64,000 nucleotides of DNA from a virus (taxonomy: Duplodnaviria > Caudoviricetes), in the IMG/VR virus record IMGVR_UViG_3300037400_002156, positions 1 to 64,000 of that record, one strand, 5' to 3'. Under the pieces are notes generated by a model that worked only from the letters and a program-made list of their open reading frames with translations, searched no databases and was not told the origin of the DNA. The position numbers were made by a program, and so were the translations under genes. Positions 1 to 64,000 of this stretch are shown here, in pieces (the first letter of the stretch is position 1; each line of letters begins with the position of its first letter).

Positions 1-621
1 GTCAATATCTTCACATGCTTTTTCAAGAGTTTTCATTTTTTCACCACTTGTAATTACATCAGACTTCTCCCATTGACTATTTTCGTCATTTCTTTTATAT
101 ACCCACAAATTGTGAAAGTCAACTTGTGCATTTGCATATAATAAGATGTTTGTTTTACCAGCTGTAATACATTCACAGTTAGCAAGAATCTTTGTGTTTT
201 TATCAGGATTAAAGAACTCTTTACCTACATTCTTAAACACTTCAGTGATAGTATCATATGCAGACATATACACTTTTGAAATTGATTCTTTTTCTGCCCA
301 CTTTGCAGCAACATCTGCTTGAAGCATTCCACCGATATTTGAGTTAAGATCACCTTTATTGCGAACAAATACCACTTGGCCATTATTATTTAATGAGCAC
401 TGTATATTCATTCCATCTAATTTCTCTGTAACATCTTCAACTTTTCCAGATAATAAATTATCAATTATTTCTTTAATCTCATTAAGAGTTAACTCAGTAT
501 AATCATATATATGCTTCATGTGCCCAGAAGCGCCACCTTCAAATAGTGTTTTATTTTCTAAAGCAATTACTCTATCTTCTAATTCATAGACTTTATCTTT
601 AAATTTATTATCATATTTCAT
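1..621 (-). CDS. Partial gene running off the left edge; putative ligase-superfamily nucleotidyltransferase
   Basis: Not in ORF track. ATG at 621 after RBS AGGAG; hand translation MKYDNKFKDKVYELEDRVIALENKTLFEGGASGHMKHIYD...VTEKLDGMNIQC; TEKLDG fits ligase motif I KxDG. Confidence 0.6.
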   Translation of the reverse strand, partial: MKYDNKFKDKVYELEDRVIALENKTLFEGGASGHMKHIYDYTELTLNEIKEIIDNLLSGKVEDVTEKLDGMNIQCSLNNNGQVVFVRNKGDLNSNIGGMLQADVAAKWAEKESISKVYMSAYDTITEVFKNVGKEFFNPDKNTKILANCECITAGKTNILLYANAQVDFHNLWVYKRNDENSQWEKSDVITSGEKMKTLEKACEDID

Positions 622-641
622 TTAATCACTATCTCCTAATA

Positions 642-673
642 ATAAAGCGTCTTCATATATGAAGACGCTTTAT
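642..673. terminator. 32-bp perfect palindrome, likely intrinsic terminator of nrdD
   Basis: ataaagcgtcttcata|tatgaagacgctttat just after the nrdD stop. Confidence 0.75.
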
Positions 674-678
674 ATGTT

Positions 679-3213
679 TTATTTAGCTAAATACGTATTA
701 TATTTGATATACTCAACAGTTCTTTCATCACAATCACAATCGTCTAAATGATTAAACACTCTCGATTCAAACTCTTCTTTTCTACCATTATTCCAACTTT
801 TTATCTTTGTTAAATAGCCAATTATGCGAGTTGCAAATGAAAGATTCTTACTATGACATTTAGGGCATTCTTTTACAGGTATATTTACAATCTTACCACA
901 ATCATCGCACTCTGTCATTGGAATATTAAATGTCAAATAATTGCAACCATTAGCTGCAGCGTATTCTAATAAATGCTTATACTGTGTTGATGATAAATGA
1001 GAGTCTAAATTGACATGACAAGCTGAGCCACCATCTAAAAAATCTCCAATATAATCTTTTCCATGCATTTTAATTTTGTCTAACACAGAAACAGTATTAT
1101 CATTAGGTTTAAATATGTAGCTCGCATAAAGGTTTGTATCTTCAGGAACCCAATAACCATCATCTCGATCCCAATTGTAGTTCTTGATAGCGAGTGATTC
1201 TGCTGGGACCTGCTCAGTATTAAATATTAAGTGATGTTTGCTTGTTTTATCTTTATGCAATTCATTCTGTTCTTTAAAGAATGAAAATATCTCTTGACAG
1301 AATCTTGCATACTTATCATTAACGTCACATTTAATACCAAGAAATTCAGCAGCCTGATTTAGACCGTTTAGCCCTAAAGTTAAATATTGTTTGTTTAAGT
1401 CAATAAACCCTGCACGATACGCTGGTAACAAATTAGCATCATACATATCCCACAATAGTTCATTGTATGCATGATGGTATTTATACACACGGTCAAGCAA
1501 TTTAGAAAGATATTTCTTCAATGAAGGATAATATGATTCATCAAAAGTGAATACTTCTTCTCGCCTCTCACATTCTTTTCTATACCACATTTGAATAAGA
1601 CGGCTTAAATTGAAAGTAATAACAGATTTACTTCCTGTCTGAATTCCAATGTTTCCGTTTGTGAAATTAAATTCTTTTGTCTGTAGCTTGTTCTTTAATC
1701 TACAATTATGTGTAATTATGCCATTTGCTAAAACAAAATATGGTGAATTGTGATCATCTAATTCAATACAGTATACCTCAGTAGGACTCTCAATCTTTTC
1801 TACAGATTCAATCTCTACAGGAATCATTTCACTATTATCTTCTGACTCTAGATTAAACTGTGCTTTATCAGCAAGTAATTTAGAATTTACTGTTAAACTA
1901 TTAGCTTCAACATCTACTATATAGCCATTACTTGTTAAAACAGGAAATACATGATCGTGTGTAGCTATTATTGAAGTCCAGTCAGCTCTGTATTTAAATG
2001 TTATTTTATACAGATCTGATGAATGTGCTTTTATAAATTTACCAGATACCCATTTCCTATCACCTGTATATGGATTAAAACCAAGTACCTCAATCTTATC
2101 ATCTTTGTGTTCATTGTATGCTTCACCAATAGGCTCACATTTTTCAAAATGATTATCGCCATTTACTGCATACATAATCCTTGTATCTTTATCAAAACAA
2201 CAACTTGATAATGAGTCAACACTATCGGAGATGTATGTAAAAAATGAATGACCTCTTGAATATTCTTCACATACAAATTTAAACATTTCTTCATCTTCAA
2301 ATTTGCCATCTTTATATAACAATGTAACTGTCTCTACAGGAAACGTTAAAATAGTTTTTAGCCGCTCTGCATTAAACCATTTCATGAACTCCATTTGAAT
2401 CCATTTAAGCGATTCCCAATCAGGTCTTGTTCCATCTGGAAAATAAAATTCTCCAAACATACCTTCAAAGAATGGTTTATCAAAGTACGAGAAGTTAACA
2501 AATGCAGATTGAAATCCACGAGCTGCAGCAGGTTGGTTGATAGTATATATTATCTGCTGCCAATACTGTTGAATTTCTTTTAAAATTGTTCTCTGTGTAC
2601 CATCGCATGTGGTTTCAACTACTTCATCTGGACGAAGATAAAAATCATCTCCCCATTCTTTTTTACAGAAATATGTGAAATATAATAAAGCTTCACTTAC
2701 TGCAACTGCACCGGCAAATTGTGAACTTACCGCAAAGATCATATTGCAGAATATGCCGCAAAATGATTTTAGATTCTTTGGAGATGCTGATAGACCGCCA
2801 AGCCCTTTAATGCCATCAATAAGGAACGGATACATCGTGACTGAAACACAGTATGGAGAGATTGCTCCAGCAAATGACGACTCATCATGTTTATAAATAA
2901 CATGATCTTCAAGATCTCTAACATATCGCTTTGCATTAAAATCTGGATAAAGCTCTTTTAGTTTATCCATTACCATTGCACGTGAAATTCTAATATTGTC
3001 TGGCTTATGAATTTCTGCGTTCAATATTGCAATGTTACGACCGGATACATTGCTGTTATCATCTATAGTAGCATTTGCTGTGTTAGATGATCTCTTAAAT
3101 CTTTCAATAAATTCAATTTTATTTTTTACAAACTCGTCTTTAGCCTCACTGTCAGAATCTTGGTTAATTGCATCAAAAACTTCACTCTTTTCTTTACAGA
3201 TTAAATCATCCAT
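679..3213 (-). CDS. nrdD: Anaerobic (class III) ribonucleoside-triphosphate reductase, intein-containing
   Basis: SSQFAGAVA, SSC[intein]CRL finger loop, EQVPAESLA, GGSACH, CDDC..CPKC zinc site, glycyl-radical motif RIIGYL; no ATP cone. Confidence 0.95.
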   Translation of the reverse strand: MDDLICKEKSEVFDAINQDSDSEAKDEFVKNKIEFIERFKRSSNTANATIDDNSNVSGRNIAILNAEIHKPDNIRISRAMVMDKLKELYPDFNAKRYVRDLEDHVIYKHDESSFAGAISPYCVSVTMYPFLIDGIKGLGGLSASPKNLKSFCGIFCNMIFAVSSQFAGAVAVSEALLYFTYFCKKEWGDDFYLRPDEVVETTCDGTQRTILKEIQQYWQQIIYTINQPAAARGFQSAFVNFSYFDKPFFEGMFGEFYFPDGTRPDWESLKWIQMEFMKWFNAERLKTILTFPVETVTLLYKDGKFEDEEMFKFVCEEYSRGHSFFTYISDSVDSLSSCCFDKDTRIMYAVNGDNHFEKCEPIGEAYNEHKDDKIEVLGFNPYTGDRKWVSGKFIKAHSSDLYKITFKYRADWTSIIATHDHVFPVLTSNGYIVDVEANSLTVNSKLLADKAQFNLESEDNSEMIPVEIESVEKIESPTEVYCIELDDHNSPYFVLANGIITHNCRLKNKLQTKEFNFTNGNIGIQTGSKSVITFNLSRLIQMWYRKECERREEVFTFDESYYPSLKKYLSKLLDRVYKYHHAYNELLWDMYDANLLPAYRAGFIDLNKQYLTLGLNGLNQAAEFLGIKCDVNDKYARFCQEIFSFFKEQNELHKDKTSKHHLIFNTEQVPAESLAIKNYNWDRDDGYWVPEDTNLYASYIFKPNDNTVSVLDKIKMHGKDYIGDFLDGGSACHVNLDSHLSSTQYKHLLEYAAANGCNYLTFNIPMTECDDCGKIVNIPVKECPKCHSKNLSFATRIIGYLTKIKSWNNGRKEEFESRVFNHLDDCDCDERTVEYIKYNTYLAK
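1705..2199 (-). mobile_element. 165-aa mini-intein in NrdD
   Basis: Starts CFDKDT, block B ATHDHVFPV, block F VYCIEL, ends ITHN followed by +1 Cys; no endonuclease motifs. Confidence 0.92.
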
Positions 3214-3254
3214 ACAAAAATAAAACCCCTATACACTATCACATGTAATAATAC

Positions 3255-3548
3255 TTACTTAGAACGTCTTTTACGAACTCTTTTATTATCAGAAACTTTC
3301 TCCTTTAAGAGCTTTAAATCAACTCTGTCATTAAATGGAATCAGTCTTTTACTAACAACAGGCTTAAGATAATTGCAATTATTACTTATCTCATAAACAC
3401 CGTACCATTCAATCTTCGAATCATTTAATTCTTCTATATAATTTAGAGCTTCATTCTTAGATGCAAAATCTACGTGATAATTTGAATTATTGCTTCTTAT
3501 ACACATAAATCTGTATACACTTGACTCTTCTGATCTTTTCTTTGCCAT
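3255..3548 (-). CDS. Hypothetical basic protein
   Basis: 97-aa ORF, GGAG RBS, ATATCAA motif upstream. Confidence 0.7.
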   Translation of the reverse strand: MAKKRSEESSVYRFMCIRSNNSNYHVDFASKNEALNYIEELNDSKIEWYGVYEISNNCNYLKPVVSKRLIPFNDRVDLKLLKEKVSDNKRVRKRRSK

Positions 3549-3623
3549 TATTCTGCTCCATAGAATATAGTAATAAACTTGATATAATGTACACAGTGCG
3601 ATTTTATAAATTAAGATACATTG

Positions 3624-3652
3624 AAACCGTATAGATTAAATCTATACGGTTT
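3624..3652 (-). terminator. Intrinsic terminator hairpin
   Basis: aaaccgtatagat-taa-atctatacggttt, 6 nt after the TGA of the -1-frame extension. Confidence 0.75.
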
Positions 3653-3658
3653 ATGACA

Positions 3659-4054
3659 TCACCCTACAGAGAACTCATTTGTAATAAATACACCATCTGC
3701 GCCCTGATGTTCTTCTACAACTTGGTCTTCTACTACAGGTGATTGAATATCCTCTATCACTACAGTGATAACTACATCACCAATAACAGTGACTGTTGCA
3801 TATTCATCTGGATCATATTCTGTAGTAGAATCATTCATTGTTACAGAGTAAGATACTACATGTTTATTTTCATTTGTAATAAATGGTTTAAATGTAATAG
3901 ATACTTCAGATTCAACTTCACATGGATTCTGAACTTCTACGTTGTTGTCATCTTTTATTACAAAGTCGTTATCATTGCCAGTCCATGTAACGCTATAATA
4001 AGTTACTTCTGTGTTTGGATCCTGATTAGCTGGATCATCAGGGTCAGTTACTAA
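3659..4054 (-). CDS. -1 frame C-terminal extension (131 aa, Ig-like) of the 4051..4824 protein
   Basis: Open frame LVTDPDDPANQDPNTEVTYYSVTWTG...NEFSVG*, no start codon at its 5' end, entered via A AAC CCT TAG. Confidence 0.7.
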   Translation of the reverse strand, partial: LVTDPDDPANQDPNTEVTYYSVTWTGNDNDFVIKDDNNVEVQNPCEVESEVSITFKPFITNENKHVVSYSVTMNDSTTEYDPDEYATVTVIGDVVITVVIEDIQSPVVEDQVVEEHQGADGVFITNEFSVG

Positions 4055-4824
4055 GGGTTTTCTGGATCAATAAACGCAGCCTCGTTTATAGCAATAGTAG
4101 TGTCATGATCAATTTCTATTGTAACATCTTCAGTAGAAATATTATATTTTGTTGATTGACCATCAATAACTACATTTGGCGCATCTTTACCACTATAATG
4201 CAATGTAATAGATGACCCAAGCTCTATAGACTCAATTACTACTGGAAATGTTTCATCATGAATACTTACAAAGTCGCCATCATTTATTTTATATGATAAC
4301 AGCGGGTTAGTTATGTTACTATTAATAGTAACAGTGAAAGTATCTGAGGGAACTATAACAGATTCATAGTCGTCTAACGCTTTCGCTGGAATGTTATGTG
4401 TAGTTAAAGCATTAAATCGTGATTCAGGTACTACTACTTTAAGTTCATTAAATGGATAAATAGAACCAACCTTAAAGTAAATGTCTACATCAGTATCACG
4501 AGCACATAGCTTCGTGTTAACATCAGCTGTAGTGCTTTCCATAAGTGTATCACCATTTGCTGGATGAATACTTACCTTGACCTCGTTGACATCTACATCT
4601 TCAGTTAAAGCAAATCTACCATTTACACAACAAATAACGTAACCGCTGTTTACACTAAATGTTGCTAATCCAAGCGGAATAATATGATTATTAATAATAA
4701 GATCTGCAAATAGATTTCTTTTCTTAACCAAAGCTTCTAGGAAATGAATAAACTTCCCAGTGTAGTTTATACCGTCAAGGAATAAGCCATCATCTTTATA
4801 CACAAAAGCATCACTTAAATACAT
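4051..4824 (-). CDS. Putative virion structural protein with C-terminal Ig-like beta domain
   Basis: 257 aa, AAGGAG RBS, beta-strand pattern TFTVTI...SITLHY...VTIEIDHDTTIAI. Confidence 0.6.
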   Translation of the reverse strand: MYLSDAFVYKDDGLFLDGINYTGKFIHFLEALVKKRNLFADLIINNHIIPLGLATFSVNSGYVICCVNGRFALTEDVDVNEVKVSIHPANGDTLMESTTADVNTKLCARDTDVDIYFKVGSIYPFNELKVVVPESRFNALTTHNIPAKALDDYESVIVPSDTFTVTINSNITNPLLSYKINDGDFVSIHDETFPVVIESIELGSSITLHYSGKDAPNVVIDGQSTKYNISTEDVTIEIDHDTTIAINEAAFIDPENP

Positions 4825-4842
4825 ATAACAATCTCCTTATAA

Positions 4843-5025
4843 TTAAGAAACTTCTTCTATGTCTTTTTCTATCTTTAAAATACGACACTCATTACCTGTT
4901 TGGTCTCTTAATATAAGAGTGCGCTCTCTTGCTTCATCAAATGTAGCAAATGAGCATACAAATAGATAAGAGCCATCGTCTATTTTTACTTCAACAGTAT
5001 AGTGTACTGTGTGCTTTTTAAACAT
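4843..5025 (-). CDS. Hypothetical protein
   Basis: Likely start MFKKH at 5025 (track start 5061); tightly packed operon. Confidence 0.6.
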   Translation of the reverse strand: MFKKHTVHYTVEVKIDDGSYLFVCSFATFDEARERTLILRDQTGNECRILKIEKDIEEVS

Positions 5026-5038
5026 TATATATTCTCTG

Positions 5039-5260
5039 CTAATCCTTAGAGAGCTTATCACATATATACAATATATATTTCTCTATATTATTTTCATCTA
5101 TCCCACTAACATTAGATTTAACGTATTTCTCAACAATTGGCTTAAGCTGAGAGTATCTCATTAAGCAAGGACATTGCCCATCGGATTCAATTGCTACGAA
5201 TTTGTCTATATCATCTTGATGAGTTACATAATAGAAAAATGGATTAAATACAAAGTACAT
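5039..5260 (-). CDS. Hypothetical protein
   Basis: 73-aa ORF directly after tdk. Confidence 0.6.
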   Translation of the reverse strand: MYFVFNPFFYYVTHQDDIDKFVAIESDGQCPCLMRYSQLKPIVEKYVKSNVSGIDENNIEKYILYICDKLSKD

Positions 5261-5263
5261 ATA

Positions 5264-5821
5264 TTACTCTCTGTTGTCATTAAAGTGTCTCCAACATCGA
5301 GCTTGAAAGTTATCCCATCCAGGAATAATATTTCCATCTGCATCGATAGAATCTACTTTTGCATTAAAGCTAGCGTGTTTTCCACATATACTACAAATTG
5401 TTTTAATTTCTATGATGTCATCAGCTAGTTCAAATAGCCGCTTAGATGCTTTAAACAAATGAGCAGTAAAATCTGTTTTGAGACCGAAACATAATATATC
5501 GATATCTCTTTCATTTGAAATATTGCGAAGTTGGTTTACTTGCTCTTCTGTTAAGAACTGGCACTCATCTACTAAAATAACATCTGCACTATTTATTTCT
5601 CTTTTATAATCGTAAAAGCTATCTTCTTCAGATATTATAATATCTGCTTTTCGTGGTGGAACATGTGCACGCGTTTCAATTAGCTCACTTCTTGTATCTA
5701 GTGCAGGCTTTACTGTACAGACATTCCAACCAACCTTCTCGTAATTAAAACCAATCGCAAGAAGATTCAAAGTTTTACTACTCGAAACAGTCCCATAGTA
5801 GAATATTAACTTTCCACTCAT
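5264..5821 (-). CDS. tdk: Thymidine kinase
   Basis: YGTVSSSKT P-loop, ILVDECQFL, FGLKTDF, CSICG zinc site. Confidence 0.95.
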   Translation of the reverse strand: MSGKLIFYYGTVSSSKTLNLLAIGFNYEKVGWNVCTVKPALDTRSELIETRAHVPPRKADIIISEEDSFYDYKREINSADVILVDECQFLTEEQVNQLRNISNERDIDILCFGLKTDFTAHLFKASKRLFELADDIIEIKTICSICGKHASFNAKVDSIDADGNIIPGWDNFQARCWRHFNDNRE

Positions 5822-5842
5822 ATTATATTTACTCCAACTATA

Positions 5843-6271
5843 CTACATCAATGAGCCAAATCCAAGAGCTTTATAAAGATCTTCAAGCTGTCTTAAAGGA
5901 TTATCCATATATTTCTGAGCAGTTTCAATTCTCTTCTGCTTTGCTCTATTCTCTTCTTCAATTTCATTCAGAATAACATTTTTACACGCAGAAGTATCAT
6001 TTGTAATAATATGAATGATTGATAGTTTTTGCCATTTTTCTAAATGTGACTCGCATATTAAAGTGTCTATATAACTGCTATTACATTTCTTCTTTTCCCA
6101 GTTATAATATTTAAATGCAGTGTCAAGCTCATCACAACACTGAATGGCTTCGTCTTTCTTGTTTTCAATGATATATTGCATCACTAGTGCTTGGTAGCAA
6201 TTTGGATTGATCATGTTAAAAATATCGTATAATGTTTTTCCATGACTGATTGTATGATTACTCATATTCAT
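5843..6271 (-). CDS. Hypothetical protein
   Basis: 142-aa ORF with GGAG RBS. Confidence 0.7.
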   Translation of the reverse strand: MNMSNHTISHGKTLYDIFNMINPNCYQALVMQYIIENKKDEAIQCCDELDTAFKYYNWEKKKCNSSYIDTLICESHLEKWQKLSIIHIITNDTSACKNVILNEIEEENRAKQKRIETAQKYMDNPLRQLEDLYKALGFGSLM

Positions 6272-6279
6272 AACTCCGA

Positions 6280-6642
6280 TTACTTTATAGTGTCAATTAG
6301 TTTTCTAAAATTATTTTTTACATAGTGTCTGAGAACACCCTTTGGATCAAAATCGTCTTTACTTCCTACAGCTGTATATTTAGCTATATCTTCAGGTCTA
6401 ATCCAAAACACTTTAATATAATTATTTTTCTTATAATCAGGATAATCAACCCAGAATGTTTCAACTATGTGCTTAATGGCGTGATTGAACATATGATTAA
6501 AAGAAATATTTTCTTTAGTATTCTTAAACATATATTCAAGATACTCTTCAAATGAAACAATTTCATTAAAGCCAAGATACTCATACATCTTATCAAGAGC
6601 TGCTTTTTCTACAATATTACATTTATTATATCTTTCAATCAT
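6280..6642 (-). CDS. Hypothetical protein
   Basis: 120-aa ORF with AGGAG RBS. Confidence 0.7.
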   Translation of the reverse strand: MIERYNKCNIVEKAALDKMYEYLGFNEIVSFEEYLEYMFKNTKENISFNHMFNHAIKHIVETFWVDYPDYKKNNYIKVFWIRPEDIAKYTAVGSKDDFDPKGVLRHYVKNNFRKLIDTIK

Positions 6643-6664
6643 ACTTAAATCTCCTATAAAACAA

Positions 6665-6697
6665 AACGGCCAATGTATTTGATATACACTGACCGTT
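6665..6697 (-). terminator. Terminator hairpin with AUCAA loop
   Basis: RNA AACGGUCAGUGUAU-AUCAA-AUACAUUGGCCGUU then UUGUUU; two G-U pairs specific to the minus strand. Confidence 0.7.
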
Positions 6698-6716
6698 ATT
6701 CTATTTTAATGCTATT

Positions 6717-7949
6717 TTAGAACCCAATTACATATCCGAATCTGTCAATCGAGTGAACCTGGCGTATTTGTCCTCTAATATAATCATTTAGTAAAAACTT
6801 AAACTCTCCATCTGGATATGTATCTGAATCAACCGAACATGGAATTGTAAAATTGAGAATCTCTCCTGTAAACTCCGGTGGCATACTTAACGATTCTAAC
6901 TCACTTGTAGTATACTGTCCAAAATTAAATATGTTTTCATACGCTCTGTAATAGTTTTTGCCATTCTTGTAAACAATAACACTATTGTTTGGATTAATAG
7001 GATCTATGGTGCTATGTTCAGAATCTATTTCTTTCTTTCTTGTAAACAATGCAATATGTCTTGGTACAAGATATTGATCAGTAAGAAGCTCATCACATAG
7101 AGATCTCGGATTAACAGTGGCAGTAAATATTAAATGATGTGGATATATAAGTTGATCGTCTGACTTACCGATATAATTATCAAGATCAGAATCATTTACT
7201 CTTACAATTTCCCAATAACGATCTCCGTACCAGAACTGATTAATATCTCCAGTGTATCTATTATTGTCTTCTGGTCCAATATCTTTAACAAAGTTAATGT
7301 CGCATTTAACTGCACCAAGAAGTCCAACTGGAGCTTTTATACCCATTTCAAGCGCCTTTCCTCGAATATACATTTCAGAAAAGTACTGTATGTCTAGTGT
7401 AGAATCATCAGGCTTGTTTATCGAATGACTAGTATCAGAAAGTGAGTCGCCCGCATTGTGTAGCCAATAGCCACTAGCATCGTTAGTAATGCACCATTCA
7501 TGATAGTCATTTTGTGTTACAATTACATCAGATCCACTTATAATATTTCTATCACTTGAGAAGTTCTGCCATATACATGGAAATGGAGGCACAATATTCT
7601 TACACTTATTTATGTATGAGTTTTGACTACCTGGCCATATTGGACTTGACTGTCTGAGAGTTTCTTTGTAGTCTATTATAGTTTCATCACGAATAAAATT
7701 AAACCATTGTGAAGCATGATTGTCGTCAAACTGATTATCTCCTACGGATGTATCGTCTGGTAGATAACCTAACATAATTGATGTGTTATATGGAGCAACT
7801 GGAATAAACTGATCATTATCAGGAGCGGTATCTACATCCCATTGTGGGTTTCCAAGGCCAAACAACATATATGTCTCACTCTGCGCTTCTAATGATTCTT
7901 TAAATTTCTTTGCTTTTAAATATCTTCCATAGTTAGTATATATTGCCAT
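6717..7949 (-). CDS. Putative baseplate wedge protein (T4 gp8-like)
   Basis: N-terminal TNYGRYLKAKKF...YMLFGLGNPQW pattern; end of baseplate/fibre cluster. Confidence 0.55.
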   Translation of the reverse strand: MAIYTNYGRYLKAKKFKESLEAQSETYMLFGLGNPQWDVDTAPDNDQFIPVAPYNTSIMLGYLPDDTSVGDNQFDDNHASQWFNFIRDETIIDYKETLRQSSPIWPGSQNSYINKCKNIVPPFPCIWQNFSSDRNIISGSDVIVTQNDYHEWCITNDASGYWLHNAGDSLSDTSHSINKPDDSTLDIQYFSEMYIRGKALEMGIKAPVGLLGAVKCDINFVKDIGPEDNNRYTGDINQFWYGDRYWEIVRVNDSDLDNYIGKSDDQLIYPHHLIFTATVNPRSLCDELLTDQYLVPRHIALFTRKKEIDSEHSTIDPINPNNSVIVYKNGKNYYRAYENIFNFGQYTTSELESLSMPPEFTGEILNFTIPCSVDSDTYPDGEFKFLLNDYIRGQIRQVHSIDRFGYVIGF

Positions 7950-7990
7950 AATTACTTACTCCAAAGTATTATTATACTTTAACAATGTTA

Positions 7991-10630
7991 TTACTCTATA
8001 CGCATAGCCAATACAATTACACCCTGATCAGTAAGGTCACCACTGATAATGGCTCCACCTGAAAGTAATTTAAATTTATAATTATCTTCAAAGTGATTTT
8101 GTGTTCCATATATATTATCAGGGCCATGCTGCAGCGTGCCATTATTTTGTGAAAACAATAAATTGCATGGTAATATTTCATAATTAGTGTCTGACGTTAG
8201 ATATATGCTGCCTAACTCAAATACAACCATACCTGTGTTCTGTGGAAGTGGTGTTTTTCGTCTAATTGTAATTAAAGTAATATCACCAACACCTAGATAA
8301 TAATTAGAGCTGCTTTGATTTACATCAGTGTATAACTTGCCATGAATATTAGTAGCATATATATCTTTATATGCATGATCAGCGTTGCCGATAGTAGCGT
8401 TACTAGTGCTTGGTATTATATTACCAACAGATGTCAATTCTTTTATAACTACACCGCTACTATTTGCAGAAAAAACTGGCTCAGGTGATGAAAAATAAAC
8501 ATTTATTTTATCTGAGTCTATTTGTATTTTTGCTGAAGTGGCAACCGCAACGTTGCTGTTGCATTCTATTGTTATACTATTATAGCCAGGTAAACTATTT
8601 TCAGCAACTATATATGCGTGTGAATCATAAGAATTGCCAATTCCGATATATGCTTTATTAACAGCGCCATGTTGTGGGTAATATTCATGAGTAAAAGTTA
8701 GATTAGATGTATCAATGTCAGATGATTCTACTATGCCATTTGCACTATTGCATGAAAATATAAGTTTTCTATTATAACCATCATCTGTGTCATTATAAGT
8801 AGAAGTTATTGAAAAATTTTCTCCATATATACCATTTCTAAATTGTACAGGGCTGTTAAATACTTTATATCCCCAAATTTCTTGATTATATGACCCATCT
8901 GCATTATATGTATTCATTGGATGATTATTATTTTCATCAAATGATTTTTCCATATTAGACAATGTTGATTGCGTAGTAATATCACCACGACCGTTACTAT
9001 CTGAATTAGAACCAGAAGTAATCATTATTCCATGATCGTATTTATTTCTATTTATAACGGCGCCTGATGTAATAGTCTCATTATACGAATCTATTAAATA
9101 ATTTGTTAAACTACCAGAAAAGTGTATATTCCCTGGTAAAATATCATTCTCGTCAAGAACATTTTCGTTATCAAAACCAACAAATTCTATATCGTGTATT
9201 TCGCCGCCTTCGCCTAAATCTACAGTTTTACTCGGTGTAAATTTAATAACTTTACCGTCTTTAATATAAGATGCAAAATCATGGCCATATCTTATTACAG
9301 GACCTGCGGTGTCGTATTTACAATACATCATACAGGTGGCATGTGTATTGTTTATATCTCTTACTTTCCAGCCAACTGGGATTCCAGCAGTGTCATCTAT
9401 TGGTAATTCAAGAGCAAATTCTTCATTACAATAAAATATTCCATCTTCACTAACATCTTCAACCCAATCATCAAAACTACTATTATCAGCTATTTTTACA
9501 TTGCACTTAATATATGACAATGAAGAGCATGACATAAACATCTGTGAATAGCATAAATCTGGTAAATCTGTTGCTGGTAAATACGGTGCTTTTATTAAGC
9601 TAACACATCCGTAAAACATACCCTGATAACAAGACTCATTGAGACTCATTGCTGGTAGTTCATCTGGTACATTTACTAAGCTAGTGCATCCATCAAATGT
9701 TTGACAATACTCGCTATCATAAGCTATTTTTCCAGATATTTTCGGTGCCCTTGTTAAAATGTTAAAGCCATGAAATAAATTATAATAGTTGTATTTAAAA
9801 TCACCAGTTATAGCTGACATGCTTGAAATAGAACCTGTAGCTTCTATTTTTGTATTATCTGTGTTAGAACTATCATATTCAATTACTGAGTATAAATCAT
9901 AGCTAAACTGTGTTGGTCTAAATTCTGTAGACCTAAGTGATACATTATCACCGTTTTCTAACTCTATAAAAGATCCATCATAGCCAGTCCAGCTACCATT
10001 ATTCTTTTTATACTCATACCATTTATTATCGTCTGTAATAGGAACCTGCTCATTTTCATTAACATATGCTACAATTCTAATTTTTGTACTTCCGCCAACT
10101 GCAGTTAGAGTTAATGGCTTGCTGCATTGATTCTTGCTCTGCGGAACTGCTATATAAAGATAATAATTATTATCTTCTTTTAGTATATAAAAATTTCTTC
10201 CATCGTACTCTTCTTTTTCTGTTGGATCGTCTCCGCCAGTTAGAGCAATACCATTAAACTCAGGTATTATATCTTTCTCGTAACTTGAAAAACTACCAGA
10301 GTGTAACTCTTCATCTATCTTTTTATTTTCAATATTTAATTTATACTTACCATAGTATACGCCATAATCAATATCTTCTTCGTATTCAAAAGAATCACTC
10401 CATGGGCCGAGCTTCCAATAAAAGTATTTCTTATAAATAAATCCATAATCTGCACTTGAATCTTTTACTCGAATAGAATCTATGTGAGACTCGAATCCTA
10501 AATCATTCTTATCAAGAATCTCATCCATGATAAGTTTTCTTGTCTGTCCGTAATAGACATTCCCAGAAGCTTCTATTGAAGGATATAAAAGTTCAATTAA
10601 TGTTTTATAATCATCATTTTGATGTATCAT
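7991..10630 (-). CDS. Tail fibre / receptor-binding protein with BspA-like leucine-rich repeats
   Basis: LPAMSLNESCYQGMFYGCVSLIKAPYLPATDLPDLCYSQMFMSCSSL repeats, QEIWGYKVF fibre motif, C-terminal domain shared with next gene; likely start 10630 (GGAG RBS; track start 10669). Confidence 0.7.
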   Translation of the reverse strand: MIHQNDDYKTLIELLYPSIEASGNVYYGQTRKLIMDEILDKNDLGFESHIDSIRVKDSSADYGFIYKKYFYWKLGPWSDSFEYEEDIDYGVYYGKYKLNIENKKIDEELHSGSFSSYEKDIIPEFNGIALTGGDDPTEKEEYDGRNFYILKEDNNYYLYIAVPQSKNQCSKPLTLTAVGGSTKIRIVAYVNENEQVPITDDNKWYEYKKNNGSWTGYDGSFIELENGDNVSLRSTEFRPTQFSYDLYSVIEYDSSNTDNTKIEATGSISSMSAITGDFKYNYYNLFHGFNILTRAPKISGKIAYDSEYCQTFDGCTSLVNVPDELPAMSLNESCYQGMFYGCVSLIKAPYLPATDLPDLCYSQMFMSCSSLSYIKCNVKIADNSSFDDWVEDVSEDGIFYCNEEFALELPIDDTAGIPVGWKVRDINNTHATCMMYCKYDTAGPVIRYGHDFASYIKDGKVIKFTPSKTVDLGEGGEIHDIEFVGFDNENVLDENDILPGNIHFSGSLTNYLIDSYNETITSGAVINRNKYDHGIMITSGSNSDSNGRGDITTQSTLSNMEKSFDENNNHPMNTYNADGSYNQEIWGYKVFNSPVQFRNGIYGENFSITSTYNDTDDGYNRKLIFSCNSANGIVESSDIDTSNLTFTHEYYPQHGAVNKAYIGIGNSYDSHAYIVAENSLPGYNSITIECNSNVAVATSAKIQIDSDKINVYFSSPEPVFSANSSGVVIKELTSVGNIIPSTSNATIGNADHAYKDIYATNIHGKLYTDVNQSSSNYYLGVGDITLITIRRKTPLPQNTGMVVFELGSIYLTSDTNYEILPCNLLFSQNNGTLQHGPDNIYGTQNHFEDNYKFKLLSGGAIISGDLTDQGVIVLAMRIE

Positions 10631-10690
10631 TTTCAATTGCTCCAAAATGTTGTTGAGTGATATGTGCACTATAAATTTTGATATACAAAT

Positions 10691-10718
10691 AATCCCATGC
10701 TGCGTTAAGCATGGGATT
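10691..10718 (-). terminator. Terminator hairpin
   Basis: aatcccatgc-N8-gcatgggatt. Confidence 0.65.
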
Positions 10719-10722
10719 TTAT

Positions 10723-12498
10723 TTACTCGATACGTATTGCTAAGAATGATTTGTTTGCGGACGCATATGATATTACTCTAAACTGTATACGACCTAATGA
10801 AGTCGGCTGATATAGCGGACTGTTTGTTTCTGGTTCAATAGAACCTAAATAAAGACTGGAGTCGCTTCTACTTGTATCACCGTATATGTGCCATGTATCA
10901 CTGCCAGCATTCTTAGTTAAAATTTCGCATGGATTAACTCTAAACCCAATTTTTAATAAGACTATGCTACCTACTGGAATATTGCTAGTACTTTCAATAT
11001 ACGGTATAACTCCATTTAAACGATTAGCATATACATTATTGAATTTTTTATTGCTCGAGCCTAAGTCTAAATCTCCGTTAGAATACGGCTCTATTGTTGA
11101 CCACGTACTAATTGAAGTTGAACTGTAGTTTGATGAAGATGATCTTAGATTTATTACATTAAGATATCCGTTTACATTAACATTCTTTAACGACGCGAAA
11201 CTTGTAGTATTGTTAAATGAAACAGTGCCTGTAAACGTTTTATTGCCACCTATTGTCTGTGCAGTTGATAATGTACAGTAATAAGATGTTATTGTATTTC
11301 CAGACGCGTCTTGCGCTGCCTTTGTAGCAGTATCAGCATTTCCAACAAGACTACCAGTGAGTGTTGTTGCTGTTATTGATGAAGCTGATATATTAGTAGC
11401 GCTAATATCAGCATACACTGTAGTGGCATATATACTTTTAAACTTACGGCTATTACTGCCAAGCTGCAATAAATTGTCTAACGATGGAGTAGTTACTATA
11501 GAAAATAGACTACCATCGCTGTCTTTATTAGTAATTTCAGTAGTAACAGAAAATGGCGTAGCGCTATCATTATAATAAGCCATTGTTAGCTTATCATGAG
11601 TATACGTTGCAATAGAACCGAGTACTTCTCTTTCTGTATATATCTCGTAATATCTTGGTACAGACGTAGATGTATGTTTTAATTTAATGCTATCATTATA
11701 AGAAGAGCTTCTATCTTTAATGCAGAACTTTACGTCATTTGTAGATGTAAAATTTTCAACAGATGTCTTTCTTAAATACGATTCTCCTGGAACATCTAAT
11801 TCGTTAAGTATCATTAAGCCACCAGCTATATTATTACCGCCTTTGAGCATTACTCCACTTTTAAATGTTTTAACGCCGTATATGTCTTGCGCATCACCAG
11901 TAGTAGCATTAAGAGTTCCATGTGTAGTTACTGTTCTATTTAGTAATTCATTAAATTGCTGTAAAGATGGGTACCATCCAGCGCCAGATTCAATTGATAC
12001 TGCTGCAGAGTTTCCGGTTATAACAATATATAAATCTACAATACCTTTCCATGCTTCATATGTATAATCTGGAATAGTATCTGCTGGTGTGCCATGTGCT
12101 TGAGCATTATCATAAAAAGCTACACATATTAGAGTATCACTTCCAAAATCAGGGTCATCTACAATTTTTCCCCATACTCCAAAACAGTTAGCCAGCCCAT
12201 CTATTCCTGTGCCGTTTTGTAATTGACTAGTAACTGCTATAACTTGCTCTGTGTTACCACTTATTTCTTTTTCTTTTATCTCTGATTGTGTAACATAGCC
12301 AGAGCTAGAGTAATTAGTTACACTGCCAACGTTTTTAATATCTGTTAATGCGTTTATTTGTGCTGGAGTAAGATTAGTTTTATTTAGTGCTGATGTAGCG
12401 GCCTTTGTCCATGTAATTGTTACATTAGATAAACCGCTATTTAATTTATTTAGAAGATCTCTGCCATTGTCTGTAATATACTTATCATGAAAGAACAT
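10723..12498 (-). CDS. Tail fibre protein
   Basis: N-terminal YITDNGRDLL (tail-collar-fibre-like), QDIYGVKTF and QTIGGNKTF repeats, LGS..KF...YA motifs, Ser/Thr-rich. Confidence 0.75.
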   Translation of the reverse strand: MFFHDKYITDNGRDLLNKLNSGLSNVTITWTKAATSALNKTNLTPAQINALTDIKNVGSVTNYSSSGYVTQSEIKEKEISGNTEQVIAVTSQLQNGTGIDGLANCFGVWGKIVDDPDFGSDTLICVAFYDNAQAHGTPADTIPDYTYEAWKGIVDLYIVITGNSAAVSIESGAGWYPSLQQFNELLNRTVTTHGTLNATTGDAQDIYGVKTFKSGVMLKGGNNIAGGLMILNELDVPGESYLRKTSVENFTSTNDVKFCIKDRSSSYNDSIKLKHTSTSVPRYYEIYTEREVLGSIATYTHDKLTMAYYNDSATPFSVTTEITNKDSDGSLFSIVTTPSLDNLLQLGSNSRKFKSIYATTVYADISATNISASSITATTLTGSLVGNADTATKAAQDASGNTITSYYCTLSTAQTIGGNKTFTGTVSFNNTTSFASLKNVNVNGYLNVINLRSSSSNYSSTSISTWSTIEPYSNGDLDLGSSNKKFNNVYANRLNGVIPYIESTSNIPVGSIVLLKIGFRVNPCEILTKNAGSDTWHIYGDTSRSDSSLYLGSIEPETNSPLYQPTSLGRIQFRVISYASANKSFLAIRIE

Positions 12499-12553
12499 TA
12501 TGTTACCTCTTTAAAAGAGTTAATAAAGTAATATGTATTTATTGATATGCCTA

Positions 12554-12589
12554 AAATAATAACCAGCTATTAATAACTGGTTATTATTT
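12554..12589 (-). terminator. Terminator hairpin
   Basis: aaataataaccag-N10-ctggttattattt. Confidence 0.6.
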
Positions 12590-13755
12590 TATGAGTTATC
12601 TATTGCAGTTATGCCTAGTAATGCATATGGATTATCTGAGTAATTTTCATTTTCATCCATATATGCAAATTCTATCCATTCACTTCCGTTATAATACTTA
12701 AAGCTTTTAATCCAGCTATATGTTTCATCAAATACTGTTTCAGTACCGTTATCGTCTTTATAAAGCTCAAAGAACATAATTGCATTAGGCTCATAATATG
12801 AATTCACATAATTAGTACTATCAATATGAGAAGTATACTTAACAGGAGCTATCATACGTTTAGGTAACTTGCCTATGGATGGTATATAATCATAATCACT
12901 ATCTGGCGGCTCAAGTTTTGACAAAACACCAAAGAATCCATTCTCATCTAAATTATGGTAGTAATCTTCATTGCCATCGTCTAATCCAAATAGAACATTA
13001 AGTGTAGTGACAGCTAGTCTAGTAGTTCCAATATTAAGCCATGATGTAAACTGCTGATCTGTTAAGCTACCAAGTGTAACAAATCCTATTTTATAAAATA
13101 CATCATACACAGAATCATTATTACCATCTGTTACTTTAATGCGTATCTTATCTGTTTTATAGTCGAAAGTGTAGTCAAAAGACTGTCCAGTTTGTGGAGC
13201 AATCGCGACAGTAAAATCTGGGTTAGCAGATGTCATTGTAGGTTTAATTGTTTCGCTTGTAACTACTGTGCCAGTTGTAGCATCTACTGTCTGTAATGAT
13301 ATGTCATTATTTATAATGCTATACTTACGAGCATCATCAGAATAATTGTAGTCATCATATTCACCTTGTCTACCAGGTCTAAACTGTGCTAAACATATCT
13401 TAGATGTCTTTGCAGATAAAGTAGACGCAATGTCTATATAGTAGCCTTCTCTAATAGTACTTGCTGGAAATTGAGTTGACGCACTTTCATTAGCAAATGG
13501 GATTGTAGTATAAAAAAGGCAGTCACCATCATTCCATGAGCTGTAGTCAGGATTATTATTAATATCGTTTCCATTTATAAATAAAGTTGGCATATCGCTC
13601 TGTATATGAGCAGTGTAATGATCTAATGTATTTCCATTAAATATACCATGAAATTTAAGTTTCGCATCATTCATGAAAAAGTTAATGAATGATTTCTGTC
13701 TATTACTAAGATTATCATAGCCATCAACTGTAGCTACTACTTTTACATCCGCCAT
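12589..13755 (-). CDS. Hypothetical, probably virion protein
   Basis: 388 aa, AAGGAG RBS, Asp/Tyr/Thr-rich, inside baseplate-fibre cluster. Confidence 0.6.
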   Translation of the reverse strand: MADVKVVATVDGYDNLSNRQKSFINFFMNDAKLKFHGIFNGNTLDHYTAHIQSDMPTLFINGNDINNNPDYSSWNDGDCLFYTTIPFANESASTQFPASTIREGYYIDIASTLSAKTSKICLAQFRPGRQGEYDDYNYSDDARKYSIINNDISLQTVDATTGTVVTSETIKPTMTSANPDFTVAIAPQTGQSFDYTFDYKTDKIRIKVTDGNNDSVYDVFYKIGFVTLGSLTDQQFTSWLNIGTTRLAVTTLNVLFGLDDGNEDYYHNLDENGFFGVLSKLEPPDSDYDYIPSIGKLPKRMIAPVKYTSHIDSTNYVNSYYEPNAIMFFELYKDDNGTETVFDETYSWIKSFKYYNGSEWIEFAYMDENENYSDNPYALLGITAIDNS

Positions 13756-13770
13756 TATATCATCTCCTTA

Positions 13771-16131
13771 CTAATCTGTAACTGAAAATGATTCTGTTGA
13801 AAAAGATCCTTCTTGTGAAGATGGAGTATATTCTTCAATAACACCATTTACTGGAACATTATTAGATGATAGTGTTCTTGGTGCTATGCTTAAGCGGTTG
13901 CGATCTATTTTAGTTTTAATATCGCCATCAATGTATGAGTCATCTGTTAAAGTAAGTACTCCGCATAATTTATTTCTTTGAACTTCATGATGTTTAAACT
14001 CACCAAGATCTGCTATTGATAGTGCTCGTGTTGCAGTATTAAATATAGTGTTTAGTGTAATATCAGTACGTTGAGTCTCTGGTAAGTGCCCGTTTCTTAT
14101 TTTTACTGTAAATAATATATAAGCAGCAGTTTCAATTAAATTGTCACCAGATTTTAAATCAGCGTATTCAACGTGATATTCATAACTATCTGCTCCATAT
14201 TTTTCAATAAAGCAAGAAAGAGACCCACTAGTGTAATTTAATGAATTATCATTCTCATCAAATACACCTATTACTTTATACTGTATAACTACGTCATTTG
14301 AACTGTAATCATATATGTGATGATCACCACGCATATTATACATTTCACCAGAAGATATTCTTGTGAATGGGTCAATAATTAGAGCATTTCTATGATTTTC
14401 ACTAAACCACAGCTTATGTATATTTGACTTCTTATACGTAATATAATTATAACCACCATTATGATGATTACTATTTGTATGAACAGCAATCCTTAAATCC
14501 TTTGTGCAAGGGTCACCGACAAAGGTGGCGTATAAATCTTCACTATCATAATAATTGTCCTGCAAGTGATTTTTGATAATTATTTGATCACCATTTACAT
14601 CTTTATATCCTAGCCCAGTAATAGTGTAATATATAGTTGGATCATATTTGACTGGTAAAGGATTAACAGCAGGATCTTCATCAGCATCAAATGAGTATAT
14701 CTTATTGGTATTGTCTAATTCTACGTTTTCATCTTGATAAGTTACGTCGTCACTCAAATAGCCAACGTATAGTGGATCTAATTTTGTACGTACTGGTCTA
14801 TGATATGATGTAAATGTAACTTCAGACACTGGTGGTTTATTACTTGCAATTATACTATCACCGTACAATTCTGCATTACTTATGTCAGGTCTACTTTCGT
14901 GCTGATTTAGATTAATCCAATGATATAAAGAGTGATTAGACAACTCATCGTCTGTGTTAGATTGCATTAGAGATGTCCATATAGGCTGCTCATTATAAAA
15001 TGGTTTATATTCTTTAAAATGATGCATTGACTCTCTAAACTTAATCATACTATCATTTAATATATCGTGTCTATATGGACCAGGTTTAGTAGGGTCATCA
15101 GATGGTGATATTAAGATATCATTTTCATCTATACTATACGCGAAATTATCTGTTATTTTCGGTACAAACTTCTGCTCTCTATTCGGAACAGAAGTTTTAT
15201 TTTTACTTACCACATAGCATTTAGTTGGAAATACAGCGTCACTATCTCCAAGTTTATCACAGCTTGGGTCTAGTTCATACGATATGGCGTCTTTTGGAGG
15301 CAACTCTGATATTGTAATACCATTTTCGTCTTTATATATACCGCGTTCTGTAATTGGCCACGTTCCAGCATATGTAGCATTACTATCACTATGTGTCATA
15401 TCATCCATATAATGATAATCAAACCAGTAAGGAGCGCGCCATGGAGTATTTTCACCAGTACTCCAATTATAATTTGTTGATGCTGGGACATCTTTAATAT
15501 CTTCTGGTAAACTATAACAGTCTTGTGTGTACTGTAATCTGTCATGCTCTAACATATGAATAGTATAAAAGCAACCAGAATCAGCAGGATAAACAGGCCG
15601 TGGGTACGGCATATAAAGATATGTATAACCTGCTGGCAATGATTGATTTATAAGTATATCTGTTGAAAGAGCATGAGCAGCTGAACTAATTACTCTGCCA
15701 CGTTTATCTTTTACTATATCGCCACTTACAAAGAAGTAACCGTCTGCATCAGCAGCTATCTCATAGTGGCGTGCTACAGCAATCTCATTAAAGTTATATG
15801 TTGATTTATTCTTGAAATCATCTGACCATAGCCCTTCAAATTGACCGCCCGATTTTGCAATTGCAGTTATTGTGTTTTGTCTAGAACGATGCTGTCTAAT
15901 GTAAGGATATAGCCTGTAAAATCTACCATTTGGCAACCATTCATTTGCTACATTATCAACTTTAACATCATACAACTCTAGCTTTTGACGAATAACATCT
16001 GTCGTTAACTCATCAACATCTAGACACTTTATTAGTTCATAAGCATGATCGATTACAGATAATCGTAATTCTTCTAGAGCCTCTTCTAGCTCTGGCATAT
16101 ACTGTATTAAATAATCTGGTAATACATTCAT
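13771..16131 (-). CDS. Putative baseplate wedge protein (gpI / gp7-like)
   Basis: Follows the J-like gene; N-terminal LPDYL...LDVDEL...QSLPAG pattern typical of P2 gpI-like wedge proteins. Confidence 0.5.
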   Translation of the reverse strand: MNVLPDYLIQYMPELEEALEELRLSVIDHAYELIKCLDVDELTTDVIRQKLELYDVKVDNVANEWLPNGRFYRLYPYIRQHRSRQNTITAIAKSGGQFEGLWSDDFKNKSTYNFNEIAVARHYEIAADADGYFFVSGDIVKDKRGRVISSAAHALSTDILINQSLPAGYTYLYMPYPRPVYPADSGCFYTIHMLEHDRLQYTQDCYSLPEDIKDVPASTNYNWSTGENTPWRAPYWFDYHYMDDMTHSDSNATYAGTWPITERGIYKDENGITISELPPKDAISYELDPSCDKLGDSDAVFPTKCYVVSKNKTSVPNREQKFVPKITDNFAYSIDENDILISPSDDPTKPGPYRHDILNDSMIKFRESMHHFKEYKPFYNEQPIWTSLMQSNTDDELSNHSLYHWINLNQHESRPDISNAELYGDSIIASNKPPVSEVTFTSYHRPVRTKLDPLYVGYLSDDVTYQDENVELDNTNKIYSFDADEDPAVNPLPVKYDPTIYYTITGLGYKDVNGDQIIIKNHLQDNYYDSEDLYATFVGDPCTKDLRIAVHTNSNHHNGGYNYITYKKSNIHKLWFSENHRNALIIDPFTRISSGEMYNMRGDHHIYDYSSNDVVIQYKVIGVFDENDNSLNYTSGSLSCFIEKYGADSYEYHVEYADLKSGDNLIETAAYILFTVKIRNGHLPETQRTDITLNTIFNTATRALSIADLGEFKHHEVQRNKLCGVLTLTDDSYIDGDIKTKIDRNRLSIAPRTLSSNNVPVNGVIEEYTPSSQEGSFSTESFSVTD

Positions 16132-16217
16132 TTGATTAAGCCTCTACTATGTTCATGGCTTTAATTAACTATAACTAAAAATTTGATATCTGTGTATACG
16201 CGATTATATACAACAGA

Positions 16218-16245
16218 CCCGGTACTATATTAAAATAATACCGGG
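16218..16245 (-). terminator. Terminator hairpin
   Basis: cccggtactat-N6-ataataccggg (G-U pair on minus-strand RNA). Confidence 0.6.
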
Positions 16246-16252
16246 CTATTGC

Positions 16253-18601
16253 TTATGACTTTGAATTTACTGCTCTTATTAGAACTACAACTTTATTAAG
16301 TACTGGTACCATATAATGATGCTTTATATATGATGATTTAATTTTTACATTGCCACCATATCCAATAGTGGCATCATTTAATGGTGTACCTTGCTGAATA
16401 GTCTCTGAAACATTTGTTAATGTAGGATTATCGTATACTTCATAATATGTATCTGTCTCATCTGCTGGCTTAGCTGTTATAGGATATGCTGGGTATGTTG
16501 TATTTTCTAATGCTATATAGCGAGCTTTGTTTTCACTGTTTGTAAATTTAATTGACCTTACAAAGTTAATATTGTCTACACCAAAAATGTGCTTGTCAGC
16601 GACATCCCAGTCTTCTGAATCAATTTCACCGTATGCGTGTTGATGAGGTAATATATCTGTATAATCTGTTATAATTGGTGGATTTGTACTATTTACTGAT
16701 GCATCATATAGCTTAGGAAATGAATCTGGGTAATCATTATATTCATTGCACTCTTCTGATTTATATGTAAGCCTAGAATATTTTAGATACTCTATCTCTG
16801 TAGCAGAAAAGTCAGGATCATCTTCTTTCTTTGATTTATATTCATCTTCTGAATATAGTGTTCCGTTACTATCAACATATGATTTACCTTTTAAATAGTA
16901 TTTATAATCATCTGTTGACTGAGTGTCATCTTCTATAGGAGACTCATAACTAATATCTCCTGTTGATAGTGCTTCAAATAAATCATCTAGCGACTGGTTG
17001 TCTAATTGATTTACTCCATTAAATGTTGTATCAATACGGCCGTAAGTCGAATCTCTTAAAATTAGACTATTCATTCTTACTACTTTATCTGATGATTTAT
17101 GAACAAGATAGTCTATCATAGAAATCTTTGGTATATGTTCACCTATAGAATCAGCATAATAGTTAAGAAGTTCTTTTTCTATCTGAGACGCAACCGTAGC
17201 AGCAGACGTACCTACAAGATAACAATCTGCTTTAACTACAATCATATATGGATCTTTTCCAAATGGTATCATAGCTATGCAATCTGATCTAGATGATCTT
17301 TCTTTTAAGTCATACCATAGGCTTTCTCTTCCACTATATGGTGAATCAGTTAGTATATAAACAACTCGTGGTATTAAATTAGCATCTTCTGGGAGCGCTC
17401 TTGGGCTTTTATACATATCACCATGATCATATACTTTACAATTTGATGATGTATATGCTTTTATGTAATTTGCGTAATCTTCTTTAGTTAATAAAGCAGA
17501 GTAATTTTGTAAGTATTTTTTATAGTTATCTCTTGTAACATTGGCATCTTCATATTCAGCATATCCACTAATGCCATCACCAACGCTAATAATATACTGC
17601 ATTCCATTATCGACAATCTCTTGATCAGTCTCATGCCCATTAACTACAGTAATTGCTTGTTCTTGATCCTTTCTAATAAAATCAACTTCATTAGAACTAT
17701 AATACTCTCCACTTTGCTGCTTATCTACTCTTGTATTTTTTATTTGTATATATTCAAACTTAAATTTTGTTCTAAAATTTCTATCAAATATGTCTTTATA
17801 GTTGGTTGGAAATTCAATGCATAAAGTAATCGCACCGCCTATAAACTTAGGTGTTAAAGTATATGAAAAATAGTTAAATCCAGAGCTAATTACATCATCT
17901 ACATATTCTAATTCTTTATATTTATCATCATCTTGCGCATATGATAGTCTGACTAAATCTCTGTCTATAAAAGCATCAGGCAACTCTACAGTTGAATCAG
18001 TATTTATATCATTATATGTAAAACTGAACTCTGATTTTGTACCAAGTGCAACTTTTACATGTTGTGTTTTATTGTACACATCTTCTGCATATGCTTGATA
18101 CACACTTCTTTTACTTGTATCATTGTAATACTGAGAAAGAGACGCCACATAATTTTTATCAATTGGTGCATGAAGATCTGCGTCAATAGCAAGCCCTTCA
18201 TTATTATTATCATTCATTACATATACTGATTCACCAACTGATTTTAACTTAATTTCATCAAATTTACTAAGCTTAAGATGTAACAAACCATCTTGAGCTT
18301 TTGTTGTATTTATTGAAATAATACCGCGTGCCGCTCTAGGTAAAAACATCTTATATCCTTCGCGCATAGCATAAGAATATATTGACGATGCTCTTTTCGC
18401 AGTAGCCATATCACATTCACGCCTAAGCTCGTCTATAGTATAATGAAGCTGATCTCCCATACGAGCAAGCGATTCGGCAAAAATTACTACTGGATCACTC
18501 AAATTGTCATAGTTCCAATCTTTTGGCAACTTTTTACGTAAAAATTCTATTATCTCTGTTCTTAGCGTTGAATAGTCACGCCCTGTAAATCTTGACGCCA
18601 T
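16253..18601 (-). CDS. Baseplate wedge subunit (T4 gp6 / P2 gpJ-like)
   Basis: FTGRDYSTLR...SDPVVIFAE...LHYTID...ATAKRASSI...GY N-terminus; ALLTKEDY motif. Confidence 0.85.
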   Translation of the reverse strand: MASRFTGRDYSTLRTEIIEFLRKKLPKDWNYDNLSDPVVIFAESLARMGDQLHYTIDELRRECDMATAKRASSIYSYAMREGYKMFLPRAARGIISINTTKAQDGLLHLKLSKFDEIKLKSVGESVYVMNDNNNEGLAIDADLHAPIDKNYVASLSQYYNDTSKRSVYQAYAEDVYNKTQHVKVALGTKSEFSFTYNDINTDSTVELPDAFIDRDLVRLSYAQDDDKYKELEYVDDVISSGFNYFSYTLTPKFIGGAITLCIEFPTNYKDIFDRNFRTKFKFEYIQIKNTRVDKQQSGEYYSSNEVDFIRKDQEQAITVVNGHETDQEIVDNGMQYIISVGDGISGYAEYEDANVTRDNYKKYLQNYSALLTKEDYANYIKAYTSSNCKVYDHGDMYKSPRALPEDANLIPRVVYILTDSPYSGRESLWYDLKERSSRSDCIAMIPFGKDPYMIVVKADCYLVGTSAATVASQIEKELLNYYADSIGEHIPKISMIDYLVHKSSDKVVRMNSLILRDSTYGRIDTTFNGVNQLDNQSLDDLFEALSTGDISYESPIEDDTQSTDDYKYYLKGKSYVDSNGTLYSEDEYKSKKEDDPDFSATEIEYLKYSRLTYKSEECNEYNDYPDSFPKLYDASVNSTNPPIITDYTDILPHQHAYGEIDSEDWDVADKHIFGVDNINFVRSIKFTNSENKARYIALENTTYPAYPITAKPADETDTYYEVYDNPTLTNVSETIQQGTPLNDATIGYGGNVKIKSSYIKHHYMVPVLNKVVVLIRAVNSKS

Positions 18602-18631
18602 TTATTAGCCTCTTATATTAGTATAAATATT

Positions 18632-18982
18632 TTAATATGCTACGCCATCAGCAACTGTTAAATTAATAGTTACTACGTCTGACATATACATCAGCTCTAT
18701 ATTAAATAAAAGATCATTTTTGTTCAAAGAATACTCTATTTTTAATAGGGTAACGCCTTCCATAAACTGAATAGCATCTTTTATAGTCTGACCTATTATA
18801 TTTATTGTAAAATAGTTTAATATACTAAATCTATACTCATTTAAGCGACTCCCATAAGAAGGAGCGTAAAATCTACTCCCAATTGGAGTGTTTAATATAG
18901 AAATAAGCTGAGCTTTCAGAGATTCATTCTGTTCAGAATATGTAAAGTTTCCATTTTCATACTTTCCAAAGAAGGTTTTCAT
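18632..18982 (-). CDS. Baseplate wedge / sheath initiator (gp25 / gpW-like)
   Basis: ILNTPIGSRFYAPSYGS signature. Confidence 0.88.
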   Translation of the reverse strand: MKTFFGKYENGNFTYSEQNESLKAQLISILNTPIGSRFYAPSYGSRLNEYRFSILNYFTINIIGQTIKDAIQFMEGVTLLKIEYSLNKNDLLFNIELMYMSDVVTINLTVADGVAY

Positions 18983-18992
18983 AACAACTCTC

Positions 18993-19646
18993 CTATTTAA
19001 ATATGTCTATTACATATAAATTTGATAAAGAGTTGCCAAGTGCAAGACAAAGAGCAAAGTCACCCTTCTTTATAAATAAGCTATCTTCTTTGCAACTTTC
19101 ACTTTCTGTAGAATTGCCTGAATCATTTACACACCATGGAAGCTGCGCTGCTTTTTGCGATGTAAGCTCAATGTCAAGATTATCATCAGTGGTCATTTCA
19201 ATTTCTGCATCAGATGATTGCTCTATCTTAGCGTTACCTGATGCAGATGATATCGCAACTGGTACTGTGGCTGTTCCAGGACCAGATGGAGATGTAATAG
19301 TACCCTGGAGTGGTGGGCCGCCAGATATATTTATGTTGCTTAGCTGAGCGTTTGACATCGTAATTCTACCTGTCATTTTTGCGCTGCCTTTAAATTTAAT
19401 CTTTGGTGGTCTATTCCATGCAACATATGCAGCGCGTAACGTCCATGATGCTATTGCTTTCCTTTGTGTAGTACCTTCTTCACCGTGAGGCGGTCCATTC
19501 TTAGATCCATCTAAATCATCTATGTCGACCCACAATATGCCATCTGCTTCAAAATTATCATCTGGTGTTTCACATATTCTACCGATTACACAAGATAAAC
19601 TATTTCTTGGTATCTCGTATTGAGATAAAGCATTATCTTTAGACAT
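18993..19646 (-). CDS. Putative central spike protein (OB-fold, gpV / XkdR-like)
   Basis: Between hub and gp25; VIGRI start and IKKGDFALCL...LYVIDI end; likely start MSKDN 19646 with AAGGAG RBS (track start 19754). Confidence 0.5.
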   Translation of the reverse strand: MSKDNALSQYEIPRNSLSCVIGRICETPDDNFEADGILWVDIDDLDGSKNGPPHGEEGTTQRKAIASWTLRAAYVAWNRPPKIKFKGSAKMTGRITMSNAQLSNINISGGPPLQGTITSPSGPGTATVPVAISSASGNAKIEQSSDAEIEMTTDDNLDIELTSQKAAQLPWCVNDSGNSTESESCKEDSLFIKKGDFALCLALGNSLSNLYVIDIFK

Positions 19647-19647
19647 A

Positions 19648-22020
19648 CTATTTATTCTCCTTTGTCGATAGTGGCCAGATATGTTGTGCCATCTCCTGAG
19701 GATGTAAGCTATATTCATACTCAAGAATAGCACATGCTCGTTCACAATAAGCAAATGAATTTAATCTAGAGTCAATGCTACTATCTTCATTAAGATATTT
19801 AAACTGATCTGCTACATTCTTACCTCTTATGTCCTTAAGAAGTGACGCGCTGTAGTTATTTGCGCAGTATATTCGTATCATGTCCTGTATACATAATGCA
19901 TGATCAGCAGAAACGTTATCGCATTTAATATTCTTACGAGCTTCAATCCATAAATCATTCCAAATGGTTAACAATCTATTGTGAAAGTAGTACTTGTTAG
20001 TAACTGGATTTTTACCAGTGTAAGCTAAGTTAAAAGCCCAATCTAGCCATTGTTGATCTTGTTTTAAACCGTTATCGAAGTTTCTTATTATAACTACATC
20101 TGGAAATAGCGGCTTATATCTTTCAACTGTAACAGTTGTATATACAATATGATTATCTTTATTGTCTTTTACCAATGCTGCATCTTCTACATAAGAGTAA
20201 AAAACAAATTTTTGCCAAGAAATAGGCTCATTATTTGATATGGTGAGCAAATTATCAAAGTGCTGATGATTCTCATATTCTTTTTTGCTAAATCCTATTC
20301 TCTCATATACAGCGCGTAGTGGTCGACCGTCAAAATGAGCTAGCCAGAATCCACCGTTAGCATCACTACAGTCAGTAACTTTATAGTAATTCTTTGATGG
20401 ACCCCATTGAGTGCCGCCGCTAGTATTAAACACTGGGTCTTTATCTTTTATCTCTGGTGGAATATTGTTAATGCCAAGCTTAGCTCGAGCTACAATAAGT
20501 GCAAATAGACAATAGTAGCCTTTATAAATTAGTTCTTGAATGAATGAATAATCTACGGCATCGGCTAAATAGCATGTATCTATGAATCTATTTATAATTT
20601 CTGAGTCATCGGCCGGTACTCTATCCCAGCTTAATGGTATATATACTTTATCTTCCTTTGTTAAATACTCTTCTGATGCTTTTTTATCAGCAATTAGCTG
20701 TCTTACAGTGAGTCCGTTATAGACGGCTTTACTTAAAGTATCACCAGATGATATAGTTTCTGTAATAGCGTGGTTAAACTGCTCTGTTATAGTAACATTT
20801 GCAGATACAACGCCACCCTCAGATAAAGAATATGTACACTGTGTGGCAATGCCTCTACCACTTATAATAGATTTATCGCCACGTTCATTATAAATGTCGT
20901 AATATATTGGCTCAGTTCTATTATGTAAACTAAACGTTAAAACATTATAACATTCAAATGAAATACTTATTGCACTGTTACTACTATCTAAGGCTTTCTT
21001 TTCGTCTATCTTATCAGCTGGAACATCTGGAGTATAGTTTACAGTCTGGCTATTACCTTGAGTACTCTGTGCCTGATTTCCATTAGGATTATCTACCACT
21101 CTACTCTGCATGGCAACATTAGGAACATTTGTGTTATAACTAAATGATGTCATTGGGATAACTATCTTGCCGTCACTTTTTCTAGGCTGATAGTATTTAA
21201 ATAAGCTACCTCTTTGTGAATGATCAGTTCCATTCTGGACAAACACTAAATTGCTAACGGTCTTTCCATCTTCTGTTGTAACTATATTATTATTAGCATC
21301 AGTGTATACAATATGAAATTTTTTATCTTGATCATCAAAACGGCCAGATAGTAATTTACTGTCAGATGTAATGCAGTGCTGTAAAACATATTTATAATAA
21401 TCTAGTTGCTTATTACCACTAGTTGTGTTTAATGAGTTAAAGTGAAACCTATCTTCTATGAATCTAATTGTACCAGCAAGATCTTCGAGAGTTCTACCAC
21501 TCTGATCAACGATATCATATCGTACACCAAAATTAGCGTCATCACGAATAGACTTTAGCAACTCTATAGGATCTTCATATTCTTTACGCTCAAAGTTTCC
21601 AGCACCGGTTGTGTTTTGAAAAGACTTCCATTCAAGACTAATTTCTGGAGAGCTACCTACGAAGTTAAATTGCCACTGCATAATATAGCCGGTCCAAACT
21701 TTTTTACCTGTAAAACACTTAATTGTAATTTCAATTGTTGGTTGAAGTGTAGGATCAGATCCACCGCTTTGTGTAAATCTTTTAAGCTTGTCTATTAATC
21801 TTTCAAATGTATCATCTCTGTAATCAATTAAATGAACAGTACCTGACGACGCGTAATCATTAGGGTTATTTTCTGATACAGCTGCAGTAGTTATTTCCAG
21901 GCTCTTAAAATAGCAGCCACATCCTTTTTCAGGAATACCTCTAGTCTGTATATTTGTGATAACAAAGTTATCGTCAATTACAATCTTGCAATAATTGTAG
22001 TCTATATACTGATAATCCAT
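19648..22020 (-). CDS. Putative baseplate hub protein (gp27 / gpD-like) with extra C-terminal domain
   Basis: Synteny (after LysM-like gene, before spike and gp25); VWTGYI beta-barrel pattern. Confidence 0.5.
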   Translation of the reverse strand: MDYQYIDYNYCKIVIDDNFVITNIQTRGIPEKGCGCYFKSLEITTAAVSENNPNDYASSGTVHLIDYRDDTFERLIDKLKRFTQSGGSDPTLQPTIEITIKCFTGKKVWTGYIMQWQFNFVGSSPEISLEWKSFQNTTGAGNFERKEYEDPIELLKSIRDDANFGVRYDIVDQSGRTLEDLAGTIRFIEDRFHFNSLNTTSGNKQLDYYKYVLQHCITSDSKLLSGRFDDQDKKFHIVYTDANNNIVTTEDGKTVSNLVFVQNGTDHSQRGSLFKYYQPRKSDGKIVIPMTSFSYNTNVPNVAMQSRVVDNPNGNQAQSTQGNSQTVNYTPDVPADKIDEKKALDSSNSAISISFECYNVLTFSLHNRTEPIYYDIYNERGDKSIISGRGIATQCTYSLSEGGVVSANVTITEQFNHAITETISSGDTLSKAVYNGLTVRQLIADKKASEEYLTKEDKVYIPLSWDRVPADDSEIINRFIDTCYLADAVDYSFIQELIYKGYYCLFALIVARAKLGINNIPPEIKDKDPVFNTSGGTQWGPSKNYYKVTDCSDANGGFWLAHFDGRPLRAVYERIGFSKKEYENHQHFDNLLTISNNEPISWQKFVFYSYVEDAALVKDNKDNHIVYTTVTVERYKPLFPDVVIIRNFDNGLKQDQQWLDWAFNLAYTGKNPVTNKYYFHNRLLTIWNDLWIEARKNIKCDNVSADHALCIQDMIRIYCANNYSASLLKDIRGKNVADQFKYLNEDSSIDSRLNSFAYCERACAILEYEYSLHPQEMAQHIWPLSTKENK

Positions 22021-22028
22021 ATAACACT

Positions 22029-22286
22029 CTATAATCTAGGGATTCTTAAAACAGTACCAGCAACAGCAGTTTCTGGATTAATAATTGCATTAAATCGAGC
22101 AATTATCCACCAATTCACAGGAGTATTATATACACGATAAGACACTAGATCTAATCTGCCACTTTCACTTGCTGTTACTGTAACAGTATCATAGTCATAG
22201 CAATCTTTAAAGAGATTGTATTGTGGCATATCATTTTCATAGTCTGCATTATAATATCGTGAATTACTATCATATTTTACTATCAT
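22029..22286 (-). CDS. LysM-like baseplate protein (gp53 / tail X-like)
   Basis: RLDLVSYRVYNTPVNWWIIARFNAIINP...GTVLRIP; likely start 22286. Confidence 0.85.
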   Translation of the reverse strand: MIVKYDSNSRYYNADYENDMPQYNLFKDCYDYDTVTVTASESGRLDLVSYRVYNTPVNWWIIARFNAIINPETAVAGTVLRIPRL

Positions 22287-22303
22287 ATGTAATATCTCCA
22301 ACA

Positions 22304-23935
22304 CTACGCTGAAGCTTGACTAACACGTTCATTCTGCCCATGTTCGTCTACACTAATTAGTCTATCTTCACCGTTATTATCTTTTGGTGGCACTATACAC
22401 ATGTTGTCATTTTTTGTATTCGGCTTATCGTTCTCAGAAGCCACACATATTTCGCCACTACCATTTGCTGGTGTAAAATTAGATTCTGCAGAATCTTTTT
22501 TGACTTTATCTTTTTCTGTATTCTTTACTTCTTCCTCTTGTTTACCCAATTTATTTTTTGGTTCCTCTATTTCTTTACCAGCTGCAGAAATTGTTGCCGA
22601 CATGCCTTTTGATGATGTTGTTACAGGCCAAAGAAGTATATCTTTAACTATTATCATAGAAAAGTTAACTTCTATTTGAGAATAGAAATAATTATATACT
22701 TTTCTTTCTTGTAGTGAATCATTACTTCCGCCAGTTAATACTCCACCGTTTGTAGTATAGTCACCAGACATGTCACCGCTATATTGTATAGTAGCGCTTG
22801 TTATATATCCTATCTGTGAAATACCTGGCAAAATAACTTTACATAGTTTTGGGTGAATAGAATCACCAGTGCTCCATGGTCTAGTGAAATCTTCAGCGAT
22901 TTGTGCGATGTCTTGCATTGTATAAGACTCGTGGCTATTTTTAGCAAGTGTACGTATCTCATCAATATGCCATTTTAATGTAAAGCTTAGTTCCATTGCA
23001 TTATGTGATTGATAGAACTGAAATGGCTGTTGAGATCCGCGCGGAGATACCGGCTCATATGATGCAGTTGACGAATAAGACACACTGTCTGGTTGTTGAT
23101 AGCATAACAATTGTTGCATACTACCATGTATAGTATTACTACTATTGCCTATATAGCCAGGTAAATCATATATAACAGCCTGTATATTATTATATACACT
23201 TCTTTCACTATCTATTGCTTCTTTTTCTGCACTTGACCATATCTGTCTTGGATATATACTACCTTTTAGATTAATATAGTGCCATGGCTTACCATTCTGC
23301 GTTTGCTCACCAGTAGACGCAATCTTACTAACAACATTAGACTTTATAATATCTTTTACTGTGCCAGAGTCATTGTTAATATAGCTAGATGTTGTATTTC
23401 TTATAGTAGTAGCTAATGAAGATGATTTATTTAAATCATTCATTATAGAATCGTCATTAAAGTACTGATCTTTCTTTAAAGCATCATATAATGGCTTAAA
23501 TTCTGTAGTAATTGGAGTTGGAATTGTATCTACTAATTTAACAAAAAATGTATTCTTTTCATTGTTAAATAACACCGTATCTGGTGTCTGAGGTCTAGTA
23601 ATAATCCATCCGTATTGTGGTAAAACTGATACAGAAGTGTCTTTTATAAATCCATTTGATGTTTCTTTATAAGCATCTCTGCCATTAAAATAAACATACT
23701 GTTTATTCGCATTAGACGATTTATCTAAAGACACTGCGTCTGCTTCTGGTAAAGACGACGCTGTATTATATAAATTTTTATCAAGCTCAGTACTAGATGA
23801 ATTATCATTTTTAATAGAAGTCCCTGACTTGGCTTTTGATTTGTTTGATTCATTTAGTTTACTTTTAACCAGTCTATCAAACTCAGATACTGTCGCATTA
23901 TTTGATTTATATGATAATGGATCTGGTAAACTCAT
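22304..23935 (-). CDS. Tail tube initiator / baseplate cap (CIS tube / gpU-like domain)
   Basis: QPDSVSYSSTASYEPVSPRGSQQPFQFYQ...LSFTL motif; directly after tape measure. Confidence 0.65.
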   Translation of the reverse strand: MSLPDPLSYKSNNATVSEFDRLVKSKLNESNKSKAKSGTSIKNDNSSSTELDKNLYNTASSLPEADAVSLDKSSNANKQYVYFNGRDAYKETSNGFIKDTSVSVLPQYGWIITRPQTPDTVLFNNEKNTFFVKLVDTIPTPITTEFKPLYDALKKDQYFNDDSIMNDLNKSSSLATTIRNTTSSYINNDSGTVKDIIKSNVVSKIASTGEQTQNGKPWHYINLKGSIYPRQIWSSAEKEAIDSERSVYNNIQAVIYDLPGYIGNSSNTIHGSMQQLLCYQQPDSVSYSSTASYEPVSPRGSQQPFQFYQSHNAMELSFTLKWHIDEIRTLAKNSHESYTMQDIAQIAEDFTRPWSTGDSIHPKLCKVILPGISQIGYITSATIQYSGDMSGDYTTNGGVLTGGSNDSLQERKVYNYFYSQIEVNFSMIIVKDILLWPVTTSSKGMSATISAAGKEIEEPKNKLGKQEEEVKNTEKDKVKKDSAESNFTPANGSGEICVASENDKPNTKNDNMCIVPPKDNNGEDRLISVDEHGQNERVSQASA

Positions 23936-23952
23936 ATTAGATTCTCCATTAA

Positions 23953-23976
23953 CTCCACTACGAATTCGTAGTGGAG
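23953..23976. terminator. 24-bp perfect palindrome after tape measure, adjacent to RBS of next gene
   Basis: ctccactacgaa|ttcgtagtggag. Confidence 0.6.
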
Positions 23977-23984
23977 AATTTTAT

Positions 23985-26900
23985 TTAACGACCATAAACT
24001 TGATTATGAGGTCTTGTTGCTGCAACCATAGGTGGTTTTGATGACATACCTCTTAAGTATCTTGCTATCTCTGTTAGTATAGCAATAATATCTTCGCTAT
24101 TGCCAGACTCGCTAACTAGCTCTCTAGCTTGAGCAATGTATTGCTTCATAGCGTAACTATTTGATACGCCAGCTTCTTTTAAAATTGACTGCATGTCTTC
24201 ATCTGATAAAATTCCGTTTTTATTTAATTGAGATTTAGCTTTTTCAATAAGGCTATCATCACTTGGGCCGAATGCAACAGGTGGATTAACTGGCGGGTTC
24301 CATTCTCCAGTAGCTTTTTCAAATAAGCCAGGAAATTCACCGATTACATAACTGCCGCTGTCAAATGGAGTAACTGTTACGCCTCTACATGGAGTCTGCC
24401 AGTTTGGTAAGAAGCCTTCTTTTGTATAATCTGATGATCCACCAGCTGCGTGCAGCTTCTGATGTCCATAATATACAAGACCTATATGCCCTGGCTGAAA
24501 TCCGCCGTCTTTATTCTTTCTACTATCCTGGAAGAATACCATACCAGGTACTGCTGTTTGTGGAGTTAAGTCATCTCGTATTCTAAAATTGGCGTAACCT
24601 TCACCGTTCATTTTACCTTTTTGAATGTTAGCAAATGTAGCCTTTACTCCATTAACCCTGAACTTACCCATCTTAAAGCCAGAGGCTCCTATTGCGGCAT
24701 TAACTAATTCATTACATACATAACCAATCTTTCCAAGGCTTCTAAGAATGTACGGTTTACCTAATTCAGCAACACCATACTCAAGAGCACGTTCTGCATA
24801 TGTACCACGAATTAAATCACGTCCTTCTTGATTTGCTGCATTAGCAACAGCTTCATCATACCATTTCTTTCTTTGTTTAAATCCATCTTTAACATTGCCT
24901 TTCCATCCGTGAAGCATTCTCTCATAAACCATGTCTGCGTTTGGACCTGCGAACTCAAGTATTCTGCGAATAGTTTCAGGGTCATCTCCTGGAACTCCAT
25001 CATACACTTGTTTTGGTGTAGGAACCGCGCCTAAACTCATTGAAGCTTCTGTTGCACTAGATGAGCCTATTCCTAAAACAGACAGCAAGGCGTTAGCTAA
25101 AAGATCCCATGTAAGTCTTCCTTTTCTATTGTTAAATAGTGCTTTTAGTAAGTTACGTTTATCAGTTAGCGATAACTTTGTTAGAATATTTCTCATCTCA
25201 TTAGGCTTTTCTAATGGGACAATTGCTTCTTTACCATCTTCTCCAACAATAGCTGGAGTTGCTTTATTTACAATACCACCATCTGCAAATTTAAGAACAC
25301 TTCTTAAGCCATCTTCTATCTCATCAACGCGATGATATATTGACATTAAGTTAGTTCGCATCGCTTCAATGTTGACAGCAATACTTCCAACATTGCTATA
25401 TACTTTCTGAGGATCAGATAGTAGTTGCATTGTAAGGTTTCTCATGTCTTCAGTTGAATCGGCTTTTTCTGCTAAGTAACTCATCTCTTGTTCAGAGAGA
25501 TTTAGTCTATTCATTTCAACCAAGCCATCTAGCTTGTTTTCAAATTGAGCTTGGTCTTTTGAATATGCTACTAACTGAATAGCGAGACTTTCTGATATAC
25601 CTCTATCTATAGCAGACTGTTGTCTAGCGCGTAGTTCAGCCTGATACTTTTCTCTTTTCTCTCGTATTTTCTCAGCTCGCTGTTCAGGAGTATCTTGTAC
25701 TATTACTTCTGACACTGATCCAGCACCTAAGCCAATGCCTAAGCCACCAACAACCGCGCCAATTGCTCCGCCAACAACTGTACCTATTGGGCCGATTAAA
25801 GAACCAATAGCAGCTCCAGTGGCAGCGCCAGCAATCCCGCCAGCTATACCACCAGCTGCTGATGTTGCTGCAATTACTGCATTATCTGAAGCTTCTTCTT
25901 GTCGTAAAGCGGCATTGTCAATTTCAGCCTCAATAGCGTTGGCTTCCATTGTAAGACGTGCTAACTCTTTATTATCATTATTTAGCTTTGCTTTTTCTAT
26001 TTCAGCTTTCTTTTTGAATAGTTCTTTAGAAAGATCAGTCCCTAAAGCTTCCTGCTGATTTGCGACTGACATCTGCTGCGCAGTATCATATATTCCAATT
26101 CCAGCTTCTACAGCTAAGCCTAATGGTCCAAGTGCTTTACCAGCAATTTTTAAACCCGCTTTTGCGGCAACCATCGATCCTTTTGCAGCAGCTTGCTCTG
26201 CTGCTGTTTTAAGTCCCTGTTGTAAAACTTCAGTAGTGGCACTAGTAGCTGACTTATTAACTGCATTCGCTGCAGCTCTTGCAGCAACTTGCTCTAGTGG
26301 ATTCTTTGCAACAGCTTGTAAAACATTGTTTGATAATCTTAAACTGTCTGGTATCTCTTTAAGTGCCTCTTCTGTTTTAACAGTATTATTTATAGTGCTT
26401 ACTAGATGATCTCTAATATCAGAAACAATACTAAGCATATTGCTGTAATAATCACCACTTAAATTAGAAGTACTAACTGGGCTCTGAATCTGACTAGTGT
26501 TATCATCATTATCACCAGATAATGATGATATTAAAGAATAGCCACCATACGCTAATACACCAAGTGCTCCAAGTTTACCAGCACTCTTTGCGAATCTGCC
26601 TAGCTTACCAACCGCTTTAGTTCCAGCTCCAGCAGCTTCACTAGTGGCTTTAGTTCCAGCTCCGGCTAATTCACCCGCAGCCTTACCAGCTTTTTTCAAA
26701 CCAAGCCAGCCAGCTAAACCGCCTAAGCCAGTTACTATTCCAGAAATAATTTTACCACCAGTTATAGCAGCAAGAATGCCGCCTAGTATAGTGGTAACTA
26801 ACTTAAATCCGTCTTTTGTAACTTCAGTTATATCTGTAGAGTCTCCAAACCACTCGTCAATGGTGTTTGATAGACTACCTATCATACCGCCAGTAAAAAC

Positions 26901-28187
26901 ATCTAGCTGTGAAACAAAATTATCTATTCCCTGATAAATCTTACCTTTTTCGGTGTTTTGTTCATTACCCTGTCTATCTTGCTCACTAGTTCTTATACCG
27001 CCGCGAATGACTCTACCATTATTCTCTGGATTTTTAGCTTGATTAAGAGCATTCATGATACTATTTAATATTTGATCATCGCCAACGCCGCCCTTAGATA
27101 ATATCTGTAACTGATGTATAAGATCTTTCTCTCTATCTGTGCCAGCGACACTTTCTATGCGCTTAACGAAACTTTCCATCATTTCTTCAGCGGACATACT
27201 AGTGTCAAATTGTCCACCTAATATTGTTTCAAGTATTTTTGGATCTACGTCTGTAAAGTTAGCACCTTTAAGATTTAAGAATGTTTTTGCAAGCTTAACT
27301 TGTGATTCTTGCGAAAGCCAGCCGCTACCGATTTTTGCTATTGAGTTAGTAACTTCTAATATCTTTTTCTCAGCTTCATCTTGACCACCAAGCTTAGAAA
27401 TAAACGTCTTGTCAATTAAAGATAACTCTTTTGATACAGTACTATATGTCTTAGCTACGTCACCGTTTGCCTCTATAATAGTCTTTAAAGTACTTTCTTG
27501 TAAAGTTGAAGCTTTTTGATAAGCTTCTTCTACGTCTAATCCCTGTGAAAATAAAGCAGTAAAAGCAGCCTGCTGTTTATCGTTTAATTTCTCTATAGCA
27601 AAATAAAATCCTTTTTGAGTTGCTTCAGTGTAAGCTCTGGCGGCAGTATCTCTAGAAACATTTTTACCATATATATCACTAGCGCCTCGCATTGATTTAC
27701 TAACAGCCATCTGTATAGCATCTTTCTGCTCTTTTGTAAGATTTTGCTTTCTCATTGACTTAGAAAGATCTGAGAAAGAACGCAGTGAGTCATCAAACCC
27801 TTTTGAAATAATGCTGCCAAGCTTTTCCATCGCCCCTTTAAATGTCGTAAGAAGAGTCTTTGACAACTTAAACTGATTTTTCATATTAAAGTTTAGAGCG
27901 TTATCAGCAGCCTTCTGTCTACGAAGTGCTGCCTCTGATTTTACACTTTCATCTTTTATATCATTTCTACGTTCGCTTTTTCTAGTTCTTTCTCTTCTTT
28001 CTTCTCTATCAGCTTCATCATCAAATGAGCTAGATAAATCATCTAGAGTCCGACGTGTTTGATTTATAGCTTCTATTATGCCATTTAACGCCTTATCATT
28101 AATTCCTTCAACATTAACTTTTGTTACATTATCTTTTGCTTCACTATTAAAGAAGCCATTAAATTTAGCATCACTAAAATCAGCCAT
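23985..28187 (-). CDS. Tape measure protein with C-terminal NlpC/P60 peptidoglycan hydrolase
   Basis: 1400 aa helical Ala/Gly-rich; glycine zipper; FADGGIV...GEDGKEAIVPL; GKPY...YVCNELV...GHIGL...LHA Cys-His-His set. Confidence 0.85.
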   Translation of the reverse strand: MADFSDAKFNGFFNSEAKDNVTKVNVEGINDKALNGIIEAINQTRRTLDDLSSSFDDEADREERRERTRKSERRNDIKDESVKSEAALRRQKAADNALNFNMKNQFKLSKTLLTTFKGAMEKLGSIISKGFDDSLRSFSDLSKSMRKQNLTKEQKDAIQMAVSKSMRGASDIYGKNVSRDTAARAYTEATQKGFYFAIEKLNDKQQAAFTALFSQGLDVEEAYQKASTLQESTLKTIIEANGDVAKTYSTVSKELSLIDKTFISKLGGQDEAEKKILEVTNSIAKIGSGWLSQESQVKLAKTFLNLKGANFTDVDPKILETILGGQFDTSMSAEEMMESFVKRIESVAGTDREKDLIHQLQILSKGGVGDDQILNSIMNALNQAKNPENNGRVIRGGIRTSEQDRQGNEQNTEKGKIYQGIDNFVSQLDVFTGGMIGSLSNTIDEWFGDSTDITEVTKDGFKLVTTILGGILAAITGGKIISGIVTGLGGLAGWLGLKKAGKAAGELAGAGTKATSEAAGAGTKAVGKLGRFAKSAGKLGALGVLAYGGYSLISSLSGDNDDNTSQIQSPVSTSNLSGDYYSNMLSIVSDIRDHLVSTINNTVKTEEALKEIPDSLRLSNNVLQAVAKNPLEQVAARAAANAVNKSATSATTEVLQQGLKTAAEQAAAKGSMVAAKAGLKIAGKALGPLGLAVEAGIGIYDTAQQMSVANQQEALGTDLSKELFKKKAEIEKAKLNNDNKELARLTMEANAIEAEIDNAALRQEEASDNAVIAATSAAGGIAGGIAGAATGAAIGSLIGPIGTVVGGAIGAVVGGLGIGLGAGSVSEVIVQDTPEQRAEKIREKREKYQAELRARQQSAIDRGISESLAIQLVAYSKDQAQFENKLDGLVEMNRLNLSEQEMSYLAEKADSTEDMRNLTMQLLSDPQKVYSNVGSIAVNIEAMRTNLMSIYHRVDEIEDGLRSVLKFADGGIVNKATPAIVGEDGKEAIVPLEKPNEMRNILTKLSLTDKRNLLKALFNNRKGRLTWDLLANALLSVLGIGSSSATEASMSLGAVPTPKQVYDGVPGDDPETIRRILEFAGPNADMVYERMLHGWKGNVKDGFKQRKKWYDEAVANAANQEGRDLIRGTYAERALEYGVAELGKPYILRSLGKIGYVCNELVNAAIGASGFKMGKFRVNGVKATFANIQKGKMNGEGYANFRIRDDLTPQTAVPGMVFFQDSRKNKDGGFQPGHIGLVYYGHQKLHAAGGSSDYTKEGFLPNWQTPCRGVTVTPFDSGSYVIGEFPGLFEKATGEWNPPVNPPVAFGPSDDSLIEKAKSQLNKNGILSDEDMQSILKEAGVSNSYAMKQYIAQARELVSESGNSEDIIAILTEIARYLRGMSSKPPMVAATRPHNQVYGR

Positions 28188-28207
28188 ATTTATCTCCGAA
28201 TAAAATA

Positions 28208-28255
28208 AAGCCTAATTTATATATCATACTTAAATTTGATATATAAATTAGGCTT
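28208..28255. terminator. 19-bp perfect inverted repeat containing the ATATCAA motif
   Basis: aagcctaatttatatatca-N10-tgatatataaattaggctt. Confidence 0.65.
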
Positions 28256-28277
28256 AACTAATTAGAAGATTACTTAC

Positions 28278-29261
28278 TTAAACTATGTTGAAATACTTTC
28301 CAATAAAACATCTAAAATCATCTAATGATTTTTCTTTATGAGTCACGTAATATCTCAGACAACCAAGTATTCTCTTCATTGGCAAGAATGCATATTCACT
28401 CTTTAAAGAAATGTTAAGTTTATAATCTGAGTCATTATCAATTGAATCTAGCGTAATTACTCCTGGATGATGCATTGTGATAATATCATATCTGAAATCT
28501 TTTATTGATTCAACATCAATAGCGCTATTTGGAGTATATTCTATATTGCTAAGAATGTAATAATTAGAAATTTCCTCAAACCATTTACTTAAATTAGATT
28601 CATAATAAGGATATGAAACATCGTCTGCTTTTGCTATAAACTCTGCAACACCTAAATCTGTAAATACAATAAAGTGATTATATTTATCATCGTCACGAAC
28701 AGTTAGAGCTATATCTTCAGATATATTCTTTTCTAATTCAGGTGTATGCACACTCTCGTTAGATGTAGTAAATGATCTGCTATGCTTGTAATTACTATCA
28801 ATGCATTTTACGTATAATACATAATGTCTACTTTTGTAATAATCTACATCACAAACGTAATTATCTCTTAATTTAAGAGAAGCAAGATCATTTGCTGGTC
28901 TATCTGTTCTAACTGTATTATAAACAATATTTCCAGAATCATCAAATGTAATATAGTGTAAAACTTTATTGTCTATATCATTTTTATTAATCCATGGAAG
29001 CATTTCATATGTATCTTCGTTTAGTACAGTAATCTGCTCAACATGTGACGGCTCTTCTTTAATAATTTCTTTTTTAGGGATAGTTGTAACTGTAAAGTCT
29101 GTTACTGGCTTCATTAAAGATGGCGCAATATTCTTATTAACGTCATTTTCATCAGTATTAGCTGATACTTTCTTTGTAGACGGAGTTGATTTAACTGTCT
29201 TTAATTTCTGAAGAATATTTGCAATGTTAGCATCTGTTTTAAGATTCTCAATATCATCCAT
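28278..29261 (-). CDS. Hypothetical protein
   Basis: 327 aa, GGAG RBS. Confidence 0.75.
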   Translation of the reverse strand: MDDIENLKTDANIANILQKLKTVKSTPSTKKVSANTDENDVNKNIAPSLMKPVTDFTVTTIPKKEIIKEEPSHVEQITVLNEDTYEMLPWINKNDIDNKVLHYITFDDSGNIVYNTVRTDRPANDLASLKLRDNYVCDVDYYKSRHYVLYVKCIDSNYKHSRSFTTSNESVHTPELEKNISEDIALTVRDDDKYNHFIVFTDLGVAEFIAKADDVSYPYYESNLSKWFEEISNYYILSNIEYTPNSAIDVESIKDFRYDIITMHHPGVITLDSIDNDSDYKLNISLKSEYAFLPMKRILGCLRYYVTHKEKSLDDFRCFIGKYFNIV

Positions 29262-29279
29262 ATTTATAGCTCCAATGAG

Positions 29280-29579
29280 TTATATAATGTAAAAAAAGTA
29301 AATAAGTCTTTTATAAAAGTTGTCAATTAACTCTTCTTTTTTAAATATATCTTTCTTTACAATTTTTTCATTCTTAAGAAGATAAAGCACGTATCTGTTT
29401 ACTTTGTCTTCACAGTAAAACTGCCAAACATAAGGTGATTTATAAAAGCTAGTATAAGCACTCTTATAAAGACCTTTTGTGAATATTATCTTTGTCTTCT
29501 TTCCATATCGAGTTCGTATCATTGTCTGAAGACATAACATAATATCTTTAATATTTTTTATACAATCTCTGTTATTCAT
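29280..29579 (-). CDS. Hypothetical basic protein
   Basis: 99 aa, AGAGG RBS, ATATCAA upstream. Confidence 0.65.
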   Translation of the reverse strand: MNNRDCIKNIKDIMLCLQTMIRTRYGKKTKIIFTKGLYKSAYTSFYKSPYVWQFYCEDKVNRYVLYLLKNEKIVKKDIFKKEELIDNFYKRLIYFFYII

Positions 29580-29645
29580 ATTTAACCTCTATATAGTATA
29601 AAGCGTGTACTTATGATTTGATATATAGAGAATAGAAACAATCTT

Positions 29646-29675
29646 ACCGCTATAGATGTTAACATCTATAGCGGT
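29646..29675. terminator. 30-bp perfect palindrome / terminator
   Basis: accgctatagatgtt|aacatctatagcggt. Confidence 0.7.
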
Positions 29676-29680
29676 TTTAT

Positions 29681-30895
29681 TTATACGGCAATTGAATCTG
29701 TATTTGCTGGATCCCAACCGATTAAAAAGCTATTTGTATTATCTAAACATAAAAAGTTTCCATTATCAAATAGCTGCCCAACGCTGTTACCAGCACCACA
29801 TCTAAATAAATCAGTGTCAAGATAACCTTTGAATCCATCTCCAGGAACTACGCCATTTGTTGACAGATCTGATGCCACATAAACAACCATATATGGTAGC
29901 CATCTAGTGTTTAATCCTGTTGTTGAAAAACAGGTACTACTTAATAAATGCACATTTGATGGAGTAATTCTTAAACAACCACCATTATATAAATTTAATG
30001 GAGACCCTAGAGCAGAAAATATCTGCCCAAAAGAATATGCACTGTCGCCAGTTTCATGAGAAAGTATTGTCTTAGAAACATAGTACCTATTAGTGCCGTT
30101 CATATCTGTATATTGAGTAAGCACACTAGTCAATCCTTCGTTATGATCAGCTGCATATATCTCCCTAAAGTTAATTGATCCATATTGAGCAGTGCATAGA
30201 TTATCTGTATCATTAGCAAGAGTACCTAATATTTTACCTGTCGCAAATGTTGGTATGCCAAAAGTACCGGGTGTTCCATTAGTTGATTTTGCAGTTGACA
30301 CTGCAATACAATATTCGTTTGCGAATATTCCCCATGAATAAATATATCCTGATGTTGGATCGTGCGCAAATGATGTATAGTGAGAAGAATCAGCAGAACT
30401 AAATAGACACGTACCAATTGCTCTTGTAGCAGTTGACGGAATAAAGTCAGCTCCAAATGTACTTCCAAATGACTCAGTACTATTGGCTGGTATAATTGAC
30501 ATAATAAGACCAGCCATATATCCATGCGGAGTTGATCCAGCATATGTGCCAACTACATAAGGATAATCTAAATAAAATCTATGCTCATTTGAGTGTCCAT
30601 AATAGCACATAAATAGCTTACATCCGGATATCTCATTTATAAGAAATAAACCAGGCCATGGGCCTGACCACGAACCTGGACCCGGGACGTCTGCAAAATC
30701 TGATGTACTCTGCGAATCGCTAGATCTTCCATCACTATCTAATTTCCAGCCAATATTCATAGAAATTAGAGCCTCTGCTACTAATCGTACTATACTATTG
30801 CATCTGTTTCGAGTGTTGTTTAATGGAAAATCAGTGGATCCGGCAGTTAAATCTATTCTCTTAAATTTAAAACCTGACATACTATATGACCTCAT
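29681..30895 (-). CDS. Hypothetical Gly/Ser/Thr-rich protein, probably virion-associated
   Basis: 404 aa, composition like beta-rich structural proteins; start may be MSGF at 30880. Confidence 0.6.
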   Translation of the reverse strand: MRSYSMSGFKFKRIDLTAGSTDFPLNNTRNRCNSIVRLVAEALISMNIGWKLDSDGRSSDSQSTSDFADVPGPGSWSGPWPGLFLINEISGCKLFMCYYGHSNEHRFYLDYPYVVGTYAGSTPHGYMAGLIMSIIPANSTESFGSTFGADFIPSTATRAIGTCLFSSADSSHYTSFAHDPTSGYIYSWGIFANEYCIAVSTAKSTNGTPGTFGIPTFATGKILGTLANDTDNLCTAQYGSINFREIYAADHNEGLTSVLTQYTDMNGTNRYYVSKTILSHETGDSAYSFGQIFSALGSPLNLYNGGCLRITPSNVHLLSSTCFSTTGLNTRWLPYMVVYVASDLSTNGVVPGDGFKGYLDTDLFRCGAGNSVGQLFDNGNFLCLDNTNSFLIGWDPANTDSIAV

Positions 30896-30978
30896 ATAAA
30901 TAGATGAATTAAAATTTTAAATCACACTATATAATGAGTTTGATATTCACTTATAGTGGCAATTACTGTTTATCTCAT

Positions 30979-33258
30979 CTATTGTAAATAATCGTAATCA
31001 TCTTCTTCAATTTCAGGAATGTAGTTATCAATAGCAGAATCACTTGGATGAAGATCTTTTTCTTTGGTTGATTCCATCTGTGGAACTAGTTCTTTTAAAG
31101 AACCGTCTTCATTATATACAAGATCAAATGGAATTAACTCACCAAAAGACTTTCCGCATGAAAAGTCAGGCTCAAGTGTAACAGGCCAGTCTGGAAGTTT
31201 AATTGTTTGACATCTCATAATAATAGGAGCTACTTCATAAAGTAGATTCCTCGGAATCAAGTAATTGATCTCATCGTGAATCGTCCCAATCCAACGCACT
31301 CCCTTATCATAATATGGAATAAACAATTCTTTCCAAAGACGGATAAGCATTAACTTTAACGCATCACCTGCACATCCCTGTACAACCGTATTTGCTACTG
31401 TACGTTTTGCAAATCCCTGTAATGATCTATTTGGACTATTTATGTAATATTTCACTCTACGAGGTCTACCGAAATATGTTTTAACGTAACCATTCTTTTT
31501 TGCAAATCGTACTGCATTTCTCTGTGCTGCTTCAATAGAAGGAAGCGATGCTTTAAACTTATCTACAAAGTCTTCACATTCTTCAAGTGTCATATCTGGA
31601 AACTGATTATGAAATCCCCATGCTGATGATCCATATAGAATTCCAAAGTTTGCAGTCTTTGCCTTTTTACGAGCTTCCTTACAATAATTCTCTTCACCAA
31701 ATATCTTTATTGCAGTTGCTTTATGCACATCTTGTCCTGTGTTAAATGCATTTATCCATGTTGGCTCATTAAACACATTTGCAGCAAGACGAAGTTCTTC
31801 AGCTTTCATATCGACTGAAACTATTACAGCATCATTAGTAGGAGGTCTAATTGCTTTACGAACATTAAGATGTGGATCCTGACCCTCTGTTAAACCAAGA
31901 CTACCTTCAGGGTTATCATCAAAAATATAACCACAAAGATCTTCGTTATTGGCTATTTGTTCAGGCGTTGCTCTATGAACATGATAATTATGTGAATGTG
32001 GCTTCGGGAGTGACTGAAAGTTCACAGGACTGAAAAAAGTGTTCTTACCATCTGTTCCACAAGCAAGGCGCCCTGTAGGAACACGACACGTAAAGTAGCT
32101 GAACCTAATTGGATGCTTTTTCATCTCATCAGGTGATGATATATTTAAAAGTGTTTCAAGATATGAGTTATCAAACTTAAACAGTTTCTTATACTCTACT
32201 AACTTCTTAAGATATTCATTATCACCATGTGTAACAAGATAGTTGCCAATAGTTTTAATATCTGTCTTCATTTGACCAGTTGCTGTTCTTGCACCAGTAT
32301 CAATTCCCATTTGCTGGAATATTCCTACTAACTCACGACCTGAGTTAATGTTATATTCCATTCCAGCATTTTGATACAAATACTGTTTTAAATCAGCAAG
32401 ATGTTTTGCAACATCTCCTTTCATTGACTGAAGATAATTATGATCAATATATACTGGTGTATTTTCAAGTCGCATCAAAGGATATAAAACTTCGTTGTCT
32501 AACTTACCTGCTGCACCAGATTCAGCATAGTATTTTTCTGTTTTAAAGAATAGGTGATATGTGCCGAGAGCATCAATACAGGCATATCTATATCCCTGTT
32601 CTGCTGGAATATAACCAAAATTTGTTTCATCTCCCATTGTGTCTGCAAATGTTGGAGGATTCCATCCAAGAAAGTGCTTTTCTGACTTTTTCAATGATGG
32701 CATCGGTACATTGGTATCAGCCAACCAAACTGAACATTGAACATCGAAGTATTTAGTCTTTGATAGATCGAATCTGTAAATCTTTTCATCTGACTCCGGA
32801 GTATAATCATACTTCTCTGGAGTCATTGCTTCAAGGAACCGCATATCGAATCTTGCATTGTATAGCATGTGCAATCTTGATTTACATAGCATGGCATAAA
32901 GAACTTTTAATCCTTTATAACCAATATGAAAATCAGGGTGCGTAAGCGGAACATAGTAGCCATTATGACCATCTTGCGTAAATGAATACCCTACTATTCT
33001 ACCTTCAGTGAGATCACCTGTTCTCTTTCCCTTCTCAGGAGAAAGATCGCTGGTTTCAGTGTCCCATGCAAAGAATGAATCTGTCTTAAATTCATTATCA
33101 TAAAAATTCTTTAACTCTTCATATGAATGAATCAGATGATAGTTTAATTTATATACTTCCTCAAAATTTTCGAGGACAGGGACAGCTGGAACAAAATGTT
33201 CGTATGATCCCTTTTTATTTTTATCTTCAGACTCATCTTTATTTTTTCTCGGTGCCAT
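30979..33258 (-). CDS. polA: Family A DNA polymerase (3'-5' exonuclease + polymerase, no 5'-3' exonuclease)
   Basis: ExoI WDTET, ExoII YNARFD, ExoIII YACIDA, TGRL, motif A DMKAEELR, motif B RKKAKTANFGILYG, motif C IHDE; likely start MAPRK 33258 (track start 33336). Confidence 0.93.
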   Translation of the reverse strand: MAPRKNKDESEDKNKKGSYEHFVPAVPVLENFEEVYKLNYHLIHSYEELKNFYDNEFKTDSFFAWDTETSDLSPEKGKRTGDLTEGRIVGYSFTQDGHNGYYVPLTHPDFHIGYKGLKVLYAMLCKSRLHMLYNARFDMRFLEAMTPEKYDYTPESDEKIYRFDLSKTKYFDVQCSVWLADTNVPMPSLKKSEKHFLGWNPPTFADTMGDETNFGYIPAEQGYRYACIDALGTYHLFFKTEKYYAESGAAGKLDNEVLYPLMRLENTPVYIDHNYLQSMKGDVAKHLADLKQYLYQNAGMEYNINSGRELVGIFQQMGIDTGARTATGQMKTDIKTIGNYLVTHGDNEYLKKLVEYKKLFKFDNSYLETLLNISSPDEMKKHPIRFSYFTCRVPTGRLACGTDGKNTFFSPVNFQSLPKPHSHNYHVHRATPEQIANNEDLCGYIFDDNPEGSLGLTEGQDPHLNVRKAIRPPTNDAVIVSVDMKAEELRLAANVFNEPTWINAFNTGQDVHKATAIKIFGEENYCKEARKKAKTANFGILYGSSAWGFHNQFPDMTLEECEDFVDKFKASLPSIEAAQRNAVRFAKKNGYVKTYFGRPRRVKYYINSPNRSLQGFAKRTVANTVVQGCAGDALKLMLIRLWKELFIPYYDKGVRWIGTIHDEINYLIPRNLLYEVAPIIMRCQTIKLPDWPVTLEPDFSCGKSFGELIPFDLVYNEDGSLKELVPQMESTKEKDLHPSDSAIDNYIPEIEEDDYDYLQ

Positions 33259-33337
33259 ATTTCTTATAACTCCTAATTGGCTAAAAGACGTAATTGCAGT
33301 AACTTTATCTTCAGCATTACAGTATAATATATACAAT

Positions 33338-33368
33338 AAAACCCTGATAGAATTAACTATCAGGGTTT
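33338..33368 (-). terminator. Terminator hairpin
   Basis: aaaccctgatag-N6-ctatcagggttt. Confidence 0.7.
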
Positions 33369-33399
33369 AACAATTCAATCAATCAGTCAATTTTACTGT

Positions 33400-34065
33400 T
33401 TAAAACATATCTGAATCATTTATCATTGATGATAAATTACATTTCTTTTTATTAGGTATTTTCTTAGTAGTACTAATAACAGATGTCTTACTATAATTAA
33501 AGAATGTAATCTGATCTGGTGATATACATAGTGGAGTACTTTCAACTGTATAAGGCTTACCTGATGAAGTTTCAATAAAAGTTGAATTTGATTTTCTTAT
33601 GTATATATTATCTTTATAGAATTTCTTTGTACAATCTGCTATCACAAATATAAGCTTACAATCATCTGATGATATACACATATTTATAAATGAATTAATG
33701 TAATCATTAATATTTGGAGAATTGTCATAACCAAGAAGTTTAATTACTACAACCTGGCTAATTAGTGCCTGAGGGTGCACTATTGACTTTGTATTACATC
33801 TCATTGCATGCCATGATTGATATATCTTTGAATCGTCTAGTACAGTTGGAGCAACTAATTTCTTTGATAGCATATATGTTAATGGGTATGCACACCAGTT
33901 AGACGCATCAATGTCACCAATTGCTACAATCTTGTTGCTAGGCTCTAGACTCAGAAGTAAATCTTTATCTTCATCAGATAATCTACGAATATTACTCGTA
34001 AGCAGATCTCTATATAAAATTGCAATTCTATTTATATTAAATGACTTATTATTTTCTATAGTCAT
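33400..34065 (-). CDS. Hypothetical protein (possibly replication accessory)
   Basis: 221 aa, GGAG RBS, directly upstream of polA. Confidence 0.7.
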   Translation of the reverse strand: MTIENNKSFNINRIAILYRDLLTSNIRRLSDEDKDLLLSLEPSNKIVAIGDIDASNWCAYPLTYMLSKKLVAPTVLDDSKIYQSWHAMRCNTKSIVHPQALISQVVVIKLLGYDNSPNINDYINSFINMCISSDDCKLIFVIADCTKKFYKDNIYIRKSNSTFIETSSGKPYTVESTPLCISPDQITFFNYSKTSVISTTKKIPNKKKCNLSSMINDSDMF

Positions 34066-34111
34066 CTTTCTAACTCCAATGATGTCGTAATTATTATATT
34101 ATATAATTACA

Positions 34112-34240
34112 TCATTGATTTATTACATTTAACTTTATCTTTGAATATCCGCACGTAAAAGTAGTATAATCATGAGATGTGTATGAATGTTCTAAAACAT
34201 CACTATAGTCTAAAGAGTGCATATAGTTGTAATTTACATA
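34112..34240 (-). pseudogene. C-terminal remnant of an interrupted homing endonuclease gene
   Basis: Frame YVNYNYMHSLDYSDVLEHSYTSHDYTTFTCGYSKIKLNVINQ* aligns with C-terminus of 53864..54946 (AINLNYPP...EKAFY...VYTCGYA). Confidence 0.6.
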
Positions 34241-35814
34241 GAAATATATTCTAAATAAATTACTTCGTAAATAAATTTACTGGCGTACTACACACCTCTA
34301 TCCCATATTCTATAAAGACGTTTGGGATTTCTTTTCTAAGAATATTTAGCGCACCATTTAGATCAGCATTTATTAATCTGCCATCGTAAGATCTAAATAG
34401 TCCTCGTTTAATTCGTTTTCCTTTATATGTTTCATGTTTGCGAATTTCTTCATCGTCTAAAAATGAGCATTTACTAGTGTATGATTCTTCACGAACTACA
34501 ACTTCAATGCCTTCAAGTTTAGATTTATAAGTAACCATGTGAATAAACATATTGAAAGGAATTTGAACAAATTTCTGATTGTTTGATTTACCTAAATCAA
34601 TGTCTTGTTTCCAATTCTTATTGTGTCCTATTACGATTTTAGACACGTCATTAGAAACTAAATGATTCACCAATTTTCGGCTTGCTTTGTGGATGTAGTC
34701 TTTTACTTTGTTATTTCTTTTCTGCGTTAGCTTTCTAATTTTGTCAGCATTTACATTTCTGTTCTTGCAAAGACCCTGCTTTGATTTTAGATTAGCTAAT
34801 TCTTTATTATAGAATTGGTTGATTGACTTCAAAGGCCTGCCACTTACTAATATCGGAGCAATTTTATTTCCTCCGACTGCTGCCAAGTTATTAAGACCAA
34901 TGTCGATTCCTACATAATTACCGTTGTCATAATGCTGCTTCTCATCAACGTTATATATAACTTCAATAATAAATAATGCGTTCTTAGGTATGACTCTTAT
35001 CTGTCTAACATCTGTATGAATCAACTTTATTCTGCTACTACAACCACTAAGTTTCAGATAGCCAAGTTTCAATTCTTTTCCTGATATAGCCTGATTTGTA
35101 AACGTTAGCATATATCTCGAATTCTTTTCTAGGTATCTAGGTATTGAAACTTTGTGATTTACTTTCTTTGACTTTAAAGAAGCAAAGAATGATCTGAAAT
35201 TCTGGTCTACCTGTTTAACAACCCACTGCGCAACTTTTGCTGGTAAAGAAGTATAGTCGATTTGTTTTTCTTTTGTGAGTTGACCGACATTAGCGTAATA
35301 ATTCAGATATTCTTTTGTATTGAAGTAATGCTGTCGTATTCTATAAAGTGCTTGATTATACAGATTCTTAGACAGAAAGCACATCTGATCTAATTCGCTA
35401 TATAGCGAATTAGACTTCTTTATGATATGTCTCTCTGTTAATAACATGTTAAGATTCCTTTTCGATATCTTTAATAGCCTATTTTACTTTTAACTTTAAT
35501 CTCTTACTTTTACGAAGACCGTAAATTCTTGCAGAGAAGCAATGTATTATTAAGATTAAGTCCTGTGTAATGTCTTCATCTTCTTCTTTAGCCTCGTTAA
35601 TTACTTCGATTCTATTACCTGTTAATAATTGAATGTAATTAAAGCCAAAACGTGTTAGACGATCTTTGTGTTCTACTATGATTTTATCGTACTTGTCATC
35701 TTTTAGAATTTTTGAAAGTTGTTTACGATTGTCATTTAAACCAGAACCAAATTCTTTCACAACTTGTTTTATCTTGTACCCTTTAGCGATGGCATATGCC
35801 TCTAATCGCTTTGC
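34223..35814 (-). mobile_element. 5'-truncated IS607-family element (tnpA remnant + tnpB)
   Basis: IS607 TnpA C-terminal half followed by tnpB; left end replaced by HEG sequence; right boundary approximate. Confidence 0.75.
34260..35447 (-). CDS. tnpB: TnpB RNA-guided endonuclease (rearranged RuvC-II clade)
   Basis: SKNLYN, RuvC-I GIDIGLNN, VIGHNKNW at the canonical Glu position with displaced EESYTSKC, RuvC-III NADLNGALNI. Confidence 0.93.
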   Translation of the reverse strand: MLLTERHIIKKSNSLYSELDQMCFLSKNLYNQALYRIRQHYFNTKEYLNYYANVGQLTKEKQIDYTSLPAKVAQWVVKQVDQNFRSFFASLKSKKVNHKVSIPRYLEKNSRYMLTFTNQAISGKELKLGYLKLSGCSSRIKLIHTDVRQIRVIPKNALFIIEVIYNVDEKQHYDNGNYVGIDIGLNNLAAVGGNKIAPILVSGRPLKSINQFYNKELANLKSKQGLCKNRNVNADKIRKLTQKRNNKVKDYIHKASRKLVNHLVSNDVSKIVIGHNKNWKQDIDLGKSNNQKFVQIPFNMFIHMVTYKSKLEGIEVVVREESYTSKCSFLDDEEIRKHETYKGKRIKRGLFRSYDGRLINADLNGALNILRKEIPNVFIEYGIEVCSTPVNLFTK

Positions 35815-36015
35815 AGTAGATGATCGGCAACCACATGATTTTGTGTGACCACGAATAACACGTTTGTATGGAATATCTTTTACATTACCACATGTACACT
35901 TACATCTGAATACAACAAAATTATTATCGTCTCTAAGTACATCTAGCACTTCTAACGAATCGAATATTTTGCCAATGTATTCACTTTTAAGAATGTCTAT
36001 ATTAATTCTGTTCAT
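35479..36015 (-). CDS. Chimeric ORF: HEG zinc-binding N-terminus fused to IS607 TnpA serine-recombinase C-terminal half (no catalytic Ser motif)
   Basis: aa 1-66 YIGKIF..L.V...CKCTCG...GHTKSCGC, then AKRLEAYA...EFGSGLN...VEHKDRLTRFGF...FSARIYG; YARVS and HTH absent. Confidence 0.8.
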   Translation of the reverse strand: MNRINIDILKSEYIGKIFDSLEVLDVLRDDNNFVVFRCKCTCGNVKDIPYKRVIRGHTKSCGCRSSTAKRLEAYAIAKGYKIKQVVKEFGSGLNDNRKQLSKILKDDKYDKIIVEHKDRLTRFGFNYIQLLTGNRIEVINEAKEEDEDITQDLILIIHCFSARIYGLRKSKRLKLKVK

Positions 36016-36042
36016 GATTATTAAGTAATAAGTGGGTAAATA

Positions 36043-36082
36043 AAATCCCTATTGCATATATAAATATACACAATAGGGATTT
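36043..36082 (-). terminator. Terminator hairpin after sheath gene
   Basis: aaatccctattg-N16-caatagggattt. Confidence 0.6.
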
Positions 36083-36103
36083 AAAATTTAATTGATGATA
36101 TTA

Positions 36104-38518
36104 TTAGGTGTTAGCCATAGCCTCTTCAATAGTAGTTGAAGATGAGTAAATTACGTAAGATAAATCAAATATTTCCGCCGACTGGTAGAAAATCACACGA
36201 ATAATTCCATTTATCTTGCGGTTCGCAATCTCCTCACGTGATGTTGTATCTTCACCCATTTGAACCATATACTCGCTAAGAGCATTTGACGAAACTAATG
36301 GATCAAGAATATACTGAGAAACATATGTCTTCCACTTATCCCATAGAACAAGACTATTAATAGAGAACTTAAGTGTCTCTGTGTATTCATCAATTTCGCT
36401 ACGAATCCAAACAAGCAAGCGAGCAATATGAGCTGCATTAAGATCTGTATATCCAGCGTTTAGAGTTTCATTTCCGAAAATCTGAACACCTCTTGTGCCA
36501 GTGTCCCAAATAGGATTAATTCTATACTGTACTAACTGATCTCTTTCAAGCTTTGTTTTTGGATTCTGTAAAACTTCTACTGTATCTGGAAGCACGCCAC
36601 CTTGATCTCCAGCTACTGGGAACTGAACGCCTCGATTTCGCCATGAAGTTAGAATATTATTCATTACAAGATTTGTAGGAGCGACTTTAACTTTTACATT
36701 ACGCGCTGAGCCATTTACAATCTTTGTGCATGTCATCTCTAACCATGACCAGTACATCTCTAAATAGAAACTCTGTGTTGCGTAATCTTCAGTATCTGTT
36801 TGACCATATTCCCAAAGATCTACAAAGTCACCTTGTGAAGCAACCCAATTACATGCATCTGTCATCTCCATTGGAGTTAAATCGCCATATTCTTTATAGT
36901 ATGGAGTTGAAAGAATCACCGTAGTGTCTTTGCGCTCACTCGCTATTTCTTTCATATAATAATGAAGTGTACGACGATCTTCGTAGTTTAAAGCATATAA
37001 ACCTGTAAGAGGATCGCTACTATTAGAACGTGTATTTACTGGACAAACAAGATCTGCCATTAAACGGCCATTATATTTCTTGTCTTTGTACTGGTTTAAT
37101 GCATTCACGTAATTAGTAACATTAACTACAAATGAAGGATTGCTTATAGTAACAGGACCGATAACTGGGAATGGGCTTGGTGATAATCCACCATCAGCAA
37201 CTGAATAATCATGTAAAATTTTAACTGCTAATGAATTTAAACCATCTTCTTTTACTGCACATGCATTTGCTGTAGAAGGATCCATTAGTTCAAATCTAAT
37301 TACTGTACCTAGAGCAGAGTTTAAATTATTTACAATTGACTGATTTGTTACTGTAGGATCACTAATCTTAATTCTTGAAGAGGCAAGAACACTATTGTTA
37401 ACATCTTTAACCGTTACATTAAGATAATATACATTTAATGAGTATGGCTTTGTTTTAGTTAGTTCACAATTAAATTGTAAGTCTTCAGCCATTGAAGAGT
37501 ATGCTACCATACAATGCTCAGCACGAGCTGCCGATTTAACTACTAAGATGTGACCACTAGTGAGAGCATCACGTAAAGTAACGGTAACAGACCAAGTACC
37601 GTCTAAATCCTGAGACCACACTACGTTTTCTGGCTCAACTGGTGTTTCTACTGTTGGGCTATCTGAATCATTTACATCTGCAAATGATGTAATTACATAA
37701 CGAGATGAAAGTTTTGTAGCGGTATATTTCTTTGTATCTGTAGAATCTACAGCAAGAGGAATATTCTCTACACCCCATGACTCATCGATAGCGCCTTCAA
37801 CTGAAATATTAGTAGGTTCTGGAATTACACCACTGTCAGGTAAATTTAGTGTAATAACTAAGTCAAATGTACTAATACCATTTACGAAGTGTTCTTCGCA
37901 CTTATATGTAAAATAGTCTGTGTAATCAATATTGCCTACATACGCCGCTGGCATATCCGCTGAGTTAGTTATTACATCGTCTGGCTCACCTTCAACTTCA
38001 CTTTTAACTGTAAATGGTAAAGTATAGAATGAGCTAGCTTCTAAGTCTGGTGTTAAAGAGTCTGTATTAGTAGATCCTGTAACTCGCTTAATGACATATT
38101 TATTACGTAAACCAGTAATTTTCCACTCGCCACTCTCTGGTACTGGATGATGATCACTCAGGTCTTCTTCTGTATCTCTAAGCTGATCATTTACAAATGG
38201 AAATTCATATACACCTGCATCACCTGAATCAACTTTTGCAACCCAACAAGTTCCACCATTTGCAACTAACTGCATAATACTATAAAGATCAACATATTTC
38301 TCAGGGTCAATACGAGGATCACCAAAGTTAGCAATTAGAGTATCAACATCACGAACTAAAATTGGATCATATTGATTTGTTACTGAGTTTTTCTGCACTC
38401 TTGAAATCGGAGTAATGCATGCAAATAAGCCATTAAATGAGGCTATATTTGGCACTACTGATTCGTCTTTTACACGTGATTTTACATGCGCACTCTCACG
38501 ACTATCTATTTTTATCAT
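36104..38518 (-). CDS. Tail sheath protein (major)
   Basis: L..FGDP N-terminus; ERDQLVQYRINPI...GVQIFGNETL...ARLL C-terminal sheath domain; large beta insertions. Confidence 0.9.
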   Translation of the reverse strand: MIKIDSRESAHVKSRVKDESVVPNIASFNGLFACITPISRVQKNSVTNQYDPILVRDVDTLIANFGDPRIDPEKYVDLYSIMQLVANGGTCWVAKVDSGDAGVYEFPFVNDQLRDTEEDLSDHHPVPESGEWKITGLRNKYVIKRVTGSTNTDSLTPDLEASSFYTLPFTVKSEVEGEPDDVITNSADMPAAYVGNIDYTDYFTYKCEEHFVNGISTFDLVITLNLPDSGVIPEPTNISVEGAIDESWGVENIPLAVDSTDTKKYTATKLSSRYVITSFADVNDSDSPTVETPVEPENVVWSQDLDGTWSVTVTLRDALTSGHILVVKSAARAEHCMVAYSSMAEDLQFNCELTKTKPYSLNVYYLNVTVKDVNNSVLASSRIKISDPTVTNQSIVNNLNSALGTVIRFELMDPSTANACAVKEDGLNSLAVKILHDYSVADGGLSPSPFPVIGPVTISNPSFVVNVTNYVNALNQYKDKKYNGRLMADLVCPVNTRSNSSDPLTGLYALNYEDRRTLHYYMKEIASERKDTTVILSTPYYKEYGDLTPMEMTDACNWVASQGDFVDLWEYGQTDTEDYATQSFYLEMYWSWLEMTCTKIVNGSARNVKVKVAPTNLVMNNILTSWRNRGVQFPVAGDQGGVLPDTVEVLQNPKTKLERDQLVQYRINPIWDTGTRGVQIFGNETLNAGYTDLNAAHIARLLVWIRSEIDEYTETLKFSINSLVLWDKWKTYVSQYILDPLVSSNALSEYMVQMGEDTTSREEIANRKINGIIRVIFYQSAEIFDLSYVIYSSSTTIEEAMANT

Positions 38519-38543
38519 ATGCTTTACTCCTTAAATGTAAAGT

Positions 38544-38999
38544 CTAAGAATTCTTAAGAATTGTTAATAGATCAAAATATTTAAGTTTACATTTTTTATA
38601 ATCATTATAATATTGACTAAAATCAACACCTATCTCATGTGTTCTAAGATCTTCTGAAAAAATATTCTTTTCTTCATTTGAAAGATTTTGCCATATAGCA
38701 GAAAACACGTGAGATACTGTAAATGGAACTATGCCTAATGTGAGCAAATGATGTGGTTTATATAGTTTATTTTCAGCAAAACAAAATATATGCTCATTAT
38801 GCTCTTCTTTATAGAACTTTGCGGCTGGAGAGTTTGTATTATCATGAAATGGGCAATAACATGGATGAGTTATCATTGGCCAACTAGTTCCAATATATGA
38901 CAATAAGTATTCAAATGTGCAAAAATAATCTATGACATTTAGCTCTAACTTTGTATTACTAAGTAACTCATTTGACATGTCCATATTACTACTCTTCAC
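38544..38999 (-). CDS. Stand-alone CHC2-type primase zinc-binding domain protein
   Basis: CPFHDNTNSPA...IFCFAE; adjacent to helicase; no TOPRIM motifs. Confidence 0.7.
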   Translation of the reverse strand: MKSSNMDMSNELLSNTKLELNVIDYFCTFEYLLSYIGTSWPMITHPCYCPFHDNTNSPAAKFYKEEHNEHIFCFAENKLYKPHHLLTLGIVPFTVSHVFSAIWQNLSNEEKNIFSEDLRTHEIGVDFSQYYNDYKKCKLKYFDLLTILKNS

Positions 39000-39016
39000 T
39001 ATAAATAGATATAAAT

Positions 39017-39043
39017 AAAACGTCTAACTTTATTAGACGTTTT
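39017..39043 (-). terminator. Terminator hairpin
   Basis: aaaacgtctaa-N5-ttagacgtttt. Confidence 0.65.
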
Positions 39044-39049
39044 TAATTG

Positions 39050-40543
39050 TTATAAACCAAATATATCGTCGTCAGACTCACTAGATAAGTATATACTTGT
39101 GCCTGCTGGTTTCTGTGCAATATTACATGATGACAACGAGTCTATTAAATCTACTGATAATTCTGACTCATCAACTGAGGCATCTCCACCAAACTTATAT
39201 ACTTCTGGTTCAATATCGACAGGTGTTGGTAATACATTGTTTCCGTATCGTGTTTTAAGAAGTTGTACATAAGCCTGATTAGCGCTTTTCATATCGTCAT
39301 TTGCAAATACAGTCATTACAATAGATGAAAATCGTTCAAGCTCATTTGAGTCTGATAATGCAGTTAGTCTATAGCCTTCAACCTGTGTGTTAAGTGATTT
39401 GTTTTTATCACCTGGGCGATTTATCATTGACAATTTTTTGAAGGATGCAAATGCTTCTTTATAGCCTGAACGATTTGTTTGAGCAACTAGCACAGTTGCA
39501 ACTTGTCTTTTTTTACCATCTTTTTTTCTAAAGTCAACAGTCAATTCACCAAAAAATGAAACATACTTATTGATAATCGCACCTGTATTATTACCATTGT
39601 ATAATGGGCTTCTTAAAGCAAGTTCGCCAACGTGATCTACAAAGATTGCATCAATAGGCATTTCATCGTCAATGCTATATAGTAAATCTACAAATTCACT
39701 TTCACTATATGTCTTAAAACATGATCTATCAATAATCTTAAATCTAGGCTCAATAACTTTACGGTACTCAGGCTCTAATACATCACATAAAAAGTTAAGC
39801 TCATCTTCGTCTAATTTATTCTGCATTATCTTTTTAAGCTGAAGTGGATGATATCCCATTCTTGTAAAGCGACTATCATTTGAAAATAAACTTAATGCAG
39901 AATATTCAAGCTGTTCTTTTGAAACTTCTAATGAAATATATGCAATATTTTTACCTTCAAGAACATTTTTAACTGCTATATTAGTAGACCATGTAGTTTT
40001 AAATGAACCACTAAATCCAGCAAGAGTAGCCATTGCTCCTTTTGGAATTGAGCCTATCTCATCGTCTATCTGATCTACAAATGTTTTTAGACCAGATCGA
40101 TCTTTCATACTTCTAGTGTATCTTTCACGAAAAGAAAGATTCTCTTCTACAATGTCATTATCAAATGATGTCTGTTTGCGAACAGCCTCTGCCATTTCTG
40201 GTGTAATGCCATTCACTGCAGCATCAGCAGCCATCTTATGTAGTAGTTTTGATTTATGAATATTTTGATGTTTTGTTATAAATTGTTTTCTATAATAGCG
40301 CAAATCTACTATAGAAAATGGCTCTACTTCTGTTAGCTGGTATCTGTATTGTGGAAACTTAGAAAGAAATATTGTCTCTGTAGGAAATTCTTTATTTGAA
40401 TTATATTCTCTTTCTAAAAACTTAAATATATCTTGCTCATCACTTGAGAGAGTCTGAATGTTATCTTTTGATAGTATAGTTTGAAGTTCAGCGTAAAACT
40501 CAATGTTACTTTGTCCGAGTAGAGATTTAACAATTTGAATCAT
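39050..40543 (-). CDS. DnaB-like (SF4) replicative helicase
   Basis: GFSGSFKT, YISLE, IFVDH, AQTNR, SDSNELER, KTRYG; likely start MIQIV 40543 (track start 40594). Confidence 0.88.
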   Translation of the reverse strand: MIQIVKSLLGQSNIEFYAELQTILSKDNIQTLSSDEQDIFKFLEREYNSNKEFPTETIFLSKFPQYRYQLTEVEPFSIVDLRYYRKQFITKHQNIHKSKLLHKMAADAAVNGITPEMAEAVRKQTSFDNDIVEENLSFRERYTRSMKDRSGLKTFVDQIDDEIGSIPKGAMATLAGFSGSFKTTWSTNIAVKNVLEGKNIAYISLEVSKEQLEYSALSLFSNDSRFTRMGYHPLQLKKIMQNKLDEDELNFLCDVLEPEYRKVIEPRFKIIDRSCFKTYSESEFVDLLYSIDDEMPIDAIFVDHVGELALRSPLYNGNNTGAIINKYVSFFGELTVDFRKKDGKKRQVATVLVAQTNRSGYKEAFASFKKLSMINRPGDKNKSLNTQVEGYRLTALSDSNELERFSSIVMTVFANDDMKSANQAYVQLLKTRYGNNVLPTPVDIEPEVYKFGGDASVDESELSVDLIDSLSSCNIAQKPAGTSIYLSSESDDDIFGL

Positions 40544-40619
40544 TATATCACCTTGAATATGGGCATAAAAAATTATGTAATGGTAAATTACCATTACATA
40601 ATAATATACACTAGATATT

Positions 40620-41618
40620 CTAGAAATAAATTAGTTTATTATCAGCGTTAAACTTAATTTCTCCAGGTGCACTCTTACTATCTAAGTTAGATCCTTCATA
40701 TTCAAGATTTTTAGCCTTAATTTGTTTCTCAATAAAATTGCAGATAGCTTGATACTTATCATACATTGATTGATCACCAGCGCATTTAAATACCTTATTA
40801 AGGTATTTACTCATCTCATCAGATAGTTTATCTTCATCATAATAGCTATCTCTGCTAGTGGCATCCTGATACTTAATATATGCTTTAACTAAGCCAGATA
40901 AAGCGCCACTTGTAATATCACCAGTTACATTATAAACATACTGCATTACAAGATTAGCACTTGTCTTGTTAGTCTCGCCGTTAATTGGAGCAATTGCAAT
41001 AGTAACGTTTAATTTATGAGCGTTAACAGAAGCATTTGATCTTGAACTTAAGCCAGAGTCGAATCCGTACTGACAGTGACCAATAAATGATGGAGTGTGT
41101 TTATCAGCATCTACATCTGTGTGATAAAAAGTAGTAATACTCAATGGAACCAATCCATCTGATTCAAGACCTTCACTTGCAATTAAATACGCTTTTTTAA
41201 AATCTTTTGATTTAATAGCACTTACAGCGGCTTCAACTTTTGATCCAACTCTTGCGTCAAACTGAATTACCCAATCTGAATGACCTTCGTTAGTGAGCTT
41301 AACTCTAACGTTTCTTATTGTGCCAGGTCTAAATGTATCATTACCTGTAACTCCATCCTCGTATATACGCTGCATATTCATAAATGAATCGAATATTGAA
41401 TAAGAATAGCTTTCATTACCTTTTTTATCTGCGCTCTGATCAGTTGACTCTTTATTCTCTTGGTTTTCGTTTTCACCACCTGTAACTTCTACAGAACCAT
41501 ACTTAATAACAGCTTTTGAAGGCCCATTTAGAAAGCACGTCTTAAGAACTTTACCTTTATCAGATTTTCTATCTTCATATGAGTTAATCTTATATTCAGA
41601 AAACTTTTCATTAGACAT
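40620..41618 (-). CDS. Hypothetical protein
   Basis: 332-aa ORF coupled to SNF2 gene. Confidence 0.75.
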   Translation of the reverse strand: MSNEKFSEYKINSYEDRKSDKGKVLKTCFLNGPSKAVIKYGSVEVTGGENENQENKESTDQSADKKGNESYSYSIFDSFMNMQRIYEDGVTGNDTFRPGTIRNVRVKLTNEGHSDWVIQFDARVGSKVEAAVSAIKSKDFKKAYLIASEGLESDGLVPLSITTFYHTDVDADKHTPSFIGHCQYGFDSGLSSRSNASVNAHKLNVTIAIAPINGETNKTSANLVMQYVYNVTGDITSGALSGLVKAYIKYQDATSRDSYYDEDKLSDEMSKYLNKVFKCAGDQSMYDKYQAICNFIEKQIKAKNLEYEGSNLDSKSAPGEIKFNADNKLIYF

Positions 41619-41621
41619 AAG

Positions 41622-43157
41622 CTATCTCTTTCTATTCCATAACAGATTATTCTTTAATGTTTTAATATCTGAATAATCTATGTCAACATAATTACAATCG
41701 CAATTCTCAAGCGTACCTATAGAATCATCGCCAAGTAGTATCTTAATTAAGCCAATACGCTTTTTAAACAATTCTACCTTGTACTCATCTATTGTGTTAC
41801 TAACAGTTATAAAGTAAATATTCTGCTTATCATATGTTGTGTCTGCGCGACAAATTCTCCCGCACAACTGCACCAGCTTCCCGCACGACCACGGAAGATG
41901 GAAACATATAATATTATTAGCTCTCTGAAGATTTCGTGACTGTGATGCAGCTTGACTACATAATATAATTTCTTTTAGTCCTAAATTAGATTCAATAGCA
42001 GCTCTAGTCTCTTCTTTTTCAGCGCCAGTTAGACGATATATGGTTTTAAAGCCAATATCATCTTTGTGATCTAATAAAATCTTCTCTGCCAAGTCAAGAG
42101 AATCTTTATATTCAAAATAAATTAAAGTAGATTCATTTCTATCAATTATCTCTTTAACAGTTGATATTAAAAGTTGCATCTTATTAGAAATATGGTCTTT
42201 ATTCTTTTCTATCAAAGAACTATCCGACGAGTCACATATTCTCTGAAGGTCATGTAATCTACTTCCAAAATCTTTCTCTTCAATAGGATTGGCTTCTTCT
42301 GATTTTTTCTTTGATTTAGATTTTGCTTTTACTTTCTCAGGATGGTATAATACATCAAATAAACCAGATGCAGCTAATTTATACGGTTTTTCACTACTCT
42401 CATCTAGATTGCATTCTTTAAATTCAAAGTTTACGTTATAATGTATACATCCTTTAATAATAAGCTTGTCAAGAAGTTCATTAAGCTCTTGCATATTCTT
42501 AAAGCCAACTATCTCAATAACTTTTCTCTGAATATGAGCCCCGCTTCTTGATTTCATATGTATTACATTTTCTTTCGTAATACAATACCTAGCACGAAAT
42601 CTAAACCAAGAAACAAATATTGAAGGATATACGAAGTGTAATACGTTAAATAAGCCCTCAATATCATTTAATAAAGGTGTTGCTGTCATCGCATATATTC
42701 TTTTACAGTAACAGCGTACTTCCCATGCAGCTCTACAGAACACTGATTCAGGATTCTGTAATGAGTGTGCTTCATCTATCACGAGATGACATGTATTTGT
42801 ATTAGCAAGAGATACAAGATCTTCTACATACTTATTAACAAGAGTATTCTCTATAAAAATGTAGCGATGCTTAACCATATCTGAATATGAATACTTTTTT
42901 GAAGTATCTGCTGTAATGAGATAGTATGGCAATCCCATTCGCGTCTTCATTTCTTTCTCAAAAGCAGCTCTTGCTGACTTTGGAATCATAAAGATGCATT
43001 TATCATTATTATCTTTTAATAAATGATACTTCACAAAATGTAAAACACAAAGCGATTTTCCACAGCCCGGACTTAGTGCGAGTATCGCCATCTTCATCTG
43101 CGACATTCTATCTACAGACATCTTCTGTAATTCATTTAATACATAATTATCTGACAT
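41622..43157 (-). CDS. SNF2-like superfamily 2 helicase
   Basis: SPGCGKS, IDEAH, MTATP, QLCGRICR motifs. Confidence 0.9.
   Translation of the reverse strand: MSDNYVLNELQKMSVDRMSQMKMAILALSPGCGKSLCVLHFVKYHLLKDNNDKCIFMIPKSARAAFEKEMKTRMGLPYYLITADTSKKYSYSDMVKHRYIFIENTLVNKYVEDLVSLANTNTCHLVIDEAHSLQNPESVFCRAAWEVRCYCKRIYAMTATPLLNDIEGLFNVLHFVYPSIFVSWFRFRARYCITKENVIHMKSRSGAHIQRKVIEIVGFKNMQELNELLDKLIIKGCIHYNVNFEFKECNLDESSEKPYKLAASGLFDVLYHPEKVKAKSKSKKKSEEANPIEEKDFGSRLHDLQRICDSSDSSLIEKNKDHISNKMQLLISTVKEIIDRNESTLIYFEYKDSLDLAEKILLDHKDDIGFKTIYRLTGAEKEETRAAIESNLGLKEIILCSQAASQSRNLQRANNIICFHLPWSCGKLVQLCGRICRADTTYDKQNIYFITVSNTIDEYKVELFKKRIGLIKILLGDDSIGTLENCDCNYVDIDYSDIKTLKNNLLWNRKR
43071..43157 (-). repeat. Direct repeat copy 1: functional first 29 codons of the SNF2 gene
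   Basis: MSDNYVLNELQKMSVDRMSQMKMAILALS. Confidence 0.9.
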
Positions 43158-43242
43158 AAAATTTCCTATATTAAAAACTTTTCAAAGTTTAATATCAATT
43201 CAATATCTACATATTGTAACCCACTAATATAGGAGATATTAT

Positions 43243-43461
43243 ATGAGTAGCAAAACAACAGATACTGAAAATAGAACAAACGTCAATGTCTCAAAAGAGT
43301 TTAGAGACAAAATGCAAAAAGCGACTTCTTTGTATTACATTAAAACTGGAAAGAAAATTACAATTGGCAATGCTGTTGAAGCGATTATAGATGGTTGTGA
43401 TGAAACACTTTTAAATATATACAAAGAATCCTGCAAACTTGCAAATTCAATGGAGAAGTAG
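43243..43461 (+). CDS. Small ribbon-helix-helix-like DNA-binding protein
   Basis: 72 aa, AGGAG RBS; NVNVS strand followed by two helices; coupled to endonuclease. Confidence 0.55.
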   Translation: MSSKTTDTENRTNVNVSKEFRDKMQKATSLYYIKTGKKITIGNAVEAIIDGCDETLLNIYKESCKLANSMEK

Positions 43462-43463
43462 AG

Positions 43464-44342
43464 ATGAATCAGAAAGAATGGAAAACATCTGGCAAATTTC
43501 CTGGTAAATATAAATGGTATAATCAAACAAGAAAATTTCAAAGATCTTTGTGTTACGAATCAGATCCTAACGCTAATATAATCCATCATCTTAGAGATAC
43601 AGAAGAGCAAAGAAATTATAATGATACTCATTACGAGTATTGGGGATTCAATGAAGATGGTACTTTTGAGTATGGTAAATATGTAGTCTTTGTAACTGAA
43701 GAGTGGCATAATAATTATCACGCACATTCAGAAGAAACTAAAAGTAAAATACGTAAAGCCCATGAACAATATTGGACTGAAGAAAATAGAATGCTATGGA
43801 GTGTTCAGATGTCTGGTGAAGGTAATGGGTTTTGTGGAAAACACCATAGTGATGAAACCAAAACACTTATAAGTAAAAATAGATCTGGAAAATGTGTGGG
43901 TGAAGATCACCCATTTTACGGAAAGCATCATACTGACGAATCTCGTAAGAAAATGAGTGATGCTCTATCTGGAAACAAACATCCTAGATTTGGTAAGTAC
44001 GGTAAAAATAACCCTATATACGGAAGAAAGCAATCTGAAGAAGCTAAAAAGAAAATAAGTGAAGGTAATAAAGGTAAATGTGCTGGAGAAAAGCATCCAT
44101 TTTATGGAAAACCAGCTTGGAATAGAGGGAAGAATATGTCTGATGAGTCTAAAGAAAAGATGAGCACTATTGCAAAGCCTAAATTTGCAGAAATGTCAGT
44201 TTACTGCAAAGAATATTGTAAAAATGGAGGCACTATCAAGTGGCAACAATTTCAAAAGTATTTCAATGAATATAAAAGATTATCAGTAAATCACTCTACA
44301 GGTGATTTCATTAAATGGATAAATAACTACGAATTGACTTAG
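43464..44342 (+). CDS. HNH-like homing endonuclease with NUMOD3 repeats
   Basis: IIHH...VVFVTEEWHNNYH; five H(S/T)(D/E)E(T/S)K.K(I/M)S-type repeats. Confidence 0.85.
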   Translation: MNQKEWKTSGKFPGKYKWYNQTRKFQRSLCYESDPNANIIHHLRDTEEQRNYNDTHYEYWGFNEDGTFEYGKYVVFVTEEWHNNYHAHSEETKSKIRKAHEQYWTEENRMLWSVQMSGEGNGFCGKHHSDETKTLISKNRSGKCVGEDHPFYGKHHTDESRKKMSDALSGNKHPRFGKYGKNNPIYGRKQSEEAKKKISEGNKGKCAGEKHPFYGKPAWNRGKNMSDESKEKMSTIAKPKFAEMSVYCKEYCKNGGTIKWQQFQKYFNEYKRLSVNHSTGDFIKWINNYELT

Positions 44343-44423
44343 CGCGAGTATCGCGGCGTTCATTTTAGACATTCTATCGATCGACATTCGTTGGAGTTCA
44401 TTTAATACATAATTATCTGACAT
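44337..44423 (-). pseudogene. Direct repeat copy 2: orphaned 5' end of the SNF2 gene
   Basis: MSDNYVLNELQRMSIDRMSKMNAAILALS, then runs antisense into the HEG and stops. Confidence 0.85.
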
Positions 44424-44452
44424 AATAACCTACTTAACTACATAAAGAAAAA

Positions 44453-44480
44453 CCCATAATGGAATATACACCATTATGGG
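44453..44480 (-). terminator. Terminator hairpin
   Basis: cccataatgg-N8-ccattatggg followed by U-tract on minus strand. Confidence 0.7.
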
Positions 44481-44509
44481 CAAGTGTTTAATTATGTTAG
44501 ATATTTGAA

Positions 44510-45346
44510 CTATAATGTATTTAGATACTCAATCTTTGACTTAAGAAAATCACCCAGCTCAACTTCAGGATATTGGTAATCACAATGAAGCGGATCCGTT
44601 ATGACATTAAGTTTCATAATGTCAAAGTTTGTACTGAATAATTTGTAAGCATCAATTAACTTATCAACCCACTTCTTTTCACTATCATTAAAATTTAATG
44701 ATATATTTTTAAGCTGTTCAATTGAAGGGCATTCCCCATTATAGTCAAGTAAGCTAACTATCCTTGCAGCCAGTTTTCTTGGGAACCTTATCACCGGTGG
44801 CTTCAATGTATCACTTGCATCGCCAGCTATAGCTCTAAAAATTGGTAACTTTCTTGGTTCAATTTCAAAGAACTTATCTGCATATTCTGCTTTATAAGAT
44901 TCTTCTGTTGTAATCAAACCCTTAAAAGATTCAATTACAGTGTCTTTGTTAAGTGACTGTAACAAATCTTTATCACCTGACAAAATCTTTTTCCTACCCT
45001 CTAATGTACGCGATAGCGTAAATATAATTTCATCTGATTCATAGTCATTATTATAATATACTTTAATACGATCATTATTTAATAAATGAATAAATGACGA
45101 TAAGCCAGCATAAACATTATATCCGCCTTCTTGTTTACGACCAGATTTATAATCTTCTTTTAATAAACGACGTCCTTTAGGATTCGCCCCATCAAGACAC
45201 AAGTGCACACGTGAATCTTCTCTAGCTAATAGTGACCCAAGCTTTTTACAAAGATAATGTAATTCTGCAAATTCAGAGTATACATGTTGCATTGCAAAAA
45301 AGCCTCTATATAGTAACCAACTTACATCAACTAAATAGTGTATCAT
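44510..45346 (-). CDS. 5'-3' exonuclease / flap endonuclease (PolI N-terminal / RNase H-like)
   Basis: LVDVS..YRGF, YKSGR, YESDE, SGDKDLLQ, GDASD; likely start 45346 (track start 45367). Confidence 0.9.
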   Translation of the reverse strand: MIHYLVDVSWLLYRGFFAMQHVYSEFAELHYLCKKLGSLLAREDSRVHLCLDGANPKGRRLLKEDYKSGRKQEGGYNVYAGLSSFIHLLNNDRIKVYYNNDYESDEIIFTLSRTLEGRKKILSGDKDLLQSLNKDTVIESFKGLITTEESYKAEYADKFFEIEPRKLPIFRAIAGDASDTLKPPVIRFPRKLAARIVSLLDYNGECPSIEQLKNISLNFNDSEKKWVDKLIDAYKLFSTNFDIMKLNVITDPLHCDYQYPEVELGDFLKSKIEYLNTL

Positions 45347-45356
45347 AATATAATCC

Positions 45357-46031
45357 TTATAGTTCAATCACAGTTGGTAGATAAGCAACATCGTAATCTT
45401 CATCTAATATGGAAACATTATAAACTCTTGCAATGTTTCCATTATTTAGTATAGTTTGATGTTCACCATGAGATCCAGTATGAATATGCCCGCATATATT
45501 TAGTTCTATATTAGATTCTAATATTCTAACAAGAAGTTCTTTTGAGCCAAGCTCTTTATTAAATCTGCTAACATATCCAACATCATCTATCATCGGCGGT
45601 TGATGAGTGATTAAAATATCAGTGTCATCATCAAACTCATAAGTTTGATTATGCTGCTTTGAAAAAGCCCAACCATTTGGTGACTCATTATTTGGATTAC
45701 CATAAAATTTCTTACCATCAATTATGATTGAACTATGACATAAATAATGCACCTTATCAATCATTCTGTGACGTACTAAAATTCTATCAAGCTCATCTTC
45801 AAAGAAATTATATGTACCGGCAAAGTCATGATTTCCTGGAATAACTACGACATGATCTGTCTTTAATGATTTCATCCATGGTACAAATCGTTTATCCAAC
45901 CAATGTAAAACAGACACACAGTCTTGTTGGCAATATAAAGGAGACCAGTCTCCGGCAATTACAACAGCATCACATTTATCTCTTATATTTATTAAATTAC
46001 CATGAAGATCTGAGATAGCAATAATTTTCAT
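45357..46031 (-). CDS. Calcineurin-like metallophosphoesterase
   Basis: SDLHG, AGD, PGNHD, THQPP, GHIH. Confidence 0.92.
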   Translation of the reverse strand: MKIIAISDLHGNLINIRDKCDAVVIAGDWSPLYCQQDCVSVLHWLDKRFVPWMKSLKTDHVVVIPGNHDFAGTYNFFEDELDRILVRHRMIDKVHYLCHSSIIIDGKKFYGNPNNESPNGWAFSKQHNQTYEFDDDTDILITHQPPMIDDVGYVSRFNKELGSKELLVRILESNIELNICGHIHTGSHGEHQTILNNGNIARVYNVSILDEDYDVAYLPTVIEL

Positions 46032-46047
46032 ATAAGCTCCAAAATAA

Positions 46048-46078
46048 AATAGGGTATAGCATAATAACTATACCCTAT
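46048..46078 (-). terminator. Terminator hairpin after tail tube
   Basis: atagggtatag-N8-ctataccctat. Confidence 0.7.
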
Positions 46079-46104
46079 ATACACTATAATAAATATGTGT
46101 TGAA

Positions 46105-46668
46105 TTATTTAGCACCCTGAACTACTTCTTCATGGTAACGGTCAACAGATAATTCTAATGTAACTGTCTGTGCGTTAGCACTATCGAATGAAAAAGACTC
46201 ACCCATTCCAAATGATCTAGGCCATACTCCCTCAAGAGTCCATTTACGAATAATTGAACAGTCTGGAGAATACATATAAAGGGTTCCACTAGCTTTATAC
46301 TGACTTACTAAACCCATTAACTTTGTATCATAATCAAATACTTTATTATACCATTTCTGTAGTGTGTTAACTTGATCACGACCAATTGTATCATAGACTG
46401 TAATTGTAAGATCGTCGTAAGTAGGAGCTGCGGCTACTTTAACGGTGTCATTACCATGTTTTAATGGAATAGCCTCTGATGAAATTTTTGGTGTAGAGAC
46501 ATCCTTTGTTGATAAGCGGATGTGTTCTGCTACATCTGCACCTTCACCAGAAAGAATCTTATCTAGATCAAGTACTATTTCAAAGTGGTTAGTACGCTGT
46601 ACTTCAAAATTTGTTTGAGTTGCAAAATGCCCAGCATGGGTATACTCTTTACCGGCAACTTCTGCCAT
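46105..46668 (-). CDS. Tail tube protein (T4 gp19-like)
   Basis: QRTNHF, VKVAAAPTYDDLTIT, YK...L..Y.PD...RKWTLEGVWP, LSVD. Confidence 0.9.
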   Translation of the reverse strand: MAEVAGKEYTHAGHFATQTNFEVQRTNHFEIVLDLDKILSGEGADVAEHIRLSTKDVSTPKISSEAIPLKHGNDTVKVAAAPTYDDLTITVYDTIGRDQVNTLQKWYNKVFDYDTKLMGLVSQYKASGTLYMYSPDCSIIRKWTLEGVWPRSFGMGESFSFDSANAQTVTLELSVDRYHEEVVQGAK

Positions 46669-46680
46669 AATAACCCTCCA

Positions 46681-48339
46681 TTATATAACAAAATCTATTG
46701 CGATACTCTCAGCAACGCGAGAGAATAATAATATTACATTTATATTAACTGTTTGATAATTGATAGTGTATGATATATCATAGTCTGAAATTATACCATG
46801 TGATTTAAAATCATCAAGTATATTAAATTTAATATTATCCACACAGCTATCAATATTAAACATTGTATTTAATATAAACTTCTTAGTATCAAGATAATCT
46901 CTTATTAGTTTTCTTAATCTAACAAAGTTTCTTGATACGTGGCTAAATCGTAAATTAGGTAAATTAGATAATGACCTATCGCCATATACTGATGGTGATC
47001 CTATATCAAAAAGCACCATTGAGTTACATTTTAAATCTTTAAGTTTAGAAGCAGAACTTTCTGTTAATACTAATTTTACACTATCATTAGAGATATTCAG
47101 ATCAATAAAATTATTCGTTATATAAGCAGAACTAGTTATCATAAGATTGTAAAATGATAGCAATGCTGCAGAATATTCTACTTTTCTATTATGCGAATCT
47201 ACTAATGAGCAGTCAACAAAATCAGTAGCGTAGCCATAAAATAAATCACAGTTAAAATTGCTATTTAGCTGTAGTGCTTCTCTAAATTTGCCACTCTGTG
47301 ATAAAAGCTGAATTGTAGAGCTCACTGTTAAATCTGGTGCGTTAATAAATAGATATGTATTACAGTCTTCATTAAATGCATCTAATAAATGATTATAAAT
47401 CGCTATCTGTGACTCTGATTCAAGCTGTGTCGTTGAAAATCCTGTCAATATATCATCAGTAATATGTGGCTGTAGTTTAATCATTCTACCCATACATAGC
47501 ATTAACGGCTCTACAGAAAGATTGCTAAGTCTATCTATTGCTTTCATATATGATGATAAAGTGACTGTCTCTTCATCAAAATCATACATATAATCGCTTG
47601 TATGAATGTTATAACGATAATCATCAGTATATATAAAATTAGAATCTCTGTATATAGTAATTTCTGACTCTGAAGTTGATCTTAATAGTATACTGAGTTT
47701 ATCGTTATTAGCCTTCTTTATTAGCTCAGATGCAAGTGTTCTATTATTATTTCCAGAATACAATATCTTTAATTCAAATCCGTTACTTTTAAAGTCACGT
47801 ATTATATCTTCATCAGTGACTGAGTTTGCATCAAAAACAAATTCAATTGTATTATATAGTCTTGAACTATGTAATAGATTAATATCACTAATCTCTTTTT
47901 TAGTAAATCTGTCTAAGTAATACAAATTAACATATAGATGAAGTCTATGACTTTCATCTGTTAACTCTATTGTTTGTATTATAGGCTGGATAAATTTCAT
48001 TTCATGTTTTAATTTATAGCCAACTACCTCAAAGCCATTTTCTATAAAGTAAAACTCTGTATATCCGTTATAATGAATACTATCAAAGCCATCTGTATTG
48101 TTGTACATATCGTAAACTGATGATATGTACATTGGAACACCTCTTCTAATAAGATCATAGGCTAATACAAGATCTGCATACAAAGAAGGGTCAATAAAAG
48201 GGTCACCAAACTTCTCTTCTAATTCATCTGTAGATTTAATAAGATCATACTCAACTTTATTTTTAGGAGTATGACATATAAGAGCACCTATGTTAGATTC
48301 ATTTATCAAAAAGTTGTTTTTAACATTTATTATTGTCAT
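46681..48339 (-). CDS. Second, divergent tail sheath paralog
   Basis: LEEKFGDPFIDPSLYADL (cf. LIANFGDPRIDPEKYVDL); SVYGDRSL...HVSRNF sheath C-domain. Confidence 0.8.
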   Translation of the reverse strand: MTIINVKNNFLINESNIGALICHTPKNKVEYDLIKSTDELEEKFGDPFIDPSLYADLVLAYDLIRRGVPMYISSVYDMYNNTDGFDSIHYNGYTEFYFIENGFEVVGYKLKHEMKFIQPIIQTIELTDESHRLHLYVNLYYLDRFTKKEISDINLLHSSRLYNTIEFVFDANSVTDEDIIRDFKSNGFELKILYSGNNNRTLASELIKKANNDKLSILLRSTSESEITIYRDSNFIYTDDYRYNIHTSDYMYDFDEETVTLSSYMKAIDRLSNLSVEPLMLCMGRMIKLQPHITDDILTGFSTTQLESESQIAIYNHLLDAFNEDCNTYLFINAPDLTVSSTIQLLSQSGKFREALQLNSNFNCDLFYGYATDFVDCSLVDSHNRKVEYSAALLSFYNLMITSSAYITNNFIDLNISNDSVKLVLTESSASKLKDLKCNSMVLFDIGSPSVYGDRSLSNLPNLRFSHVSRNFVRLRKLIRDYLDTKKFILNTMFNIDSCVDNIKFNILDDFKSHGIISDYDISYTINYQTVNINVILLFSRVAESIAIDFVI

Positions 48340-49262
48340 GGGTTGCTCTCCTGAGAGTCACTTGGCGGAATCTCAAATCTAAGTACAAAACTATCTGGAC
48401 CAAATTTAGAGTATATCGTCAATAGTTTACCAGAGTTAATTGCATCAATAAACTCTTCTAAGCTGCTAAAGCCTAAACTTTTATAATAAGCTTCAAGATT
48501 ACTATAGCCAGATTCATTAAGCTTATTTAAAAACATATCAGATAGTATATAGTCTTCTAAAGATTCAAATCCAAGCTCTCCAATATACTTTGGTACTACT
48601 TTTGATGATATATTACACTTTTCTAGTGACTTTGATTTATATTTACGATAAATATAAGCGTTTATCTTTGCAGTTATCGTAGCTCTGTATAACGCATTAC
48701 CAGAATCAAAGTTTTCAAGATCAGATGTATCTTCTATCTCTTCTATTAATAAATGGCAGGCTTGTGATTTTACTAATTTATCTCTAGATCCATCTGATTT
48801 AAAATTATAAAAGCCAATATACGGTATTGTAAAAAGGTTTTCTTGTAATTCAACAAGAAGAGTATCAAAGTTATCACGTTCAAGAGATATAACGTCTATA
48901 TAATAGGTTAAATCAAAAGTAGAATTAACAACAGATACAGCGTCATTATGTCCAGTGTTTATTATCTGTATAGCAAGTTCAGGATCATAGTTCTGTAATA
49001 TCTTATGGCCTATGCCAGAATCTGCTGTTAAATAAGTCTGACCTGATTTTGCTCTTGACCATGAGTTATACTCTTTTGAGAAGATTGGACAGTTCGTTCT
49101 TCTAACTACTATAATAGGAAACTCAACATCTTTACCATCTAAAATCTTTTTGTTTCGTATTTCTTGAAGTGGAAGATTTGGCCTCATTACAAAATGAGTA
49201 TTATCATAAAATGTCTTTATTCTATCAACTACGGCAAGATCATAATCTCTAATGTCAAGCAT
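48336..49262 (-). CDS. Putative tail terminator / completion protein (gp15-like)
   Basis: Position between neck and sheath; FPII.V.R and FDLTY.ID patterns. Confidence 0.5.
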   Translation of the reverse strand: MLDIRDYDLAVVDRIKTFYDNTHFVMRPNLPLQEIRNKKILDGKDVEFPIIVVRRTNCPIFSKEYNSWSRAKSGQTYLTADSGIGHKILQNYDPELAIQIINTGHNDAVSVVNSTFDLTYYIDVISLERDNFDTLLVELQENLFTIPYIGFYNFKSDGSRDKLVKSQACHLLIEEIEDTSDLENFDSGNALYRATITAKINAYIYRKYKSKSLEKCNISSKVVPKYIGELGFESLEDYILSDMFLNKLNESGYSNLEAYYKSLGFSSLEEFIDAINSGKLLTIYSKFGPDSFVLRFEIPPSDSQESNP

Positions 49263-49270
49263 ATCTTACC

Positions 49271-49744
49271 TCATTCAAATTCTTCTCTTGTAGTTACAAG
49301 GAAATTAGTTTTCATTTGTTTTTCTTCTCGTGGTCTATTAGGCTCATCTTTATATGATATTAGTCTCAAAACGTAATGTACACCTAATAAATATACGCTA
49401 TTTACTTCTCTTATCTGATAGGTGTCACCGTTACATAATCTAATAACATTAAATTCACGAAGGTTATACTTATTACCACAAAGTTCAATTGGTGCGATAG
49501 CTAATATAGATTCTCTATTTACATCAAGAGTATTCCACTTAAGATTTGCTAATAGTCTTGTATCAACATACTCCTGTAATAAAATCTTATATGGTACTCC
49601 TTGCTTTAATATTCTATCATCTAAATACATGTTAGAGCTAGAAATATCATAAAGAGTACAATCTATTCCAAACAATTTAAATGCCTCATCTACTATTTTA
49701 CGAGTCAGGCACATTTCTTTATCTGAAAATAATAATGATGTCAT
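49271..49744 (-). CDS. Putative neck / head-closure protein (gp14-like)
   Basis: EAFKLFGIDCTLY, YQIREV; synteny. Confidence 0.55.
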   Translation of the reverse strand: MTSLLFSDKEMCLTRKIVDEAFKLFGIDCTLYDISSSNMYLDDRILKQGVPYKILLQEYVDTRLLANLKWNTLDVNRESILAIAPIELCGNKYNLREFNVIRLCNGDTYQIREVNSVYLLGVHYVLRLISYKDEPNRPREEKQMKTNFLVTTREEFE

Positions 49745-50145
49745 GATCTAGCTCCCTGTGATCTACTATGAGCTTTCTTTTCATGTGAAATCTTTCTTTG
49801 TTGTATATAATCGTTCTGAAATCCTCTAAACTTCAAATAAAGTGAATGTATAGAGTTGTTTATATGTTTAAGCTCTTCATACCAGAATCTCTGGCTTAAA
49901 TCATAAACTATGTAATTAATTAACTTCTGATTTGCAAATCTAATAAGTCTGCCATTTACTAGCTCAATAGAATCTATAACATCTTCTGGTGTATAATAAT
50001 CTCTTGATTTTTCATCTAGAAAATACTTACGATCTTCGTCGTCTTTTATAAATACTCTACATTTTTTAGCTAATACTTTCTTTACATACTGTAAAAGATA
50101 TGTATTGAAGTTAATATCATCATACGGAGAAAGAATAGACTTCAT
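49741..50145 (-). CDS. Hypothetical protein
   Basis: 134 aa, AGGAG RBS. Confidence 0.7.
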   Translation of the reverse strand: MKSILSPYDDINFNTYLLQYVKKVLAKKCRVFIKDDEDRKYFLDEKSRDYYTPEDVIDSIELVNGRLIRFANQKLINYIVYDLSQRFWYEELKHINNSIHSLYLKFRGFQNDYIQQRKISHEKKAHSRSQGARS

Positions 50146-50177
50146 TAAAAACTCCTCTATATTGTTTATAAAAATAA

Positions 50178-50214
50178 AGGGTAGTACTTAAATTTTGATA
50201 TTAAGTACTACCCT
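50178..50214. terminator. 14-bp hairpin with ATATCAA in the loop
   Basis: agggtagtacttaa-attttgata-ttaagtactaccct. Confidence 0.7.
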
Positions 50215-50237
50215 AAATTATTTAATAAATAACACTA

Positions 50238-50693
50238 TTAGCGAGTAAAGCGCTTGCAAAGATTACGACGACGTGACTCTGTAAAACGACGCTCAAGAGC
50301 AGCTAGACGCTCTTCTAAAGAACGCTGATATGATTCTTCAGCAGCCTCTTCATCTTCGCTATTTTCTTCCTCAGCTGGCTCTTCTTCTGATTCAGCTTCT
50401 GTTGGAGTTTCTTCTTCAGCTGGCTCTTCTTCATCTTCTGCTGGAGTTTCTTCTTCGCTCTCACCGTCAGCAGCGGCAATTACTTTTTCGAAGCGAGTGA
50501 TAATATCTTCAAGACGAGCTAGTAAAAGATCTGATTCAGAAGCATCATTCTCTGTCTCTGTCTCTTCATTTACTGAATGAACAGCTGATTCATTCATTGC
50601 ATCTTCTGCTTTTACTTCAGTATCAACAGACTCGTTTTTAGCTTCACGAAGTTTACGCATAATATTCTTAATTTCATCAGTACGACTAATCAT
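50238..50693 (-). CDS. Acidic prohead core / scaffold-like protein
   Basis: Glu-rich EEE(T)PAE repeats, coiled coil, Arg-rich C-terminus; head module; likely start 50693. Confidence 0.55.
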   Translation of the reverse strand: MISRTDEIKNIMRKLREAKNESVDTEVKAEDAMNESAVHSVNEETETENDASESDLLLARLEDIITRFEKVIAAADGESEEETPAEDEEEPAEEETPTEAESEEEPAEEENSEDEEAAEESYQRSLEERLAALERRFTESRRRNLCKRFTR

Positions 50694-50732
50694 AATTAAC
50701 ACCTCTATTTTATTAAAGTTTTAATAAACTAT

Positions 50733-51383
50733 TTATCGAGTAGCATAGAATAAACCAAGTGCAGTTCCGAGCTTCTCTTCAAGAGCTGTCTTCTCAGTGA
50801 TTCCTTCTTGTTTTAATTCAGATCCATTTGTTTCAACAGGTGAACCGGTTATCTTAATCTTAGATCTAATTTCACCTTCAATACATTTTGTTAAAGCAAC
50901 AGAGTAATCAAGAATCCAATTGACATAATCTTCAGTCATTGTGTTTATTGAGTTATCTGTTATTGCTTCAACAGTAAATGGAGCATTGCCTCCATCAATA
51001 TAAAGAGTATCGCCAATAAGACGGAATCCAATAGGATTAAGATCATCTTGAACTGCATCTGTATAATAATTCCAAACAGCCATGTTCTTAATAGATTGAA
51101 CACTGTTTGTAATATAAAATCCGTAGTTTATAGCCTTATCTATCTTAGCAGTATCTAGATCTGAAGCAGATGTGACTCTAATAACAGCGTATACTCTTTT
51201 GTGGCTAAATTTAACTACCTTACCTGATACAGTGAGAACCTCAACATTATTTAGATATGGAATGACTTTGTTTATTGCAAAATCTATTTGCTTTGATATC
51301 ATGTCATCTGTAATCGCTAAATCAATTACTGGGTAGCCAAGTCTAACTTTTACGTTCTCAAGTATCTGGTTTCTATTAAACAT
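50733..51383 (-). CDS. Neck / head-tail adaptor (T4 gp13-like)
   Basis: RLGYPVIDL, WILDYSVAL.K...GEIRSK...NGSELKQEG signature. Confidence 0.85.
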   Translation of the reverse strand: MFNRNQILENVKVRLGYPVIDLAITDDMISKQIDFAINKVIPYLNNVEVLTVSGKVVKFSHKRVYAVIRVTSASDLDTAKIDKAINYGFYITNSVQSIKNMAVWNYYTDAVQDDLNPIGFRLIGDTLYIDGGNAPFTVEAITDNSINTMTEDYVNWILDYSVALTKCIEGEIRSKIKITGSPVETNGSELKQEGITEKTALEEKLGTALGLFYATR

Positions 51384-51828
51384 TGCTATGTTCCTGTAAG
51401 AAAGTAATCAACTCGTCTTTCTTTAGACGACATGATTTACTCGTGATGCGCTTATACTCATTCTTTAAATCATTATATGACATTGAAGCGTAGTCAGATT
51501 TGATATCTTCTTGTTCAAAATTACATGAATCTTCGTCACAGCACGTAACTTTATCTTGTTCAACTAATGTATCTTCAGTTAATGCTTCATTGTCTGCTTC
51601 TCTGTGAACTTTTGTGATAGTGTCTTCTGTGTTAGATACTATTTTACACTCAGCATCTTCTTTAGCTTCCTTATCAACTTTTAAACCGAGAGATTTAGCA
51701 AGTGCAACATAATCTTTATATTCTAATGTTAAAACATTTTCACCAGCATGTAATCTATAATGTTTTCCATCTAAAGAATGAATAACTGTTGAGCGAACTG
51801 CTTTAAGCTTTAAAACTTTCGTGCTCAT
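51376..51828 (-). CDS. Protein with C-terminal Rho-N / HeH-like motif
   Basis: YASMSYNDLK...LKKDELITFL. Confidence 0.6.
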   Translation of the reverse strand: MSTKVLKLKAVRSTVIHSLDGKHYRLHAGENVLTLEYKDYVALAKSLGLKVDKEAKEDAECKIVSNTEDTITKVHREADNEALTEDTLVEQDKVTCCDEDSCNFEQEDIKSDYASMSYNDLKNEYKRITSKSCRLKKDELITFLQEHSNV

Positions 51829-51837
51829 ATATAGCTC

Positions 51838-52770
51838 CTATTTAAATAAACGTAGTCTTCTGTTAATATATAAACTTTCTAGTCTTGTAACTCGTCTTAA
51901 TAGACTTTCATAATAATCTTCTTCACTATCAAGTGGATCATTTTCTTCTGCTTCGTCATTATTAGCAACTACATCTTTTAATTGATCTAGTTCTTTATCT
52001 GACATAATTTGCTGAGCATTATCTACATCAGTTGTAAGTTCATTCTCAATTTCTTCATCAGACTGTTTAACACTAACTTTTGCTGTAATACCCTTTGCTA
52101 AATCAACAACAAGATAGCTATCAACTAAAGAAACAACTGCAGCTAAATTACCAGACTCATCATAAAAAGAAGCTGTTGAATCACCAAAGTCTTCATTCTT
52201 TGGCGCTTTCCACCCATAATGATTGCTTAATATGCTTTCTACCTTCTGTAAAATAAATTTTCTGTTATCACGAATAGATTCAACAATCTGTGTATAGCTT
52301 TCTTTTTTACTATTTACAAGATCGTTTAATTCGTCAAGTTTATCATCAAACATTCTACCACTCTCCGTTGCTTTATTATTTATATAATCTATTAAAGCAT
52401 CTTTTGCTTCTTTATCTGTATTAAAACCGTCAGACTTAATTTTAAATCTTTCCATTATACGGTTAGTTAACTCATACGTAACTAATCTACTAACTAGCTT
52501 ATTAAAATTATTATTTGAAATTTTATTATCTTTTATGTTAGCTTCAGGCAAATCGCTCAAAAGTAAATTGTCATTAAACACTAGCATCTCTAAAACAATA
52601 GATGCGTCATTGAATGACGGTGTAATATCAATTGAAAACTCACCTGCTTTACTAAATCTAGTCGGGCATGAGATTGACAATGTATTTTTATTTATTGCTT
52701 TAATTGGAAAAAGTAAATTATCTTTAATTATCTCATTCCATATTGCTTCCCAATCTATAGACTTTGACAT
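51838..52770 (-). CDS. Hypothetical head-module protein
   Basis: Acidic, ends LLRRVTRLE...RRLRLFK like 50238..50693; likely start 52770. Confidence 0.65.
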   Translation of the reverse strand: MSKSIDWEAIWNEIIKDNLLFPIKAINKNTLSISCPTRFSKAGEFSIDITPSFNDASIVLEMLVFNDNLLLSDLPEANIKDNKISNNNFNKLVSRLVTYELTNRIMERFKIKSDGFNTDKEAKDALIDYINNKATESGRMFDDKLDELNDLVNSKKESYTQIVESIRDNRKFILQKVESILSNHYGWKAPKNEDFGDSTASFYDESGNLAAVVSLVDSYLVVDLAKGITAKVSVKQSDEEIENELTTDVDNAQQIMSDKELDQLKDVVANNDEAEENDPLDSEEDYYESLLRRVTRLESLYINRRLRLFK

Positions 52771-52813
52771 TTTTATAACCTCCAAAGTATATTTACATTG
52801 TAATAGATATAAT

Positions 52814-52847
52814 ATAAACCGTAACTCTTATAAGAGTTACGGTTTAT
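52814..52847. terminator. 34-bp perfect palindrome / terminator
   Basis: ataaaccgtaactctta|taagagttacggtttat. Confidence 0.7.
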
Positions 52848-53765
52848 TTACTTATCTTCTACAACTTTCATGCCTTCAAGACGATATCCTGTTCTCACAA
52901 AGATGTTAGTAAATGACCCTGGATTATACACTGAAATACAATCACCGTTTCGTATTGCTTCCATGACATACTTATGTCTCATTGGCTCTCTATTTTTAAA
53001 CTCACCAGCATGATGCCATATCTTTCCATTATAATAAGTATCGTTTATCCAATAATTTACGAATGACTGGCCGCCATTAAGCATATATACTTTACCAAGG
53101 CCTTTCATAGCATCACTGTCCATCAAATGACTTATTGAACGCTGATCATACTGACGTCTATCACAGTAATACACAATCGATTTAATATCAGGATTATTTT
53201 GTATTATATATTTCCATAATTTAGAAGCGCCACCAATTACGCAAATACCCATTTTACAAGCGCCTCTTGCAATCTCACAATCGTAATTGCCTTTTCCAAA
53301 ATAACTATGGCCGATTAAATAGCACATAAGTGGTTCGTGAGTTTTCTTGTCTTCTAATACGTAAGCTGTTTTAGAATTTCTATATCCAGCTATATTATTT
53401 TCATTAAAAAACTGCTTCATCTTTATAGCAGGATATACTTTAACTTCTGTATTTCTTGCATATACACGTTCTGCTAATCCACAATGATATAGCAAAATAT
53501 TCTTATAAATATTTACTTTATATGGATTATCTAAATCAGGCGGATATATAAAAACACAACGAATACCTTTATTGTGATAAGTCTCCCATCTATTGTAAGA
53601 ATCAAGTTCACCACTTAGCATATCAGCTAAATGAAAGCATAGATTTTTGTTTCTTATTTCAAGATCATTTTTAGAGTTTATAAAGTAGTCTAAATTGTTT
53701 TCTTTAGCCAATTCGATTAAAAATGTAAAATCTTCTATCATAAATACGTTGCCTGCATAAATCAA
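52848..53765 (-). CDS. Protein resembling the C-terminal domain of Hef-like phage endonucleases, with degenerate nuclease region
   Basis: VYARNTEV...FFNENNIAG...EIAR...VIGGASKL...YYCDRR. Confidence 0.6.
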   Translation of the reverse strand: MIYAGNVFMIEDFTFLIELAKENNLDYFINSKNDLEIRNKNLCFHLADMLSGELDSYNRWETYHNKGIRCVFIYPPDLDNPYKVNIYKNILLYHCGLAERVYARNTEVKVYPAIKMKQFFNENNIAGYRNSKTAYVLEDKKTHEPLMCYLIGHSYFGKGNYDCEIARGACKMGICVIGGASKLWKYIIQNNPDIKSIVYYCDRRQYDQRSISHLMDSDAMKGLGKVYMLNGGQSFVNYWINDTYYNGKIWHHAGEFKNREPMRHKYVMEAIRNGDCISVYNPGSFTNIFVRTGYRLEGMKVVEDK

Positions 53766-53786
53766 ATACTATAAGTTAAACGGTTT

Positions 53787-53828
53787 AATTTAATATACAC
53801 AGTAGTATTATTCTGTGTATATTAAATT
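53787..53828. promoter_or_regulatory. 16-bp inverted repeat between divergent endonuclease-related genes
   Basis: aatttaatatacacag-N10-ctgtgtatattaaatt. Confidence 0.5.
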
Positions 53829-53863
53829 TTAAATTTAACCAATTTACTTTACGTGCTTTTGAT

Positions 53864-54946
53864 ATGAAACTAAAAGACATTTCAGAATTAAGAGATTTAT
53901 ACGTCGGTAAGACTTTTAACAAACTAACTATTACAGATATCTTAAGATCAGGTAAGAATTGGGTATGCAGATGTAAGTGCGAGTGCGGAGTAGAATGTGA
54001 AAAGAATCTAACAAAAGTTATTAGCGGACATACTAAAACTTGTGGCGGACACGTACATAAACTTGAGCAAGCGTCAAGACTGTCTCAACTATATAAAGAG
54101 CATCCAGAAATAGGTAAACGTGCTGGAGAAAAAATATCTTTATGGTATAAAGACGAAGAGAATAAGCCCGTTATACAAGAACGCTCTGATAATCATAGAA
54201 AATGGTGGGATGAGCACGGTGAACAACGAGAGTTTCAGTCCGATCGTATGATTAAAAAGTTTCTCAAAAATAGACAGTCTGCTGACTATTCAAATCTTAT
54301 ACAGATTATACATCCTAAGTATGTAGACGATCTATTATCAGGAAAGATTAAAAGAGACAATATAGTTGAAACGAAATGCCCATTATGCAATAAATACGGT
54401 GAGCATAAGTTTCACGACTTATTCCGTATAGCAAGTAACTCACTTAAGTATAGTCATGCTCTATTGTGTAGTGACTGTCAAAATGAAAAGACATCACATT
54501 ACGAAATAGAAATAGCAAATTATATAAATTCTTTTTGTAATAACGAGTGTATTAAGAATGACAGGTCAGTACTAAACGGAAAAGAGCTTGATTTATATTA
54601 TCCAGAAAAGAAAATTGCAATTGAATTTAATGGTGATTATTGGCATTCAGACGCGCATAAGTCTGATGATTATCACTATAACAAGTTCATAGAATGTTAT
54701 AATAGAGGAATTACACTTATAAGCATTTTTGAAAGTGAGTGGAATTCTAACAAAGATGCTATTAAAAGCTACATTAAAGACTTATTCAATGGCATAGAAA
54801 ATAAGCTATCATATAAGACAGACTCAGCTATTAATTTAAACTATCCGCCAATTAAGTTTGACATATCTCGATACTACGTTGAGAAAGCTTTCTACAGTAT
54901 AGGACATAGAAAAGTATATACTTGTGGATACGCTGTTGAGAACTAA
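53864..54946 (+). CDS. Free-standing homing endonuclease (zinc ribbons + Vsr/DUF559-like PD-(D/E)XK domain)
   Basis: CRCKCECG...GHTKTCG, CPLC/CSDC, ELDLYYPEKKIAIEFNGDYWH, IFESEW; antisense, just downstream of capsid gene. Confidence 0.8.
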   Translation: MKLKDISELRDLYVGKTFNKLTITDILRSGKNWVCRCKCECGVECEKNLTKVISGHTKTCGGHVHKLEQASRLSQLYKEHPEIGKRAGEKISLWYKDEENKPVIQERSDNHRKWWDEHGEQREFQSDRMIKKFLKNRQSADYSNLIQIIHPKYVDDLLSGKIKRDNIVETKCPLCNKYGEHKFHDLFRIASNSLKYSHALLCSDCQNEKTSHYEIEIANYINSFCNNECIKNDRSVLNGKELDLYYPEKKIAIEFNGDYWHSDAHKSDDYHYNKFIECYNRGITLISIFESEWNSNKDAIKSYIKDLFNGIENKLSYKTDSAINLNYPPIKFDISRYYVEKAFYSIGHRKVYTCGYAVEN

Positions 54947-54954
54947 ATAAAGCA

Positions 54955-54981
54955 AAACCCTAAGGCGAAAGCCTTAGGGTT
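54955..54981. terminator. Bidirectional terminator between HEG and capsid gene
   Basis: aaaccctaaggc-gaaa-gccttagggttt. Confidence 0.8.
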
Positions 54982-55001
54982 TAATTTTACTTATTCATTT
55001 A

Positions 55002-56495
55002 TTAGCGAAGATTTGCATCACCGCCAACAATTTTCCCTACACAGTACATTTTTGGATTTAACATCTTGGTACCATAATAGCTGACGAGACCCTGACGACC
55101 AACAAAGTCATCGAGCATTACGAGATCTGTCTTTGTAATTGGTAGGAAGTCAGCAACAACAAAGCCAGCATCCATATCGCTACCCTTATAGCCAACAAGG
55201 TAAGCATCCTGTGGAACATATGGTGAGTAAATAACTTTAATCTGACCTTCGAGTTCACCAACTACGAAAGCACCATTGTTAGGAAGTGTAGCACCAGCAG
55301 CTTTGAAGTGATCTGAGCCTGCGGATTTGATGATATTTAGACCCTGACGGCCGACAACTACCCAATTACCAAATCCACGTTTTGTCTCGAAGTTAATGAG
55401 TGATGCACAAGCAAAAATCTCATTAATGAAGCTCATATCGTGATCATGCTGTGAAATATAGGATGTAACAGTACGATCCCATTCACGACGATTACCAGCC
55501 TGACGCATTAGGATGCTAATAACCTCATTATCACGTTCCTGACGAATCTCAGCTGTACAAGCGTTAACGAGAGAATCTTCAACGTTGATGCCGTGAGCTT
55601 TAGAAAGAGCATATGAAGCATCGAATGAGAAGTTAGCACGAATCTTGTGAGGAACAGCTTTGATCACCTCTGTACGGAGACGAAGCTCAAGATTCATTGA
55701 ATCTGTAGGAACTTCACTAAGATCCTGGAAATAAGAAATAGCTACTTCATTATCAGCTTGAATTAAAGTGCTGTCTAATTCGATCTCAATTTCGCCAGAA
55801 GCTGGTGTAAGAAGTTTAACAGTAGCTAGATTTGCAGCTAGATCCATTTCATGACCGTCTGTATCGATCTCTGAAACTTTCCATGTTACATTACCATTGC
55901 TCTTGCATGAACGAATATAGAATGTACGACCTTTTGTCTCATCTTTAAGAGCAAGAGGACTATCAGGATCAACTTTAATTGGAAGATGCTGTACGAAGCC
56001 AGCAATCTTAGATTTACCAGTTGTTGTATCGAGAACTGCCTTACCAAGCATTTCGCTATCAATACGCTCACGTGCTACAAACTTACCATCATCAGCACCG
56101 CGCATTGCGCCCCACTGATCAATAGCAACTTCACCCTTAATAGCACGACCACGATCCTGACCATAAACATACTGTAAGAAACGAATTATGCCAAGAGGTG
56201 AATCGATTGACTGAACAGAAACGATATCATCAATAATCTGGCTTGCGTAAATTGCGCTAACCATATCGATTGAATGCTCTGGGAACCAATCTATTCCGCT
56301 GTACTGTGATGAAGGAACGTCGCGACAAACGCTCTCATTCTTCATTGCACTAATTGTACGGAGATCATCTAGAGCATTATTTGTATTGTTAAGAACACGA
56401 GCTAATGTATCTTTAGCATCATCACTCATTCCACCACGAATGCTCTCAACAACATTAATTTTATCTTTCCAAGCTTCTAAAACAACTTTATTCAT
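55002..56495 (-). CDS. Major capsid protein (T4 gp23-like)
   Basis: VSVQSIDSPLGIIRFL, EIRQERDNE, GFGNWVV, LVGYKG...AG...FLP, SYYG. Confidence 0.93.
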   Translation of the reverse strand: MNKVVLEAWKDKINVVESIRGGMSDDAKDTLARVLNNTNNALDDLRTISAMKNESVCRDVPSSQYSGIDWFPEHSIDMVSAIYASQIIDDIVSVQSIDSPLGIIRFLQYVYGQDRGRAIKGEVAIDQWGAMRGADDGKFVARERIDSEMLGKAVLDTTTGKSKIAGFVQHLPIKVDPDSPLALKDETKGRTFYIRSCKSNGNVTWKVSEIDTDGHEMDLAANLATVKLLTPASGEIEIELDSTLIQADNEVAISYFQDLSEVPTDSMNLELRLRTEVIKAVPHKIRANFSFDASYALSKAHGINVEDSLVNACTAEIRQERDNEVISILMRQAGNRREWDRTVTSYISQHDHDMSFINEIFACASLINFETKRGFGNWVVVGRQGLNIIKSAGSDHFKAAGATLPNNGAFVVGELEGQIKVIYSPYVPQDAYLVGYKGSDMDAGFVVADFLPITKTDLVMLDDFVGRQGLVSYYGTKMLNPKMYCVGKIVGGDANLR

Positions 56496-57501
56496 AAGAA
56501 TTCCTCCTAAATGGTGAACACATTTTTTCTAAGGCAGTATTATCTTTATTAAGTATGCCATTTATATTTATATTTTCATTTAAATGACGCTCTGTATTAA
56601 ACTTGTTAATACTAATATCATCACTACATATATTAGATATTGAATGCTTTTTATTGGTGCTTTTATTTACTGATCTAGAGCTTGACTCATTAAATTTTTT
56701 CGCATCAGAAATAAGATCTTTAACTTCTTTAATTAAAGAAGTTAGCTGCTTTTCATATTTGATATGTTGTAATTTGTTTTCTGATTTATTTAGAGTATCT
56801 GATAATCTATCTACTGATTCAAGAATAGCATGAATATCAGCTTTATTCTCTCGCTTACAAATTTCTTTATCAAGTGTACGAATGCGAGATTCAAACACTG
56901 GATTTTTAAAAGAACGTAGTGCTGTGACAGATTCTTTTAACTCTTTTGTTGACATTTTGTCTACAGGTTTCGAAACTGAATCAACTTGCTCAAGACGAGC
57001 ACATTTAAATCCTGGTTCTGGTACAGCATCAAACGTAATAAGTTCGTATGAATTCTCTAATATAACTTCGTGTCCATCTTTCTGAATTGAGTCAGCAACT
57101 GCGCGAGCTGAAATACCGAGCTTTGTACCATATTTAACAAGTGTCTCAAGAATTCTTCCAGTTGGCGTATCAAGGATTGCAAAACGGCCCCATAGCATAT
57201 CACCGTCACCTTCAGGAATCCAGAGTTTTTCAACGGCTAATGCAACTTCAGGATAACTAATATCTACACGGTTCTCAGGGTGACCACCCTCGCCAAGCAT
57301 TGCACGATTCTTAATTGCTTCCTGCACTGTAGGATTTTTTAATATGCGATCTTCTACTAACTTTCTAGAATAAATTCTGTTATTGCGATTAACAGCGCCA
57401 AATTGCATACAAGGGCCGGACATTATACATAATGTGCCAGGCGACTTGCTATTTTCAACAGGCTTCATTTCTGAAACTATTGATTCTGTAAATACTTTCA
57501 T
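56488..57501 (-). CDS. Prohead core protease (T4 gp21-like)
   Basis: NRNNRIY, LGEGGHP, ILDTPTG, GISARA, TFDAVPEPG. Confidence 0.92.
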   Translation of the reverse strand: MKVFTESIVSEMKPVENSKSPGTLCIMSGPCMQFGAVNRNNRIYSRKLVEDRILKNPTVQEAIKNRAMLGEGGHPENRVDISYPEVALAVEKLWIPEGDGDMLWGRFAILDTPTGRILETLVKYGTKLGISARAVADSIQKDGHEVILENSYELITFDAVPEPGFKCARLEQVDSVSKPVDKMSTKELKESVTALRSFKNPVFESRIRTLDKEICKRENKADIHAILESVDRLSDTLNKSENKLQHIKYEKQLTSLIKEVKDLISDAKKFNESSSRSVNKSTNKKHSISNICSDDISINKFNTERHLNENININGILNKDNTALEKMCSPFRRNSYE

Positions 57502-57584
57502 ATGTAGCCTCCAAATATATAAATACTACATTATTACAATCTAAAATAGATATATAAATAAATTGATATAAGTATATAAAACAA

Positions 57585-57609
57585 CAGCGTAGATAATTTA
57601 TCTACGCTG
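57585..57609. terminator. Palindromic terminator
   Basis: cagcgtagataa-t-ttatctacgctg. Confidence 0.65.
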
Positions 57610-57641
57610 CTTAATTGTTTATATTATACTATATAATTTTA

Positions 57642-58310
57642 TTAACCTTCACCGCCATCGCCTTCTTCTACAGCTGGAGCCTGAAGTGTAATAACTTTTG
57701 TATGTGGATCCATAGCGCGAATGTTGAAACGTGTCTCATTGTGTTTTAGATCTGCATAACGAGCCCAATTGCAGAGAGCATCAACATGAGCTTCACCTAC
57801 TGGATTAATATAAAAAGCACCATTGCAAAGAGGATCTTCACATGTGCCTGTTGCAACCTGAACACCAACTAACTCAACTGTAGCAACGCCTTTAAGACCT
57901 TCAACTGTTAGCTGTAAAGTCGCTGGTTTACCAGTACCATGATCAACATAAGATTTAGTAGCACCGGCAACACCATTTACTAAAACATTAAAACCGGCAA
58001 GTTCTGCTTCGTATGGTGCTGTTGTCTTAAGTTCAATACCAGTATCAGCAACACCAGCATTAAATGTTACAAGACGTTTTACATTTGCAGTAAATGTAGC
58101 ATTAATCTGTGATGGAGTTGTAACTGTAACTGTTTTTGCAAACTTAACATGAGCATTAACAGCAGCATCAACAGCGTTACCTGAACGATGGAGACTGAAA
58201 ACACCTACTGCTTCTAGTGCTGGATCTGCTTGAAATTTAATTCTAGCCTTACCGTTTGTTACTTCATCATGTAAGAATCGTTTATCTACATCTAATTTTA
58301 AATTAAGCAT
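57642..58310 (-). CDS. Putative structural protein (head decoration-like)
   Basis: Ala/Val/Thr-rich beta protein upstream of protease and capsid, strong RBS. Confidence 0.5.
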   Translation of the reverse strand: MLNLKLDVDKRFLHDEVTNGKARIKFQADPALEAVGVFSLHRSGNAVDAAVNAHVKFAKTVTVTTPSQINATFTANVKRLVTFNAGVADTGIELKTTAPYEAELAGFNVLVNGVAGATKSYVDHGTGKPATLQLTVEGLKGVATVELVGVQVATGTCEDPLCNGAFYINPVGEAHVDALCNWARYADLKHNETRFNIRAMDPHTKVITLQAPAVEEGDGGEG

Positions 58311-58397
58311 ATCTTCCTTCCTTTTAAATTAAGAGTTCTGATAAATGTGTAGTACACCAAAATGAGATTGTTACACAATAATAGATATTATATGCAA

Positions 58398-61166
58398 CTA
58401 ATCTGTGTGGTCATCATCAATAATAACTTCTTCTGAATTGTTTCCACTATATAATGTAACTGTACCATCAACGAACCAATAACCAAGTGCAGAAATCTCT
58501 GATCTACTAATCCATGTATCTGTTACAGTAGGTATACAATATATAGCATTTAATAAGTCATTCGGATCTGTCTTAGTATCACAATAGCATTCAATTATAT
58601 CATCGCTAATAAGTGGATTAAACACTTGTAATTTAGTTCTAATTATACCGTGATGTGGATCACTGTAGAAGTCTTCGTACGAAATTGGAGTGTCACCATC
58701 AATGCTAACATTTTCTAATTCGTCATTTACAAACACTGGTAGTAATGAGTTAATTGATGTATCATACATTGATATACTGTCTAAACTTGGACGAGTTTTT
58801 TGCCAACGATTTATTCCGAATAAGCCATTCCAGTAGACGTCGTATTTAGGATCGTACCATACAAGTGGAATGTTATTTTCATCTCTTATAATAGATGGAC
58901 ATAGATTTGATGTTATTCCGTGCTTATATAAGCTATCACCTTCATGTGAATCATCGTACGATCCTATTCTTATAAAGTTATAATCATTAGATATAGTCAA
59001 ATTAACTATTGAGTTAATATCTTCATATACATATTCATTCTTATCATTGTTATTAAGATATTCATTATAGTTATTATATAGTTTTGAACTATCTATTATC
59101 TTTGTCTCACTTCTATAAATAGGAACTGTTTTATCTGTTAAATTAAATAATTCATCGCCTAAATCAAATGACTCATTCCAACGTCTGTCAAGAGAATTAT
59201 TACCTAGCCAATATGAAGATGACCAGTATGTGCCTGTGTCAGCGTTATACCTAAATTCTTCAGATAAAGGAATATTACTTGATGGCGTAGTACTATTCTT
59301 TTTATATAGTGTTAAAATATTTGATGGAGTTGCAGAATAGCCGTAGTATGAAGTTGGCTTATCATTGTCTGGATCACTATCACCATCCCAAATGTAGTAT
59401 GTATTTGTATCTTCATCTAATCTTACAAGTAAACTTATCTGATTAGATAAATTGTAAAACGTCTTTTGTGAATAACCTGCTGAAGTAGAATTATCATTGA
59501 TGATAGAATATATACTAGAAAATAAGTCATAAGATAATATCTGATCAAAATACGTTGGTACTAAAGTGTCTTCTGATTTCTTAATATACTTATTATATAT
59601 TCCATACAATTTAGCTGGAGATGATTCTACTATAGGAACTTCACACTCATAATATGTAACAATCGCTGATAAATCACTATTATCTGTATTTATAGGTATC
59701 GCGTAATGAAGCTTATTACTATCAACAGATCTCGGTACTACATATAAGCAATCTGTACTTCCGTCAGTGCTAATAAAATTAGTTTGATCATATTTTATCC
59801 AACCAAGACAGCCGGTATACACATAATACTCTTCATTATGCGATGGTGATAAATATGTAAAGTCTTCAGCATCTTCATCTTCTTTATAGCGATATGCTCT
59901 AAATATAACTACAGGATCATTGCCAATATATCTTACCATTGACGCCTCTGATCCTGATATAACTCCTTTTTTAGTATCGCTATATTGTATCTTTTCATCA
60001 ATTGGATGCCAACTCCATGATACAGTATTGTCTGGTGATATATTTGCTACTAAGTAAGAGCCTCTTAGAGTATGATCTCCGCCTGTTATATTTGTTGAAT
60101 AAGAATATAATATATGCTCTGACTCATTTACATTACTGTTAACGTATAAGCAAAAGCAATACTCTTCATCACTAGCTAAAGATTGTCCACTTAAGAAATC
60201 TGCATCATTAGTAAAGTTCCATATCTTGTTATCTTGTATTTCTTTGTACTGATCATAGAAATTATTATCATCAGATAACCCAGTTACATCTTTTATTTCT
60301 TTTGTCCAATGAAAATGAAATACGAACCATGCAGTTCTTACAAGATTGTATAAAGAATCAGTATACCAATATTCAGGATCTAATCTCCAAATGACAGAAT
60401 CACTATAGCCTAGGCATTTGCATCCATATAAAACGCCTAACGCATATGCATACATTGCTTTGTAATCAAATAGCCTATACACTTCGCTATTTGAAAGTCT
60501 ATTTTCATGAACTTTTATTATTGACTTATTATATGCAGTGATGTCTTTTTTTATCTTGTAAATTGTATCATCACTAACACCTGCATTGAATTCTAATTTA
60601 TCAATGTCAATGTAATAATCAGGATAGTACTCATTGTCTATCTTTTCAGTTAGCGAAGTATCGTATCCTATATCGTTGAAAATATTATATATAGCTTGTG
60701 CCTGTAAATCGCGATAAGACATTTCTGATTTAGTGCGATCAGATAATCTCACTAGAGAATTACTCTTACTTTCTAATAAAGACTTATTTGAGTCACTTTT
60801 AAATATAATAGGTACTGTTCTGTCATCACCTGTGCCAGTAATATCATTTAGCAGTAACTTTAATCCATAGCAGTTAAACTTTAAATAGTGCTCATAATCT
60901 TCTACACTACCATAACCAGAAAGAAATGAGTATATGTCATCATATATTTCTTCAATGCCTTCAAGAGTTTTAATAGAATCTGTGTCTCTATAATAAGCAT
61001 TTTTGGATATTTTAATACTATCTGTCTGTGATTTAGATCCTGTTGTTACAGATTCTAAGCCTAAAAGAAATAACAATGTTGGCTCAGCTATCTTCCATTC
61101 GTATAAAACAGAATCATAATAGAAAAAGCAGCCATTTCTTGAAGAGTATAGCATGCTGTCCTCCAA
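58398..61166 (-). CDS. Large Tyr/Asp/Ser-rich hypothetical virion protein
   Basis: 922-aa ORF after fibre chaperone; start may be MLYSS. Confidence 0.65.
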   Translation of the reverse strand: MEDSMLYSSRNGCFFYYDSVLYEWKIAEPTLLFLLGLESVTTGSKSQTDSIKISKNAYYRDTDSIKTLEGIEEIYDDIYSFLSGYGSVEDYEHYLKFNCYGLKLLLNDITGTGDDRTVPIIFKSDSNKSLLESKSNSLVRLSDRTKSEMSYRDLQAQAIYNIFNDIGYDTSLTEKIDNEYYPDYYIDIDKLEFNAGVSDDTIYKIKKDITAYNKSIIKVHENRLSNSEVYRLFDYKAMYAYALGVLYGCKCLGYSDSVIWRLDPEYWYTDSLYNLVRTAWFVFHFHWTKEIKDVTGLSDDNNFYDQYKEIQDNKIWNFTNDADFLSGQSLASDEEYCFCLYVNSNVNESEHILYSYSTNITGGDHTLRGSYLVANISPDNTVSWSWHPIDEKIQYSDTKKGVISGSEASMVRYIGNDPVVIFRAYRYKEDEDAEDFTYLSPSHNEEYYVYTGCLGWIKYDQTNFISTDGSTDCLYVVPRSVDSNKLHYAIPINTDNSDLSAIVTYYECEVPIVESSPAKLYGIYNKYIKKSEDTLVPTYFDQILSYDLFSSIYSIINDNSTSAGYSQKTFYNLSNQISLLVRLDEDTNTYYIWDGDSDPDNDKPTSYYGYSATPSNILTLYKKNSTTPSSNIPLSEEFRYNADTGTYWSSSYWLGNNSLDRRWNESFDLGDELFNLTDKTVPIYRSETKIIDSSKLYNNYNEYLNNNDKNEYVYEDINSIVNLTISNDYNFIRIGSYDDSHEGDSLYKHGITSNLCPSIIRDENNIPLVWYDPKYDVYWNGLFGINRWQKTRPSLDSISMYDTSINSLLPVFVNDELENVSIDGDTPISYEDFYSDPHHGIIRTKLQVFNPLISDDIIECYCDTKTDPNDLLNAIYCIPTVTDTWISRSEISALGYWFVDGTVTLYSGNNSEEVIIDDDHTD

Positions 61167-61183
61167 ATAATGGTTATATAAAT

Positions 61184-61213
61184 AAAAGGAGCTAGACTAG
61201 TCTAGCTCCTTTT
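61184..61213. terminator. 30-bp perfect palindrome / bidirectional terminator
   Basis: aaaaggagctagact|agtctagctcctttt. Confidence 0.75.
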
Positions 61214-61237
61214 TATTGATATATTTATTTGTTTAAT

Positions 61238-61690
61238 TTATTTATCATTTTTCTTCTGATATTCAACTACACCTGTATCTGTCTGTATTAAAAAAGAAGG
61301 TAACTGTGGTAAATCTACGTTTGGAAACGATTTTTGAGTAGATATATTTCGCAACCTGCTACGATATTCTTTAACTTCTTTTATTTCATCATCAGATAAT
61401 ATAGAATCAATCACCATAAACTTATCTGTTTCATTAAGAAGTTTATTTCTATGTTCTCGTAAAATACTTGATTTATACTCTGTTAAATCACTGATAAGTT
61501 CCTCTACTTTTACATTACCTTTTTTAATTTCTTCTAAGATATAGTTACTTATCTCAGATTCGTCCTCTTTGTCTAATGCAATAAAATACCCAAAAGGTTC
61601 TCCGTCTTCTAAATCTGAAGAACTAATAATAGCTATAGCCTGGTTTGGATTTACGCCAACTTTTTTTACTTTATGTATCGTTATCTTCAT
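61238..61690 (-). CDS. Tail fibre assembly chaperone
   Basis: LREHRNKLLNETD...YRSRLRNISTQKSFP..LPQLP signature. Confidence 0.85.
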   Translation of the reverse strand: MKITIHKVKKVGVNPNQAIAIISSSDLEDGEPFGYFIALDKEDESEISNYILEEIKKGNVKVEELISDLTEYKSSILREHRNKLLNETDKFMVIDSILSDDEIKEVKEYRSRLRNISTQKSFPNVDLPQLPSFLIQTDTGVVEYQKKNDK

Positions 61691-61701
61691 AATAACTCCT
61701 T

Positions 61702-63999
61702 TTAGTTATAACGTAAACAAGGAACATATACATTTGCTGTTGCACCAGCTGCTATTTTAAATCTTAACATAGTGTAATATGTGCCAGAAAAAGTCGAAGT
61801 ACCATAAGAAGCACTCGTATCATCTACTTTTTCTTCATAAGAATTTATATATAAAAGTGAAGTTGCATTTTCATTAGTTGTAAAGTAGGTTCCACTTGAT
61901 AATGATGTGCCTCTTGGAACAGTATAAGATGTAGACGAACTCTTATTTGTTATATTTAACTTAAAAAAGTAAAGACCGCCTGCTGATCTACTGAATAAAC
62001 AGTCTAAATCACCAGTATGATTTATCATTACCCAATATGTACCATCGTAGCGAAACATAACTGTTTCACCTGCATTCCATGAATGTATTGTATCGTTACC
62101 TACGTAGGTGCCTTCAACTCTTCTTATAAATTTATAACCTCCTCCAACAACTGTATCATCTGAATTTCTAACTCGAAGTGCTGGAGAATTAATAGTATTA
62201 CTATTAGTAAATTTAATTAAGATGATCATTCCAGTTGTAAAAGCATCAACATATCTGTTACTATTAGTTGTTAGCTTAACTTCTTTAATTTGTGTAACTG
62301 CTTCAGAAGAGCATTCACCATACGGTATACCAAAATTTTGTGCATATACGTTGTTAGCAAATACACTAGTAGTTGGATTTGCTCCACGTCCTATATAGTC
62401 ACACACTATATCTTTGCACATCAAATTTCCATTATGATCCTTAGATGCATCTACAGTTTCTCTAACTAGCTTTAATGCAAGAAAATCTGTTACTCCATTA
62501 CTAACAACAGAAAGAGCTATCTTTGGATCTAGTGCATAATCAATATTAACAGAGTCTTCACTAATATTGTGTAAGGTTCCTAAAGCTAGAGTAGGTGTAG
62601 AGATAAACATAGGATGCAGATTAGTGCCTTTATAATCTGTATACTTATCATTACCAGCTACTCTTGATCTTATCTTAATAACACCAACTTCATTAAATGT
62701 TGATTTACAGCAATTTTCAATATATTGATTAAAAACAACACTATTATAATCTTCTTCACCCTCATAATCACTTAAAGATTGAACTGCATTTTCTATGTAT
62801 ATATTAAGATTTTTACCTGTTACATCCCAATGTGACTGCCCTGAGCCTGTACTATCATAAGTGTATGAACTACTGCTCTGCCATATCTTAAAACTATCTT
62901 GATTACCTTCATGATCGTTGTCCCAATTACCAAAGCAAATAACAGGAGTCCAGCATTCACTATCACCAACAACCAAGCCAGTTCCGCCACTATCTCCAGC
63001 AACATATATAAAGCCATCGCTAGCAATCTGTAGAGCATTAGAACTAGAATAATCATTAAGATAAGCTATACTAGCATTACCAAAATTAAGATAATAACCT
63101 GGGGATATAGTTTTACTTGCTGTTATTGTCTGTGTTGTATCTGTAGTAACATATATATCTGCAACAGTGTCTATAATTTCAGCGCTTGTCTGTCTTATTT
63201 TCCCGTTCTTAAAAAAGAATATAGGATGGTCAGTTTCTAGGGATATAATACTATTAGAAGTACCTGCAACCATACCAAGATACACATAAAATTTATTATC
63301 TTCTGTAGATGGTAAAGTTTGAGTCCACCATGTATCATCAAGATAAAATTTTCTATCGGTACTATTAAAAGTAACTACTAAATATATTGCCTGATTATTT
63401 GTTAAAGAATTACTTAAACAATTGAAACTATATTTTCCATTTAAACTAGGATAACTTGTATATAGGTAAGTTGATAAAGCTATCTCCCCAGAATTTTTTG
63501 TAAGTGAATAACTATAATATAAAATTTTATCCAGATAAAAACCATGTGGATTTTTAGTTTTAGTTGTATCTGTTGTACAAGAAGTGCAGATAGATTCATA
63601 TAAATTATCACCTACTCTAAAAACTAACTGGTATCCATAAATATTACCTGTGCCTGCTATAACACTTGACGCTTTATTATAGGCGTAATCAACTGATGGT
63701 ATACTTGGCTTGTTAGTTAAATCATTATAGCTACCTGTAAAAGCAACTGTTTTTAATTTATCTTCTAAAACCTGTGACAAATCTTCTAAAGGTATATCAA
63801 TATCTGACTTATTAGCATCAGCATTAAAATGAAAGTGTAAACATTTTACTCCTTCTATAGTAGCAACATTAAGATAAAAGGTCATTGTACTAGAGTTATA
63901 GTTAGATGAAGCTAAAATAGCATTATAAACATCTTGTGAAGAATCTCCTGTATAAATAAATGCGGGAAGACTTTGATCAACTAATTGTTTAGCGTCATT
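61702..63999 (-). CDS. Tail fibre protein (5'-partial; frame stays open to the window edge)
   Basis: LKTVAFTGSYNDLTNKPSIP, YGEC...IKEV...GMIILIKFTNSN...W.AG...FRYDGTYW motifs; followed by chaperone; no stop between 63885 and 63999. Confidence 0.85.
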   Translation of the reverse strand, partial: NDAKQLVDQSLPAFIYTGDSSQDVYNAILASSNYNSSTMTFYLNVATIEGVKCLHFHFNADANKSDIDIPLEDLSQVLEDKLKTVAFTGSYNDLTNKPSIPSVDYAYNKASSVIAGTGNIYGYQLVFRVGDNLYESICTSCTTDTTKTKNPHGFYLDKILYYSYSLTKNSGEIALSTYLYTSYPSLNGKYSFNCLSNSLTNNQAIYLVVTFNSTDRKFYLDDTWWTQTLPSTEDNKFYVYLGMVAGTSNSIISLETDHPIFFFKNGKIRQTSAEIIDTVADIYVTTDTTQTITASKTISPGYYLNFGNASIAYLNDYSSSNALQIASDGFIYVAGDSGGTGLVVGDSECWTPVICFGNWDNDHEGNQDSFKIWQSSSSYTYDSTGSGQSHWDVTGKNLNIYIENAVQSLSDYEGEEDYNSVVFNQYIENCCKSTFNEVGVIKIRSRVAGNDKYTDYKGTNLHPMFISTPTLALGTLHNISEDSVNIDYALDPKIALSVVSNGVTDFLALKLVRETVDASKDHNGNLMCKDIVCDYIGRGANPTTSVFANNVYAQNFGIPYGECSSEAVTQIKEVKLTTNSNRYVDAFTTGMIILIKFTNSNTINSPALRVRNSDDTVVGGGYKFIRRVEGTYVGNDTIHSWNAGETVMFRYDGTYWVMINHTGDLDCLFSRSAGGLYFFKLNITNKSSSTSYTVPRGTSLSSGTYFTTNENATSLLYINSYEEKVDDTSASYGTSTFSGTYYTMLRFKIAAGATANVYVPCLRYN

Positions 64000-64000
64000 A

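Follow-up and report, generated by a model that had tools for sequence, protein, structure and literature searches.

Intact tnpB of an AT-core IS607-like element in the remains of a putative homing endonuclease gene of a phage

The elements most similar to the one described here are CboIStron (PMC10690162) and ISFba1 (PMC11061315), in both of which a serine TnpA precedes TnpB, the right end gives rise to a structured RNA, the flank serves as guide and a short core is common to both junctions. The TAM of CboIStron equals the target of its transposase (PMC10690162), and IS607 elements have been described as possessing a GG core and G-rich TAMs (PMC13565253, PMC11061315). Spread driven by TnpB and independent of TnpA has been shown in plasmids (PMC11870625); for co-infecting phages, homing by means of TnpB has been proposed, non-restorative homing in phages being treated as theoretical (PMC13565253). 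About 75% of tnpB genes have no nearby tnpA (PMC10055086).

The present locus shares the listed properties with CboIStron and ISFba1 but has a TAT core and a WGTAT target instead of GG and TGGG, AGGAG or GAGGG, and it contains no intron. This copy, moreover, is without left end and active TnpA and forms a fusion with a host gene. As in the Cbo element, a single G sets the target motif apart from the end of the element (GTAT versus CTAT here, TGGG versus TCGG in Cbo). Like non-autonomous tnpB-only insertion sequences it retains an intact tnpB and a right end without a working transposase; in those sequences, however, both ends are as a rule preserved and mobilisation in trans is possible, whereas here a deletion that extends into the host gene has taken away the left end. 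The likeness to TnpB gene drive and non-restorative homing (PMC11870625, PMC13565253) lies in the proposed cutting of the element-free allele of a competing replicon. Yet gene drive has been demonstrated with IS605 in plasmids whose empty sites are identical, while here it is a proposal from sequence and no matching empty allele was found. The host gene, in turn, resembles EDxHD or Vsr-like homing endonucleases (I-Bth0305I, PMC3239194; Hef-type) in its profile matches (phrog_3339 and, weakly, 3R3P), in being optional at the locus and in occurring in several copies in the genome; in contrast to these it is free-standing with zinc modules, its homing activity is putative, and the nuclease domain is deleted in the copy studied here.

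The stretch of DNA analysed (the window) comprises the first 64 kb of a virus record of 204,068 bases; the contig is contained in SRR12668996. The phage has no near named relative, its closest polA match in a named phage amounting to only about 25-29%, and in a further search tnpB alone gave matches. The locus is situated between a tail sheath gene (36104-38518), identified by PHROG sheath matches, and a conserved gene encoding 221 aa (33400-34065), all on the minus strand; a search with the sheath C-terminus matched no viral contig. From upstream to downstream the following features are found:

36043..36082, minus strand: self-inverted hairpin preceding the endonuclease start, with TGTATAT in its loop, kept in L067-L070
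36015-35479, minus strand: fusion ORF of 178 aa, residues 1-67 from the endonuclease N-terminus and 68-175 from an IS607 TnpA
35815..36015, minus strand: 5' remnant of a Vsr-like putative homing endonuclease gene of the free-standing type, comprising codons 1-67 with the first zinc module
35801..35814, minus strand: junction microhomology GCAAAGCGATTAGA, 14 nt, encoding AKRL, exact in allele L068 and in tnpA of L062
35449..35814, minus strand: C-terminal half of an IS607-type serine TnpA, without HTH and catalytic serine
34260..35447, minus strand: tnpB, an open frame of 395 aa (NF040570, 198 bits)
34223..34402, minus strand: predicted omegaRNA scaffold, which overlaps the 3' end of tnpB and stops with ...AACTAT at the right end of the IS, its 5' limit approximate
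34203..34222, minus strand: predicted guide, i.e. endonuclease 3' DNA forming the first bases outside the element, the role being taken from known TnpB biology
34112..34222, minus strand: 3' remnant of the endonuclease gene, an open frame with a C-terminal HMM match and a Y-x8-TCGYS C-terminus

A preliminary description of this DNA had recognised the zinc domain of an endonuclease N-terminus in frame with the C-terminal half of a TnpA devoid of HTH and catalytic motif, and profile as well as allele matches agree with it. Residues 1-67 of the fusion ORF match phrog_374, are similar to three full paralogues of the genome (44% to the gene at 53864) and are 79-96% identical to four proteins of 505-527 aa from related phages; compared with the syntenic allele L067/P0129, 186/201 nt and 64/67 aa of the segment 35815..36015 are identical. 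Residues 68-175 match NF033518 with 119 bits (cut-off 110), at profile positions 75-186 only, and are about 95% identical to intact TnpAs of 190 aa. These intact relatives contain an HTH and the catalytic motif YARTSS, both of which are absent from the fusion ORF. The TnpA remnant has acquired a premature TAG at 35481-35479 and the private missense changes S155L and R169K, which makes two missense changes and one premature stop versus seven private synonymous ones. No further tnpA is present anywhere in the genome. A second fusion accompanied by loss of the left end is seen at L061:687-1328, where an unrelated N-terminus replaces the HTH of a TnpA of the same clade (P0008) while YARTSS is kept.

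The genes of the four proteins of 505-527 aa, which contain two zinc modules, immediately follow the sheath gene and precede the orthologue of the 221-aa gene, and because of this shared position we regard them as the uninterrupted allele of the locus. Alignment to related phages provided both uninterrupted alleles and junctions. The endonuclease family matches phrog_3339 ‘homing endonuclease’ with an E value of 3e-27 and weakly the Vsr-like I-Bth0305I domain 3R3P (E 0.034); the Vsr-like catalytic domain is found in the intact alleles only and is deleted in the window copy. Across the distinct orthologous loci the gene is present at seven and absent at five, an optional presence which, as expected, would fit a free-standing gene with putative homing activity. 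Further full paralogues are located at 53864-54946 in the window and, outside of it, at G000 72604-73917 and 77106-78218. The first of these had been put forward as the gene matched by both outer pieces of the locus. While the family match stands, this gene was rejected as the direct ancestor, since it encodes a paralogue of 360 aa and the true ancestor is an allele of 505-527 aa with two zinc modules.

Among the syntenic alleles the N-termini are identical in 52-62 of 67 residues, the C-termini of distinct alleles in only 13-19 of 28, and even within this set the last 30 codons of the gene are hypervariable. At the 3' side of the locus the frame 34240-34112 is open and, contrary to the former assumption that it terminates at TFTCGYS, continues for nine codons beyond this motif. 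Its supposed resemblance to an endonuclease C-terminus proved correct for 34222-34115, which obtains 33.2 bits with an HMM built from 61 C-termini of the family, as opposed to 15.7 bits for the best of 5000 shuffles, other six-frame peptides of the genome, the three full paralogues aside, reaching no more than 9.9 bits. It does not apply to 34240-34223: the six codons reading YVNYNY are DNA of the IS right end and are kept in IS relatives at unrelated sites, so that their resemblance to the NLNY of the family is due to chance. The 3' remnant is identical to the syntenic alleles at 8-12 of 28 aa, and a protein search with the 3' frame, which is weak evidence, found no close allele. At the DNA level the surroundings of its end agree with L070 to 86% over 42 nt, and the 3' UTRs of L067 and L068 align as well. 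An imperfect hairpin 3' of the remnant (34078-34116 of the window), homologous to hairpins in L067 and L068, could bound the transcript containing the guide. An isolated C-terminal fragment of an endonuclease is present near 75.6 kb (G000 75730-75480, outside the window); decay of this family is common in the genome.

The boundaries of the inserted element follow from its relatives. With IS copies of 81-85% nucleotide identity, the match to the window starts at 35814 and stops at 34223-34221. The intact IS607-type relatives measure ~1.9 kb, show serine tnpA followed by tnpB in L056, L057 and L062, and encode a TnpA (P0007) which matches NF033518 with 171 bits. At all six independent insertion sites compared, the left junction reads WGTAT and the right one (C/T)TAT, with TAT common to both; hence the parent element has a short core common to both ends, and it is without target duplication. 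A left end at TAAAT was dropped in favour of GTAT once the six sites had been compared. As the canonical GG core and G-rich target of IS607 are replaced by this target and this end at 6/6 sites, we file the element as an AT-core IS607-like variant and not as a canonical IS607 member. An independent insertion of the same IS at L161:1446-4550 (also L162, L163 and L165) resides in a paralogous endonuclease gene next to polA. Excising it in silico restores the frame to a normal C-terminus, which proves the element boundaries. Taken together, the limits of the match to the relatives, the six sites and L161 place the right end of the present copy at 34223 and the predicted guide at 34222-34203, in keeping with the earlier proposal of an end at AACTAT; this position is uncertain by about 2 nt because four of seven right flanks begin with AT. 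By analogy with CboIStron, the predicted TAM is WGTAT. The locus points to an IS607-like clade in gut-metagenome phages whose predicted motif is AT-rich, whereas the TnpBs of IS607 are reported to have G-rich ones; this clade offers a candidate compact nuclease. New here is an AT-core IS607-like element which is immobilised and fused to a homing gene.

Several minor observations concern the relatives of this element. The WGTAT target overlaps the TGTATAT motif enriched upstream of the ORFs of this phage (left junctions of L056, L057, L062, L071, L072 and L161), so that the element may have a preference for insertion into phage promoters; of the six sites, five are intergenic. At L071:3001-4764 an intact IS copy immediately precedes the orthologue of the 221-aa gene and is located downstream of another endonuclease of the family; it is a separate insertion in the same neighbourhood. 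Signs of decay are visible at L056:5575-6726, where a premature stop within the omegaRNA region shortens tnpB by 12 codons and tnpA contains a late frameshift.

In the window copy tnpB is intact, as had been stated: its 395-aa frame is open and the RuvC triad D182/E321/D362 is conserved with the relatives, five of which align without a gap. The relocated glutamate and the reduced zinc finger are found across the whole clade. Folding of the final 198 nt of the element gives a z value of -5.3, and compensatory changes occur in 10 of 50 pairs among six sequences compared with 0-2 in slid controls, the structure having been derived from the same six related sequences. Such a folded, covarying right end, fixed in its position by six relatives, fits a putative omegaRNA overlapping the 3' end of tnpB. 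The Rfam scan revealed neither RAGATH-18 nor another relevant family but only sub-threshold chance matches.

The junction within the fusion ORF bears the trace of its origin. In frame, GCAAAGCGATTAGA reads AKRL both in the endonuclease of L068 and in the TnpA of L062. A join at this microhomology eliminates ~1.5 kb altogether. Of these, about 1224 nt belong to the endonuclease gene, whose codons 68-475 with the nuclease motifs at 386-406 are lost, and about 306 nt to the IS, where they comprise left end, HTH and catalytic serine. The suggestion of an IS607 insertion into the endonuclease gene, followed by a deletion of nuclease, IS left end and active site of TnpA, is upheld by the orthologous alleles, the intact IS relatives and the 14-nt microhomology. 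The anatomy of the locus is confirmed, and its history, as reconstructed from sequence comparison, is supported. According to this comparison, a 1.9-kb IS607-type element inserted about 30 codons before the end of the optional endonuclease gene behind the sheath gene. Recombination at the 14-nt microhomology then deleted ~1.22 kb of the endonuclease gene and ~0.31 kb of the IS, fusing the frames and taking away the nuclease domain, the target motif, the IS left end, the HTH and the catalytic serine. With its left end gone, the element cannot excise, even if TnpA is provided in trans. The locus represents a well-resolved case of how a transposase-less TnpB cassette originates in phages, namely by a hit on a dispensable selfish gene followed by a microhomology deletion.

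As the tnpA remnant contains only two missense changes and one stop, the deletion must be recent and nearly the entire tnpA branch predates it. The three changes allow a rough estimate of the divergence since the deletion of ~0.004-0.012 per site, for which the neutral probability of a tnpB without nonsense change is 0.76-0.43. An intact tnpB is therefore no evidence of selection. Pairwise dN/dS, about 0.09 for tnpB and about 0.02 for tnpA, was rejected as a test of selection after the deletion since dS ranges from 0.9 to saturation and mostly predates this event.

We consider it probable that the locus is the result of a recent two-step accident, a roughly neutral wreck with a stranded TnpB. 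Presumably, tnpB and the omegaRNA would still be transcribed from the old endonuclease promoter and probably provide an active nuclease whose sole target would be the exact ancestral allele with its hypervariable 3' end, an allele which is rare or unsampled. The cassette would be an effectively neutral passenger heading to decay, with at most narrow, incidental homing. Running counter to this reading, tnpA has acquired a stop whereas tnpB and the omegaRNA have remained intact, an asymmetry in the direction that selection for TnpB would produce. Furthermore, a matching allele must have existed at the time of the insertion, and the sampling of sister phages (12 loci) is thin.

Cutting of the direct ancestral allele by TnpB is possible, and it underlies the foremost alternative, which we regard as unlikely: an active but narrow RNA-guided homing, by which TnpB would cut this allele (WGTAT plus guide) in co-infecting sister phages and the cassette would be copied by recombination, the retained 5' and 3' gene ends serving as homology arms. 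The endonuclease allele would be parasitised but its function not replaced. The intact RuvC triad and omegaRNA and the homology arms on both sides would suit such a process, as would the plasmid and homing studies cited at the outset (PMC11870625, PMC13565253). Having lost its own motif, the donor would be immune; indeed, no WGTAT-anchored match of the guide above 12/16 exists in its own genome, so that the cassette is immune to itself. The cassette is, furthermore, located behind the old endonuclease promoter motif. The hairpin 36043..36082 which contains this motif, and which today precedes the fusion gene and tnpB, probably acts as a terminator/promoter element. TGTATAT occurs within 120 nt upstream of 40 of 197 ORFs (20%) as against 5% of random windows, while the counts of a sigma-70 promoter scan are at chance level.

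What argues against narrow homing is foremost the absent target. In register, the guide matches the six intact alleles at merely 4-9 of 20 positions, none of them with WGTAT upstream, since the last 30 codons of the gene are hypervariable; the best match besides the guide itself, in 2.7 Mb scanned with both strands counted, is 16/20 and without the motif. The notion that TnpB could cut intact alleles of co-infecting relatives thus finds no target among those sampled. Nor is there a second carrier: the cassette occurs at 0/12 orthologous loci, a thin sampling with most at 63-70% protein identity, the fusion protein forms a singleton cluster, the TnpB cluster holds only two gene calls, both from this phage, and neither the right end nor the guide gave an exact match when viral contigs were searched. 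In addition, about 1.2 kb of non-homologous DNA adjoins the cut. In the sister insertion L161, finally, tnpA is intact whereas tnpB is frameshifted near codon 157 in all four contigs covering it. Considering the absent target, the single carrier and this loss of tnpB, we favour the recent neutral wreck over narrow active homing. The host gene of the L161 insertion also has an in-frame stop near codon 64; its protein is found on 12 contigs.

Still less probable, in our opinion, is the far-reaching version of homing, in which the immobilised cassette, driven by the endonuclease promoter, would be selected as a hyperparasite cutting intact alleles of sister phages, copying itself in by recombination and displacing the protein-guided homing gene. 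The five orthologous loci without endonuclease offer no target, and TnpB therefore cannot take over the role of the endonuclease in invading such alleles. With these alleles, a single carrier and an intact tnpB that is expected under neutrality, the idea of an RNA-guided homing element replacing a protein-guided one, with which the preliminary description had headed the locus, is unsupported. If homing were true, the locus would be a natural example of a protein-guided homing gene falling prey to an RNA-guided element and would afford a test of non-restorative homing in phages.

We deem it improbable that TnpB is dead or silent, owing to lost left-end transcription signals or private substitutions, and the whole locus a pseudo-element. 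The IS promoter region is indeed deleted, but the endonuclease promoter motif and the ribosome-binding site of tnpB remain. TnpB exhibits seven private changes at otherwise invariant columns (K104R, K157A, I201V, N202S, D225G, N284D and C336R), a number within the range of 5-13 found for comparable relatives; C336R was rejected as a sign of damage because position 336 varies in the wider family, R included. With 20 synonymous and 11 nonsynonymous changes, moreover, the tnpB branch has been under purifying selection.

That the outer pieces derive from separate members of the family, arranged in tandem or recombined, or that the junction is an assembly chimera can hardly be maintained: although the 3' piece shares only 8-12/28 aa with the syntenic alleles as opposed to 79-96% for the 5' piece, those alleles differ almost as much among themselves at the C-terminus, the 3' UTR aligns with the same locus in L067, L068 and L070, and a separate Logan assembly, which may be from the same sample, has the same 178/395/221-aa gene order.

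Apart from the locus, a DnaB orthologue at L147:1581-4298 contains an in-frame insertion of ~410 aa at residue 200, possibly an intein.
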